The position numbers were made by a program, and so were the translations under genes. From Octopus sinensis (taxonomy: Eukaryota), in contig NC_043022.1 of the NCBI RefSeq assembly GCF_006345805.1, forward strand, positions 11,594,001-11,658,000: DNA of 64,000 bases, given 5' to 3'. Of this stretch, positions 1 to 64,000 are shown piece after piece (the stretch's first letter is position 1; each line of letters opens with the position of its first letter). The notes below the pieces were generated by a model. It made no database searches, was not told the origin of the DNA, and worked only from the letters and a program-made list of their open reading frames with translations.

Positions 1-211
1 AATGACATTCATCAGGTGGATTTCATATCTAAAAATATCAATATTTTAAAATTTTTTAAAATAAATAAATTTAAAATGGCTAAAACTATAAATAATATAA
101 ATTTATCAATGAAAATATATAAAAATATATAATCTATATAAAATTTTTAAATTTAAAAAATTTTTAAATATTGATATTTTTAGATATGAAATCCACCTGA
201 TGAATGTCATT
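1..211. repeat. Near-perfect inverted repeat (arms 1-60 and 152-211) at a Penelope-like element end; left arm cut by window start
   Basis: Reverse complement of 1-60 matches 152-211 with one mismatch; right arm runs into CTGATGA...GAAAC and a tail shared with 44184-44320. Confidence 0.85.
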
Positions 212-236
212 TGAAGACAGGAAACAATTGTAGTGG
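193..236 (+). ncRNA. Minimal type I hammerhead ribozyme motif (Penelope-associated)
   Basis: ccac-CTGATGA-a tgtc atttgaa gaca g-GAAA-c aatt g-TA-gtgg: stem I ccac/gtgg, stem II tgtc/gaca, palindromic stem III CAATTG, GUA cleavage triplet. Confidence 0.7.
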
Positions 237-322
237 CGATTTATTTACTTTATATTAAAATTTTTTATGTATTGATTAAGTCTTTCCTTGTTTGATTTGC
301 AAAATAGTGGTTTTGTCTCTAA

Positions 323-362
<40 letters not shown>

Positions 363-404
363 CACACACACATATGGATATGTGTGTGCGTGGGGGGGGG
401 GTGA

Positions 405-680
405 AGGTGCATGGCACAGTGTTTAGAGCATCAAACTTATGATTGTGAGGTTGTGACTTCAATTCACGGACCAGGCTGTGTTGTGTTCTTGAGCAAGACA
501 CTTTATTTCATGTTGCTCCGGTTCACTCAGCTGTAGAAATGAGTTGTGACATCACAGGTGCCAAGCTGTATTAGTCTTTGCCTTTTCCTTGGATAATATT
601 GGTGGTGTGGAGAGGGGAGGCTGGTATGCATGGGTAACTGCTGATCTTCCATAAAAACAACCCTAATTGGAGTTGAGTGA
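405..680 (+). mobile_element. tRNA-derived SINE, diverged
   Basis: tRNA-like head followed by tgtgttcttgagcaagacacttt...ccggttcactcagctg core; related copies near 3430-3590, 8510-8650, 47070-47330. Confidence 0.55.
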
Positions 681-714
681 CCGGTGGAGTTGAGTTCTGA
701 TATATATATATATA

Positions 715-3400
715 TCATCATTTAATGTCTGTTGTCTATGCTGGAATAGGGTGAACAGTTTGAGCGGGGTTGGCATACTGGAAAGCTGCACCAGACTCCA
801 GTCTGATTTGGCATGGTTTTCTATGGCTAGATGCCTTTCCTAGAGAGAGTAACTGGTGCTTTTACATGTCACCAGCACAGGTGCCATTTGCATGGCACCA
901 GTATCTGCCACGACTGTAATTTTGCTCGGCTTGATGGGTCTTCTTCTCAAGCATGACATAATGGCAAAGGTCTTGCTCATTGCCTCCATGAGACCCAACA
1001 CTCAAAAGAAACTCAGCTACTTTGCCTCCATGAAACCCAAAACTCAAAAGGAACTCAGCCACTATGCCTCTGTGAGCCCCAACACACAAAAGTTGTTCTT
1101 TACATGCCACCAGCTTGGATACCAGTTATGTGACTCCAGCATCAGGCCATGACTATAGTTTTACTTGGCTTGACAGGTCCTTTCAAGCACAGCATATTGC
1201 CAAAGGTCTCCGTCACTAGTCATAGCTTCTGTGAGGCTCAAAGTTTAAAGATCATGCTTCACCACCTCATCCCGTGTCTACCTCTACCACAGGTTCCCTC
1301 CATAGTTAGAGATCAGCACTTCTTTACGCAGCTGTCCTTGTCCATACACATCACATGACCATACCAGTGCAGTCATCTCTCTTGCACACCATATCTCATG
1401 CCTCTTAAGCCTAACTTTCTCTCAAGATACTTACACTGTCGAATATACACACTGACATTGCACATCCAGTGAAACATACTGGTTTCATTTCTTTCAAGCT
1501 ATGCATGTAGCATAGCTGTTCGCATGAAGGCATCATACAATCTGCCTTTCACTCTGAGAGAGTGGCCTTTTGTTGCCAAGAGTAGTAGGAGCTCTCTGAA
1601 TTTTGCCCAGCCTAATCTTCTCACAGCTATGCTCTCAAAGAATCCACCTCCACTACTAACTTGGTCACCTAGATAACAGAAACTATCTATTATCTCTAGC
1701 TTGCCCCTCTGGCAGTGGATGGAGTATATTTTCTACATATTTTCAGCATTTATTGTACCTGTGCATCTTCCACATACAAAAACTAGTTTTCCTGTTAACC
1801 TTCCTCTGATATTGCTGCACCTTTTATGGGTCCAAAGCTTAAACTGGGTGTATCTTATGGAGTTTCTACCTATGCCTTTTCTACACATTGAGCATGGCCA
1901 TCTACCTGAAGGAATTTGTGGTTTGTCTGCCTTCCTACTTCCTAAGACTTTGATTTTTGCTAGGTTAACTCTAAAGCCCTTCGACTTTAGACCCTGCTTC
2001 CAAACGTGGAACTTCTCTAGTTCTGGTAGTGATTTAGCTATAAGAGCAAGGTTATCAGCATAGAGGAGCTCCCAGAGGCAGCCTGTCTTGAATTCCTCTG
2101 TTATTGCCAGGAGAACTATGATGAACAAGAGGAAGCTGAGCACTGATCCCTGGTGAACCCCAACTTGTACTCTGAATTCTTCTCTGTACTCATTGCCAAC
2201 CCTCACTTAACTGGTAGCAAGCATCCCTGTACATAGCTTGTACAGCTTTCACCAACTACTTGTCTATCCCTAATTTCCAGTGACCACCAGATAAGGGATC
2301 AGGGGATCCTATCAAAGGCTTTCTCCAAGTCAACAAAGGCCAAGTACAGAGGTTTATCTTTGGCTATTTATTTCTCCTGCAGCTGCCATAACAGAAATAT
2401 AGCACCATTAGTGTTTCTTCCTCACCAAACTGCATTTCATCTAGGTTAACTATCTCCCTGATTAGTTGGGCTATGACTTTCTCCATAGCTTTCATCACCT
2501 GATCCAACAATTTGATAACTCTGTAATTATTTCTATCTAAGGCATCACTTTTACCTTTGTAGCAGTTGACCTGTGCTGCTACACCAGTCATTGGGTATGA
2601 CTCCTTCGTGAACCATCTGATTTAAAATACAAGTGACTAGACCATAACCCACACCACCAGATATTTTAAGCATCTCAGCAGTGATTCCTGATGGGCCAGG
2701 GGCTTTCCCTGTCTTCATATCCTTAATTGCTTTATCTACCAAGGTACTGTTGATTTGGATAGCTGGTCTCTCAATTGGGTCAACATTTGGTAGACTCTTC
2801 TCCTCCCATTCATTCTCCACATTCAACAGTCTTCCATAAAGGCATTTCCAAGTCTCTTCCTTTGCAGAATCATTAAATGCAAGTGCACCATCATCCATGC
2901 AGACACATTTCTTTCCTATGACATCACGATTTTCTCTTACACAATGTCTTGCAATCCAAAACACTTCAGTTTATTGGTCCTCTTTAAACTTCCAAATCCG
3001 TCTTTTCTAGATTGGTCTGCTTCTTGGCATCCTTCTGGCTGGAGTCTAAAATCACTAATGACTACTCTGTGCTGGGGAGTACATTCTTCACCAGGGAGGG
3101 TCTTTGTATTTAAGAGCAACCATGCATCCTGCTGTCTGGTGAGAATGTAATCGATCTGGCTATCACAGTCACCTGATTGGGAAGTTATTAAGTGGTTGGT
3201 TGTCTTCCTGATGTCGGTGTTGCAGATCAATGGGTTATTTGCATCACAGAACTCCAATAGCCTTGCACATTCTTCATTTCGGGGGCACCTATTCCCTGGC
3301 TCCTATGGACACCATGGAAGATACCAGGTTGCCGTCCGACATACCCATTGAAATCTCCAGTCACAAAGATGAGATCATTGCTCTGGTACCTGGCAATTCA
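715..3400 (-). mobile_element. RTE-clade LINE, 5'-truncated and degenerate (EN remnant, RT, 3' UTR)
   Basis: Minus-strand ORF fragments with WELLYADNLALI, VHQGSVLS, NNYRVIKLLDQVMK, SQIDYILTR; homologous to 48442-50775. Confidence 0.9.
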
Positions 3401-4351
3401 CTGCTATTAAAAGAAAATGATTTATTGTATGATTGTGGTTTTCATTCCTGGGCCAGGTAATGTGTTGTGTTCTTGAGCAAAGCACTTCATTCCACATTGC
3501 TCCAGTCCACTCAGTTGGTGTCCTACCCAGAGAGGGATATGTACATCGGAGAAACCAGGAAACTGGCCCCGTACTCCTTACGGACTAATGTGGACTAACC
3601 TGCTTCTTAATTCACTTCCTCTTCGTGTGGTGGCACTGTTTGTTGTTGTTGTTGTTGTTGTTTTAAACCCTCAGTCATCTTTGAGCTAAGAACTCTGCTA
3701 ACACAGGCAATCTAATCATGGCCATCCCATCTTTTTTTAATTTTTTTCAGTGTATCTGAGACTGTGTTATTAAATGTCACCATTCTTTTTTTTTCTTTTC
3801 TTTTTTGATAAGATATGGTTTAAAGGAGATTTAGTTACTTTTTCTTGTAGGGCAAATGACTGAGCACAAACTCCATACAGATATCAGTAACAGTGGTTCT
3901 CCAGTAGAGGCTTGTCACCAGAAATGTCAAAGGCCTAGCTCCATGGATTGTGCTTTGCAAAGCAGGTCCCCATGCAACCTTTAACTTCTCATAGGGTCAC
4001 CTACAGGGATTAAAGAAGAATTTAACAGTGGCCCATGTGTCACAGTTTCTTCTCTGTCGTTCCCCAGTCCCTGGAGCAGAATGTCATAAGGGCCACCCTT
4101 ATGACATACAGAGGTCATAAGAGCTGCTGTTCTTTGACTGAAGTAAGAGAAGTCCTTATAACTTCCAAAGGACAATCCCAAGTCCTGCTGTAATTTTGAC
4201 TCTGAAAAATATTTGAGAAAATCTGTATAGCTGAGTAGATAGAGAGTGAAACTAGTGAGGGAGAGTAAGCTGTGTAGATGAAAGGTGTGGGCTGCAAGAA
4301 GTGGAGAGAGAGGCAAAGAGATGAGGATGGTAGTAAGATAGTTATATACAA

Positions 4352-4840
4352 CTAGCAGTATCGCCCGGCGTTGCTCGGGTTTGTAAGGGAAATAACTATA
4401 TAAGCATTTTTAGAGAGTTACTTTCCTTAGCCATTTCTGTTTTGGTGTCTTCAAGCCATGAAGTCGTTGTTCTAAAAGAACACTGGTCTCCTTGACAACA
4501 CTTTACGACGTTGATTTCCTTACACTCCCTTCCCCACAGCTTCACAAGGGAGGGAAGAAGGGGGAGAAGCAAACAGGTGCAGGTGTGACCATGGACGCCA
4601 ACTCCGCCGCCATCGACACACGAAAAATTATGCATTAAAATGGAATAAAAAATGATATTAAATTATTTTTAAAATCGTAGACTCATCGTAGACATGCGCT
4701 AATACTTAGGCAAGCTCGATATGAATCACGACTATAAGATACCCGAATTTGGTTAAACTGCACCGCAAAATGTGGGAGTAGTTAGGAATCTAAATCGAAG
4801 GGGACAGACACTCACACAACTACAGTTTTATATATATAGA
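4352..4840 (-). mobile_element. Non-autonomous Helitron
   Basis: Minus strand A|TC...cccgagcaacgccggg hairpin...CTAG|T, no TSD; 3' end shared with 45738-46124. Confidence 0.7.
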
Positions 4841-5151
4841 TATTAGACAGAGAAGGGTGAAGAGAGTCACATATATATATAGAGAGAGGAAGGGGTTAGT
4901 ATTAGATGTATGGGTAGAGCGGGGTGAGTATTAGATATATATATAGGCAAAGGGAAAGAGAGAGCTGGGAAGAGAGTCATACAAACTTTTAAAGAAAAAG
5001 TTGGGGAAAAGAGCCAAGGGCAAAAGGAGAGAAGTGGATGCAGAGGCAAAGAGAGAGAGAGAGGGGAAGGATAAGATTTACAGAGAAAATATTAATGAGG
5101 TTCCCTTCATTGTGAATATCTTTTAAATGCTGTTATATTTCTATATTCCAG

Positions 5152-5292
5152 CACAATGTGCCACAGCACTGCTCTGCTACCAATGTCAAAGCAATTTCAC
5201 TCACTCAGACTGCGAAAATAATCTTAAACTAAAAGAATTTGTAGTGAATTGTAAGGATTCCTACTGTGCTGTGGAGAGCCTATATATTGATG
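5152..5292 (+). CDS. Ly6/uPAR (three-finger, quiver-like) gene A, exon 2 (end of signal peptide plus Cys1-5); exon 1 not found in window
   Basis: tatattccag acceptor, phase 1; (A)QCATALLCYQCQSNFTHSDCENNLKLKEFVVNCKDSYCAVESLYID(G); donor G|gtaagg at 5293; aligns with exon 2 of genes B and C. Confidence 0.85.
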
Positions 5293-5362
5293 GTAAGGCT
5301 GTTAGCTTTACTAAACAAGGAAAATTGAAATCTTTCAAATACTACCTTCTTCAATTTATTAA

Positions 5363-6149
5363 TATCTGGATCTTTTCCTTTTGAACGGCAGTTTTCAACA
5401 CAATTTCTAGTTAACTAAACACTTTTAAACTTCATATACTGGTAGAATGTGTCAAAATAAAACATTTTTTTCTCATGGCTTTCTTGAGAAAATTGTAATT
5501 TGTAAGTTTAACGTAGTTTAATTTTTTGAATTTTAACCAATCCTATCGCCTCTATTGAGCTAAAATCATTTGCTGCGTCTAAAACTGAGACAACATCCTG
5601 TCACTTTTATGTTTATGTTCAGAGAGCGTGTGTATAAAATTATAGAATCATTTTGTTTGTTAATTGTTTAAATTATTTTCCATTGCTTTCGTTTTAGCCT
5701 TTCATTTTTTTTTTTCTTAAGCAATGGAAAATAGTTTAAACAATACTCGTGTATCTCAAAACAAAAACAAAACAAATAATTTTAGACACACGCGTAACAA
5801 TTAAATTAATTTAACAATTAATAAAAAAAAAACGAAAGGCTAAAATTTAGGGTTAGTGTTAGTGTTAGGGTTAGTGTTAGGGTTAGTGACAGGGGCTAGG
5901 GTTAGGGTTAGTGACAGGATGTTGTCTCAGTTTTAGACGCAGCAAATGATTTTAGCTCAATAGAGGCAATTGATTGGTTAAAATTCGAAAAATTAAACTA
6001 CGTTAAACTTACAAATTACAATTTTCTCAAGAAAGCCAAGAGAAAAAATGTTTTATTTTGACACATTCTACCAGTATATGAAGTTTAAAAGTGTTTAGTT
6101 AACTAGAAATTGTGTTGAAAACTGCCGTTCAAAAGGAAAAGATCCTAAT
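5363..6149. mobile_element. Fold-back MITE with about 245-bp terminal inverted repeats and internal TTAGGG/TTAGTG repeats, in intron 2 of gene A
   Basis: 5363-5605 is the reverse complement of about 5905-6149; telomere-like array at about 5847-5915. Confidence 0.8.
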
Positions 6150-6349
6150 ATCTTTCTTTTTAAGGTATAATAGACACATGGATGGCTGGATGGTAATAAG
6201 CCAGTTTTTTAATAATGTGGTCTTGGGTTCAGTCCCACTGCTTGGCAACTTGAGCCAGTGTCTTTTCACTATAGCCCTGAGTCAACCAAAGCTTTGTGAG
6301 TGGATTTCAGAGATGGAAACTGAAAGAAGGCATTGTATATTTGCAATGG

Positions 6350-6625
6350 CCTCTCTCTCTCTGAGAGTGAAAGGTAGATTGCATGATGCTTATGTATGAA
6401 CAGTTATGCTCCAAGGTAGTGAGATATGGGCCCTAAATGAAGACAACATGCATAGACTTGGGAGGAATGAAGTTGGAATGCTTTGAAGGATGTGCAACAT
6501 CAGTGTACATGTATGACAAGGTGCAAATGTGCTGAGAGAAAAGTTGAACATGAACGAAATTAGAGGCAGCTTGCAAAAGAAAAGACAACATTGGTTTGGG
6601 TGTGTGATGCATATGGATGAAGACG
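6350..6625 (+). mobile_element. RTE LINE 3' fragment
   Basis: LRVKGRLHDAYV and LREKLNMNEIRGSLQKKRQHWFGCVMHMDED, homologous to the RTE C-terminus at 48442-48906. Confidence 0.7.
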
Positions 6626-6924
6626 TAAGTATGTATGAATGGATGCTTTTCTTTGAGTTTATTTCTGAATTACGAGAGTTCCTGATGTTTGTAAATATGT
6701 GGTTGAGTTGGAGTGTTGGTCGAACTGTCGATGCCTACACTCAAGTGTGTGTGTGTATTCACCTAAAGAATCTCAAGACTGAGAATCTTTGGAAAGTCTT
6801 ACAAATCTTCCCTGTGCCATTAATAGATTGGATTTGAGGAATCCACATCAGTTTCTTTTGCACTTTCTTCAAAAAAACCTAGCATTTCAAGGTTTTGTAT
6901 GTACATATGTATGTATGTATGTAT

Positions 6925-7128
6925 GCAGGAGGACTTAAACGACATGCAAAGATACATGAAGCCCAGTTACAACTACAGCCAGCTATTACCGGTAAAGGTT
7001 TTAGTTGCCAATTCTGTACAAGACATTGTAGATCTTTAGCTGGGCTAAAAAGTCACATTCGATCACAGAACCAGTAACAGCTAAGCTTCGTGCAATGGCC
7101 ATACTCGATAACGAGGAGGTAGCCATAA
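6925..7128 (+). mobile_element. RTE-type LINE 3' end with zinc-finger-like C-terminus
   Basis: FSCQFCTRHCRSLAGLKSHIRS*, near-identical to 57768-57965, followed by a (TGTA)n tail. Confidence 0.65.
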
Positions 7129-7331
7129 TGTATTATGTATGTATGTTTGTATATGTATGTATATGTATGTATGTATGTATGTATATATGTATGTATGTAT
7201 GTGTGTGGGTATGCATGTATATACGTATGTATGCATGCATGTATGTAGTTGTGTAATTATGTTATGGACAGTCTATTTTTATTTAACATTGTCAATCTTT
7301 TACAAAATGCTTTCCACCTTTGATATTCCAG

Positions 7332-7615
7332 GTAAAACAAACATATTCAGCAGACACTGTAGCAATGGAAGCATGACAATTGCTAACAATCCCAAGATGA
7401 AGCACCTTAATGCTGAGACCAACATCACTGTGTATGCACGCAGAAAGGGAGCAGTGGTTGCTGCTTCCATCTGCAACAAAGACTACTGCAATGGCCCAGC
7501 AAACACCTCCCCAAAACTACGTCTACAATTTTCCCTTATTATTCTCTCTATTTCTCTCTTCTACACTTTTCTTTCATTCGCTTCATTTAACACTTTAAAC
7601 AGTCATCACAATTAA
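7332..7615 (+). CDS. Ly6/uPAR gene A, exon 3 (Cys6, terminal CxxxxCN, GPI-signal-like tail)
   Basis: gatattccag acceptor, phase 1 matches exon 2; GKTNIFSRHCSNGS...ICNKDYCNGPANTSPKLRLQFSLIILSISLFYTFLSFASFNTLNSHHN*. Confidence 0.85.
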
Positions 7616-7636
7616 TTGTATTGCCACCTGTGTGTT

Positions 7637-7693
<57 letters not shown>

Positions 7694-7789
7694 ACATGCA
7701 CGTGTGTGTATAGGTAGATAGATAGATAGACAAATAGATAGGTAGACAGGCAGACAGACAGATAGATATATTATACATATTAATTTACT

Positions 7790-7989
7790 CTTTTACTTGT
7801 TTCAGTCATTTGACTGCAGCCATGCTGGAGCACCACCTTTAGTCGACCAAGTCGACCCCAGGACTTATTCTTTGTAAGCCTAGTACTTATTCTATTGGTC
7901 TCTTTTGCCGAACCGCTAAGTTACAGGGACATAAACACCCCAGCATCAGTTGTCAAGCGATGTTGGGGTGGACAAACACAGAAACACAA

Positions 7990-8022
<33 letters not shown>

Positions 8023-8190
8023 CGACGGGCTTCTTTCAGTTTCCATCTACCAAATCCACTCACAAGGCTTTGGTCAGCCAGAGACTATAGTAGAAGACAC
8101 TTGCCCAAGGTGCCACGCAGTGGGACTGAACCTGGAACCATGTGGTTGGTAAGCAAGCTACATACCACACAGCCACTCCTACGCCCATAC
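7790..8190 (-). mobile_element. tRNA-derived SINE (high-copy family), full length
   Basis: Reverse complement of the family at 11320-11687, 38230-38620 and 53065-53430. Confidence 0.85.
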
Positions 8191-8892
8191 ATATATGCGC
8201 CTGCGCATATATGTATGTATGTAAGAAAATTCATTTAATTGTTCTCATTATTTGTAAAAACATATACGTCTCATTTTCTCCATAGATCTTAATCAGGAGA
8301 ATGGTATCTACCATCGTATTTCAATGTTCCCTGAGTGTTATGCTTTATATACCAACTCCAAATTATTTCATTTCACGTCTTTTTCACTCCTTTCCCTCAC
8401 TTCTTCAAAAGTATTTTTTGGCAGAAATAACAGAAATTAATAAAATGATTTTCAAACTGCATTGAATGGCTTTCTCAAACTGAATTTTACACACACACAC
8501 ATTTATATAAAGCATTTCATGTTGCTCCAGTCCACTCAGCAGGTAAACAATGAGCCATCTTGTGATGGACTGGCTTCCCATCCAGGGGAAAATATATACA
8601 CCAGAGAAACCAGGAAACCAGCCCTATGAGTGTATAACTCAGGAAGAATCTATTTATATACAGTCAAGTAATACAACTCATATTATACATACATATCTTT
8701 TATCTTTTACTTGTTTTAGTCAATAGAATGCAGCCATACTGGGGCACTGCCTTGAAAAACTTTTAGTTGAATAAATTGACCCGGTTGTTAGTTTTGCCTA
8801 ATCTTTTGCCTAATCACTAGGTTTTGGGGACATAACACACCAACACCAGTTGTCAAACGGTGATGGGGGACAAACACAAGTGCAAAGACATA

Positions 8893-8925
<33 letters not shown>

Positions 8926-8926
<1 letters not shown>

Positions 8927-10184
8927 GAGGGGCCTAACTCATAGTAATAAGTAAAACCCCCTGACCCACTTGCAGTTGTTTGATTTAGCTGAAATTTTGC
9001 ATGTGCACTTATTTATACCTCTATAGATTAAGTGGCGAATTACAGCTCTGAACTAATTGTGGTTTCTGATTTACAGGTGTTTGAACTGAGTCAAGTGTGA
9101 AATGGAGCCTGTTGAGTGTCGAGCAGTGATCTGGTTTTTGTATTTGAAAGGACGCACACCACGGGAGACTTTTGATGAAATGAAAGTAACTTATGGTGAT
9201 GATGCCCCATCATATGACCTTGTAAAACGCTGGCATTGTGAATTCAAACATAGTCGGAACTCTGTGGAAACAGCTCCCAGATCTGGTCACCCCCTTCTGC
9301 CGTTGATGAGACATCTGTCCATCAAGTTGAGGCTGGCATTTTGGAAGGTCAACACATAACTATTCGCCAAATAGCCCATACGGTCAAGATTAGTACCGGG
9401 TCTGTGGAAACTATCATTCATGACCATTTGCATATGCAAAAGGTGTCTGCCAGATGGATTTCCAGGTTGCTCACACCTTTCCAGAAGCAAGAACGCGTTG
9501 AGTGCTCGAGGATGAATTTGGAGATGTGCCAAGAAGATGAGTCAAAATTTTTCAAAAGACTGATCACACAGGATAAAACCTGGGTCCATCACTATGATCC
9601 ATAGACCAAAGCCCAGTCAATGCAGTGAAAGCACCGTGACTCACCTCCTCCAAAGAAGGCAAGGGTGCAGCCCTCTGCTGACAAGGTTATGCTCACAGTC
9701 TTCTGGGACCAGGACGGAGTAGTGATGACAGATTTCCTGGCAATGGGTACCACAATTACAGGAGCCTATTATGCTTCACTTTTGAGGAAATTAAGAGAAG
9801 CTATCAAAATCAAGAGGCGGGGCAAGATCAGCAAAGGCATCCTCCTCCTGCAGGACAACACTCCGGTCCACAACTCGCGTGTCGCCAGATCAGAAGCACA
9901 GGCGTGCAGCTATGAACTCCTCCCCTTGCACCCTCTGATTTTCACCTCTTCCCAGCCATGAAGTTGATTTTGAAAGGAAAGCGTTTCCCAGATGATGCAG
10001 CCTTGATTTCTGAAGTCACGTCGTGGTTGGAGGACCAAGTTGGGGTCTTCTACAAAAACGGTCTCCAGAGCTGTATCAAACGATGGGTAGTTCCTATGTA
10101 GGAAAAGACTAATAACTGTGCCAAGTGTTGTTGCTCTACTGCTATGGGAAGTGGGTCAGGGGCATTACTTATTGAACGCCCCAC

Positions 10185-10185
<1 letters not shown>
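8926..10185 (+). mobile_element. Tc1/mariner transposon, full length, transposase disrupted
   Basis: Degenerate TIRs flanked by TA within (TA)n; fragments with HTH region, WVHHYDP, KVMLTVFWD, QDNTPVH. Confidence 0.9.
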
Positions 10186-10226
<41 letters not shown>

Positions 10227-11319
10227 ACGACAGGTTTCTTTCAGTTTCCATCTACCAATCCACTTACAAGGTTTTGGTTGGCCTGAGGCTTTAGTAGAAA
10301 ACACTTGCTCTAGGTGCTACACAATGGGACTGAACATGGAACCATGAGGTTGAGAAGCAAGCTTCTTACCACACAGCCATCATATTAATATCTTCTACAC
10401 AAAAAAGAAGTTAAAGCTAACGTAGCATTACAAACACACTTTTATGCCTTTACAAGGAAATGATACACACAAACACACACACACACACACACACACACCT
10501 CAGTAACATGGAGGCACACCTTGCATCACAGCTGAAAACTTGCAATAAATCATTGGAGATATGATATAAACTTCCTACATAAGAAAAAGGCCACATATTT
10601 AGGAATGAACAATGAGGTGTAACCGACTAAATCAAACCGGTACTTAACTGGTAGCTTTTATAATTGACTGCAAAAGAATGAAAAGACAGAGCTGATCTTA
10701 ATAAAATTTGAACAAAGGAAATAAAAAGCCAGATTAAATATTGCAAGGTATTTTGTTCAACTCTCTAACTATTCTGCTAATCTCTTGTCCCTGAAATTAT
10801 GATATTAAGTTTTAACATAAATTTATAAGGAGTTGGCCAGAGGTTAGTTGATGACATCAAGCTTGAACTTCACTGATGTCATAATACTTTTAACCCTAGA
10901 AAGCTGAAAGGTAAAATCACTGCTGGTGGTTTGTGAATGCAGCCCTTGAATAAAGTGACATGAATACTTGTCACATTTGAGAATACGGTAGATATATAAA
11001 AATAATCCATACAAAAATGTCAGCCAGGTGCATTAGCAGGTAATTTATTTTCTGATCAGACTGAAATAGGATGTAATAACTCAAGTGAAAACTTGTGAAT
11101 AAAAATCCCAATACCTATATATACCTGCATTTTTACATACCTTTCTGTCTATTCAATTTAGCACACCTTGCCAAGTAACCATGGTATCTAGTTTGATGAT
11201 GTAATTCTTTTTTCACAAGGATTCAAGCATAACAAATTTATTCATGCGCGTATGTGTTTGAGTAAATGTGTGTGTATGTGTGTGTATGTATGTATGTATA
11301 TATATATATATATATATAT

Positions 11320-11686
11320 AGGCGCAGGAGTGGCTGTGTGGTAAGTAGCTTGCTAACCAACCACACGGTTGCGGGTTCAGTCCCACTGCGTGGCATCTTG
11401 GGCAAGTGTCTTCTGCTATAGCCCCGGGCCGACCAATGCCTTGTGAGTGGATTTGGTAGACGGAAACTGAAAGAAGCCTGTCGTATATATGTATATATAT
11501 GTATATGTGTGTGTTTGTGTGTCTGTGTTTGTCCCCCTAGCATTGCTTGACAACCGATGCTGGTGTGTTTAGGTCCCCGTCACTTAGCGGTTCGGCAAAA
11601 AGAGACCGATAGAATAAGTACTAAAAGGTGGTGCTCCAGCATGGCCGCAGTCAAATGACTGAAACAAGTAAAAGAGTAAAAGAGTA

Positions 11687-11687
<1 letters not shown>
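11320..11687 (+). mobile_element. tRNA-derived SINE, full length
   Basis: ggctgtgtggtaag...ggttcagtccc A/B-box-like head, internal (TA/TG)n, (gagtaaaa)n tail. Confidence 0.85.
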
Positions 11688-11718
<31 letters not shown>

Positions 11719-12567
11719 GCAGGTACATGTATATAAATTTAAACAAATCTTTTTTATAAAGCTGCCAAAACAACATAAGTTAGAAGAAATAAGACTGACA
11801 AGTCAATGATTTGCACTTTTACACCCTGTTTCAACATGTCAAGATTAGAATCCATTCTTTGGGAAATCTTAGGAGAAATGGTGTTGAGTTCATTTCTCTG
11901 AAGTTTTCCTGAAGAAGGGCTCCTACTTAGAAATATTGATACACACTGACTTGTATTATTTCTTATAACTTGCATTGTTATAACTTCATAAAAAAATTAA
12001 ACAAACAAACAAACAAATATGCACATACATACATGCATGCATGCATGCATGTATGTAAGTATGTATGTATGTATGTATGTATGTATGTATGTATGTATGT
12101 ATGTATGTATATGGATGAATGAATTGTCCTTTGTTTGCTGTTAACATCGAAAATTCAATAAACAGTAACCAGGGTAGCAAAATTCACGTAAGTAACAAGG
12201 ATGTACCAACCTATTCAAAAGTAGAAATTCCAGGTTAGTGTGCAGTAATTTGTACATATTTACTTATATACTTATACTATTTACTTGTCCCGTTTGTTGT
12301 CCCCTTATTTCGCTCTCGCGTCTCATGTTTGATCTTTGACCTCTGGCCGAAATCAGATCGCCATGTTGATTCGTTAGCTACTGCACGCATTTTTTTTCTC
12401 TCCTTCTTTCTGTGTTTTTCTCTCTCTGTGTATCTTTCTGTTGAAGAGCGTAGGCTCGAAATGTTAAAGACTTGTTTTATTTATATTTCCTGAGCGCCAT
12501 ACTAATACAATTGTTCGTTTGTTTTCCACCTGCCTTCGTCTTTTGTTTATTTTCATAAAGCTTCCCG

Positions 12568-12718
<151 letters not shown>

Positions 12719-13594
12719 GGGGGTACCCAGAAGAAATTGGAATTTCGCAATATTATTTTATTCACTTAGTTTTACATGTTTACACTTTTATCGCATTCAA
12801 ATTATTCTCCATTTGAAGCAATTCATCAGTCCAGCTACATTTTCCACTATTCGAAGCAGTACTGAAACTCTTGCCAAGTGATGCCTTTTTACACCTCTGT
12901 CCTTTTTTCTGTTCACTTATTCCAAATCTGCAAATTTCCATAGCATCAGTTTTCATCACCACTGATGAATTTCGAAAAATGGTCTGGATCAACTTCCAAC
13001 TGTTCTTTCAGTTCATGACACTCATTTAGACGAGACTAATTTTGCTCTGTAAGCAAGCAAGGTGCAAATTTTTCTGCAACTCTTTTCATTTGCAATTCTT
13101 CACTCAAAATTCGTTGGCAGTAACTCCAAGGCACATATCAACAAGTTTGTCAATTGTTCATCAATCAGTTCATGAATTTTCATGTTTTCATTCATCCAGG
13201 AGGTTGACGGTCATCCTGAATGAGGTTGGTCCTCAATTGATAAGTGACCATTCCTAAAGTGTGGAAACCACTTGTAAACTTGTGTTTTGTTCATGGCAGC
13301 ATCCTTGTAAGCTGTTTGAAGCATGACAGTTGTTTCAGCTGCCATTTTCCCCTAGTAGGAAACAGAATTTCATGGAAGCATACTGTTCTTTTGTTTCAGC
13401 CATCACAAAAATTGACAAACAGAGGAGAAGCACTGCTAGACAAAGATGCATCACATAGCAGTACAACACCCAATGCCGCTGGTTGACAGACTAGTGCCTG
13501 AGGATCACATCAAGTGTTTTCTAGGGTGGAAGCCTGAACTACAACAGGTTTGTCCCACAGAGAACGTTTCCGGTTACTTTTGGGTACCCTCTTC
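12719..13594 (-). mobile_element. Mariner transposon, internally deleted
   Basis: TIRs gggtacccagaagaaattggaa / ccggttacttttgggtaccc between (TA)n tracts; transposase-like remnants on minus strand. Confidence 0.7.
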
Positions 13595-13747
13595 TATATA
13601 TGTCAGACAATACTTCATGTAAACTATAGGGCCCGTGTGTGTGTGTGTGTGATGTGTATGTGTATATATGTGTGTGTGTGTGTGTGAATATATTTAAGTA
13701 TATATATATACACACACACATATATATATAAGTATATATATATAAAA

Positions 13748-13872
<125 letters not shown>

Positions 13873-15970
13873 ATGTACATCCACAAACCTATCATTCATT
13901 TGTTTTACATCTGTTTCTCCATGCCACCATGGGTTAGGCATATATATTTTTGAGATATTGTTTATTGTTTTACAACCAGATGCCCTCTCAACACACTTGA
14001 ACATAGAATAGTGGTTTATGCCTTTGGAGTAAATGTTACACAGACTGAGTAACAAAAGACAGTCTGACAAAAGAAGGTATGGAAACTGAATGATCCCTCT
14101 GCTACTCAGGTTCAGAAAGGCTCTGAATAACCAATTTGTAGAAAAGGAAGAAGTGATATTGTCATATCTCAGGCGTGTTATTATGCCAATAAAAAACTCA
14201 TGCTCTGGTTCTATTTAACTTCTTTTATTATTATTAGTTAATTTAACTATTTAACGAATTAATGAATTGATTGCATGGTTGATCATTTGGTCACTCAATT
14301 AGTTAGGTAGGTAAATTAAAAACCTTTCATCACCATTCACAACCCACGGATGGCAACAAAAGGACTTTTCAAACTCAACTGATTGATTGATTAACTGAAT
14401 GATTAGTTAGTTGGTTAAATAGTTAACCAACTGACTAACTATGGAGAAGTGAAATAAAACCAGTGCATGTGTTTATTACTCTTAGCATAATGACCCTCCC
14501 AATATACAACAAAATATTTTTCAACATGAATTCACATCAAAAATCAAATACAAAAAGGGAAGAAGGGACAGTTACAACATGGAGCTCAACTAAGAATCTT
14601 TATGAGACAACCTGCTGCAACCATAAATCAAATCTGTGGTTGGAGCAAAGTTCTAAACCAGGTAGAAGGAGACATGGTGAAATGATAGAGTAGTGATTGC
14701 TATAAAGCTAAGAGGTGGCTGGAAATACTGCAAGAGAGAAATTGAATGTAAGAAGTGATACAAAGGTGAGAGACATGGAATGTTTTGAGATTGTAAAGGG
14801 GCGTATAAGCAGGAATCAAGACATTGTTGAGGAAAAGTGGTTTCAGATTGAGAATGACATACATGCTGTCAGTGGTATTGAGAAGACAGTCTTGGGAGTG
14901 CTACTTCAAGAGGTTACTGAATGTAGAGAATGAGTGAGAGAAAGCATAAGCTACCCCAAGAAGATACAATAGAGGGATGAACTATTGATCCTGAGAGTTG
15001 CATAGTTAAAAGTGAGGGTAAGGATATGAAAGCAGGAAAATCAACCTGATCATTAGAGATCGTCAATGAGACACTGAAGCTATCCAACAAAACAGGATGC
15101 TAACAATTCTGCTTGGAACATAAAGTAGCATGACATTTTGATAGGAGGTTTTAATTTAGATAACTTTAAGCCTTTAACATTTAAATTGGCCATATCCAGT
15201 CCTATATTCTACCTGTTTTATGTTCAAACTGACCAGATCTTGCCTCTCACACCTACCCTACTATGTCATCCTAAAAACAAACAGTCACATCATTGAAATC
15301 TCAAGGCTGTGACATAATGCCTTATTACTTGGAAACAATGTCAATGAAGAAGCAAAGCATTCGACAGAGTAATCTGAATACGAAAGGATTAAAATAGGAA
15401 GTTTGTATCAGAGATGGTCTGGAGTGGATTGCTATCAAAATGGCTAATGTTAATCACAGGTGTATGAGTTTTAGAAGTCCCCCCCTTTCTTTCTCATGCA
15501 CACACTCTCCCCCCTCTCTCTACTCCCCCCTTTCATTTACTGAGAACTGAGGAGTAAAATTACAACTGTTGCTTCAGTATTGAGACTTTTATACTAGTTT
15601 TGCCACACCCATCACACTCTATGAATTCATATCCAATGACATAGGGAAATCCTGATGACACTCTGCTGTCAATCATAAAGTTCTTTCATTCACCCACAAT
15701 CACCAGTCTTGCTTACAGCCTAAAACTTACCAAACCATAAAAACCAACACACACACACATTACACTTATCTATATATACATTACATATAATCACACAAAC
15801 ACATGCTCGCACATACACACATATCTTTTATGTATGTGTGTATATAAATACATATAAACACATATATACATTACATATAACCACACACACACACAAACTC
15901 ATACACAGACACATACATTATACTACCTTGCAGTGTTCCTAATAAGAAGAAATAAGATTTGAGAGAAAAC

Positions 15971-16025
15971 ATGTCGGCTCAAGGCTTACATTGGTTCATC
16001 ATACCTTTATGTCTTCTAATATCAG
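15971..16025 (+). CDS. Ly6/uPAR gene B, exon 1 (signal peptide)
   Basis: aaaacATG; MSAQGLHWFIIPLCLLIS+G, donor cag|gtaaga in phase 1, joins exon 2 to give ...LLISVLRVTS/LQC. Confidence 0.8.
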
Positions 16026-16475
16026 GTAAGAAACTTTGTAAATATCTCTCAACTAATGATTATTTCTTTTGGATTATGTGAGAATGTATTTGAATCAGAA
16101 TTAATGTTTGTTTGTTGAGCCTTTATCTATTTCGTTTACTCTCTACAAGTCCTTATGTCTCTCTCTCTCTCTACCACAGCCAGACATTCCTTGTCTCTGT
16201 TGAATTCATCATCTCTCTAAATATATGTCTGCCTGTCTATCTGTTTGTCTGGCTGTCAGTTTGTCTGCCTCCATCTCTAATTACCTCTCTGTCTCATCAG
16301 TCTCTAAGTCCATCTCTCTATTTATCAACCTCTTCCTGTTTGTTTTTGTTGTTTAGTTCCTCATTAGCCTTCACTGAGCAGACATAAGATCAAATGGGCT
16401 TTAAGCCATGTCTGCATCATCCTTTACCCAAACATTCTGTATATCAAACCACATTACCTAAAGAGCCCCTTTTTG

Positions 16476-16480
<5 letters not shown>

Positions 16481-16568
<88 letters not shown>

Positions 16569-16581
16569 TCTCTCTCTCTCT
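16481..16581. repeat. (CT)n microsatellite; representative of many (TA)n, (TG)n, (TGTA)n, (AAT)n and (CAC)n tracts
   Basis: Direct inspection; these tracts generate most low-complexity ORFs in the track. Confidence 0.95.
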
Positions 16582-17094
16582 GTAAAATAGCAAATAGAGA
16601 CGACAGAGAGGGTTTACAAGTGCAAAAAGGCAAAGTTCAGTCAACCTTTATATATTTCAGGCACAAAGGTCCATCATCAGAAGTGAATGGCTTAAAAACT
16701 TGATCTTGCCATGATGATTACCTTTTAAAGATGGGCCTTCACGCCTAAAATATATAAAGGTTTCTTAAATTTCCATTCATGCATTGCTATAAGCTCTCCA
16801 TCTTCATTAATTGCCATATTACTCCTGGATCACAATGCTTCAGGCAAAACCTACAATGATCTTCATATATGTATGTGTGTGTGTGTGTGAGTTTGGATTT
16901 ACCCTCATCTTCCTACGTGTTTGCTGACTATAAACAATAATACATGGGGTGTCCTTCACTTGCGGGTCCACATTATTATTCTGCTATTTCTGTGAATCAA
17001 CTCCTCAATCACAGAGAGTACCTAACCCCTTAGCATTCAGATTATTCTCTCAAATCCGATGCTTATTTATTTTCATTATTTTGAATCAAAAGGC

Positions 17095-17290
17095 AGCAAG
17101 CTGGTGGAAGTGTTAGTATGCCAAGTAAAATGTCTGTCTGCACGTTCTGAGTTGAAATTCCGCCAAGGTCGACTTTGCCTTTCATCCTTTCAAGGGTCAA
17201 TAAATAAGGTACCAGTTGAGCACTTGGGTTGATGTAATCGACTTGTCCCCTACCCCCAAATTTCAGGCTTTGTTTCTATAGTGGAAAGGA
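17095..17290 (+). mobile_element. Second tRNA-derived SINE family (ggcagcaagctgg...ttcaaattccgcc...gtcgactttgcctttcatcc)
   Basis: Other copies at about 19386-19615 (+), 22150-22330 (-), 54090-54290 (+), 61170-61370 (-). Confidence 0.75.
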
Positions 17291-17446
17291 TTATTTTGAA
17301 TTAATCTTGTAGCTTTGAGATTTGGATGATGTGATTGTTATTTTTAGAATGACATTGTAAGGTTGGTGTAAGAGATCAGATCTAGCCACTTTGAATATAA
17401 AACAGGTGAAATATTTTGACAGACATGACTAATTTAGATGCAAAAG

Positions 17447-17756
17447 CAGTGTTTCCCAACCTATTTTCCCCCAAGCCCCTCAATAACTTTTAAGAAAAGT
17501 TGGCCCCACTACTGGTAGGATAAATACAACTTTATTCTTAATATTTCATCACAATTATCTACTGGAAAAGAATCTTCTAGCAACTCTTTTATTAAATACT
17601 GAGTACAAAAAACAGTACATCATTGTCTAAGAAAAAACCATTGTCCACAATTCCATGTCCCACTAAATAAAAGAAAAAATATTTTGGATCCCAAGCCCTA
17701 CCACAATTTTCCCATGCCCCACCGGTGGGGTGTATGCCCCTTGTTAGGAATCACTG
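17447..17756. mobile_element. hAT-like MITE
   Basis: Termini cagtgtttcccaacct / gttaggaatcactg; no clean TSD. Confidence 0.5.
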
Positions 17757-17980
17757 AGTTAAAGGGTTAAATTATCAAAACAAAGTACCAAAATAAATTT
17801 TAAAATATATTTGACATGTAACTTCAGAAACCAAAAATTATGTGACATGGAATTCAACTATAAGTGGCCGATACTCCGCATTGGAGGGTTAAAGGCATAA
17901 AGAAGAAAGAAGAAGCCTCAGTCTGATTAACAGCTTGTTTGTGAGTGGATTTGGTAGTTGGAAACTACAAGGAAGCCAGT

Positions 17981-18013
<33 letters not shown>

Positions 18014-18109
18014 ATGTGTGCATCTATGTGTAAGCATGAAGTCATTTCTACTTCTTTGCATGAATCCCACCTACATGCACACACACATGCATGCACACAC
18101 ACAAACACA

Positions 18110-18490
18110 CACACATTAAGGAAAGACAATAAAACAGGACATTGTTGTCATGCTTACATTTCCAGTGAATAATATTGTTATTCTGCAACAGTCTCACAGT
18201 TTTGAGAAACACCACCACTACCACCTCCACCAACACCACTACCATCACTACCACTCTCCCCAGGTATTTAATTTATCAACGCTGAAAGGATGAGAGGCAA
18301 AGTCGACCTCAGCAGAATTTGAACCCACACATTAAGGAAAGACAATAAAACAGGACATTGTTGTCATGCTTACATTTCCAGTGAATAATATTGTTATTCT
18401 GCAACAGTCTCACAGTTTTGAGAAACACCACCACTACCACCTCCACCAACACCACTACCATCACTACCACTCTCCCCAGGTATTTAATTT
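18110..18490. repeat. 165-bp direct duplication (18110-18274, 18326-18490) with an inverted 69-bp insert copied from 19475-19543
   Basis: Direct comparison; 18261-18329 is the exact reverse complement of 19475-19543. Confidence 0.9.
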
Positions 18491-18701
18491 GCTACTCCCC
18501 ATCACCACCACTAACCCTACTTCCCTACCTAACTACTATTACTACTACTACCACCACCACTACCACCTCCACCGTCACCACCATCACCACTTCCATTCTT
18601 TCCACTACCCACTAGTACTACTCCCCCCCACCACCACCACCACAACCCCCACCACCACCACTACCACTACTTCTCAAAAGTTAATGTCACTTCCATTGCA
18701 G

Positions 18702-18878
18702 TTTTGCGTGTCACCAGCCTACAATGTTTTCATTGTTCCAGCTCAGCTCCTGGTTCCAAATGTGAAACGGGTGTTAAGGAATTTGCCAAGTACAACAGTT
18801 CTAAATTTGCACAAAACTGTTCTGACTACAGTTTTCAAGGCAAAGCTTTCTGTGCCATTGAAACCAGATTTATCAATG
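18702..18878 (+). CDS. Ly6/uPAR gene B, exon 2 (177 nt, Cys1-5)
   Basis: ccattgcag acceptor; (V)LRVTSLQCFHCSSSAPGSKCETGVKEFAKYNSSKFAQNCSDYSFQGKAFCAIETRFIN(G); donor G|gtaaga. Confidence 0.9.
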
Positions 18879-19629
18879 GTAAGAATGATTTCTTTTTTTT
18901 CAAACCTGTTTGTTGATGTTGTTTTTGTTGTTGTTAGGTAAGAGAACAATGCATGCCATCATGGGGAATCTGGAGTACAAATATCTGAAACCCAAAATAC
19001 CCCTCATGACTACCAGTCTGATAAGAATACACCCAGCACATGCATCCCAACCATATGTGCATGACATGGTGATCTCATATCAAGATAGACAGCACATGAC
19101 CTTGCCAGTGGGGCCCCAGTTGGTATCTTCTTCAGGTTGAGTAGTGAATCATACTCAAAAGGTCCTTGAATAAGGGTTATTTAAGAATGATGAATGAAAC
19201 ACCCGTTTCCAGGGGGTAAATTATTCAAACCCCAAAGAATCCCTCTCAATGCATGGCTATGATGCTCCCCCACTATTTGTACTCACACATATAATCAGTC
19301 ACTAATCAGTCAACTCATTAAAGTCAAGCAACTGACATGTAAATCAGAATATTTGTTGTAATCATCATCATCATTATCATTATTAAGGCAGTGAGCTGGC
19401 AGAATCATCGTCATCGTTGCCGCTGTCGTCATTGCAGCAAGCTGGCAGAATCATTAGCACATCAGGCACTACATTGTGGGTTCAAATTCTGCTGAGGTCG
19501 ACTTTGCCTCTCATCCTTTCAGCGTTGATAAATTAAATACCTGTGAAACACTGGAGTCGCTGTAACTCGCTAGTCTCCTCCCCATAAATTTCAGGCCTTG
19601 TGCCTTTAGTAGAAAGTATGGTGCATCTT

Positions 19630-21320
19630 AGTGCAGTCTCAGAGAGCAGAACAACCCTCCCACCTTCAAGTGAGATCAATCAGAGAGGATGTCATATTCA
19701 TTCAAAGGGCCTCAAGTTTTGATACCATCTCTGTACTTTTTAAAGCAGAAGAGCTGGCCATTAAGCATTTGGTGGGACCTCACAAAACTGACCAGCTCAT
19801 TATATTCCCGTCCTACACAGGTAGAAGAATAATGAAAGTTCGAGTCGCCAGAATAACACCAGGTATCAGCGTATGGTGCCTCGTCAGATGCATGATCGTG
19901 GAGGGAATCAACACCCTCCTCCTAAAAGTCCAATGGGCGCAAAGAGAAGACTGGGTTAGGATGGATTAGGAAATGCTAGTCCAAATAAAACCACAAGGCT
20001 TGGAGAATATCCCAGATCATGTCCGCCTCAAGTTACCCCGATCTCTGAGGGCAGAAGGCCATATTGCTTTGCTTGTGGTGAAACAACACACCTACAAGCA
20101 CTCTGCCCTCAGCAAATAAGTACACAGGTCTGTAGACCTCCGCTGACATCAACACCAAGACTGGGAAAGCAAAAAACAGCACCAGCTGTAGAAAGATCAG
20201 CACCACCAACAACATGGAAAGCAGCAAAAATAGCAACAACAGTGGCGGTGGTTGCAGGCATAACAATAGCACCAGCAGGAAAACAGTCATTGAGGTCAAC
20301 CACAAAAACCAACAGCTTGCAATCAAGTCCAACAACACCTTCTATCTCTCTCTCTCAAACAAAACGCAGGAAAAGATACACATACAAACACGAATTCGCT
20401 TCCACACAGAGAGGAGGAGGTTACAACAGACACTGGTTCTATCACATTGAAAAGTGATGAGGAGGGGGAACAGAGTAATTCCAAAAATCCAAAAAAGAAG
20501 TCATAGAGGTGAAACATCTTGTCCTGCACCAAAACAAGATAACAAAGAAACTACACACGCACCCACAACAAATGCAGAAACTCAGACAACTCCTGCAGCA
20601 CCACAATCATCAACTGAAGTACCACAAGCACCAAAAACCCCACTACAGATAGAAATATATCCCAAAAGGAAACTCACACCACAAACGCAACAATAACAGC
20701 GAAAAAAACAACGATGCAGGCAACTAACTTAGTGTTAGTAAGGAGAGCCAACAAAGAAGCGATGGCCCTCTTATCACGAAGGGAAGACATTGAAAAAGGT
20801 GGGGGGGGGAAACTTATTGGACTAGTACGTGCAATGTGTCAAAGGACCTAATGATGGTGAGGATGGATCTGGACATTTTCCAAACATTAGGGTTGCCTTT
20901 ACACATGATGTAGGGATCCCTCAAGTAAATGCCAATGCAAGGCTTCTACAAGGGTTCCCAAAGGAGCCCAACGAAGAAATGGAGGTGGGATCACCCAATC
21001 TCCAATGGCACCAGGAGGGTATCACTCCTCATCTTTCTTTCCCTCCTTTTAGGCCAATATGGTGATGCTAAGGGTAGGTTGCATAAATGTACGTGGCCTG
21101 GGGTCATTCTGGGAATGAGGTTGCTTTCTCAATGACCTCAGGTGGTTGAATTTGGATGTAGTAGCTGTCAGTGAGACCAAGATTGCAGACATACACATCT
21201 TAGCACCCATTTATGATGATTCTGAGATTTTCGCATCTTTTAGTTGACCAGGTATGGGAAGTGGCGTGTCAGTGTTGTTCAAAAAAGGCTTGGATCTCGA
21301 GTTATGGTGGATCTTCCTGG
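19630..21320 (+). mobile_element. L1/Tx1-like LINE 5' portion (ORF1 with CCHC knuckle and start of APE endonuclease), degenerate
   Basis: CFACGETTHLQALC near 20065; INVRGLG...LDVVAVSETK near 21085-21180. Confidence 0.6.
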
Positions 21321-22463
21321 ACACTCACAAACACACACACACACACACCTATATATAAAAATATATATATATATACAACATACTTCTTTCAGTTTCTGTC
21401 TATGAAATCCACTCAAAAGGCTTTAGTTGGCACAAGGTTATAGTAGAAGACACTTGCCCAAGGTTCCATGCAGTGGGACTGAACCCGAAACCATGTGGTT
21501 GGGAAGCAAGCTTGTCACTTTATGGCCAGATTTCTGCAAGAGGATGATAGTTGTGTGGTCATGGTTGTAGTTGTGGCAGTGGTGACAGCATCAGTGACAG
21601 AGGAAGGAGCGACAGCAATGGTGGATGTGATGGCAGCAGGAGCAATGGTGGGGGAAGGGTGGGGGTGATGGTAGCCATGGTGGTAATGGTGCTAAACTAA
21701 GCGGTACATTAGCTCTAATAGCTAAGAATTATGGACACAAAACAAATCAGAACAAATATCGCTAAGAATCCTGCCATTTACACTTTCATTTGCATTTCAT
21801 TTTATCAGTCCTGAAGGGATAAAAAGCTGAGTCAACGACAGTGGAATTTGAACTCAGAATACAGTGACCTGGAGAAAGTACTGCAATGTATTTTGTGAAA
21901 TGCTTTGATTACTCAAGTAATTCATTGGCCACACCTGGGAAGGAAATCACAGTGACTGTCTAGGAGAGGTAGAGAATGAGGTACATGGAAGAAGGGGTCA
22001 AGAGAAATGGAGTTGAAATGAGAGGCTATTAGACCATAGAAATTGTTACCTGGCTAAAGATCAAACACTGAATGGCAATGTGGATGAGTGACCCTAATGA
22101 CCACATGTGGTTTGGCATTACTAATGACCCCAGATTCATCCTCAATATAATATTGGTTTCAAATTTTTCCACAAGGCCAGCAATTTCAGGTAAGAAGGTA
22201 AGTTGATTACATCAACCCCATTGCTCATTTGGTACTTATTTTATTGACCCCAAAAAGATGAAAGGCAAAGTTAACCTCAGCAAAATTTGAACTCAGAACA
22301 TAAAGACAGACAAAATGCTGCCAAGTATTTTACCTGGATTCTGCCAGCTCATCACCCTCGTTTACAGTAATAATTGTGGACTAACAGTGCTTTGTAATTA
22401 ACAAAAATTATAATTAACTTATCAACAATTTTAAAACATTCTTTTTCTTTTTTTATCTCTTAG

Positions 22464-22729
22464 GTAAGAGTTCATATTTGATTAGAGAATGTTCTGATGG
22501 AAACACTTTCACCTTCGATAAGAACTACGATACTTTCCACAAATTACGATACCTTAATCCTGAGAAAAACACAACACTATGTACCTTTTTCAACGGCATA
22601 TTGTGTTTGACAATATGTGAAACAGATTTTTGCAATGGTCCTCAAAGTACGGCTGTGATAAATTCACACACACCTGCATTGGTCATTACTTTAGCAACAG
22701 GCATTTTGGCTTTGTTGCAGTCATACTAA
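22464..22729 (+). CDS. Ly6/uPAR gene B, exon 3 (Cys6-10, GPI-anchor signal)
   Basis: Long polypyrimidine tract plus tag acceptor, phase 1; GKSSYLIRECSDG...LCTFFNGILCLTICETDFCNGPQSTAVINSHTPALVITLATGILALLQSY*; exons sum 55+177+266=498 nt = 165 aa with 10 mature Cys. Confidence 0.9.
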
Positions 22730-23686
22730 AAGAAAATACTCAAATTTGATTTTTTTTTTTTTTTTTTTACATTTTTGTTGTTGTTTTTGAGGCTTATTTT
22801 TTCTGAGCCATTGTGAATAATGCAGCATTTATCAAGATTACAGTTACATGTGATGTCTGTTAGCAACAACCAATTCATGTGAGAATGTCATGTCTGTTAG
22901 CAACAACTTGTATACTGCAAATTAGCAACAACTGGAGATGGTGTAAGGTTGTGGGGAAGGAAAGTGAGTCACAGCACTCATTCATAATGAACCCCATCTC
23001 AAAATGGAAATGTATGGGGGTGGGGTGCAAGAGTGTGTCACAGCGCTTACTCAAAACACATTTTGACTACAGACACTATTGAAATATGCTAATTTTGTTG
23101 ATATTGTAAAAACAAATATGTAAACAATTACTAATACTGTAATATATATATACATATATATATAAGATTTTCTAACAAAAATAAAAATAAACTGGTGGCG
23201 TCCCATTTTAAGAATATATATGTCATATGAAAGATTCCCAATATGATTGAAAACTTTTACTCACTAAGCAGACAATGTTGGAATTTAGTAACCTATTGAA
23301 CCTAATTTCTGTCCTTCACCATATTGTTACAATGAACTATATACACATAATATATATATATATACATTGCATACAAGTGTGTGTGTGAGTTAAAATTAAA
23401 GTTTAAATTTAAAATTTTAACTTTGCATGTTGGGTGTGTCACTTCACTAGTAGTAAGCTGACAAAGTGTGTTTGCTGCCTATGGCTACATGGTGTCATCC
23501 ACAGTAATTGCACCATCACCGCTGGATGTATGATAGGAATTCCTCAGTGTACGTTGACTAAAGACAATGGATATGGAAGATAAAGTATACTGGAAACTTT
23601 ATTTATCACAATGTGTCAAAACGATTGTTGCGATAAATAAAGCTTCCAGTATTCTCTATCTTCCATATCTATTGCTTCTACTATGT

Positions 23687-23860
23687 CAGTGATTCCCAGC
23701 CTGGGGTCTGCAGATTCTAGGTGGTTCACAAAGGTAGTACTGGGGGTCTGTGAACTAAATTCAAGATTCCATATATTTATATATTTATTTATATATAAGG
23801 ATAAGCATATTAAAAGGGTGTTTAAATGAAAGGCTTGGAAACCACTGTTGGGAACCACTG
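23687..23860. mobile_element. hAT MITE
   Basis: TIRs cagtgattccca / tgggaaccactg; 8-bp flanks tactatgt / tattatgt (7 of 8). Confidence 0.7.
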
Positions 23861-24383
23861 TATTATGTATATGTTTGTGTATAAATAAATAGTGTGTGTC
23901 AAAAGTTACACATTAAAAGATTTGACACTTATAAATTATTATTATCATTATTATTATTTTTCAGTAGTTTTATTTTTATCATGTGCTTTTACTGCACTAC
24001 AAAGCACAGCTCTGTGTGCCTTGGGTATGTGCTGTGTTTTGTTGTAAAGCTCTTATTTTTACTATATTGAAAGTGTTATACATAGGATGTGTGCGGTGCC
24101 TAGTAGGGCTGTTTTCTGTATGTAATAAATATTTGCTAGACCTGGTGTTTTTGTTATGCATTTGTCTGAATATTTTTTATCATACCTAATGTGTCTATAA
24201 TTGTTGTCATTATTATTATTATTACTCATTTTTTTCATCATGTATAAGTATATGTATATTCATCATTATTTTATTTTATCTATTTAACTTTAGAAAAATT
24301 AAAGCATGTCTTTAACAATTCCGGAGCGTATTGAACTTATTCTGTACCTGACTTTTGGTCCACCCTGTACGTGAGTGTGAGCA

Positions 24384-24416
<33 letters not shown>

Positions 24417-24737
24417 GCATCATTTAATTCATTTGATGCTTTACGTCTGCTTTCCATGCTGGTATGGGTTGGAGGGTTCGATATGATCCAACAGGTTGGA
24501 AACCATGTCTTGCTCCAACATCTTAGCTTTTGGCATGGTTTCTATGGCTATATGACCCACTTAACACCGAAAATTATACATACATACATACGTACTCACA
24601 CACATTTACATATATGTATGTAATACCTCTTATATGTATTTAATACTATTTACTGAACCTCAGTTTTTTTTTATATGCTAGACCACTGGTGTTAAAATTG
24701 ATGTTATCAAATTAATATCCAGTTTTTCAGCCTCATT

Positions 24738-24780
<43 letters not shown>

Positions 24781-24781
<1 letters not shown>

Positions 24782-24877
24782 GGACTAGAACTGTTTCATT
24801 CAAGAGAAATCATCAGGAAGCTCTGAGCTTCCTGATGATTTCTCTTGAATGAAACAGTTCTAGTCTTGTAGAAGCTC
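24781..24877 (+). ncRNA. Type I hammerhead ribozyme (24825-24877) within a 43-bp-arm palindrome centred at 24824
   Basis: gagcttc-CTGATGA-t ttc tctt gaa t-GAAA-cag...ttg-TA-gaagctc; 7-bp perfect stem I; 24781-24823 is the reverse complement of 24825-24867 (one mismatch). Confidence 0.75.
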
Positions 24878-25008
24878 CTTCTATATAATAAATTAATTTT
24901 ACTCTGCTATGTATTGAGTACCTTATTTACTGTGGTTAACCCCGAATCAACCCGGGACCTACATATATATATATATATATGTATGTATGTATGTATATGC
25001 AAACATTC

Positions 25009-25040
<32 letters not shown>

Positions 25041-25989
25041 GTATGTATATGCAAACATTCATATATATATACAATATATACCCACAAACATACATACATT
25101 TGTATACACACATACACACAGATGTCACACTAACTGAAAGTGTGAGTGTACTAAGATTTCATCTTTTATTATTACTAGAACACAGTACATGAATCACACA
25201 AAAACACACACCAAAATCTAGATAGAAAAATACATTCATATGTAACACACTTGTACTCTACAGATTTTTCCACAAAAATAGTCGATTAATAATAGATATA
25301 TAACTCCTGACATAACAGTGCTAAAATAAATTCACTGATAACATTTATCAATCATAAACAAAAAGAGACATCTGACTGATAATAGAAATGTAAGAGTGAT
25401 GAAAATTTCAAATTCCAGCAGTTATTTCATTGTCCATGCGGACTCTAGATGTGACAGCGATGGCATTAATCAAAGAAGGGTTTTCAGACTTTCTTAAAAG
25501 AAACTAAACATAAAAGATAAAAAAGAATGATAAAACTAGAACAGAGCCGTATTTGAAATACATGTTCAGAAGGAAAGATGTTCTCGAAACACACATGCAC
25601 ACATATAGATAGATATAGATAGAGTTAGGTGGATAGATATAGATATACATATATCCACACACACACATACATACACAGTGAAAGAGAGTGAGAGAGGTGG
25701 ATAGAGATATACATATATCCATATGCACACACACACATGTATATATATGATACATACACACACATACAAATATAAAATATATTACATACATATATATATA
25801 TGTATACATAGAGAGAGAAAGGATATGCGGAATTTTCGTCAGGATGACTCAAACTAAAAGGTATGCGTTCTGAGTGCTCAAATAGGTGTGCCACCAAAAT
25901 TCCAGTTTGAACAACAGTTGACATTGTGGTTGTGTGATTATCCTGTCCAAAAACGGCTATAGGTGGCATCCCTTTGAGTCAGAAATTGT

Positions 25990-26207
25990 AGGTTAAAGTA
26001 GTGAGGAAAGGCAAACAATTAGGCAAGGCAGAACAAGGGCGTTTAATTCAATTTCAATTTAGCTACACAATGAATGGTAAAAATTCTTTCAGCATTTTTT
26101 ACTATTTTTACTATTCGTTGTGTAGCTAAATTAAGACTGAATTAAATGAAATTAAATGTCTTTGTCCTGCCTTGCCTAATTGTTTGCCTTTCCTCACAGC
26201 TTTAACC

Positions 26208-26211
<4 letters not shown>
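25990..26211. mobile_element. Small fold-back MITE/hairpin
   Basis: taggttaaag...gtgaggaaaggcaaacaattaggcaaggcag arm and its reverse complement ending ctttaaccta. Confidence 0.7.
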
Positions 26212-26238
<27 letters not shown>

Positions 26239-26339
26239 ATACATACATACATAAACACACACACACATATATATACTATTATATGTAATATATTGAATAT
26301 ATTACATAAATATGTAATTTTTTCCATACTCTGTGACAT

Positions 26340-26727
26340 TCATGCTTATATATACGCATGCATTTGAGCGTGATCATTACCAGCATCACGTTACTGGCAC
26401 TTGTACTGGTGGCACGTGAACAAAACATTTGAGTGAGGACGTTTCCAGTGCTGCCAGACTGACTCCTGAGCAGGTGGCACATAAAAAACACCATTTCGAG
26501 GGTGGCTGTTGCCAGTAGCACCAGACTGGCCCTCGTGCCGGTAGCATGTAAAAGCACCCACTACACTCTCGGAGTGGTTGGTGATAGGAAGGGCATCCAG
26601 CTGTAGAAACTCTGCCAGATCAAATTGGAGCCTGGCAAAGCCATCTGGTCCACCAGTACTCAGTCAAGTTGTCCAACCCATGCTAGCATGGAAAGCGGAC
26701 GTTAAATGATGATGATGATGATGATGA

Positions 26728-26730
<3 letters not shown>
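26340..26730 (+). mobile_element. SINE or non-autonomous element sharing the RTE 3' UTR, (GAT)n tail
   Basis: cccactacactctcggagtggttgg...catgctagcatggaaagcggacgttaaatgatgatg, same as the 3' UTR at 34722 and 47849. Confidence 0.7.
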
Positions 26731-26787
<57 letters not shown>

Positions 26788-26846
26788 ACGCACGAGTGGA
26801 AATATATATGAAAGAAGGTTTGAAAATGCAATTTTAACGATGTTTA

Positions 26847-26894
26847 TTCACTTGACCGGTTTCACTTTTTTAGAAAAAGATTGTCAAAAGTAAA
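26847..26894 (-). ncRNA. Decayed minimal type I hammerhead motif (Penelope tail)
   Basis: Minus: tttactt-TTGACAA-t cttttt cta aaaaag t-GAAA-CCG-GTC-aagtgaa; core differs from CUGACGA by two transitions; palindromic ACCGGU stem III. Confidence 0.55.
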
Positions 26895-27029
26895 ATGTAA
26901 AGCTTTGTATAAGCTTTGTTGTGTTAAGTACTGGTTGTCACGAAAGTTTTAAAATACGAATATACATTCTTTGATAATAATAAGAAAATGTTAAAAACAG
27001 TTTACAAGGAAGTATCTAAATAAAACTTC

Positions 27030-27620
27030 GGCCCCCAAAGAACATTACTGTGAATAATTTAAATGAAAGACTCGAAAAGGTTTTACCAGGAAATGAACAT
27101 ACTTAAAAACCTATAAACTCTGTTGTTGATGACTCAGAAACTGTCAATTGCCCCATCGGCTTCTTAAACTTACTGGAGCCACAAGGAGCACCTCCTCATT
27201 GCCTTCAATTGAAAATAGGCACTCCAATCATACCTCTGTAAAAAAAATTTTCTCAACCAAAGATGTGCAATGGCACAAGATTTTTTGTAAAGAAATTAAC
27301 AAGAAATGTCATAGAAGCCACAATAATTTCTGTCTGTGGAAAAGGCAAAGATGCTTTTATTCCTTGCTTACCTTTGACACCTTCTAATATTCCATTCCAA
27401 TTCAAACGATTTCAATTTCAAATACGTCTGTCTTTTGCAATGTCTATTAATAAGTCTCAACATCAGACTTTAAAAGTTACTGCTTTGTAATTAGAGGAGG
27501 ACTGTTTTTTTGCACAGTCAGGTATATTTTGGGGCTCCTGGATGAGGACCAGGACAATCTTTTCATTTTCACCCCTACTGGTAAAACCTGAAACATTGTC
27601 TAAAAGGAATGGGACCAACA
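27030..27620 (+). mobile_element. Helitron RepHel PIF1-like helicase C-terminal remnant
   Basis: [47 protein letters not shown] (helicase motif FAMTINKSQGQTL). Confidence 0.8.
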
Positions 27621-28230
27621 AACTAAAATTTGCAGACTGAATAATAAATTTGAAGACTGAAATACTAAAGACCATAGATCAGAAGTTTATATGCACAAAC
27701 CTATACAATTCTTTACTGCTACAGAAGCTGAATGTGGGGAAGTAAGAAATGATTACATCAACATCGAAGAAAAGGATATAACGCAAATTCAGCTGCTGAC
27801 CCTGATGGATTCCTAGCAACCCTCCTCAAGTCAGGCAAAGGAGTCCTTACAAAACCATTGCAGATACTTTTTCATAGCTTCCTCACAAATGGTAAGCTCC
27901 TGGACAAACTAAAGGAGGTGTGATAAGTGTGGTGAAAAGGAGCGTAACAGAACAAGGAAAAGAATTAGAAGTGTAATTTGGTCTTACCTGCAGAGATGAA
28001 GCCGGATTCGCCTTGAGCCAACTTGCTAGCGTCTTGTCGTCTTGGCGTCGTTCTCGAGTCTGACTGCCCTATTGATGCCGCATGTGCGTTCTGTCTCTCA
28101 CTTCCGCTTCCGCCGGCGCATGCGCCCTGCGAGACCTGCAAGACCCACTTCCGCTCCCTCCCTCTCTGTCACACTCCCTCATCACCACACCACACGCCCC
28201 CCTGATCTATAGATCACTGAACCGGCTTCC

Positions 28231-29125
28231 TCACTCGCTCCCGCACCTGAAACTGGTTTCGTAGTCAGCCAACCAGGGAGGAGGGTGCCGCTCCCTCTGT
28301 GGTCGCAGTGCGACCCTAGGACTTGTTTCTGGCGTGTTGCTGCCGACCTCATCATCCTGTCTGTTGTTATCGTCTTGCCCACTGTTGCTTGTCCCATCCT
28401 CCGGGGCATGGACAATCCTCCGTATGTCCAAAACGTGGCGTGGCATACCATCTACCGAGACGTTATTCTTTGAATTTACGGAGGTTATTGTCCCCTTTCC
28501 CCATTGCGATGTACACCGTGCGTTTGGGGGTTTCACCCAGACTTCCTCCCCGACCTGCACGAAGGCGTGCTCTTCCTCTGCCCCGGGTCGCATTGATGTA
28601 GTACACGGATGCCTCCACTCGTACCTGAATATTGCCCTGTGTGGCACCGACTCCTCGACGATTGGGCCTCGTGTCCTGATCTGGGCGACATGTACAAAAC
28701 ACGGCCTCGACTGGTGAAATGTGACCCTCTCAGCCATGGCCTTGATGGTACGATGATGCCTTTCCACCACCCCGTTTCCACTTGGCCGGTATGCCGCCCT
28801 GAAGAAGCGGTTGACCTTCCACTCATCAAGCATTTCTCTCAGCGCCTCCAAGCGAAATGCAGTGCCGTTGTCCAGAAGCAGTTCATCCACGGGGCCTCGT
28901 TCCAGGAATATCTCGTTCAGCACTTTCGCAATTTCTTCTGCGGTTCCTGACCTCATCTCCCTCCATATGGCGAACCGCCCCGGTCCGCAGTCAACCATTG
29001 AGAGGTATGTCCCCTGCCGGTAGTGTGTTATGTCCACCGCCAGTCGTCTCCAGTCCTGGTCCACTGGAATACTTCCCGCTTCATGCACGACCGGAGCAGG
29101 GTCGATGGACTGGCACCTGTCACAA
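28231..29125 (-). pseudogene. Gypsy integrase (DDE core and C-terminal domain), frameshifted
   Basis: LAVDITHY, DNGTAF, GNGVVERHHRTIK; HHCC split by an indel near 29120; out-of-frame segment around 28650-28750. Confidence 0.9.
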
Positions 29126-30718
29126 ACTGCTAACCACTCTCCGCACGCTCTGTCTTGTTACGTCGGAGTCGACTTTTCTGGCCAGGAACAACGTCCTGTC
29201 CACACCCATGTGATGCATGGTGTGCAGTCTCCGCAACTCCGAGTCGCTCAGATGGCATACTGCAACTACATCCTGCTTCGCGTCCTCTGGCACTTGCAAC
29301 CAGGCTCGCTTAACCCTGGTCAGGACGTCTGCCCTGTTCTTCTCGGAAGGCACAAAGATCACGCTCAGCTTCAGATTGAACTCAGTGGTCAGTTCACGCA
29401 GTATCCCCAATCGACGCTTTACCAGCATCTCTGCAGCCCCTTTGGTCCGCACCCTCCGCTCATCGGTGATGACTGCCGTCGCCCAACCAAGTACAGTGGC
29501 TGAATCAGTCCTGATTTCTATGGTGTGCAACCCCCACTTCAAGGCTAGGTTCACCCCCTTCAGCACGGCTTCCAACTCCGCCACGTTGATGTGACTGCAG
29601 TCATCCATCTTCCTGAGCCAGGCTGCATCTTCCACCGTGACACCTCCCACTTCCAAGACAATCCCTATTGCGATGCTACTGGCGTCACACCATACGATCC
29701 CGCTCTTTGATTTGGAAACGTACCAGCTGCCCCTCACCGGGTCCTCTGCTCTTACTCTGACCAGGACTTCCTGCATCATGTCGATCGTCCTCTTCCCCAC
29801 TTTATCATTCCACTTCACTCCTTCGGCTCGTCTCTTGATGAAGCTGCATGCTGTCCGGAGCCAGCCTGCAATCGGGTAGTGTCCCACCAGCTTCCCACAC
29901 ACAGAGAACAGCTCCCATCTACTCATGCTGGCGCCCAGTTCAGGGATCTCATTCCCTCGCCGGAACACCAAGGCGCCGGCTTTGTCTCTCCATAGCTTGA
30001 GGCCCAGTGCAGCACCTCCCTCCATAGCCTCTGGCGGCTTGGCGATCAGTCCAAAACTCTTCAGGTGGCCTATGACCTCCGTTGCTGGTATCACGGTTTC
30101 ATCCACCAGAATGTCGTCGATGTATGAATTGGTGGCCCTTTTTACTCTGTCCACCTTCCCCAGGACGGCCTTGAGAATTGTTGCCATAATCTTCAGAGCT
30201 GAATTCAGCCCAAATCCCAAACTGGTCAGACAGTACGTCCGGCCCCTATACCTGACGAGCTGGTACCTCCATAGTTTCTCAGCCACATGAACCTGAAGGT
30301 ATGCCGACTTTAAATCGACAATCGTGGAGGCCCCCGCTGTCTGCCTCCACTCTCGCAAGGTGTCTCCGCAGACATCCGTGGCCTCGCCGCCTGTATGACA
30401 TGACACGTGGTCATTCAGCTCTCGGAAGTCGAGCACTGGCCTGACCTTACGCTTTGTGGGCTGTATCACCGCCATCAGTGGCAGGACTCCGCTCGCTTCT
30501 CTTTCCCAGGGGATCAGTATGCCCTCCTTAATCCACCGCTCCACCTCCCCCTCGAACTCACTTCTGGCATCTCCTTTTAGAGTATGCTGATAGCAGCCCA
30601 CTTTGTTCTTTAACATCGGGGCTCCCCTTCCAGTGCCACTCCACTGTCCACCTCTCGCCATCAAAGACAGCCCGAAAATCCTGGTCTTCAATGGTGTGCG
30701 CCGCATCCATTTCCTCAC
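29120..30718 (-). pseudogene. Gypsy reverse transcriptase and RNase H
   Basis: VRPVLDFRELN, DLKSAYLQ, YIDDILV, WCDASS, HINVAELEA, RTDSATV; indel near 30625 separates it from the protease. Confidence 0.92.
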
Positions 30719-31148
30719 GGTTGTCGTCGGTGCGTGGTGTCGCCCTACACGGCTTCCCTGCTAGCCCAAACGTTACGCCAGCCTCGTTGACGGTAACACC
30801 TCCCAGACGGGTGATCGCATCCATCCCCATCACCACGTCGATCTCGTCCACCAAGTGACCGACCACAATCGCTCGCAACGTCAGCTGCAGTCCCTGCACC
30901 ACGATCTGCGCATCCGTAACCCCTTCGCAGTGCACTTCTCTTCCGTCGACTGCCCTGACACTGCTTCCTCCACTCCACGTCTCTGCCACTTCTGTGGTCA
31001 TCAGGGTCGTCGTACAGCCCGTGTCCACCAGGGCTCGCGACATCTTCCCCTTCACCAGAATGTCGACCACAGGTAACGATGAGAAACGCGCCACTACTAA
31101 TCCAAAGGGACAACTACCGGCGCAGTAGTCTCCCGCGGTCCGTTTCCC
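30558..31148 (-). CDS. Gypsy aspartyl protease, reached from gag by -1 frameshift
   Basis: ALVDTGCTTTL and VVMGMDAI motifs; frame entered at the GGGAAAC heptamer. Confidence 0.85.
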   Translation of the reverse strand, partial: GKRTAGDYCAGSCPFGLVVARFSSLPVVDILVKGKMSRALVDTGCTTTLMTTEVAETWSGGSSVRAVDGREVHCEGVTDAQIVVQGLQLTLRAIVVGHLVDEIDVVMGMDAITRLGGVTVNEAGVTFGLAGKPCRATPRTDDNREEMDAAHTIEDQDFRAVFDGERWTVEWHWKGSPDVKEQSGLLSAYSKRRCQK

Positions 31149-31852
31149 TGCAGACACTCGCTGGCCACATGCCCCAGCTCTCGGCACCGGTAGCAAATCA
31201 CCTCGGGCTTGGGCGATGCGCAGTCACGGACCATGTGTGGGCCCTGGCACCGGAAACACTGTCCCTTAAACGACCGCACGCGTTCTTTCCCCAGCCCCTC
31301 TCCGTTGCTCCTAGCTGGGCCACTTTTCGACGTTGCAGTCGCTGCTACCGACGTCAACCTGCTGCACGACACCAGTACACGCGCCCGCGATATAATCTCA
31401 GCCATCGGCATCGAACGCACGTTCGGGAGCTTCTGTAGCTCGACCGACATGATGTCGGGAAAGCCGGTCACGAACGCTAACCTGACCGTGCGTTCTAGCG
31501 ACTCTCCCTCATATCCCGCAAGTTTTGCCAACTTTCTAAGCTCGCCGGCGAACACGTCCACCTGCTGTCCTGTCCACCTCATCCTACCCAGTCGAGTGTA
31601 CGCTTCGAACATTCCTTCCGCGAAGGCCTCCATAAGTCGGATCTCCACCTTGTCCGCGCTGCGTTGGTCCGCTTCCTCCATCTCCAGATATAACGCCAAC
31701 GCCGGGCCATCCAAATACAACGGCATAAAACTAGCCAGGTCAGCTATGCCGTGTAGCTTCGCCACCAACTTCACCCTCCTCAACCAAGCGACCACGTCGG
31801 TGTCGCTGCAAAACGGTGTTATAGGGTCGCGTGAAATCATAGCAGTCTGCAT
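31097..31852 (-). CDS. Gypsy Gag with two zinc knuckles
   Basis: Intact 251-aa ORF; CFRCQGPHMVRDC and CYRCRELGHVASEC. Confidence 0.9.
   Translation of the reverse strand: MQTAMISRDPITPFCSDTDVVAWLRRVKLVAKLHGIADLASFMPLYLDGPALALYLEMEEADQRSADKVEIRLMEAFAEGMFEAYTRLGRMRWTGQQVDVFAGELRKLAKLAGYEGESLERTVRLAFVTGFPDIMSVELQKLPNVRSMPMAEIISRARVLVSCSRLTSVAATATSKSGPARSNGEGLGKERVRSFKGQCFRCQGPHMVRDCASPKPEVICYRCRELGHVASECLQGNGPRETTAPVVVPLD
31100..31148 (-). promoter_or_regulatory. Programmed -1 ribosomal frameshift signal (gag-pol)
   Basis: G GGA AAC in gag frame, 7-nt spacer, hairpin GGGA-G-ACUAC-loop-GUAGU-UG-UCCC; -1 frame is the protease ORF. Confidence 0.8.
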
Positions 31853-31893
31853 AATTTTTATTTTTTATTTTCACGAAACCGAGTGATTATTTT

Positions 31894-31905
31894 GCCGAAA
31901 TAGCT
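31894..31905 (-). promoter_or_regulatory. Primer-binding site complementary to nt 1-12 of tRNA-Phe(GAA)
   Basis: Plus strand GCCGAAATAGCT abuts the LTR at 31906; identical to the 5' end of metazoan cytosolic tRNA-Phe; no TGG-type PBS present. Confidence 0.7.
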
Positions 31906-33453
31906 TGTGATAAGTGTGGTGAAAAGGAGCGTAGCAGAACAAGGAAAAGAATTAGAAGTGTAATTTGGTCTTACCTGCAGAGATGAAGCCGGATTCGCCT
32001 TGAGCCAACTTGCTAGCGTCTTGTCGTCTTGGCGTCGTTCTCGAGTCTGACTGCCCTGGTCGATGCTGCACATGCGTTCTGTCTCTCACTTCCGCTTCCG
32101 CCGGCGCATGCGCCCTGCGAGACCTGCAAGACCCACTTCCGCTCCCTCCCTCTCTGTCACACTCCCTCAGGAGGGAATAATATGCCCTGTCCATACAGGA
32201 GGAGGCAGAGTAGATGCTAAAAACTATATGCCTATCTCTCTGACCTCATACATCAGCAAAGTCATGGAACGAGTTCAGTATGTAAATAAAACCTTTTTCA
32301 CTGACATAAAGTGTTTTTTCATTATCGTCAAAATTTGCAAATTTCCTTTCTCACTTTCTCTCTCTCTCCTTCACTCTATCTGCATGCTGTGTGTGTGTTT
32401 GTATATGTGTCTATGTGCCTGTACTCACATGAGTGCATGTGTGTGTATTTTTTTTTACCACAATTAAAATATAAACAAGAGTGAGAAAAATTTAAAAAAA
32501 ACACAGCTTTGGAACAAAATACCTTGTGGTATTTGTCTTGCCTGAAATCTACAGATGATCCCTTGAGACTCTCACCAACATCAAATGCAGTAAACCAGAG
32601 ATTGATCCATGGGAAAACCCATGACTATCAACATAAACTGTGATAAAAATAAAACAATATTATTAGAATTAAAAACAAATGAGTTGATCTTATTGTTGCT
32701 GCTGTTTTTGTTTTGTTGTTGTTGCTGTTGTTGTTATCATTGATTTTGTTGTTTAGCTCCAGCCAGCTGAAACTGAGCAGATCTCTTCCTGTCAGGAACA
32801 TTCTGTTGTTTTTTTAAAAGAGACTGTACTATGATTTGACTTCTATTTCTAGCAGATCGAGTAAACTCATAAAGGGACCTTCAAATTGTTGTCATTATCT
32901 TGATGATAATGCCATTATTACCAGATATGAATTCCTGTGAACCTGAAACTTCATAAATAGAAAATAATACAACCCAAAACATAATGGATCCTTAGCAACA
33001 ATCTAAGACCAATCTCTACTCACAGATACCACACTCAAGGTACACACCAGGCTAGTTTCTTATCACAAAAGCAAAACTGATGTAAAAATTCCTCTTTCCA
33101 TAATGCATTTCACAAGAAATTATTTCCAGTATTGAGTCAAGTAAAATCACTGTAATCCATAAATACAGGCTTCTTTAAATGTGTTGGTGCCAGGTAAAAT
33201 GCATTTGTGCCAATGTTGCTTAAGTGCTCCTGTGCTGGTTCTATATAAGAAGTACCCAGCACACTGTAAAATGGTTGGTGTTGAAGTCATCTGACAGTAG
33301 ACATCCATGCCACAACACACAATTTTGAATCTGGAGCCCTCTGGCTGGATAGATCATGTCCAAGCCATGTCAGCATGGAAAACAGATGTTAAGCAATGAT
33401 GATGAGGAGGAGGATGATATATGTGTGTGTGTGTGTGTGTATGTGCGTGCGTA

Positions 33454-34720
33454 CCAGGTCATTAAGAATGAAATGTCCGATTTTTAACTGAAATTTTATT
33501 TTACTTTATCTCAACAAAATGCAAGGCAGTCAATCAAAATATGCACCTAAATTATCAACACAATTTTGCCATTTTATCAGTAGCTTATTTATGTTGGCAC
33601 CGAAGAATTCTGGCGAGCAAGAGGTGATGAAATCATGAAAGGCTGTTTTTGTGTCATCTTCAGATTTGAAGTTTTTTTCTTGCAAAAAGTTGTTTAATGC
33701 CTGGAAAACATCATAGTCAGTTGGTGCAAGGTCTGGTGAGTATGTTGGATGACAGAGTACTTGCAAGTTCAGTTCCTGTAACCTGACTAGTGTTCTTTGT
33801 GCAACATGTGGTCAAGCATTGTCTTCCAAGAGAATTGGCCTGTCTCTATTGACCAATCGCGGTTGTTTAATTACAAGTTCACTCATCATTTCATCCAATT
33901 GGTTGATGTATACATCCGCTGTAATTGACTTGCCAGGTCTCATGAAGCAGTAATGGATGACACCAGTGCTGGACCAGCAAACAGACACCATTAGCTTCTT
34001 TCGGTGAATATTCTTTTTTGGATTGTATTTTGGCATTTCGTCTCTATCCAACCACTATGCAGAACGCTTGCTATTATTGAAAAGAATCCATTTTTTTATC
34101 ACACATAACAATATGATGCAAAAACGGTTCACTTTTATGCTGTGACAACAAAGAACAGCAAGTTTTGAGACGACGTGTCATCTGATGCTCGTTCAGTTCA
34201 TGTGGTACCCACTTGTCCAGCTTCTTTACCTTGCCAATTTGTTTCAGATGATCCAATACAGTTGGAATTGAAACATCAAACCTTGCTATTAACTCATGTA
34301 TAGTTTGAGATATATCTGTTTCCACCACCGTTTCCAGCTCATCATTATCCACCTTAGTCTTCCATGGGGCTTATTTTTAAGAGTCAGCAGACTCTCAAAC
34401 CATCAATGTACAGTGTGCTCATTTGCCACATCTTCACCAAACACATCATTGATGTTTCAAGCTGTCTGGGATGCATTGGTCCCACAACGGAGCTCATATT
34501 CATAAACAACACAAATTTTTTATCTATCCATGGGTTCACAAAAATTGATTTATAAGAGAAAACTCACAATATAATCAGATATCATGAATTGCATTTTGAA
34601 AAGTGATGATGTAAATCTTCAATGTTGTAAAACAAAGAATTGTCAGTAAAAAACATTAAAGTTAATGACTTTCAAACTTGGTGCATAAGAAAATCAGACA
34701 TTTCATTCTTAATGACCAGA
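33454..34720 (-). mobile_element. Mariner transposon, full length, transposase disrupted
   Basis: TIRs ccaggtcattaagaatgaaatgtccga / tcagacatttcattcttaatgaccaga, TA flanks; WVPHEL, LEDNA, YSPDLAPTDY. Confidence 0.92.
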
Positions 34721-34721
34721 T

Positions 34722-36750
34722 ATCATCATCATCGTTTAACGTCCGCTTTCCATGCTAGCATGGGTTGGACGATTTGACTGAGGACTGGTGAAACAGATGG
34801 CTGCACCAGGCTCCAATCTTGATCTGGCAGAGTTTCTATAGCTGGATGCCCTTCCTAACGCCGACCACTCCGAGAGTGTAGTGGGTGCTTTTACGTATCA
34901 CCAGAAAGAGGGCCAGTCTGGCGTCTGGCGGTACTGGCAACGGCCATGCCCAAATGGTGATTTTTTTTACATGCCACCTGCACACCAGCACAAGTGCCAG
35001 TAAGGCGACACTGGTAACGATCACGCTCGAATGATGCTTTTTACGTGCCACCAGCACAGATGCCAGTCATTGAGTTTGATTTCGATTTCACTTGCCTCAA
35101 CAGGTCTTCGCAATCAGTGTCCAATGAAGGGAAGGTATGCATAAGTGGGCTGGTTACAACCCTGGCATAGGCCATAAGGTTATGGTCTCATTTGGCTTGC
35201 CAGCTCTTCTCAAGCACAGCATATTTCCAAAAGTCTCGGTCGCTAGTCATTGCCTCAGTGAGGCCCAATATTCGAAGGTCATGCTTCACCACTTCATCCC
35301 AGGTCTTCCTAGATCTACCTCTTCTACAGGTTCCTTCAACCGCTAGGGTGTGGCACTTTTTCACACAGCTATCCTCATCGATTCTCACCACATGACCATA
35401 CCAGCGCAGTCATCTATCTTGCACACTACATCTGATGCTTCTTAGGTACAACTTTTCTCTCAAGGTACATACACTCTGTCGAGTATGCACACTAACATTA
35501 CACATCCAGTGGAGCATACTGGCTTCATTCCTTGTGAGCTTACGCATATCCTCAGCAGTCACGGCCCATGTTTCACTGCCTATTACTCTGAGCGAGAGAC
35601 CATTTGTCACCAGCAGAAGTAAGAGCTCTCTGAACTTTGCCCAGGCTATTCTTATTCTAGCAGCTACACTTTCAGTGCACCCACCCCGACTACTGACTTG
35701 GTCGCCTAGGTAACAGAAGCTATTGACTACTTCTAGTTTTTCTCCCTGGAATGTGGCAGAAGTTGTTCTCTGCACTTTTTTCAATGTTTATTGCTCTTGA
35801 GCATCTACCACATACAAAAACTATCTTCTCAGTTAGCCTTCCTTTGATATTGCTGCACTCTTATGTGTCCATAGTCTACACTGGGTACATCTTATTGAGT
35901 TTCTACCTATGCCTTTTCTACAGATCAAGCAGGGCCATCTACCTGAAGGGATTTGTGGTTTGCCTGCCTTCCTACCTATTAGAACTTTGGTTTTAGCTAG
36001 GTTGACTCTAAGGCCCTACGATTCTAATCCTTACTTCCACACCTGAAACTTCTCTAGTTCTGATAGTGACTGGGCAATTAGAGGATCTCCAGGAGCATCC
36101 TGTCTTGAATTCCTCCGTTATTGCCTGAGGAACTATAATAAATAGGAGGAGGCTGAGGACTGAACTTTGGTGAACCCCTACTTCTACCTGGAATTCTTCA
36201 ATGAACTTGTTGCCAATACTCACCTTACTGACAGTGTCCCTGTACTAGCTTGCACAGGCCATAAGGTTAGCTCTCACTAACCATTCATCTATCCCTAGTT
36301 TCCTCATTGACCACCTCAGGGGACCCTGTCAAAGGCTTTCTCTATGTCAACAAAAGCCATGTACAGAGGTTTATCTTTGGCTAGGTATTTCTCCTGCAGC
36401 TGTCTTACCATAAATATAGTATCAGTGGTGCTTCTCCCTGGCATGAACCCAAACTGCATCTCATCTAAACTGACTCTCTCCCCAATTAGTTGGGTTATGA
36501 CCCTCTCCATGACCTTCATTACCTGATCCAACAGCTTGATACCTCTGTAATTATTTGTATCTAAAGCGTCACCTTTACTTTTGTAGCAGTTGACTATTAA
36601 TGCTGCTACACTAGTCATTGGGTATGACTCCTTCGTGTATCACCTAGTTAACTAAACGGTGACTAGGCTATAGCCAATACTGCCAGATATGTTGAGCATC
36701 TCTGCAGTAATTCCTGATGGGCCGGGGTTTTTCCCTGTCTTCATACTCAC
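34722..36750 (-). mobile_element. RTE LINE, 5'-truncated, degenerate
   Basis: (CAT)n tail, 3' UTR, RT fragments (AFVDIEKAFDRVP, VHQSSVLS). Confidence 0.9.
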
Positions 36751-36751
36751 A

Positions 36752-36791
<40 letters not shown>

Positions 36792-36801
36792 CACACACAT
36801 A

Positions 36802-37021
36802 CAGTAATCCCTTGCCATATCGTGGTTCACCTATCGTGGTTTTATTTAAACTTCTATCAATTCCACTGTGGTGTTGTTTTGCATTTAAAATGAAATGAAT
36901 ATATACATATTAAAAAAATAAATAAAAACTTGATACAGTACAGAACTGTTTCTACTTCTCAGATTTTCACCTATCATGGAGTGGGGTTTAAAATGTAACA
37001 CCCATGATAGTCAAGGGATTA

Positions 37022-37024
<3 letters not shown>
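36802..37024. mobile_element. Tigger/pogo-like MITE (second copy 59157-59401)
   Basis: TA-cagtaatccct...agggattactg-TA termini. Confidence 0.75.
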
Positions 37025-37068
<44 letters not shown>

Positions 37069-37625
37069 TATAAATTTGAAAAGGCATGTACAAGAGACAC
37101 ATGAATCAACTGAAAACAAGATTCGTTGAGAGCGAACCCAAGAGAATGGAAGAATCAGTGGAGTGGTTATATGATGCTTTTTAAATACCAATACCACTAC
37201 AGGTGATAGAACCCAGGTGCACAAGTGAAAGAATGAAAACTTATGGAGTTCCTGGCAGTAGATGCCAATGGAAAAAAATATTAATGTGTAACAAAGTAAA
37301 AAAAAACTCAAAAATGTGAGATGAGTGGATATGAAAACATATGTGTATTAAATATAAATTTGAAAAGGCATGTACAAGAGACACATGAATCAACTGAAAA
37401 CAAGATTCGTTGAGAGCGAACCCAAGAGAATGGAAGAATCAGTGGAGTGGTTATATGATGCTTTTTAAATACCAATACCACTACAGGTGATAGAACCCAG
37501 GTGCACAAGTGAAAGAATGAGAAAACGTATGGAGTTCCTGGCAGTAGATGCCAAATGGAAAAAATATTAAATGTGTAACAAAGTAAAAAAAAACTCAAAA
37601 ATGGGAGATGGAGTGATATAAAAAA
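37069..37625. repeat. About 270-bp tandem duplication
   Basis: 37069-37340 versus 37353-37625; differences are mostly 1-2 nt indels. Confidence 0.85.
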
Positions 37626-37980
37626 AGTATTGGTATTAAAGGAAAAAAAATGACACTCCCTAAGAAAAAAAGAAAAAGTTAAAAGGGAGATGTTGTGGGG
37701 ATAATAGTAATAATGGTGCATCCCCTTCTACATGATGAGTCAATATAAATAAGGTGACATTGGTCAGTATAAAGAGAGAGAGTACGCAGTAGAGGGCCAT
37801 AGATTGTCATGGTCATACTTATCTTACTAATTACACTGCTGTACCAGGGTAGGTATTAGTCTGACATAAGGAGTACAACAGTTAGATAAATAAAGATATA
37901 TAGATATATGTACATAATATACATGTATGTATACGTGCATGTGTGTGTGTGTGTATATGTATGTACATATGTATGTACAC

Positions 37981-38011
<31 letters not shown>

Positions 38012-38229
38012 CAACTTATAAATAAGAGCAAACGAAAAAATTTCTAATGCCAAATATGCCGAAATTAGACATATTGTCCATAACCATTATAATTTTTCAC
38101 AATACCTTTAAAGGTATTTTTTAATATGCTGGCCATTGATAAAATTTTGTTTTGAAAAAATTTTATCCTACATTAAATATAAAAATAAAAATTAAAAAAA
38201 AAAAAAATATATATATATATATATTTGTG

Positions 38230-38620
38230 TAGGTGCAGGAGTGGCTGTGTGGTAAGTAGCTGCTAACCAACCACATGGTTCCGGGTTCAGTCCCACTGCG
38301 GGGCATCTTGGCAAGTGTCTTCTGCTAAAGCCCCGGGCCGACCAATGCCTTGTGAGTGGATTTGGTAGACGGAAACTGAAAGAAGCCTGTCGTATATATT
38401 ATATATATATATGTATGTGTGTGTGTTTTTGTGTGTCCCCCTAGCATTGCTTGCAACCGATGCTGGTGTGTTTACGTCCCCGTCACTTAGCGGTTCGGCA
38501 AAAGAGACTGATAGAATAAGTACTGGGCTTACAAAGAATAAGTCCCGGGGTCGATTAGCTCGACTAAAGGCGGTGCTCCAGCATGGCCACAGTCAAATGA
38601 CTGAAACAAGTAAAAGAGCA
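38230..38620 (+). mobile_element. tRNA-derived SINE, full length
   Basis: Same family as 11320-11687. Confidence 0.85.
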
Positions 38621-38930
38621 AAAAGAGCAAAAGAGGTGCAAGCATGGCTGTGTGGTTAAGAAGCTTGGTTTGCAATCACATGGTTTCAGGTTCAATCCCA
38701 CAGTAGAGCACATTGAGAAAGTATCTTCTCCTATGGCCGAATGCCAATCAATACCTTGTGAGTGAATTTGTTCAATGGAAACTATATGTAAAATCATCAT
38801 GTATGAGTGTGTGTGCATGTATATCGGTGTGTTTGTATGTGTATGTGATATATGTGTGTGGGTGTATGTGTGTGTGCATGCATGTGTATGTAGTATAGCG
38901 TGTGCGTGGGGGTGTGTTTATGTGTATGTG

Positions 38931-38965
<35 letters not shown>

Positions 38966-39503
38966 GGATGTGTCTGCGTGTGTATGTCTGCATATCTGTG
39001 TGGAGGTGGAGGTGGGGGAATATGCGGTGGGGGGAAGAGTTTTTGTGTTTTTTCCCCTTACCAACACTTGATAACCAATGTTGGCTTGTTTACATCAAAC
39101 TGTAACTTAGCAATTTGGCAAAAGAGACTGAAAGAATAAGTACTAGACGTTCAATAAAACAAAAATCAAGTCCTGGGTTAGATTTCATCAACTAAAAACC
39201 CTTCAAATCAGTGCCCCAGCTTGGCCTCAGTCAGATAACTGAAACAAGCAACAAAAAAAAAAGAGACTGATAAAACATAATATATCACTCTTACTCTATA
39301 ACTTTATCTTCAGCTTTGTAATTATTATCCAATCATGATGATGATAATGACGACAGACTACTTATCAATATTCAAACCTATTTCAAGTTACCAGCAGGCT
39401 TAGAGGGGGGTGAGTACACTCAAATGAACAGTCAAGACTGTTGATAAGAAATAGACGTGATCCGAAGGTGAGAGGAACATAACATTTATGAGTTACAGCA
39501 ACA

Positions 39504-39546
39504 ATGGTTCCTGCATGGTCTGTTCTCATTACCTTTCTTCTAACAG
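39504..39546 (+). CDS. Ly6/uPAR gene C, probable exon 1 (signal peptide)
   Basis: caacaATG; MVPAWSVLITFLLT+G, donor cag|gtaact in phase 1; joins exon 2 to give MVPAWSVLITFLLTVSTSNG/LSC; implies a 15.5-kb intron. Confidence 0.65.
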
Positions 39547-39717
39547 GTAACTGTGTACTTTATTGTTTCTCTTCACAATTCAGTAATGTAATATATGCAT
39601 ATGTTCGTTAATTTCTCAATTACTCTCTTAAATATCTCTCTCTCTTAAATCAATGGATCCACATTTCTCTTCTATATAATTTCATTTCACTTTTTAAAAT
39701 TTATTTTCATTGTAAAC

Positions 39718-39770
<53 letters not shown>

Positions 39771-40011
39771 GTAATAATAATGATAATAATTCTTTCAATT
39801 CCAAGGGGATCGGAAAAGTCAATCATGTATTTGACTAGTATTTGACTGCTATGTAATTTATCGACCCCAAAAGGATGAAAGGCAAAGTTGACCTTGGTGG
39901 AATATGATTTATAATAATAATAATAAATAATAATAATGGTGATGATGACGGTTGCTCCTGTCGATTTTGATGTATGAGTTTTTGAAGGAAAGTATTTAAA
40001 GTTATAGAGAG

Positions 40012-40171
40012 TATTATTAAAGCTGCAAAAAACATCACAAAGATATCACAAAAAACTGCTATTCAGTCTCACATTCATTCTTGACCACAATGGCCCAGCA
40101 AACAGGAACATGAAAATCTGAGTTACAGTTTTTCGTGATATTTTTGTGATGCTTTTGCAGCTTTAATAATA
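40012..40171. repeat. 46-47-bp-arm inverted repeat (hairpin or MITE)
   Basis: 40012-40058 versus reverse complement of 40126-40171, about 4 differences. Confidence 0.75.
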
Positions 40172-41998
40172 AAGCATATTACTCTACCTCCAGTAGTCTA
40201 GTATTATTTTTTGCTCCCTTGTTTCACATTTATGTGCTTACTAGTAAATCTAATTGTCGCTTGGACATACACCAGCAATGACTTTTTCACTGGTAATGCC
40301 TTCCCTGTATATTGCAAAATTTTAATTCTTTTCCCAAATAAAATGTACTTCATATTTGAGACTCCATTGAAGCTATCAGATGTTATTCAAGCACTCAACT
40401 AAGTGTCCACTGCACCTTATAGCAGAAACAGGCTTGGGTGTACAGTCATAAGATTTTGGTGTCAATTCTTGAAGCAAGAGAAATATTGTCTCCTGGACAT
40501 AATGGCCAATAAATAAACATTATATATATTTTTACAATATATACAATATTAACCTCACAAAGAAAGGTATTTCAACTCAAAGATTTACTTATTTATTTAG
40601 ATATTATACAGGTATTATATACTCTTCCAGTTATGAAATATGATACCTTTGGTTCTGGGTTTCCAAGAACCAGTCAGTTGCTCATTGTAATTGTGAGTCA
40701 GTTGCTCATTGCTATTGTGAGAATAGTTTGGGGATGTTGAACATAAGACATGGAACGTGTTGTAAAAGATCATATTTTGTTTTTCTCACTAATGTTTTAT
40801 ATCAAATGTTGGTATAAATTTTCAAATGATACATACATACAAAAGCATACATGCATATATGTATGCATACATGCTTGCATACATCATAAACATATATTTA
40901 TGTACACATGTACATATATACATTCATAATACATAAATACATATACATACATACATAATAAATACATATATTTTTTTTTTTTTCTTGCTCGTTTTACCCC
41001 TCTACGAGGTTATTTTATTTTAATTCTCTCGTAGGAAGGCCTAGCATGACCAGACGTGTCCTGTCTTGCCTTCGAAATACGCTATGTCTGCTAGCGACAG
41101 CTGATGAAGGGGATTCTTCCTTGTGCAGCATGTCCTGTACTTCGTTTTTCTGCTGTACCTAATTGTTTTTCCCGTTTTCGTTTTCGTCTTTCTAGACATC
41201 TTAAGTTATTGTGATTAATATAATGAAGCTTCACCTAAATTACTATGATTCTGTATTTGACCTTGTTGAGCTTCGTTAGGTTGTGAAGTACAGAGTTTTG
41301 ATTAAAATCTACATGTACTCCTTGTTCTGCACTACTTGCTGCCTTTATACATTACTCAATAGTCTATTCACACCATCATAGTTAACTAATGACAAGAATA
41401 TTTGGCATGTTTTATAAGCCGCTTTCACAAAAGCAAAAGTATTGTCGTGCATCAATATTTTGTATAACACAAAGTTTGCTACTTATTAATGTAATTGGTA
41501 AAGGTACAGTTTAACCCTTTGGCTACTATATTTCAGCAGAAATACATTGCTTTTGTTTCTAACAATTTTGAAAATAATGAAGAATTTACAAAGATAAACT
41601 TGTCGTTATTAAGCTGGTGTTTGGGACATGAATTAACAGGAAAATGTTTTAATTTAGATCACTTGAAGACAGAAAGTTTCTATCCTAGGAACAAGATTAT
41701 CAGACGAATATCAAAAGGGTCAAACAATGCAACCCCGAAAATCTCTCAAACTCGATTTCTTGTCAAACTTCTATAGGATATATTGAGTCAAAATTGGCTG
41801 ATAGTAATTTTGTGCTGTGGAAGCCAATGAAACCAATAGAAAATCATGGATTGCATTCTTTTCATTATCATTTTTGCTTAATGAAATATTTTAGGTGACC
41901 AAATTAGCAATGGTGGAAGATATTCTGAAAGTATTGTTGGTTGAATAAGAATAGGGTGGAGGAAGTCCAGAGAGCCATTGCCTCTGTTGGCAACAAAA

Positions 41999-42048
<50 letters not shown>

Positions 42049-42149
42049 ACTCTCTCTAACTCTCTCTCTCTCTTTCTCTCAGGGTGAAAGGAACATTGTA
42101 TGCTGCTTGTGTACAAACAGATTTACTCCATGATAGTGCCTTGAATGTG

Positions 42150-42510
42150 TAAGGCATTTTAGACTCGAGAAGAATAAAACTAGTATACTTTGATGAATAT
42201 GCAATATCAGTGTGCATGTATGACAAAGTGCAAATGTACAGAGAGAAAAGATGGGCATAAGAGGAATCAGATGCAGCTAGCAAGAGAGAAGACCACATTG
42301 GTTTGGACATGTGATGCATATGAATGAAGATAGCTGTATAAAGAAGTATTGATCACTGAAAGCAGATGGTGCCTGTGGAAGAGGGAGAGCCAGGAGGACA
42401 TAGGATGAAGTTATAAGGACCAATCTCTAGATGTTGGGCATCACAAAGGAGATAACAATGGACTGAGATGTCTAGCAATATGAGATTCTTGAGAAGACCC
42501 ACCCACCTCA
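42150..42510 (+). mobile_element. RTE LINE 3' fragment, old
   Basis: cattggtttggacatgtgatgcatatgaatgaagatagctgt...tgtggaagagggagagcc, homologous to the RTE C-terminus. Confidence 0.6.
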
Positions 42511-44091
42511 GCAAAACTGAATTCTAGAAGTGCATTGTGTTCCACCCACATGTGACATTACATTTTTCACACATCCTACCCCAATAAACCAAACTATGTT
42601 TCCTCTTCTCCACTTCCTCAAATCTCCTCCTCTTCATGCACTATGCTTATCTCCTCGTCCCCACTCCTGTCCTCCTTGCTATGTCAACTGTATCATTGCT
42701 ATCCTGTCATCCACCTTTCCTTATATCTCCAGGTCTCACCAGTCACTGCATTATCCTCGCTCACCCCACCATGCTTGGCATCCACAGGCACCCTAGGCAA
42801 TCCTCTACTATCCCATTTATATTCACATTCACATACCTTGAGAGTAAGCCCTGCCACATCACCACCATTCCTCTGTCTCTCCCCCTCTCTCACTTCCCAG
42901 CTCTCTCTCTTCCTCTCTCCCCTATCTCTGACTGGGGATAACCATATATCTCCTCTACACCAAGACACCTGTTTCTGTCCCTCTGTCACACACTAACCTC
43001 TCACCACATGGCACAAAGCCACCTCCTTCAATATCACCTTCACCCCTCAAGGGATCTTAGTCTTACAAATTACTTGGTAAACTTGTCAATGATGATACCA
43101 TGTAAAAACCACCCAGATGGCATTAGGAAGGGCATCCAGCTGTAAAAACCATGCTGAAATAGAGTGAAGCTCACGCAGTGCTCTGGATTACCAGCTCCTG
43201 TCAAATCATCCAACTAGCATGGAAAGCAGACATTGGATGATGATGATGATGGCATTGATGTATATACAGAAGAAATAAGGATAAACGCAAAGTTTATGTT
43301 ATAGTTCCTATGTACATTTCACCACTGTGGTTGCTTGGAACCCAGCAATAAGTGTTCCAAATGCTTTTAGATACTCAGCCACAATAGATCATCATGGAAC
43401 ACATAATTGCAGTAAGTTACAGATGATTATGTCCTAATTTGGGTTAGAAAACAAGGCACTTTGTAAGTATTTTGGGAAGGAAAGGGGAAAAAAAACAACT
43501 GAATAAGAAGGAAATATATTAGATACAAGTGAAATGGGGAGAGTGAGAGAGAGAGATAATGAGGGGAGAAAAGGAAAAGAAAAGAATGAGAGAAAGACAT
43601 AAAGAAAGAAAATAATTATGTGGACAGCCAAAGTAGAGGTAAATAAAATATAAGATATATAATACATGTAAAATATAGAAATATAAAATATGAATTAAAA
43701 AATTAAAAATTAAAGCAGCCTAATAACTTAGAATGGAATGAATATTGGTAAGTAAAATATTAATATATATATATATATATATTAAATAACTAAATAAATG
43801 GATAAATAAATAAATACAGTTAAGAGAGAGAGAAGATGAAGAGTGAGGAAGAGTGCAGGTGAAAGATAGGGGGAGAGGTGTGGAAAAGATAAATGGGAGT
43901 CAATAACATTTAGATTGTGAATGAATAGTCATTAATCCACATGTAATGATTTCATGCAGTTTCTGGCTACCAACTTCACCCACAAGGCATTGGTCAGCTT
44001 CCTAGAACTATAGTAGAAGATGATGTGAGACTGAGCCTGAAACCACATAGTTGCAAAGTGAGATTCTTACCCACACATCCATGCCTGAACC

Positions 44092-44119
<28 letters not shown>

Positions 44120-44122
<3 letters not shown>

Positions 44123-44309
44123 ATATTAGGAATGAATCCAAAATTACAGGGAAAAATTTGATACTGATTAGAAGATCGAAAATCCACCTGAAGATTGTCG
44201 GAGCAGACATGAAACATTTGTAGTGGCGGTTTATTTAATTTATATTAAAATTTTATGTATTGATTAAGTCTTTCCTTGTTTGGTTTTAAAATAGTGGTTT
44301 GTCTCGAAT

Positions 44310-44320
<11 letters not shown>
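44120..44320 (+). mobile_element. Penelope-like 3' end with minimal hammerhead at 44184-44226
   Basis: ccac-CTGAAGA-t tgtc ggagca gaca t-GAAA-c attt g-TA-gtgg; downstream tail homologous to 237-345. Confidence 0.7.
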
Positions 44321-44358
<38 letters not shown>

Positions 44359-44380
44359 GTGTGTGTGTGTGTATTTATAA

Positions 44381-44440
<60 letters not shown>

Positions 44441-44498
44441 ATGTATGTATGTATATATATGTATGTATGTATGTATGTATATATATGTATGTATGTAT

Positions 44499-44554
<56 letters not shown>

Positions 44555-45632
44555 GCATACATACATGTATAACTTCATACACTTACATAAAAGCCTTTCG
44601 CTTAATCTTCAGTTTATTGACAAAAGCCTCATTGCTTGCTGGTTTCTATTGGTACAAATTACTGGTTCACTGCATTTCTAAGGACTGGGAGTGACAAAGG
44701 AAATGCCACTGGTTTGTTTCCTTTCTTTCTCTCTCTCTTCAATATTTACTGTTTGCTGACGTACAATAAAACTTATATACATGCATTCATACATAAATAC
44801 ATACCTGCATATATACAAATATATAAATGCGTGAGTGGATGTGAGCGTGTGTGTGTGTGTGTGTGTCCTTTTACTCTTTTATTTGTTTCAGTCATTTGAC
44901 TGCACCATGCTAGAGCATCACTCTAATTGAAGAAATTGACCCCAGGACTTATTCTTTGTAAACCAAGAAATTTTTCTATTGGACTCTTTTTGCCAAATTG
45001 CTAAGTTATGAGGATGCAAACACACCAACATCAGTTTTCAAGCACTGAGGGTGGGTACAAACACAGTCACACGAACAAAGGCTTCTTTCAGTTTCCGTCT
45101 ACCAAATTCACTCACAATGTTTTTATCAGCCCAAGGCTGTAGTAGAAGACACTTGCCCAAGGTGCCACACAGTGGGACAAAACCCAGAACCATGTGGTTG
45201 GGAAGCAAGCTTCTTACCACACAGATACACCTGTGTATCTTTTATCTTTTGCTTCTTTCAGTCATTAGACTGTGGCCATGCTGGGGCACCACCTTCAAGA
45301 TTTTTTAACCAAATGAATCAACCCCAGTACTCATTTTTTTTTTCCTTTTAAGCCTTGTACTTATTCTATCAGTCTTTTTTGCAAAACTTCTAAGTTACAG
45401 AGATATTAACACACCAACACTGGTTGTCAAGCTGTGGTAGTGAACACACACATAGGGTGGTTGGCGTTTGGAAAGGCATCCAGCCATAAAAACCATTCCA
45501 AAACACATGGAGCCTGAACAGCCCTTCAGCTGGTCACCACCTGTCAAATTGTCCAACCCATGCCAGTATGGAAAACAGATGTTAAATAATGATGATATAT
45601 ATATATATATATATATACGTATATACATATAC

Positions 45633-45685
<53 letters not shown>

Positions 45686-45737
45686 TATACGTATATATAT
45701 ATAGATATACGTATATATATATATATATAAACGTATA

Positions 45738-46124
45738 TCTCTCTCTATATAAACGGCAGTTTGTCTGTGCGTGTTTCTGTGTGTCTGTTTTCTCGTACCC
45801 TCACCCTGACCACGGCTTTCAACCGATTCTGATGAAACTTGACACACACATAGCCCAATGTCATAATTCAAAACTAACGCAGCGAAAATTTTGAAAAGTT
45901 CCCCCAGTTCTGAAAAAAATCGATAAATTCGACATGGGGTCGAGAATAAAAAAAAACAAACCACAGACTGTCTAGGGGACGCAACTCAACCTTTTATTAC
46001 TCTAAAAAAAAAATTTACCATCATTTTTTTTCCATTTTTTGGCTATTTTTTGGCTATAACTCTCTAAAAATGCTTTATAGTTATTTCCCTTACAAACCTG
46101 AGCAACGCCGGGCGATACTGCTAG
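45738..46124 (+). mobile_element. Non-autonomous Helitron
   Basis: A|TC start, hairpin gagcaacgccgggcg, CTAG|T end. Confidence 0.7.
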
Positions 46125-46139
46125 TCTATATATATATCT

Positions 46140-46385
46140 CTTGTGAAAGGTAGGAGAGTCCAGTTTGCTGGACATTGTTGTAGAGCTGAAAAAGAAGTAA
46201 TTTCTACTCTTCTCCTCTGGAAGCCATCTACTCGCAATACCAGAGGGTGCACACTCTCCTACCCTGATGTAATCTCCAGGGATACAGGCATCCAGCAACA
46301 GGACCTCCGTAATGCTATGATGGACCGTGAAGTCTGGCGTAACATAATAAATTCCATTGTCTCGACCACGGTCGAACAATGATGA

Positions 46386-46395
<10 letters not shown>
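46140..46395 (+). mobile_element. LINE 3' end (L2/RTE-like) with (ATG)n tail
   Basis: RRVQFAGHCCR...AMMDREVWR. Confidence 0.6.
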
Positions 46396-46426
<31 letters not shown>

Positions 46427-47848
46427 ATTTCTATATGGGAGAGGCTTCTTTCAGTTTCCATCAACCAAATCCACTTACAATGCTTTGGTCAGCCTGAAGC
46501 TATATTAGAAGACAGTTGCTCAAGGTGCCATGCAGTAGGACTGAACCCAGGGCTAGGACACAACAACAAAATACAAACACTGAGACGTTGTTGTTGTTGC
46601 TACTGCTGTTTTTACCTTCAGGTCTTCCGAGGTTGAGCAGCCCCATGATTAAAAGCAGTCTTCCAAGCATGACCATTCCATCTTATTTTCAGACTTATAT
46701 TTAGAACTACATTATCCAATGTGTTCTTGTTTAAAATGGTAGAATGTAATTTTGCGAGAGATTTGTTATTTTTAGAACATTAAACAATCAACTATAGGTT
46801 TCTCTGCCTCTCATTGGCTCACAAGCCGGAGATTGTCACCAAACTGTCATTCTTCTCAATCTGGGGGAACTAGATAACATATTTGGACATTAACCTTTCA
46901 GCTTGACAGATAACAAAAATATGTGTACCAACTCACTGCAAACAAGACCGTTCATTATTGAAAGCCAAACTTTTGATTTGGTTGCTAAGTTGCAGATAAG
47001 TAATTTGCTTACAGCATACATCAATGTGTGTGTGTGTGTGTGTGCATATGTGTGAGACTTATTTGTTAGGGTGTTGCACTCATGATTGCAAGATTGTGAG
47101 TTCAATTCCTACACTGGCAGTGTGTTGTGTTCTTGAGTAAAACACTTCATTTCACAATGCTCCAGTTTGCAAGGCTGTAGCTGGGTAACCCTACAATGGT
47201 CTGTCGTTCCATTAAGGGAAATGCTGGCCTGCCTGCCCACTTAGCCAGTAGGGTGGCATCATTTGAAAACTAAAACCATGTGAGGAAGCACTTTGTCACC
47301 AGCAGTGTAACCCCACAGCCCATAGTCTGATTAATACAGTGATTCATTGATATATGTGTGTGTATGATAATTTACCTTGAGATAAATTATACTATTTATA
47401 GACAGATAATTTATCTTAAAATAAATTATCAGTCTGTAGAAAGCATCTGGTAATGTTTAGATTTTGCTTTTGTTTACAAAGTTTATATTGACCATAGACT
47501 TGCTCACAAATATTCATGACATTACACTATTGTATGGTAATTAACTGGCAGTTTTGTTGTCATACATTTTTGTTGTCTTCAGTATTTTTAACAAATGCAT
47601 GCATAACTACTTGATAATTATTATCACTTTCTCCCTCACATTCTCTCTCATTTTAATTTCTCTCTTTCTCCCTCACATTCTCTCTCATTTTAATTTCTCT
47701 CTTTCTCCCTCACATTCTCTCTCATTTTAATTTCTCTCTTTCTCTCGAACATATATTTTGCTCTAACTACTCCGCCACCACCAATAAAATCTACCATGTA
47801 TTATATATGACTGCGCACAAATATATCAAATGTATTATATATATATAT

Positions 47849-50775
47849 CATCATCATCATCATCGTTTAGCGTCCGTTTTCCATGCTAGCATGGGTTGGA
47901 CGGTTCTACTGGGGTCTGTGAAGCCAGAAGGCTTCATCAGGCCCAGTCAAATCTGGCAGTGTTTCTACGGCTGGATGCCCTTCCTAACGCCAACCACTCC
48001 GTGAGTGTAGTGGGTGCTTTTTACGTGCCACCCGCACAGGTGCCAGACAGAGCTGGCAAACGGCCACGAACGGATGGTGCTTTTTATGTGCCACCGGCAC
48101 GAGGGCCAGGCGAGGCTGGCAACGGACACGAAACGGGGCGGTGCTGGCAACGGTCGCGAAACGGAAGGTTCTCTTACATGCCACCGGCACTGGTAACACA
48201 TCTGCAATTTCCATTGATCGATTTCCATTCTGATCTTCACTTGCCTCAACGGGTCTTCACAAGTAGAGTTTCGACATGCCACCGGCACTGGTAACACATC
48301 TGCAATTTCCATTGATCGATTTCCATTCTGATCCTCACTTGCCTCAACAGGTCTTCACAAGTAGAGTTTTGTCCCCCAAGAAGGGAAGGTATGCATACGT
48401 AGGCTGGCTCCGTCCCAAGTAGAAGGCCACGGGTTATGGACTCACTTGTCCTGCCGGGTCTTCTCGCGCACAGCACACTTCCAGAGGACTCGGTCTCTAG
48501 TCATTTCCTCAGTGAGACCTAAAGTTCGAAGGTCATGCTTCACCACCTCGTCCCAGGTTTTCCTGGGTCTGCCTCTTCCACAGGTTCCCTCAACCGCTAG
48601 GGTGTGGCACTTTTTCACACAACTTTCTTCATCCATTCTCGCCACATGACCATACCAGCGCAAACGTCTCGCTTGCACACCACAACTGATGCTTCTTAGG
48701 TCCAGCTTTTCTCTCAAGGTACTTACACTCTGTCGATTATGAACACTGACATTACACATCCATCGGAGCATACTGGCTTCATTTCTTGCGAGCTTACGCA
48801 TATCCTCAGCAGTCACGGCCCATGTTTCACTGCCATGTAGCATGGCTGTTCGTACACACGCATCATACAGTCTGCCTTTCACTCTGTGCGAGAGGCCTTT
48901 TGTCACCAGCAGAGGTAAGAGCTCTCTGAACTTTGCCCAAGCTATTCTTACTCTACAGTTACACTTTCAGCACACCCCCCCCGCTGCTGACTTGGTCACC
49001 TAGGTAACGGAAACTATCAACTATTTCTAGTTTTTCTCCCTGGAAAGTGACGGAAGTTGGTCTCAGAGCATTTTCAGTGTTTATTGTTCCTGAGCATCTG
49101 CCACATACAAAAACCATCTTCCTAGTTAGCCTTCCTTTGATATTGCTGCACCTCTTATGTGTCCATAGCTTACACTTGGTGCACCTTATAGAGTTTCTAC
49201 CTACACCTTTTCTACAGATCGAGCAGGGCCATCTACCTGAAGGCATTTGTGATTTGTCTACCTTCCTACTGATTACGACTTTGGTTTTAGCTAGATTGAC
49301 TCTGAGGCCCTTCGATTCTAATCCTTGTTTCCACACCTGAAACTTCTCCTCCAGTTCTGATAGCGACTCAGCAATTAGAGCAAGGTCATCAGCATAGAGG
49401 AGCTCCCAAGGGCATCCTGTCTTGAATTCCTCCATTATTGCCTGGAGGACTATGATAAATAGGAGGGGGCTGAGTACTGAGCCTTGGTGGACCCTTACCT
49501 CTACCCAGAATTCTTCACTGTACTCGTTTCCAACCCTCACCCTACTAGCAGCGTCCCTATACATGGCCCGCACAGCTCTCACTAACCATTCATCTATCCC
49601 TAGTTTCCTCATTGCCCACCAGATAAGGGATCGGGGGACCCTGTCGAAGGCTTTCTCCATGTCAACAAAAGCCAGGTACAGGGGCTTATCTTTGGCTAGA
49701 TATTTCTCCTGCAGCTGCCTTACTAGGAATATAGCATCAGTAGTACTTTTCCCTGACACAAGCCCAAACTGCATCTCATCTAAACTAACTCTCTCTCTAA
49801 TTAGTTGGGCTATGACCCTCTCCGTAACCTTCATCACCTGATCCAACAGCTTGATACCTCTGTAGTTATTTGTATCTAGGGCATCACCTTTACCTTTGTA
49901 GCAGTTGACTATTATGCTGCTACACCAGTCATTGGGTATGACTCCTTTGTGTATCACCTGATTAACTATACGGGTGACTAGGCTATAGCCGACACTACCA
50001 GACATTTTGAGCATCTCTGCAGTGATTCCTGATGGGCCTGGGGCTTTTCCTGTCTTCATGCTTCTAATTGCCTTAGCTACCACGGAACTATCAACTCGGA
50101 TAGCTGGTCCCTCTGTTGGGTCAACATTCGGCAGACTCTCTTTATCCCATTCATTTTCTTTATTCAGCAACCTTTCATACTGGCATCTCCAAACCTCTCT
50201 CTTTGCATCCTCATTTAGTGCAAGTGAACCATCTTCCATGCGAACACACTTCTCTCCTACCACATCACTATTCTCTCTCACACACTATCTTGCAATGCGA
50301 AACACCTCCAGTCTTTGGTCCTCACGGCGCAGAACATTGGCAAATTTTTTCTTATCTGCTTCCCCTCTGGCTAAATAAACCTGTCTCCTAGCTTCTCTTT
50401 TGGCAGTCTGATACAATTCCCTGCTACCCCCATTTTTCCAGACCTTCCAAGCCTGTCTCTTTTCTCTAATAGCCCTGTCTACAATATTGTTCCACCACCA
50501 CGTTATTCTAGGTCGAGAGGGGACTTTGCACCAGCCACAGATCTGGTCAGTGGCTCTCAGCAGGTTGTCCCTTAGAAACGTCCAGCTGTCTTCTACCCCC
50601 TGTGATGCTCTATCCCCTTCTACTTCGTCAGAGGCTTCAAGTAATATGTCTCTAAATCTCTGTCCATTTGCAGGATCTTTAAGCTTCCAGATCCTTCTTC
50701 TCCATATTGGTCGTCTTCTGGTTGTCCTCCTAGTCCTGATCCTAAAGTCACTAACTACCAGTCTATGTTGTGGGG
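47849..50775 (-). mobile_element. RTE LINE, best-preserved copy, 5'-truncated, antisense in intron 1 of gene C
   Basis: 440-aa RT ORF 48959-50281 with YADD; C-terminus 48442-48906; 98-bp tandem duplication 48176-48370 in the 3' UTR; (CAT)n tail. Confidence 0.95.
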
Positions 50776-50793
50776 TATATATATATATATATA

Positions 50794-50876
50794 TATAAAT
50801 TCATAAATGAGGGTGAAAAAAATGATGGTATTATTAAATTAATATCTAATTTTTCACCCTCATTTATGAATTTATA
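50794..50876. repeat. 27-bp perfect inverted repeat with 29-nt spacer
   Basis: tataaattcataaatgagggtgaaaaa / tttttcaccctcatttatgaatttata. Confidence 0.85.
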
Positions 50877-51256
50877 AATTTAATGATGCTGCAGTAAATA
50901 TTATATGCAGTATTCGTTTCCACTAAGTCTTACCATGCTTTTGGCGGGGAATCTGAATCACAACTATGTATGCAATCGATTAAACCGCATGGGTATTTGA
51001 CGCTCGTGAGGGTCTAATAAATTGTATCGAAAACAAACTGCCGCTGATGATTTATAGATAAATATGTGAGTAAAATTGCATATTATATTAATAACGAAAC
51101 AATTGTTCGGCATTAATCTATTTTTTCGTTGTATTTCACTTTCCTTACGTTGAATGTAATGTTATTTCTTATTGGAAACAACTTTGGTGGCTATACCAGA
51201 AAAAGGTGCTATTTTTAGCACTAGAGTTAACCACTTAGCAGTAACTCTCTTATATT

Positions 51257-51294
<38 letters not shown>

Positions 51295-51302
<8 letters not shown>

Positions 51303-52256
51303 AACCTTTACATAAATAAATAACGTGAAATACATGAAGGGACAGACATAAAAGACAAACGGGTCATTCAAAGCCTTCGTTCTTCAGTCAGAAACTGATT
51401 CCTCATCGCAGATTTCGGCTGTTTAATTCTGAGATCCGCTCTGAATCAGCCAGCCACAGAAGGAAAGAATGCAACGCAACAGAGACGAACATGAAACAAA
51501 AAAAACTTTTTTGGAGACAGTAACGGTTAAAAACATGGATGACACAGGCGCCCTACGGCTTTGAGACAAAAGGAGACACAAAAACAATATCAGCAAGCGT
51601 GGAAAAATAATTACCTTTTCGGTGATGAGACACATGTTGAACAAGCGGCCGATGGCAACAGAATGGCTGAGGCAGCAAGTCTCAAGAGGGTAAGAGAGAG
51701 AGGGGACCAAGGAGGGTGGAAGGCGAGGACAGAAGCAGTGACCAAGAGAGAGAGGGAGAGAAGGAATCAGAGAAGAAGCAGTGATCAAGAGAGAGAGGGA
51801 GAGAAGGAATCAGAGAGGCTGGGAGAAAAAAGCGCCAAAACAATTTGGCAACGAAGCAATGGCGAAGGAAAGAAAAAAGTTTAAAGACATCGTGCAGGGG
51901 TGGTGATATGATAAACATAAAGAAGTTATTATGCATGTACGCTGCGAAATATATAATAAACCTTTACATAAATAAATAACGTGAAATACACGAAGGGATG
52001 AACATAAAAGACAAACGGGTCATTCAAAGCCTTCGTTCTTCAGTCAGAAACTGATTCCTCATCGCAGATTTCGGCTGTTTAATTCTGAGATCCGCTCTGA
52101 ATCAGCCAGCCACAGAAGGAAAGAATGCAACGCAACAGAGACGAACATGAAACAAAAAAAACATTTTTGGAGACAGTAACGGTTAAAAACATGGATGACA
52201 CAGGCGCCCTACGGCTTTGAGACAAAAGGAGACACAAAAACAATATCAGCAAGCGT
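51295..52256 (-). repeat. 306-bp direct repeats (51295-51600, 51951-52256), Penelope pLTR-like
   Basis: Near-identical copies with a 656-bp period; (TA)n at the left end; degenerate CTGAAGA...GAAT motif on the minus strand. Confidence 0.65.
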
Positions 52257-52643
52257 AGAAGAAAATAACATTTTCTTTAAACAACACTCATATTCTAAAA
52301 TGCACACATCCGAGTCTGTTGTGGATCATTCTTCCCTGATGAAATACCCAATTAACCAGTTTCAATATGAAAATTTAAATTAAATTAATTTAATTGAATT
52401 TCTGGAATGAACTAATTAAGTATGGAAACAGCTGTAGGACTGGAATTTCATTATATGAATTTGAGTACTTGTGAATAAACTAATGACTGCATGTCAGTTT
52501 CTCCATTTCTCATTCATAAGTATTTTAAATACCTACATATATCAATGCAAAACTAATATATCTGGGTTTTCACTGAATACTGATATTAACCAGAGAACTA
52601 GGATGCTAGCATCTCTCAAAGGATTATAGGTCCTTGACACAAT

Positions 52644-52696
<53 letters not shown>

Positions 52697-53064
52697 TTAG
52701 AAAAAAACCCACCTTTATCTAATAATAATAATAATTTAAATATATATATATATATATATACATACATACACTTTCATTTAATGAAGGTATCCTTGGCCTG
52801 AACAGTAGTCTACGATATACACCTTGCTTAGATATTTACTCCTTTTGTGGTTCCATTTGCCATGAAACATATGTAGCCTGGATCTTATCTACTCCATTCT
52901 GTAACTCTTGTTTTGTTATTTGCACACCCAGCAACCCTGGTTGCCTACTGAGAAATATAAAAAGAACTTTATTCAGGTAATCATACTTCAATACAAAAAA
53001 ATCCACAACCTTCCATCTCAATAAACCACAAGTGGCCCTGAAAGTTTTTTTTATATTTACTTCC

Positions 53065-53430
53065 GTGGCTGTGTGGTAAGTAGCTTGCTAGCCAACCACA
53101 TGGTTCCGGGTTCAGTCCCACTGCGTGGCATCTTGGGCAAGTGTCTTCTGCTATAGCCCCGGGCCGACCAATGCCTTGTGAGTGGATTTGGTAGACGGAA
53201 ACTGAAAGAAGCCTGTCGTATATATGTATATATATGTATGTGTGTGTGTTTGTGTGTCTGTGTTTGTCCCCCTAGCATTGCTTGACAACCGATGCTGGTT
53301 CAGCAAAAGAGACCGATAGAATAAGTACTGGGCTTACAAAGAATAAGTCCCGGAGTCGATTTGCTCGACTGAAAGTGGTGCTCCAGCATAGCCGCAGTCA
53401 AATGACTGAAACAAGTAAAAGAGTAAAGAG
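53065..53430 (+). mobile_element. tRNA-derived SINE with internal deletion
   Basis: Same family as 11320-11687. Confidence 0.85.
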
Positions 53431-53492
53431 TACCGTCCAACCAATGCTAGCATGGAAAACGGACATTAAACAATGATGATGATGATACATAC

Positions 53493-53549
<57 letters not shown>

Positions 53550-54018
53550 CATATATATATATATTCTTTTATTCTTTTACTTGTTTCAGTCATTTGACTG
53601 TGGCCATGCTGGAGCACCACCTTTAGTCAAACAAATTGATCCCAGGACTTATTCTTTCTGAGCCTGTTTCCAAGTAAGGTGATATTTTCCCCATGACCAG
53701 ATGTGTTTTCCAGGGAAGACTGGAAATGGATAACAGTGTCTGTATGAGAGTGACACTCATTGACAACTATTATGTGGTGTCAAAGCAAAGATGCAGTAAC
53801 ATACACTCAAGCACATGTACACACACACAGGGTGTGTGTGTATGACAGGGTTCTTCTAGTTTCCATCAACCATGTCCACTCACAAGACTTTAAGTTTACA
53901 AACACTTACCGAAGATGGCACACGGTGAGACTGAAACTAAACCATGTGCTTGGCAAGCAAACTTCTTACCACACAACCACGCCCGTGCCCGTAATTTATT
54001 ATCATTTTTTTATGATTC

Positions 54019-54058
<40 letters not shown>

Positions 54059-54290
54059 TTATTTTTATTTTTATTATCATTATTATTATTAAGGTGGCGA
54101 GCTGGCAGAATCACTAGCACGCCAAGCAAAATGCTTACTGGTATTTCATCTGTCTTTACATTCTCAGTTCAAATTCTACCAATGTCGAGTTTTGCCTTTC
54201 ATCAGTTCAGAGTTGATAAATTAAGTACAAGTTGTGTACTGAGGACAATTTAATCGACTGGCCCCCTCTCTCAAAATTTCAGTAGAAAGG

Positions 54291-54325
<35 letters not shown>

Positions 54326-55021
54326 TATTATTCAGTAGTCTTATTTTTATAACATGATTTCACTGCATTACCGAGTGCAGCTCTGCATGCCTTGGGTATG
54401 TGCTGTGGTTTGTTGTGATGCTCTTATTATTATTATTATTATTATTACTGAGTGAGCAGTACATGCTATCAAAGTAACACTGGGGTACAAATAGAAAAAG
54501 CCCAGTACACCCATCTGATAAGGGTACATCAGGCACATGCATCACTTCTGTATATGTGTAACATTGTGATCTTATATCAAGATAAACAGTGCACAACCTT
54601 GCAGGTGTGACCCACTTAGAATTTTCTCCAGGTTGATTAGCCCATCCTTCTCAAAAGGTCCCTGAATAAGGGTTGTTTAAGGATGATGAATAAAGCACAC
54701 ATGTTTTCAAGAGTGAATTATTCAAACCCCAAGGAATCCCTCTGGCTATGATGTTCTCCCACAATCCCTGCTCATAATCAGAAGTGCACATATTGTCAAC
54801 CACTAAGGGACATGCTCAACTGATTAAAGTCAAGCGCCTGACAAGGAAATCTGTGGTATTGAGCAGAATATTTGCCATAACCCATCTTTTACACCAAGCC
54901 AAAACATGAACAGAATAACACTTCTTATCAGTTAAGATCAGAAGACATGAGAGCCAGTACCTAATACTACATCAGGGCATATTATTATTATTATTTTTGC
55001 ACCTCTCAATTTTACTTTCAG

Positions 55022-55198
55022 TTTCAACCAGCAATGGTCTGTCCTGCTACAGTTGTGAAGGAACCAAACCATTTTCAAAATGTGAATCCGATATAATGGA
55101 ATACCGATTGGGAATAAATTCAAAGTTTGCAGTAAACTGTTCTCAATATTCACACATGACAAAACCATATTGTGCAATTGAAAGATACATGAAAAATG
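55022..55198 (+). CDS. Ly6/uPAR gene C, exon 2 (177 nt, Cys1-5); canonical exon 3 not found in window
   Basis: ttttactttcag acceptor; (V)STSNGLSCYSCEGTKPFSKCESDIMEYRLGINSKFAVNCSQYSHMTKPYCAIERYMKN(G); donor G|gtaagt; 26 of 60 ungapped identities to gene B exon 2, same length. Confidence 0.9.
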
Positions 55199-55293
55199 GT
55201 AAGTTGAATATATATATCCATTAGATGCAACAACAGTAGTTTTTTAACATTTAATTCTCCTTACTGTCTGACTGACAACAGGTGCCACACTTA

Positions 55294-55746
55294 CTGTATT
55301 TTCCTACGTACAAGTCAAAAGTTTTCTGACCATAATTTACAGCCAAAAGGGGTAGACCAACTTTACACCAAGACGACTTTGGTGGAGCAAACATTCCATG
55401 TGAAATGCTGCAGGATTTGGAAAAACAGTGACAATGTTTGAATGTTCACACCACATGTGTACACAACATACTATGTTGACTTGTATAGCAAAAAACAAGG
55501 TACATCTGCATACATATGTATGCGTGTTGTGTGCTCACACACCACGCGTGTATTATATTTTCTGGTATACAAGTCAAATATTTCAGGCTAAAATTAACAA
55601 TCAAAAATGGCAGGTCAATTTATACATCAAGTTAACTTTGAAGAACTAAGAGTTTTATGTGAAGGGCAGCAGGATTTCGAAAGACAGTGATGAAGCTTGA
55701 ATGTTTCCACTGTATACTACGTTGACATGTATGCTGGAAAATACAG
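55294..55746. mobile_element. Tc2/pogo-like MITE with internal diverged duplication
   Basis: TA-ctgtattttcc...ggaaaatacag-TA TIRs. Confidence 0.6.
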
Positions 55747-57269
55747 TAAGTTGTTCTTTTCTTTAAGGTTTAATAAGAGGAGAAAAGGTACCCCACACCC
55801 TCTCACTAACAATGACTCTTCTAAAGGTCTCCAGGACTGATGTGAGAAAGGGAAGAATTATCCCTGACTTGAAGCCTTGCTCAAATGCTTGCAATGGAGT
55901 GGACCCCACTAAAGGTACTGAAAAGCCAAGTGGTGGTTTTGAACTAGGTGGAGAATTGGGTTTGCCACTCATGCTCCTCAAAGGAATATATATACTGGGT
56001 TAATTATATTGATAACAATTAGCCACAATGCTAATATTATGCCCCTTGGTAAAGCACCTAACTTTGCTTCAGTATGCCTCACTAGTAATACTGTCTGCCA
56101 TTCAACCAACTTCATTAAATAAAGGTACGTGGTAAATTTGATATGTTTAACTGCAATACTAGTATTGTGGATCTTGGTTAAGGCACATAACTCTGCATGC
56201 TTCAGTTGGCCTGGCTGACATGTATTTCCCACTCCTTGCCAGAGTAAAGTCACTAAGTAAATTTTATATAATGACTAGTCACAGTACTAATATTAAGCAA
56301 ACTGGTAAGGAGAAAGAAATCTGTTTCCAGTTGTCTTTGCATCTTTGGTTATGAACTTGAAGGAGACAAGTGTTGTGTGTGTGTGTGCTCATGTATATAC
56401 TTTCTTACCACAAAACCCTTTAAGGTCAAATTTGCCTTTATCCTCTCAAATTAGTTTAAATTTGCAACAGTGAACAAAACTGGGGTCAACTAAATCGACT
56501 GTGCCGTTGGAATAATATGACAAGTTTTGATAGATAGTGTAGAAAAAATAACTGTTTAAACAATAAGTAACTCAAAGAGATACAATATTTATGAAAAACA
56601 ATGGTTATAGACAGACAGGCAAGCATTTTAATGTCTAGTTTTCTATACTTCAATGGGTTTGAAGGAGTTTATCAAGACAGATTTTGTATGGCAAGTGCCC
56701 TTGTCTGATTTAAAGCAGGGCAATATTTTCCCATAACCTAACATGTTTTTGAAGAAGACTGGAAATGAATTTCAGCACCTGACACACCTTCCAACCAGAG
56801 AAATCAGGTCACTGCTCTTTGTTCTTCATTGGTACACATTGATAGTGGAGCAGCCATGCTTACACTGTAAAACCAGAAATAAAAATGGTGCAATCAGGTT
56901 CAAACAATAGTACCACAATAGTACCAGCTATAAGCACACATGTGCAGAAGGCAGTGTGACAATAATAAAGATATTTTATGGCAAAAGTGCATATAATTTT
57001 TTACTTCTGCTCAGAAATATATATATTTCTTGCTTACAAAACTAACTGACCATGATGTATTTCTTCCCCAGTTGTAAAGAAGTTATGTACCCTCAGTCAT
57101 TTGAGTCTGACGAATCACTTACATAGCTTTATAGGTGTGAAACCAATGGTCACTTTCTGACCAGCCATAACAAGCAACTTCCTAAAAACAATATACACTG
57201 CTCTAATGTTTTAGAGTGTGCTTCTTTTGGAGATATATAAACTACTGACGATATATGTATGTATGTATG

Positions 57270-57975
57270 TATGTATGTATTTATGTATGTCCAGCTTTAC
57301 TGAGGCAGGGTCTTGCACAGACATTGCATGTCAGCATCAAAGGAAGACCCTTCCCTTCTGGAAGTGTAACAGCGATGCCCTTCCTGACATCCCTCCTTAC
57401 TTTCTCATGTGCAACTCGAGATTTCTCAAAAGTGGCTGTCCCCTCATGCACAATCCTTCTCCACCTGCTACGATCAATAGCTATGCCTTCCCATGTGTCA
57501 GGAGAGATGCAAGCATCTCTTAAGGAAGCCTTCAGCAAGTCCTTATACCTCTTTTTTGTTTTATGTGGAGGTCGTTCTCCTTTAGCTAACTCTCCATAAA
57601 AGAGTAGTTTTGGCATCCTTGAATCCTTCATTCTGACCAGATGACCACTCAAGAGTCATCTTCGTAGTCATAAAACGAGACAGATGAGTGACAACCTAGC
57701 CACTGGTGGTGGTGTAACACACCATACTAATCATATCTGTTGGGCATGTGGAAGAGAGTGTAATTCAGCAGGAGGACTTAAACGACATGCAAAGGTACAT
57801 GAAGCCCAGTTACAGCTACAGCCAGCTATTACCGGTAAAGTTTTTAGCTGCCAATTTTGTACAAGACATTGTAGATCTTTAGCTGGGCTAAAAAGTTACA
57901 TTCGATCACAGCACCAGTAACAGTTAAGCTTTGTGCAATGGCCATACTCAATAACGAGGGGGCAGCCATAATAAA
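57270..57975. mobile_element. Two RTE-type LINE 3' ends joined 5'-to-5' (57270-57650 minus; 57660-57975 plus)
   Basis: GHLVRMKDSRMPKLLFYGEL...CNVCARPCLSKAG (-); CWACGRECNSAGGLKRH...CQFCTRHCRSLAGLKSY (+). Confidence 0.7.
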
Positions 57976-57998
57976 AAAAATAATAATGTATGTATGTA

Positions 57999-58913
57999 TC
58001 AGATCATTCCATAAATAATACAATTCTGTAATACCTCTTATTTTCCAAAATTAAAATAAAGTTCTTTCTTAATCTAAAATATACTCTCCTCATTTTCTAC
58101 AATGTTCTCCCATCTATTTGGTAGACTTGCAAGGCCCCTCTTCCAAAGTTCACTTGTCCATGACAAAAAATACTCCTCCAGTACTGTTCTGACCTTGTCT
58201 GCCGAATTCATATTTTTTCCATCCAAATGATTTTGAAGATTGTGGAATAAATGATAATCAGATGGGGCAATGTCCAGCAAATATGGTGGGTGAGGCACTG
58301 TTTCCCATTCAAACTGCTCCGGCCTTTGGAATGTCATCCTCACTGTATGTAGCCAAGCATTAGACACGGAAAGTATGGGAGGAACCCAATGACCCAAAAT
58401 GCTGACTTTTATGATGGCACACAAGTGTCAATGAGTGATTGAATGACCAAATCAAAACTTCTCTGCTAGTTTCTCAAGAGTTATGATAGAATTTTGTTCC
58501 ACCAGGATTTGCAGGATATCCCTGTCAAGCTCTACAGATCTTCCAGAACAAGGCTCATCTTCTAGGTTGTAGTTTCCAACTCGAAATTTCTGGAACCACC
58601 TTTGACACTGGCTTACTATTATTGTTCAATCCTCATAGACTGCATTAATATTCCTCACACTTTCTGTTGCATTGTTACCTTTATTGAACTCATAAAGCAA
58701 AATATGCTGAATATGTTCCTTTGTCACTTCCATTATATTTTTGGAAAAATAACTGTTAAAATCAAACTGTACTCTTCAAAACTTGCACTAAGAATAAAGA
58801 CAAGGTAAAATTACTACCTGGTTTTTAGTAAGTGGATGCAAGTAATTTATCCCATCTCCTCTGACTTTTAGTTCCTGCAATTGAAAAACTGCATTACTTA
58901 TGGGATGATCACA
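57999..58913 (-). mobile_element. Mariner transposon, degenerate
   Basis: HPPYLLDIAPSDYHLF motif; degenerate TIRs with TA flanks. Confidence 0.8.
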
Positions 58914-59767
58914 TATATATATTTATCTGTGTGTTGTCTTCCCATCACCATATTGGTGTGTTTCTAGCCCTGTAACTTAGCAGTTCAGCAAAAGAGAATG
59001 ATAGAATAAGTATCTGGCTTAAAAAGTACTGGGGTTAATACATTCAACTAAAAGTTCTTCAAAGCAGTGCCCCAGCATGGCCGCAGTCTAATGACTGAAA
59101 ATAAGTAAAAGATAAAAGATATATACATATAACTAAGACAATGAAGAAGATTTTTACAGTAATCCCTCGCCATATCATGGTTCACCTATCGCGGTTCACC
59201 TATCATGGTTCACCTATCGCACCTATCTAAGCTTACATCAATTCTTCCATGGTGTTGTTTAGCATTTATAATAAAATAAACATATACAAATTATAAAATG
59301 GAAATAATAATAAAAAATACAGTACTGTTTCAACTTCATGGATTTTCACCTATCACAGGGGGTTTTGGAAAGTAACACCTGCGATAGACAAGGGTTTACT
59401 GTACATGATAGCAAGAACTGCTAGAAATAGCAGCCAAATCTCCATCAAATGATACTATAATAATGTATGCATGTACGAGCCAGTAAGAGAGTCCTCTATG
59501 TGGTCACTAGATCTGCTAACAACAGCAGCTAAATCTCCCTCAAATCAGATCATATATCTCGAATAAAGAAACAAAGGATTGCCCCACTGTACAAAATACC
59601 TGAAAGAAAAACAAAAAGATAGCTCCACCTGAAACATCTAAACCCACTCACTCAGTTCTGACCTGGGGCTAAAGAGGTAGGTTCCTGGTTATTGACTAGA
59701 GATCACTCAACACTGTGTTTGGAGCATAAAATCCTGAAATCCGAGGAAATCCTTGAAAGCCCAATGA

Positions 59768-59854
<87 letters not shown>

Positions 59855-59856
<2 letters not shown>

Positions 59857-61115
59857 GCATTGGAAATAAGAAGGTCAGGCTTGTGTAGGATGGAACATTG
59901 CAAAGATAAAGCACTGTACAAGCACTTGAGAATGAATGAAACTGAAAATAGGTGGGTAAAGAAAAGAATGTATGGACAATTTCATAGGGATGTTGAAGAT
60001 AAGATAGGCAGAGAAAAAGATGGCTATGAATGACTAAGTGATTTAAAACCGGAAATGGAGGCTCTAATCTGTACTGCCCAAGAGCAAGCACTAAGAACAA
60101 AGACAACACATCAGAAAGTGATAAGTGCAGAATTTGTGGACAAAATGGCGAAACCATATGGCATATTACCAGTTAATGTATGCCACTAGCCCAGAAAGAA
60201 TATAAGGGACATCATTACATCATAGCAAGGATTGTCCATTGGACATTTTGCAACAAGTATAGACTTGACAGAGCAAAAAGTGGTACAAACATAAACCTGA
60301 AGGCATCATCGGAAGTGATAATGTAAAGATCCTATGGTATTTTATGATTCAGTGCGACCATGAGTGCTGTTTTCTGCAAGTGCTCCACCCTTATTGCAGC
60401 CCCTATTTGTTCCATATACTTCTCAAGATTTTTACTTACTGTTCCTAGAGCTCTGACAATTATTAGTACTATAACCACATTTTTCATCGACCACAGCTGC
60501 TTAACCTCCCAAGCTATCCTGTTATATCTGTCGACTTTTCTTCCTTCCTTATCACATACCTTGTTGTCAGCTGGGTATGCTATATCTATGATCCTGCATT
60601 GTTTGCTTTCTTTCTCAATTAACACTATGTCCAGCTTCCTATTCTAGAGAATAGGAAGCTGGACATAGTGTTAATTGAGAAAGAAAGCAAACAATGCAGG
60701 ATCATAGAATAGGAAGCTGGGCATAGTGTTAATTGAGAAAGAAAGCAAACAATGCAGGATCATAGATATAGCATACCCAGCTGACAACAAGGTATGTGAT
60801 AAGGAAGGAAGAAAAGTCGACAGATATAACAGGATAGCTTGGGAGGTTAAGCAGCTGTGGTCGATGAAAAATGTGGTTATAGTACTAATAATTGTCAGAG
60901 CTCTAGGAACAGTAAGTAAAAATCTTGAGAAGTATATGGAACAAATAGGGGCTGCAATAAGGGTGGAGCACTTGCAGAAAACAGCACTGCTTGAAACCGC
61001 TCAAATGCTCCAGTTGGTGCTCGAAAAATAAGGAGTGTAACCTTAGTTCACTAGTAGTGAACAGCTGGTACCATAGTACATCTCCAGCGATAGAAGCTGT
61101 GCAAAGACAATAAAC
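59855..61115 (+). mobile_element. R4/Dong-like non-LTR element 3' part (restriction-like endonuclease) inserted in (TAA)n, with internal inverted duplication
   Basis: MYGQFHR, AQEQALRTK, DIVLIEK...IIDIAYPAD...KVDRY; (TAA)n on both sides, consistent with known Dong targeting. Confidence 0.75.
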
Positions 61116-61172
<57 letters not shown>

Positions 61173-61418
61173 TCTTTCTACTGGAAACACAAAGCCTCAA
61201 ATTTGGGGGAAGGGATTTAGTCAATTACATTGACCCAGTGTGTAACTGGTACTTATTTAATTGACTCCGAAAGGATGAAAGGCAAAGTTGAGCTCAGCAA
61301 TAGCGGCAGACGAATTACCGCTAAACGTCTCACCCAGCATGCTAATGATTCTGCCAGCTCGCTGCCTTTATAATGATAATAAAAATAATAATAATGATAA
61401 TAATAAAAATAATAATAA

Positions 61419-61449
<31 letters not shown>

Positions 61450-62761
61450 AATAATGATTTATTTATTGACCACAAAGGGTTTACATCAGGAAAAACCATA
61501 TGGACGGCATAGGACAAAACTTTGAATGTGTGTGCATATGTATTGTTGTGAGGGTTTTACATGTAAAGCAGTTTAATGCAAAAGAAAAAGAAAAATCATT
61601 TTAACAATGTGTAATCCTCAACAGGGAGCAGATATTCAAAGGCTACTCATAGACAAACCTTATAAAACCACAGGTTGCCTGGCTTCTGGGGCAGGTGCCT
61701 TTTCTCAGTTCTTTATTTCCAATTTACAGGTATATGCTCAGGGTAGGCCCATTCACTTGCAACATGCTCACCACTCTCATCTATCTTTCAACAAAATGGC
61801 TAGAAAGCAAAACTTTCCTCTCCAACCTTATTTTCCTCTTATAGTTGATGAGGGATTGGCCAAAGAGAAAAGTATTTGTATTCAGCCACTTCAATCTCAC
61901 CCACCATACAATCTCTTTCACTATGGCTACCAGACATATAAAAACTGCCTGTCCCTCCCAGTTAAAAGAAGGTGACACTGAAATCTTTACAATGGATTCA
62001 GTTGATAACAGGATCTGTCCCATATATGATAGCAGGTGATATGACATAAACCCACAGGTCAGCAATGCTCAGGTACAGGACCAGTGCATGCAGGATGGCC
62101 TGGTCACCCTGCATGCATCTCAGGCACTTTTGGCTGATGGCAATTTTGTGCCTGTAGAGTTTATGTCAAACAGGAAAAGCTCCCCAGAAGCCCTGCGAGG
62201 CCAGGGACTTCTGAAAGTTACTGCTAATGCAATACCAGGCAGCGGCTCTCAAGGCTTTTGATCTTAACTGATTGGAAGTGTTATCATGTACATTGTTTTG
62301 TCTTGGTATAAAAGATGGGCTACAGCAAATATACTGCTCAATACCACAGATTTGCTTGTTAGTTGTTTGACCTTAACCAGTTGACCATGTCCCTTAGTGG
62401 ATGACGATATGTGCATCTCTGATCATGAGCAGAAGTAGTAGGGGAGCATCATGGCCACGTGTTGAGAGGAATTCTTTGGGGTTTGAATAATTCACCTTTG
62501 GAAACATGGGTGCTTCATTCATCATCCTTAAACAACCCTTCTTCAGGAATCTTTTGAGTGGGATGGGCTACTAGACCCGAAGAAAATTCTAACTGGGACC
62601 CACCTGCAAGGTCATGCGCTGTTTATTTTGATATGAGATCGCTATGTCACGCACATATGGTTGTGATGCATGTGCTTGGCATACCTTATCAGATGAGTAG
62701 TCAGGATGAGTATACTAGGCTTCATATATTTTACCCAAGTGTCACTTTGATGGCATGCACT

Positions 62762-62832
<71 letters not shown>

Positions 62833-64000
62833 ACGACGACGACAAAAAATTCTAATTTAGAGACCAGATAAGCAATTTGGTAGAGGAGAGTGTTAAGTCA
62901 TTTAAATTGACCCCAGTATTTGACTGGTACTTTTGTTTTATCAACCCCATGTCTATGAAAGGCAAATTTGACCTCAGCTAGGTTTGTGCTCAGATTGTAA
63001 AGAATTGTAGCTAAATAATATATGGAATTTTGTCCAATGATTCTACCACAATAACAACAATAACAATTTAAATTTAAATGAAATTTCAATAAAAATTACT
63101 GAAAGTTAAATTTGAATTTTTAAAACGAATTTAATGAATTTTAACCAAATTTATCTATTTTTATTTTTAGTTATTTTTATTTATTTTGAGTTGATATTTT
63201 TTATTTTATGTTGAATGAAATTTCTCATCCAGTAACCCTTAAGTTTTAGCAACAAAACCTAACAGAAGTAAACTTAGCCAGCAAAATATATTGATTATTA
63301 AATGGAAAGCTTTAGATTTCCAATAGATTGCATTTTCTATGAATCAATTTAATATGGCAAAAGAAAAATGTTTTTTGAATAAATAAATTACTCAAGTAAA
63401 TAACTGTTTTAAACATTTGCAATATGGTTGCCACATATAAGTCATTGAAAAACAAACAAAGACTGCTAACTTCACTTTATCAGCTGCCTGACAAGTACAC
63501 TTCCAAAAACTCAGTTTTAATTTTACTCAGAATTCTTGTTTTCCATAATGGATGTTTTTAATAAGTTGTGAATATAAAATTTAACCTTTGCTCAATAACT
63601 GACGACTGAGTCATGAAGAATCCTAGTCTTTTTTTTGCATTTTGGAATTTTATTTTTCCTTTTTGAGAATTCTAGGACATTGTAGGGTAGGTGTGAAAGG
63701 CTAGATTTGGCTGGTTTGAACATAAAACAGAGTATTTGGGCCTGATATGGCTCGTCTCGTTTAAATCCTGAAGGGTTAATTAAATGAGAAATACATTCTA
63801 CATAACTAAATTAGCAACAAATAAGTGAGTGAAGTCTAAATAATTTCCTTGTACCTTTTTAAATTTAACATAATAACTTAATAATTACAAAACAATTTTT
63901 AATTTATTAATTAACTGGACATTAAAAACACCAATTTAAGAGATTAAAAACAGTAATGAGGGCCCACTAACCAGTCAAACTGGCAAGTGATAGATATGTG

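What the first reader, a model, noticed from the sequence alone, without database searches (positions are those of the whole stretch)
31894..31905. Gypsy element apparently primed by a 5' fragment (nt 1-12) of tRNA-Phe
Seen: immediately inside the 5' LTR the element RNA reads AGCUAUUUCGGC, with no UGG of a normal PBS. Established: metazoan cytosolic tRNA-Phe(GAA) begins GCCGAAAUAGCUCAG, so the match is 12/12 and starts exactly at tRNA nucleotide 1. The geometry is right for priming, because the 3'-OH of nt 12 points into U5. Known exceptions use an internal half of tRNAiMet (copia, Ty5) or the element's own first 11 nt cut by RNase H (Tf1). Inference: a third route in which the 5' end of tRNA-Phe anneals and is cut after about nt 12, or a pre-existing short 5' tRF is used. 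A chance 12-mer match is about 4^-12 per site. I know of no description of this but cannot search the literature.
Basis: partly seen in the sequence, partly recalled or inferred. Interest (0 to 1): 0.85.

Follow-up and report, generated by a model that had tools for sequence, protein, structure and literature searches.

The report
LTR element primed by tRNA 5' end
A compact retrovirus-like mobile element in an octopus genome, and hundreds of relatives in marine invertebrates, carry a 12-base primer site that matches the first 12 bases of a host tRNA instead of its last bases, which points to an undescribed way of starting reverse transcription.

Summary
AGCTATTTCGGC lies on the minus strand at 31894-31905. 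It directly abuts the last base of the 5' LTR of a 4.25-kb LTR retrotransposon and is the exact complement of nt 1-12 of metazoan tRNA-Phe(GAA).

- The same block sits at the LTR edge in a second octopus copy, in Argonauta and Aplysia, and in 16 metagenome relatives. Pol identity to the P0001 query drops to about 40%, and both flanks are unconserved.
- Other relatives carry different 12-mers at that spot. One complements human tRNA-Lys(CUU) nt 1-12 and one complements nt 1-12 of a eukaryote-type tRNA-Phe variant. By recalled sequences, one complements tRNA-Lys(UUU) and another resembles elongator tRNA-Met.
- In 58 of 85 loci the junction is present and shows such a 12-mer.
- No locus has a canonical TGG site at this junction.
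- Self-complementarity in the LTR is at chance level, so Tf1-type self-priming is excluded.

Best explanation: the 5'-terminal 12 nt of a host tRNA anneal and gain a 3'-OH by a cut after nt 12. By analogy with Tf1, the element's RNase H probably makes that cut.

The "Gypsy" label is not established. No precedent was found in the searchable literature. Priming itself remains untested.

The parts
31894..31905 (-). 12-nt primer-binding site AGCTATTTCGGC, complementary to tRNA-Phe(GAA) nt 1-12
   Evidence: Searches give position and uniqueness. Searches give the tRNA-Phe 5' sequence. Searches show conservation at the same place in relatives.
31906..32169 (-). 5' LTR (begins TGAGGGAG.., ends ..TATCACA). 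It lacks the first 13 nt of the family's canonical LTR.
   Evidence: LTR alignment, coordinates, and the full-length LTR in the Octopus sinensis copy L085.
27919..28194 (-). 3' LTR. The canonical start TGTGGTGTGGTGA is at 28194-28182. Only 28181-27919 is duplicated in the 5' LTR.
28197..28203 (-). Polypurine tract AGGGGGG, the plus-strand primer site, 2 nt upstream of the canonical LTR start
   Evidence: The same ..GATCAGGGGGGA|TGTG arrangement appears in relatives.
28204..28215 (-). Palindrome GATCTATAGATC immediately 5' of the PPT, conserved as GATCnnnnGATC in the family
31097..31852 (-). gag ORF (251 aa) with one CCHC zinc knuckle
   Evidence: zf-CCHC, E = 1.1e-6.
30612..31073 (-). Protease part of pol (frame -1), cut off from RT by a frameshift near 30612-30646
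   Evidence: gag-asp_proteas / RVP hits, all three below Pfam's curated cut-offs. (tblastn to the intact 931-aa relative P0001).
29132..30646 (-). RT, thumb (DUF7047) and RNase H part of pol (frame -2)
   Evidence: DUF7047 1.2e-23, RVT_3, RNase_H, weak RVT_1.. Domain layout from the model.
28261..29124 (-). Integrase part of pol (frame -3), separated from RNase H by a second frameshift near 29124-29132
   Evidence: rve, 28.9 bits, below Pfam's 32.6-bit cut-off.. (retroviral integrases are the best PDB sequence matches).
27914..27918 (.). Target-site duplication, left copy (GGAGG on the + strand)
32170..32174 (.). Target-site duplication, right copy (GGAGG on the + strand)
   Evidence: The joined flanks give a continuous ORF ..LDKLKE|GIICPVHTGGGRVDAKNYMPISL..

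Best explanation
The 12-mer is the minus-strand primer-binding site of a compact LTR retrotransposon (two LTRs of 264 and 276 bp, gag, and PR-RT-RNase H-IN). The element belongs to a large, unnamed lineage of marine-invertebrate elements.

Shown:
- The site lies at the first internal base after U5.
- It is exactly 12 nt long.
- It complements nt 1-12 of a host tRNA: Phe in cephalopods and Aplysia, and Lys(CUU), a tRNA-Phe variant and others in relatives.
- There is no canonical TGG site and no self-complement.

Inferred mechanism:
1. The Gag zinc-knuckle chaperone melts the acceptor and D stems of the tRNA.
2. tRNA nt 1-12 anneal to the site.
3. The tRNA is cut between nt 12 and 13, which creates a paired 3'-OH pointing into U5. 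The most likely nuclease is the element's own RNase H, as in Tf1, where RNase H cuts an RNA duplex after nt 11. Alternatively a pre-made 12-nt 5' fragment is recruited.
4. RT extends this primer to make minus-strand strong-stop DNA.
5. Later, plus-strand strong-stop synthesis copies the 12-nt RNA primer and runs off at tRNA nt 1. This would explain why the complementarity stops exactly at nt 1 and why the site tracks the host's tRNA sequence.
For: Position and boundaries.

Conservation with unconserved flanks:
- The same 12-mer abuts the LTR in Octopus sinensis L085, Argonauta L001 (65% Pol identity, unrelated LTR), Aplysia L083 and 16 metagenome loci.
- LTR edges were confirmed independently by 5-bp target duplications in the window, L001, L039, L082, L083 and L084.

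Census: 58 of 85 family loci show LTR(..ACA)|12-mer|0-60 nt|gag ATG. Most of the rest begin inside gag or pol and lack the junction.

Co-variation with real tRNA 5' ends:
- GCCGAAATAGCT matches tRNA-Phe.
- GCCCGGCTAGCT (L047) matches human tRNA-Lys(CUU).
- GCCTAGATAGCT (Oratosquilla L082 plus the metagenome loci carrying it; 11 distinct junction sequences) matches a eukaryote-type tRNA-Phe(GAA) gene in L119.
- GCCGAGGTAGCT (L040, L051) matches a tRNA-Met(CAU) gene in L101.
- GCCCGGATAGCT (L068) matches tRNA-Lys(UUU) from my own knowledge.
- In L071 the otherwise invariant AGCTA becomes CGCTA, together with an elongator-Met-like acceptor strand.

The site type switches repeatedly on the Pol tree, as expected if it is recopied from the primer.

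Self-priming is excluded. The RNase H catalytic motifs (DAS, AEL, TDS, AD) are invariant in the family alignment. The U5-site-leader RNA is unstructured, with z = +1.7.

Precedent: Tf1's RNase H cleaves an RNA duplex to make an 11-nt primer (PMC4600332 and the titles it cites).
Against: - No experiment shows the primer. Everything rests on sequence anatomy.
- A cut between U12 and C13 in the D stem has no known enzyme, and 12-nt 5' tRNA fragments are not a described class.
- The tRNA genes of octopus, Oratosquilla and Nymphon were not read. For GCCGCGA, GCCGGGA and GCCGTGA, only bacterial- or phage-type tRNAs with those starts were found.
- The tRNA-Phe variant (L119) and the tRNA-Met (L101) come from viral-collection contigs, not from identified hosts.
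- The main census pattern fixed AGCTA and G10, so conservation inside the block is partly by construction. The TSD-bounded loci, L005 and L071 are the unbiased subset.
Confidence: 0.72

Rival explanations
1. The 12-mer binds the tRNA 5' end for another purpose, and the true primer is a different molecule. The purpose could be selective tRNA packaging, a regulatory clamp on the leader, or protection from 3'-tRF silencing.
For: The complementarity is real, but priming is not demonstrated. A D-stem cut is unprecedented. No other candidate primer site was excluded beyond TGG sites and self-complements.
Against: - The block abuts the last LTR base in every TSD-bounded copy, which is where the primer's 3' end must sit.
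- Nothing else between the LTR and the gag ATG is conserved, and that interval is often 0-10 nt.
- The complementarity ends exactly at tRNA nt 1, as primer copying predicts.
Confidence: 0.13
2. This is Tf1/sushi-type self-priming, in which the first ~11-12 nt of the element's own transcript fold back on the site.
For: The site is short (12 nt, against 11 nt in Tf1), there is no TGG, and the site abuts the LTR.
Against: - The reverse complement of the 12-mer is absent from the window at up to 1 mismatch.
- The best match in the window LTR has 4 of 12 mismatches.
- In 44 loci the best upstream match is indistinguishable from shuffles. The one exception, L081, has 1 mismatch.
Confidence: 0.03
3. 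The match is a chance resemblance. The conserved block would be an integrase, att or packaging motif that merely looks like a tRNA complement.
For: Positions 1-5 (AGCTA) are nearly invariant, as a protein-binding motif could be.
Against: - At least four different 12-mers each match the first 12 nt of a tRNA sequence seen here in a paper or in a fetched tRNA gene, 12 of 12.
- The variable positions are those of the acceptor stem.
- L071 changes AGCTA to CGCTA together with a different acceptor strand.
- An exact 12-mer is expected about 0.008 times in 128 kb of sequence.
Confidence: 0.02
4. The site and tRNA are as proposed, but a host enzyme makes the 3'-OH rather than the element's RNase H. 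One candidate is tRNase Z-type recognition of a 12-bp helix, which has the length of the acceptor/T-arm minihelix. Another is a pre-existing short 5' tRF.
For: This is inference only. Twelve base pairs equals the acceptor plus T-stem stack that tRNA end-processing enzymes measure (established knowledge). Nothing in the sequence discriminates between the options.
Against: tRNase Z cuts one unpaired nucleotide beyond the helix, which would leave a mismatched 3' end. No 12-nt 5' tRF class is described. Tf1 offers a direct precedent for the element's own RNase H.
Confidence: 0.1

Closest known systems
Tf1/Tf2/Tj1 and sushi-group self-priming LTR retrotransposons
   Same: Both have a short site (11 vs 12 nt) abutting U5. 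In both, the primer would be the 5'-terminal 11-12 nt of an RNA, and the 3'-OH must be made by a cut at the end of an RNA:RNA duplex. In Tf1 that cut is made by the element's RNase H (PMC4600332).
   Different: Here the annealing RNA is a host tRNA acting in trans, not the element's own 5' end. No self-complement exists. Relatedness of the Pol proteins was not tested.
copia, Ty5 and Tca2 'half-tRNA' priming (from my own knowledge: Kikuchi 1986; Ke 1999; Matthews 1997)
   Same: The primer is a 5' fragment of a tRNA produced by endonucleolytic cleavage, not the CCA end.
   Different: Those sites pair with an internal stretch (the D arm to anticodon stem, with a cut in the anticodon loop at about nt 39) of tRNA-iMet or tRNA-Arg. 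Here the pairing is with the extreme 5' terminus (nt 1-12) and the cut is in the D stem. Those elements also belong to a different superfamily (Ty1/copia, with IN before RT).
Canonical tRNA 3'-end priming (retroviruses, Ty3, gypsy)
   Same: A host tRNA anneals immediately 3' of U5. The site is probably recopied from the primer, so it tracks the tRNA.
   Different: There is no TGG. The site pairs with the opposite end of the tRNA, is 12 nt rather than about 18 nt, and needs cleavage. The copying stop would be the primer's 5' end rather than a modified base.
Odin retrotransposons and lokiretroviruses (PMC9040795)
   Same: Odin is an invertebrate LTR element without env. Like it, this family's Pol finds retroviral RT and IN as its best solved-structure matches.
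   Different: Odin has a dual RNase H (a tether plus an acquired RNase H) and was found only in sea anemones. In the model here, RNase H follows the thumb directly with no tether.

Membership tests
LTR retrotransposon | Two direct LTRs with TG..CA ends, flanked by a short target-site duplication | tested here: met
   The LTRs are at 27919-28194 and 31906-32169. The TSD is 5 bp. Joining the flanks restores the host ORF.
LTR retrotransposon | gag plus pol with protease, RT, RNase H and integrase, and a PPT before the 3' LTR | tested here: met
   Pfam hits, tblastn to an intact 931-aa Pol and the PPT AGGGGGG. In this copy pol is broken by two frameshifts.
Ty3/Gypsy (Metaviridae) | Domain order PR-RT-RH-IN, with RNase H directly after the thumb | tested here: met
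   In the AF2 model the thumb helices span 395-452 and RNase H starts at 467. BEL/Pao shares this order, so the feature is not specific.
Ty3/Gypsy (Metaviridae) | Gypsy-type RT and RNase H sequence signature (strong RVT_1 with RT_RNaseH or RT_RNaseH_2) | tested here: not met
   RVT_1 scores only E = 0.004, 17 bits, below the cut-off. The RNase H hits RNase_H and RVT_3 instead, and DUF7047 is the strongest domain. The best PDB sequence matches are retroviral, and Ty3 is not among those listed.
Ty3/Gypsy (Metaviridae) | RT groups inside Ty3/Gypsy in a phylogeny with reference elements | not tested
BEL/Pao | Pfam Peptidase_A17, DUF1759 or DUF5641 signatures | tested here: not met
   None was reported at E <= 0.01 for any of the four ORFs.
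Canonical tRNA-3'-end-primed elements | A TGG-initiated complement of a tRNA 3' CCA end within a few nt of U5 | tested here: not met
   The sequence after the LTR is AGCTATTTCGGCAAAATAATC... The same holds in relatives.
Tf1/sushi self-priming elements | A site complementary to the first ~11 nt of the element's own transcript (within the 5' LTR) | tested here: not met
Tf1/sushi self-priming elements | The primer is released by RNase H cleavage of an RNA duplex | not testable with these tools
   This needs biochemistry. The RNase H catalytic motifs are intact in the family.
copia/Ty5 half-tRNA priming | A site complementary to an internal (anticodon-arm) segment of tRNA-iMet or another tRNA | tested here: not met
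   The complementarity is to nt 1-12 and ends at nt 1.
Odin / retrovirus-type Pol | A tether (degenerate RNase H) between the thumb and an acquired RNase H | tested here: not met
   Only about 14 residues separate the thumb from the RNase H in the model. Model confidence is moderate (pLDDT 74).

The most novel reading that the evidence does not exclude
A whole, widespread lineage of metazoan LTR retroelements starts reverse transcription by a fourth route. The lineage comprises about 1,400 protein clusters at 50% identity. In this route the 5'-terminal 12 nt of a host tRNA (Phe, Lys, Met-like) are annealed in trans and cut out of the tRNA by the element's own RNase H. The 12-nt primer is then copied back, so the site automatically follows the host's tRNA sequence.
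Probability: 0.55. Interest if true: 0.88.

Novelty: new variant of a known kind. Interest (0 to 1): 0.8.

Why it matters
Three ways of priming LTR-element reverse transcription are known: the tRNA 3' end, an internal tRNA half, and the element's own 5' end. A fourth way, using the tRNA 5' terminus, would link the tRNA-dependent and Tf1-type mechanisms.

Standard annotation tools search only for complements of tRNA 3' ends. If so, they would score this large invertebrate lineage as lacking a primer site.

The mechanism predicts a new, very short class of functional 5' tRNA fragments and a D-stem cleavage activity.

These elements would also escape the 3'-tRF-based silencing that targets canonical primer sites. 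Each of these predictions can be tested with short RNA templates and a recombinant enzyme.

Tried and rejected
- tRNA genes: none in the window. In the family loci the only one is a tRNA-Val(CAC) near the Oratosquilla copy, and widening that locus to 22 kb found no tRNA-Phe.
- Literature: ten full-text searches used phrases for tRNA 5'-end priming, tRNA-Phe plus primer site, the 12-mers themselves, and Odin retrotransposons. None found a description of such a site.
- The Arabidopsis 5'-tRF-Asp/PBS paper concerns binding to canonical sites and is not a precedent.
- Levin 1995 (PMC230564) is not held in the library.
- A scan of the viral collection for GCCG[C/G/T]GATAGCTCAG gave only phage- or bacterial-type tRNAs with various anticodons. 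It says nothing about the hosts.
- Odin or retrovirus membership was rejected because there is no tether domain.
- Foldseek on the whole Pol model is dominated by HIV and foamy-virus PR-RT entries and does not settle the clade.
- Folding of the U5-site-leader RNA showed no Tf1-like structure.
- L011 has a junction I could not resolve.

Full report
**Observation.** The window holds a 4.25-kb LTR retrotransposon on the minus strand.
- The LTRs lie at 27919-28194 (3') and 31906-32169 (5') and are about 97-99% identical.
- The string AGCTATTTCGGC occurs once in the window, at 31894-31905 on the minus strand. With up to one mismatch allowed, 0.08 matches are expected.
- It begins at the first base after the LTR terminus ..TATCACA.
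- The LTR edges are independently fixed by a 5-bp duplication (GGAGG on the + strand). Joining the two flanks restores one open LINE-like RT frame..LDKLKE|GIICPVHTGGGRVDAKNYMPISL...
- No TGG follows the LTR. The gag ATG lies 41 nt after the block.
- The complement GCCGAAATAGCT equals nt 1-12 of human tRNA-Phe(GAA) (PMC10505166) and of Drosophila tRNA-Phe(GAA) (PMC7038984).

The octopus tRNA-Phe gene itself could not be read.

**The element.**
- gag (31097-31852) has one CCHC knuckle.
- pol has protease, RT, a strongly matching DUF7047, an RNase H of the RNase_H/RVT_3 type, and integrase.
- Against an intact 931-aa relative, pol in this copy is split by two frameshifts, near 30612-30646 and near 29124-29132. 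This copy is therefore defective.
- Close homologues are annotated in Octopus sinensis (90-97% identity). More distant ones occur in Argonauta, Aplysia, Plakobranchus, the mantis shrimp Oratosquilla, the amphipod Trinorchestia and the sea spider Nymphon. Many more sit on 3-5 kb metagenome and SRA contigs.
- A profile search finds 1,390 clusters (50% identity) at E <= 1e-30.

**Comparative test of the 12-mer.** I fetched 85 loci of the family.
- The exact 12-mer abuts the LTR in a second Octopus sinensis copy (L085), in Argonauta (L001: 65% Pol identity to the window's RT-RNase H ORF, unrelated LTR sequence), in Aplysia (L083) and in 16 metagenome loci. Pol identity to the P0001 query is as low as about 40%, and the sequence on both sides is unconserved.
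- LTR ends were confirmed by 5-bp duplications in L001, L039, L082, L083 and L084.
- Other relatives have a different 12-mer at the same spot. Written as the complementary RNA, these begin GCCTAGA-, GCCGCGA-, GCCGGGA-, GCCGTGA-, GCCGAGG-, GCCCGGA- or GCCCGGC-, each followed by UAGCU. L071 has GCCTCGG-UAGCG.
- In all, 58 of the 85 loci show LTR(..ACA)|12-mer|0-60 nt|gag ATG. Most of the others begin inside gag or pol, and one (L011) is unresolved.
- Part of the census used a pattern that fixed AGCTA. The unbiased subset consists of the TSD-bounded loci plus L005 and L071, which were found by eye.

**Are the variants tRNA 5' ends?**
- GCCCGGCTAGCT is the start of human tRNA-Lys(CUU) (PMC12140204).
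- GCCCGGATAGCT is the start of tRNA-Lys(UUU), from my own knowledge.
- GCCTAGATAGCT is found in Oratosquilla L082 and in the metagenome loci of that type (11 distinct junction sequences in all). It is the start of a eukaryote-type tRNA-Phe(GAA) gene that I found in a viral-collection contig (L119).
- GCCGAGGTAGCT starts a tRNA-Met(CAU) gene in L101.
- The invariant UAGCU is tRNA U8-A9-G10-C11-U12, and the variable 7 nt are the acceptor-stem 5' strand.
- For GCCGCGA, GCCGGGA and GCCGTGA I found only phage- or bacterial-type tRNAs, so these remain unassigned.
- On a Pol tree the site type changes repeatedly. For example, the crustacean GCCTAGA element nests among mollusc GCCGAAA elements.

**Rivals.**
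- Tf1-type self-priming is excluded. The best complement of each element's own site within 500 nt upstream has 4-5 mismatches in 41 of 44 loci, equal to shuffled controls. The window LTR's best match has 4 mismatches.
- Chance is excluded by the multiple independent 12/12 matches.
- One rival remains open: the block might bind the tRNA for some other purpose while an unknown molecule primes. Against this, nothing else between the LTR and gag is conserved, and the block sits exactly where a primer's 3' end must be.

**Mechanism (inferred).**
1. tRNA nt 1-12 anneal to the site.
2. A cut between nt 12 and 13 gives a paired 3'-OH facing U5.
3. RT extends the primer.
4. Plus-strand strong-stop synthesis later copies the 12-nt RNA and runs off at nt 1. 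This fixes the site length at 12 and lets the site follow the host tRNA.

The nearest precedent for the cut is Tf1, whose RNase H cleaves an RNA duplex after nt 11 of the self-primer (PMC4600332 and the titles it cites). The family's RNase H catalytic motifs are invariant. The U5-site-leader RNA is not structured. All tRNAs used have A9, and m2G10, the only modification I know of in nt 1-12 of eukaryotic tRNA-Phe, does not block pairing (established knowledge).

**Classification.**
- The order PR-RT-RH-IN and an RNase H directly after the thumb fit Ty3/Gypsy-like or BEL/Pao-like layouts. The AF2 model has pLDDT 74.
- RVT_1 is below threshold, and no Gypsy RT_RNaseH or BEL/Pao signatures were reported at E <= 0.01.
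- The best solved-structure matches are retroviral IN and RT.
- It is not an Odin-type element, because there is no tether domain, and Odin was reported only from sea anemones.
- "Gypsy" is therefore unproven. I treat the family as an unnamed DUF7047 lineage.

**Novelty.** Ten full-text searches found no description of a primer site complementary to a tRNA 5' terminus. The library lacks most subscription journals and Repbase, so an older note cannot be excluded. I rate this a new variant of a known kind (tRNA-fragment priming) and of high interest.

Noticed in passing
window 28182-28194 vs 32157-32169: The 5' LTR of this copy starts at TGAGGGAG and lacks the first 13 nt (TGTGGTGTGGTGA) of the family LTR. 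Those 13 nt are still present upstream of the 3' LTR and in both LTRs of the Octopus sinensis copy L085. The target duplication is nevertheless perfect. This fits plus-strand priming, or integrase end-processing, at an internal TG/CA 13 nt inside the normal end, rather than a later deletion.
   Followed up: partly
window 28204-28215; L016, L022, L025, L028, L039, L082, L083: A small palindrome GATCnnnnGATC immediately precedes the polypurine tract (..GATCAGGGGGGA|TGTG..) across distant family members. Its function is unknown. It may be a hairpin that positions the PPT cut.
   Followed up: no
window 27600-27918 and 32175-32470 (+ strand): The element is inserted in the reading frame of a LINE-like reverse transcriptase (motif ..NYMPISLTS..). 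The joined flanks give one continuous ORF. Pfam did not score this short stretch.
   Followed up: partly
window 48959-50281 (-): A second, unrelated 440-aa RT ORF. RVT_1 scores E = 2e-31. It is followed by a PHD-finger-like match (23.0 bits, just below Pfam's 24-bit cut-off) and is probably a non-LTR retrotransposon.
   Followed up: no
L003, L004, L007, L012, L015, L036, L040, L053, L056-L058, L064, L071 and others: Many 3.5-4.7 kb metagenome contigs of the family have identical 90-160-nt ends that lie inside coding sequence, so they assemble as circles of 'internal region + one LTR'. Collapse of the two LTRs during assembly is the simplest cause. One-LTR circles are the alternative.
   Followed up: no
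L001 1465-1490 and 5520-5540 (Argonauta hians): In this young copy (LTRs 100% identical) the LTR ends ..TCAAG, not ..CA. The extra AG repeats the first two bases of the site, and the 5-bp duplication (TCAGT) follows it. This could reflect where the RNA primer is removed.
   Followed up: no
L082 595-667 / L166 8095-8167 (Oratosquilla oratoria): A tRNA-Val(CAC) gene lies about 200 bp upstream of the 5' LTR of the mantis-shrimp copy. No other bounded copy has a tRNA gene nearby, so this is probably a coincidence.
   Followed up: partly
L119 1634-2510: A viral-collection contig (134 kb) carries a cluster of four tRNA genes (Thr, Ser, Phe, Ser). It includes a eukaryote-type tRNA-Phe(GAA) that starts GCCTAGATAGCT. 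Whether the contig is a giant virus or misfiled host DNA is unknown.
   Followed up: no
window 37068-37624: Two copies of a ~285-bp unit lie in tandem (99% and 86% identical segments). The neighbourhood (24.9-26.8 kb and 36.7-38.0 kb) is rich in TA, TGTA and CA microsatellites.
   Followed up: no
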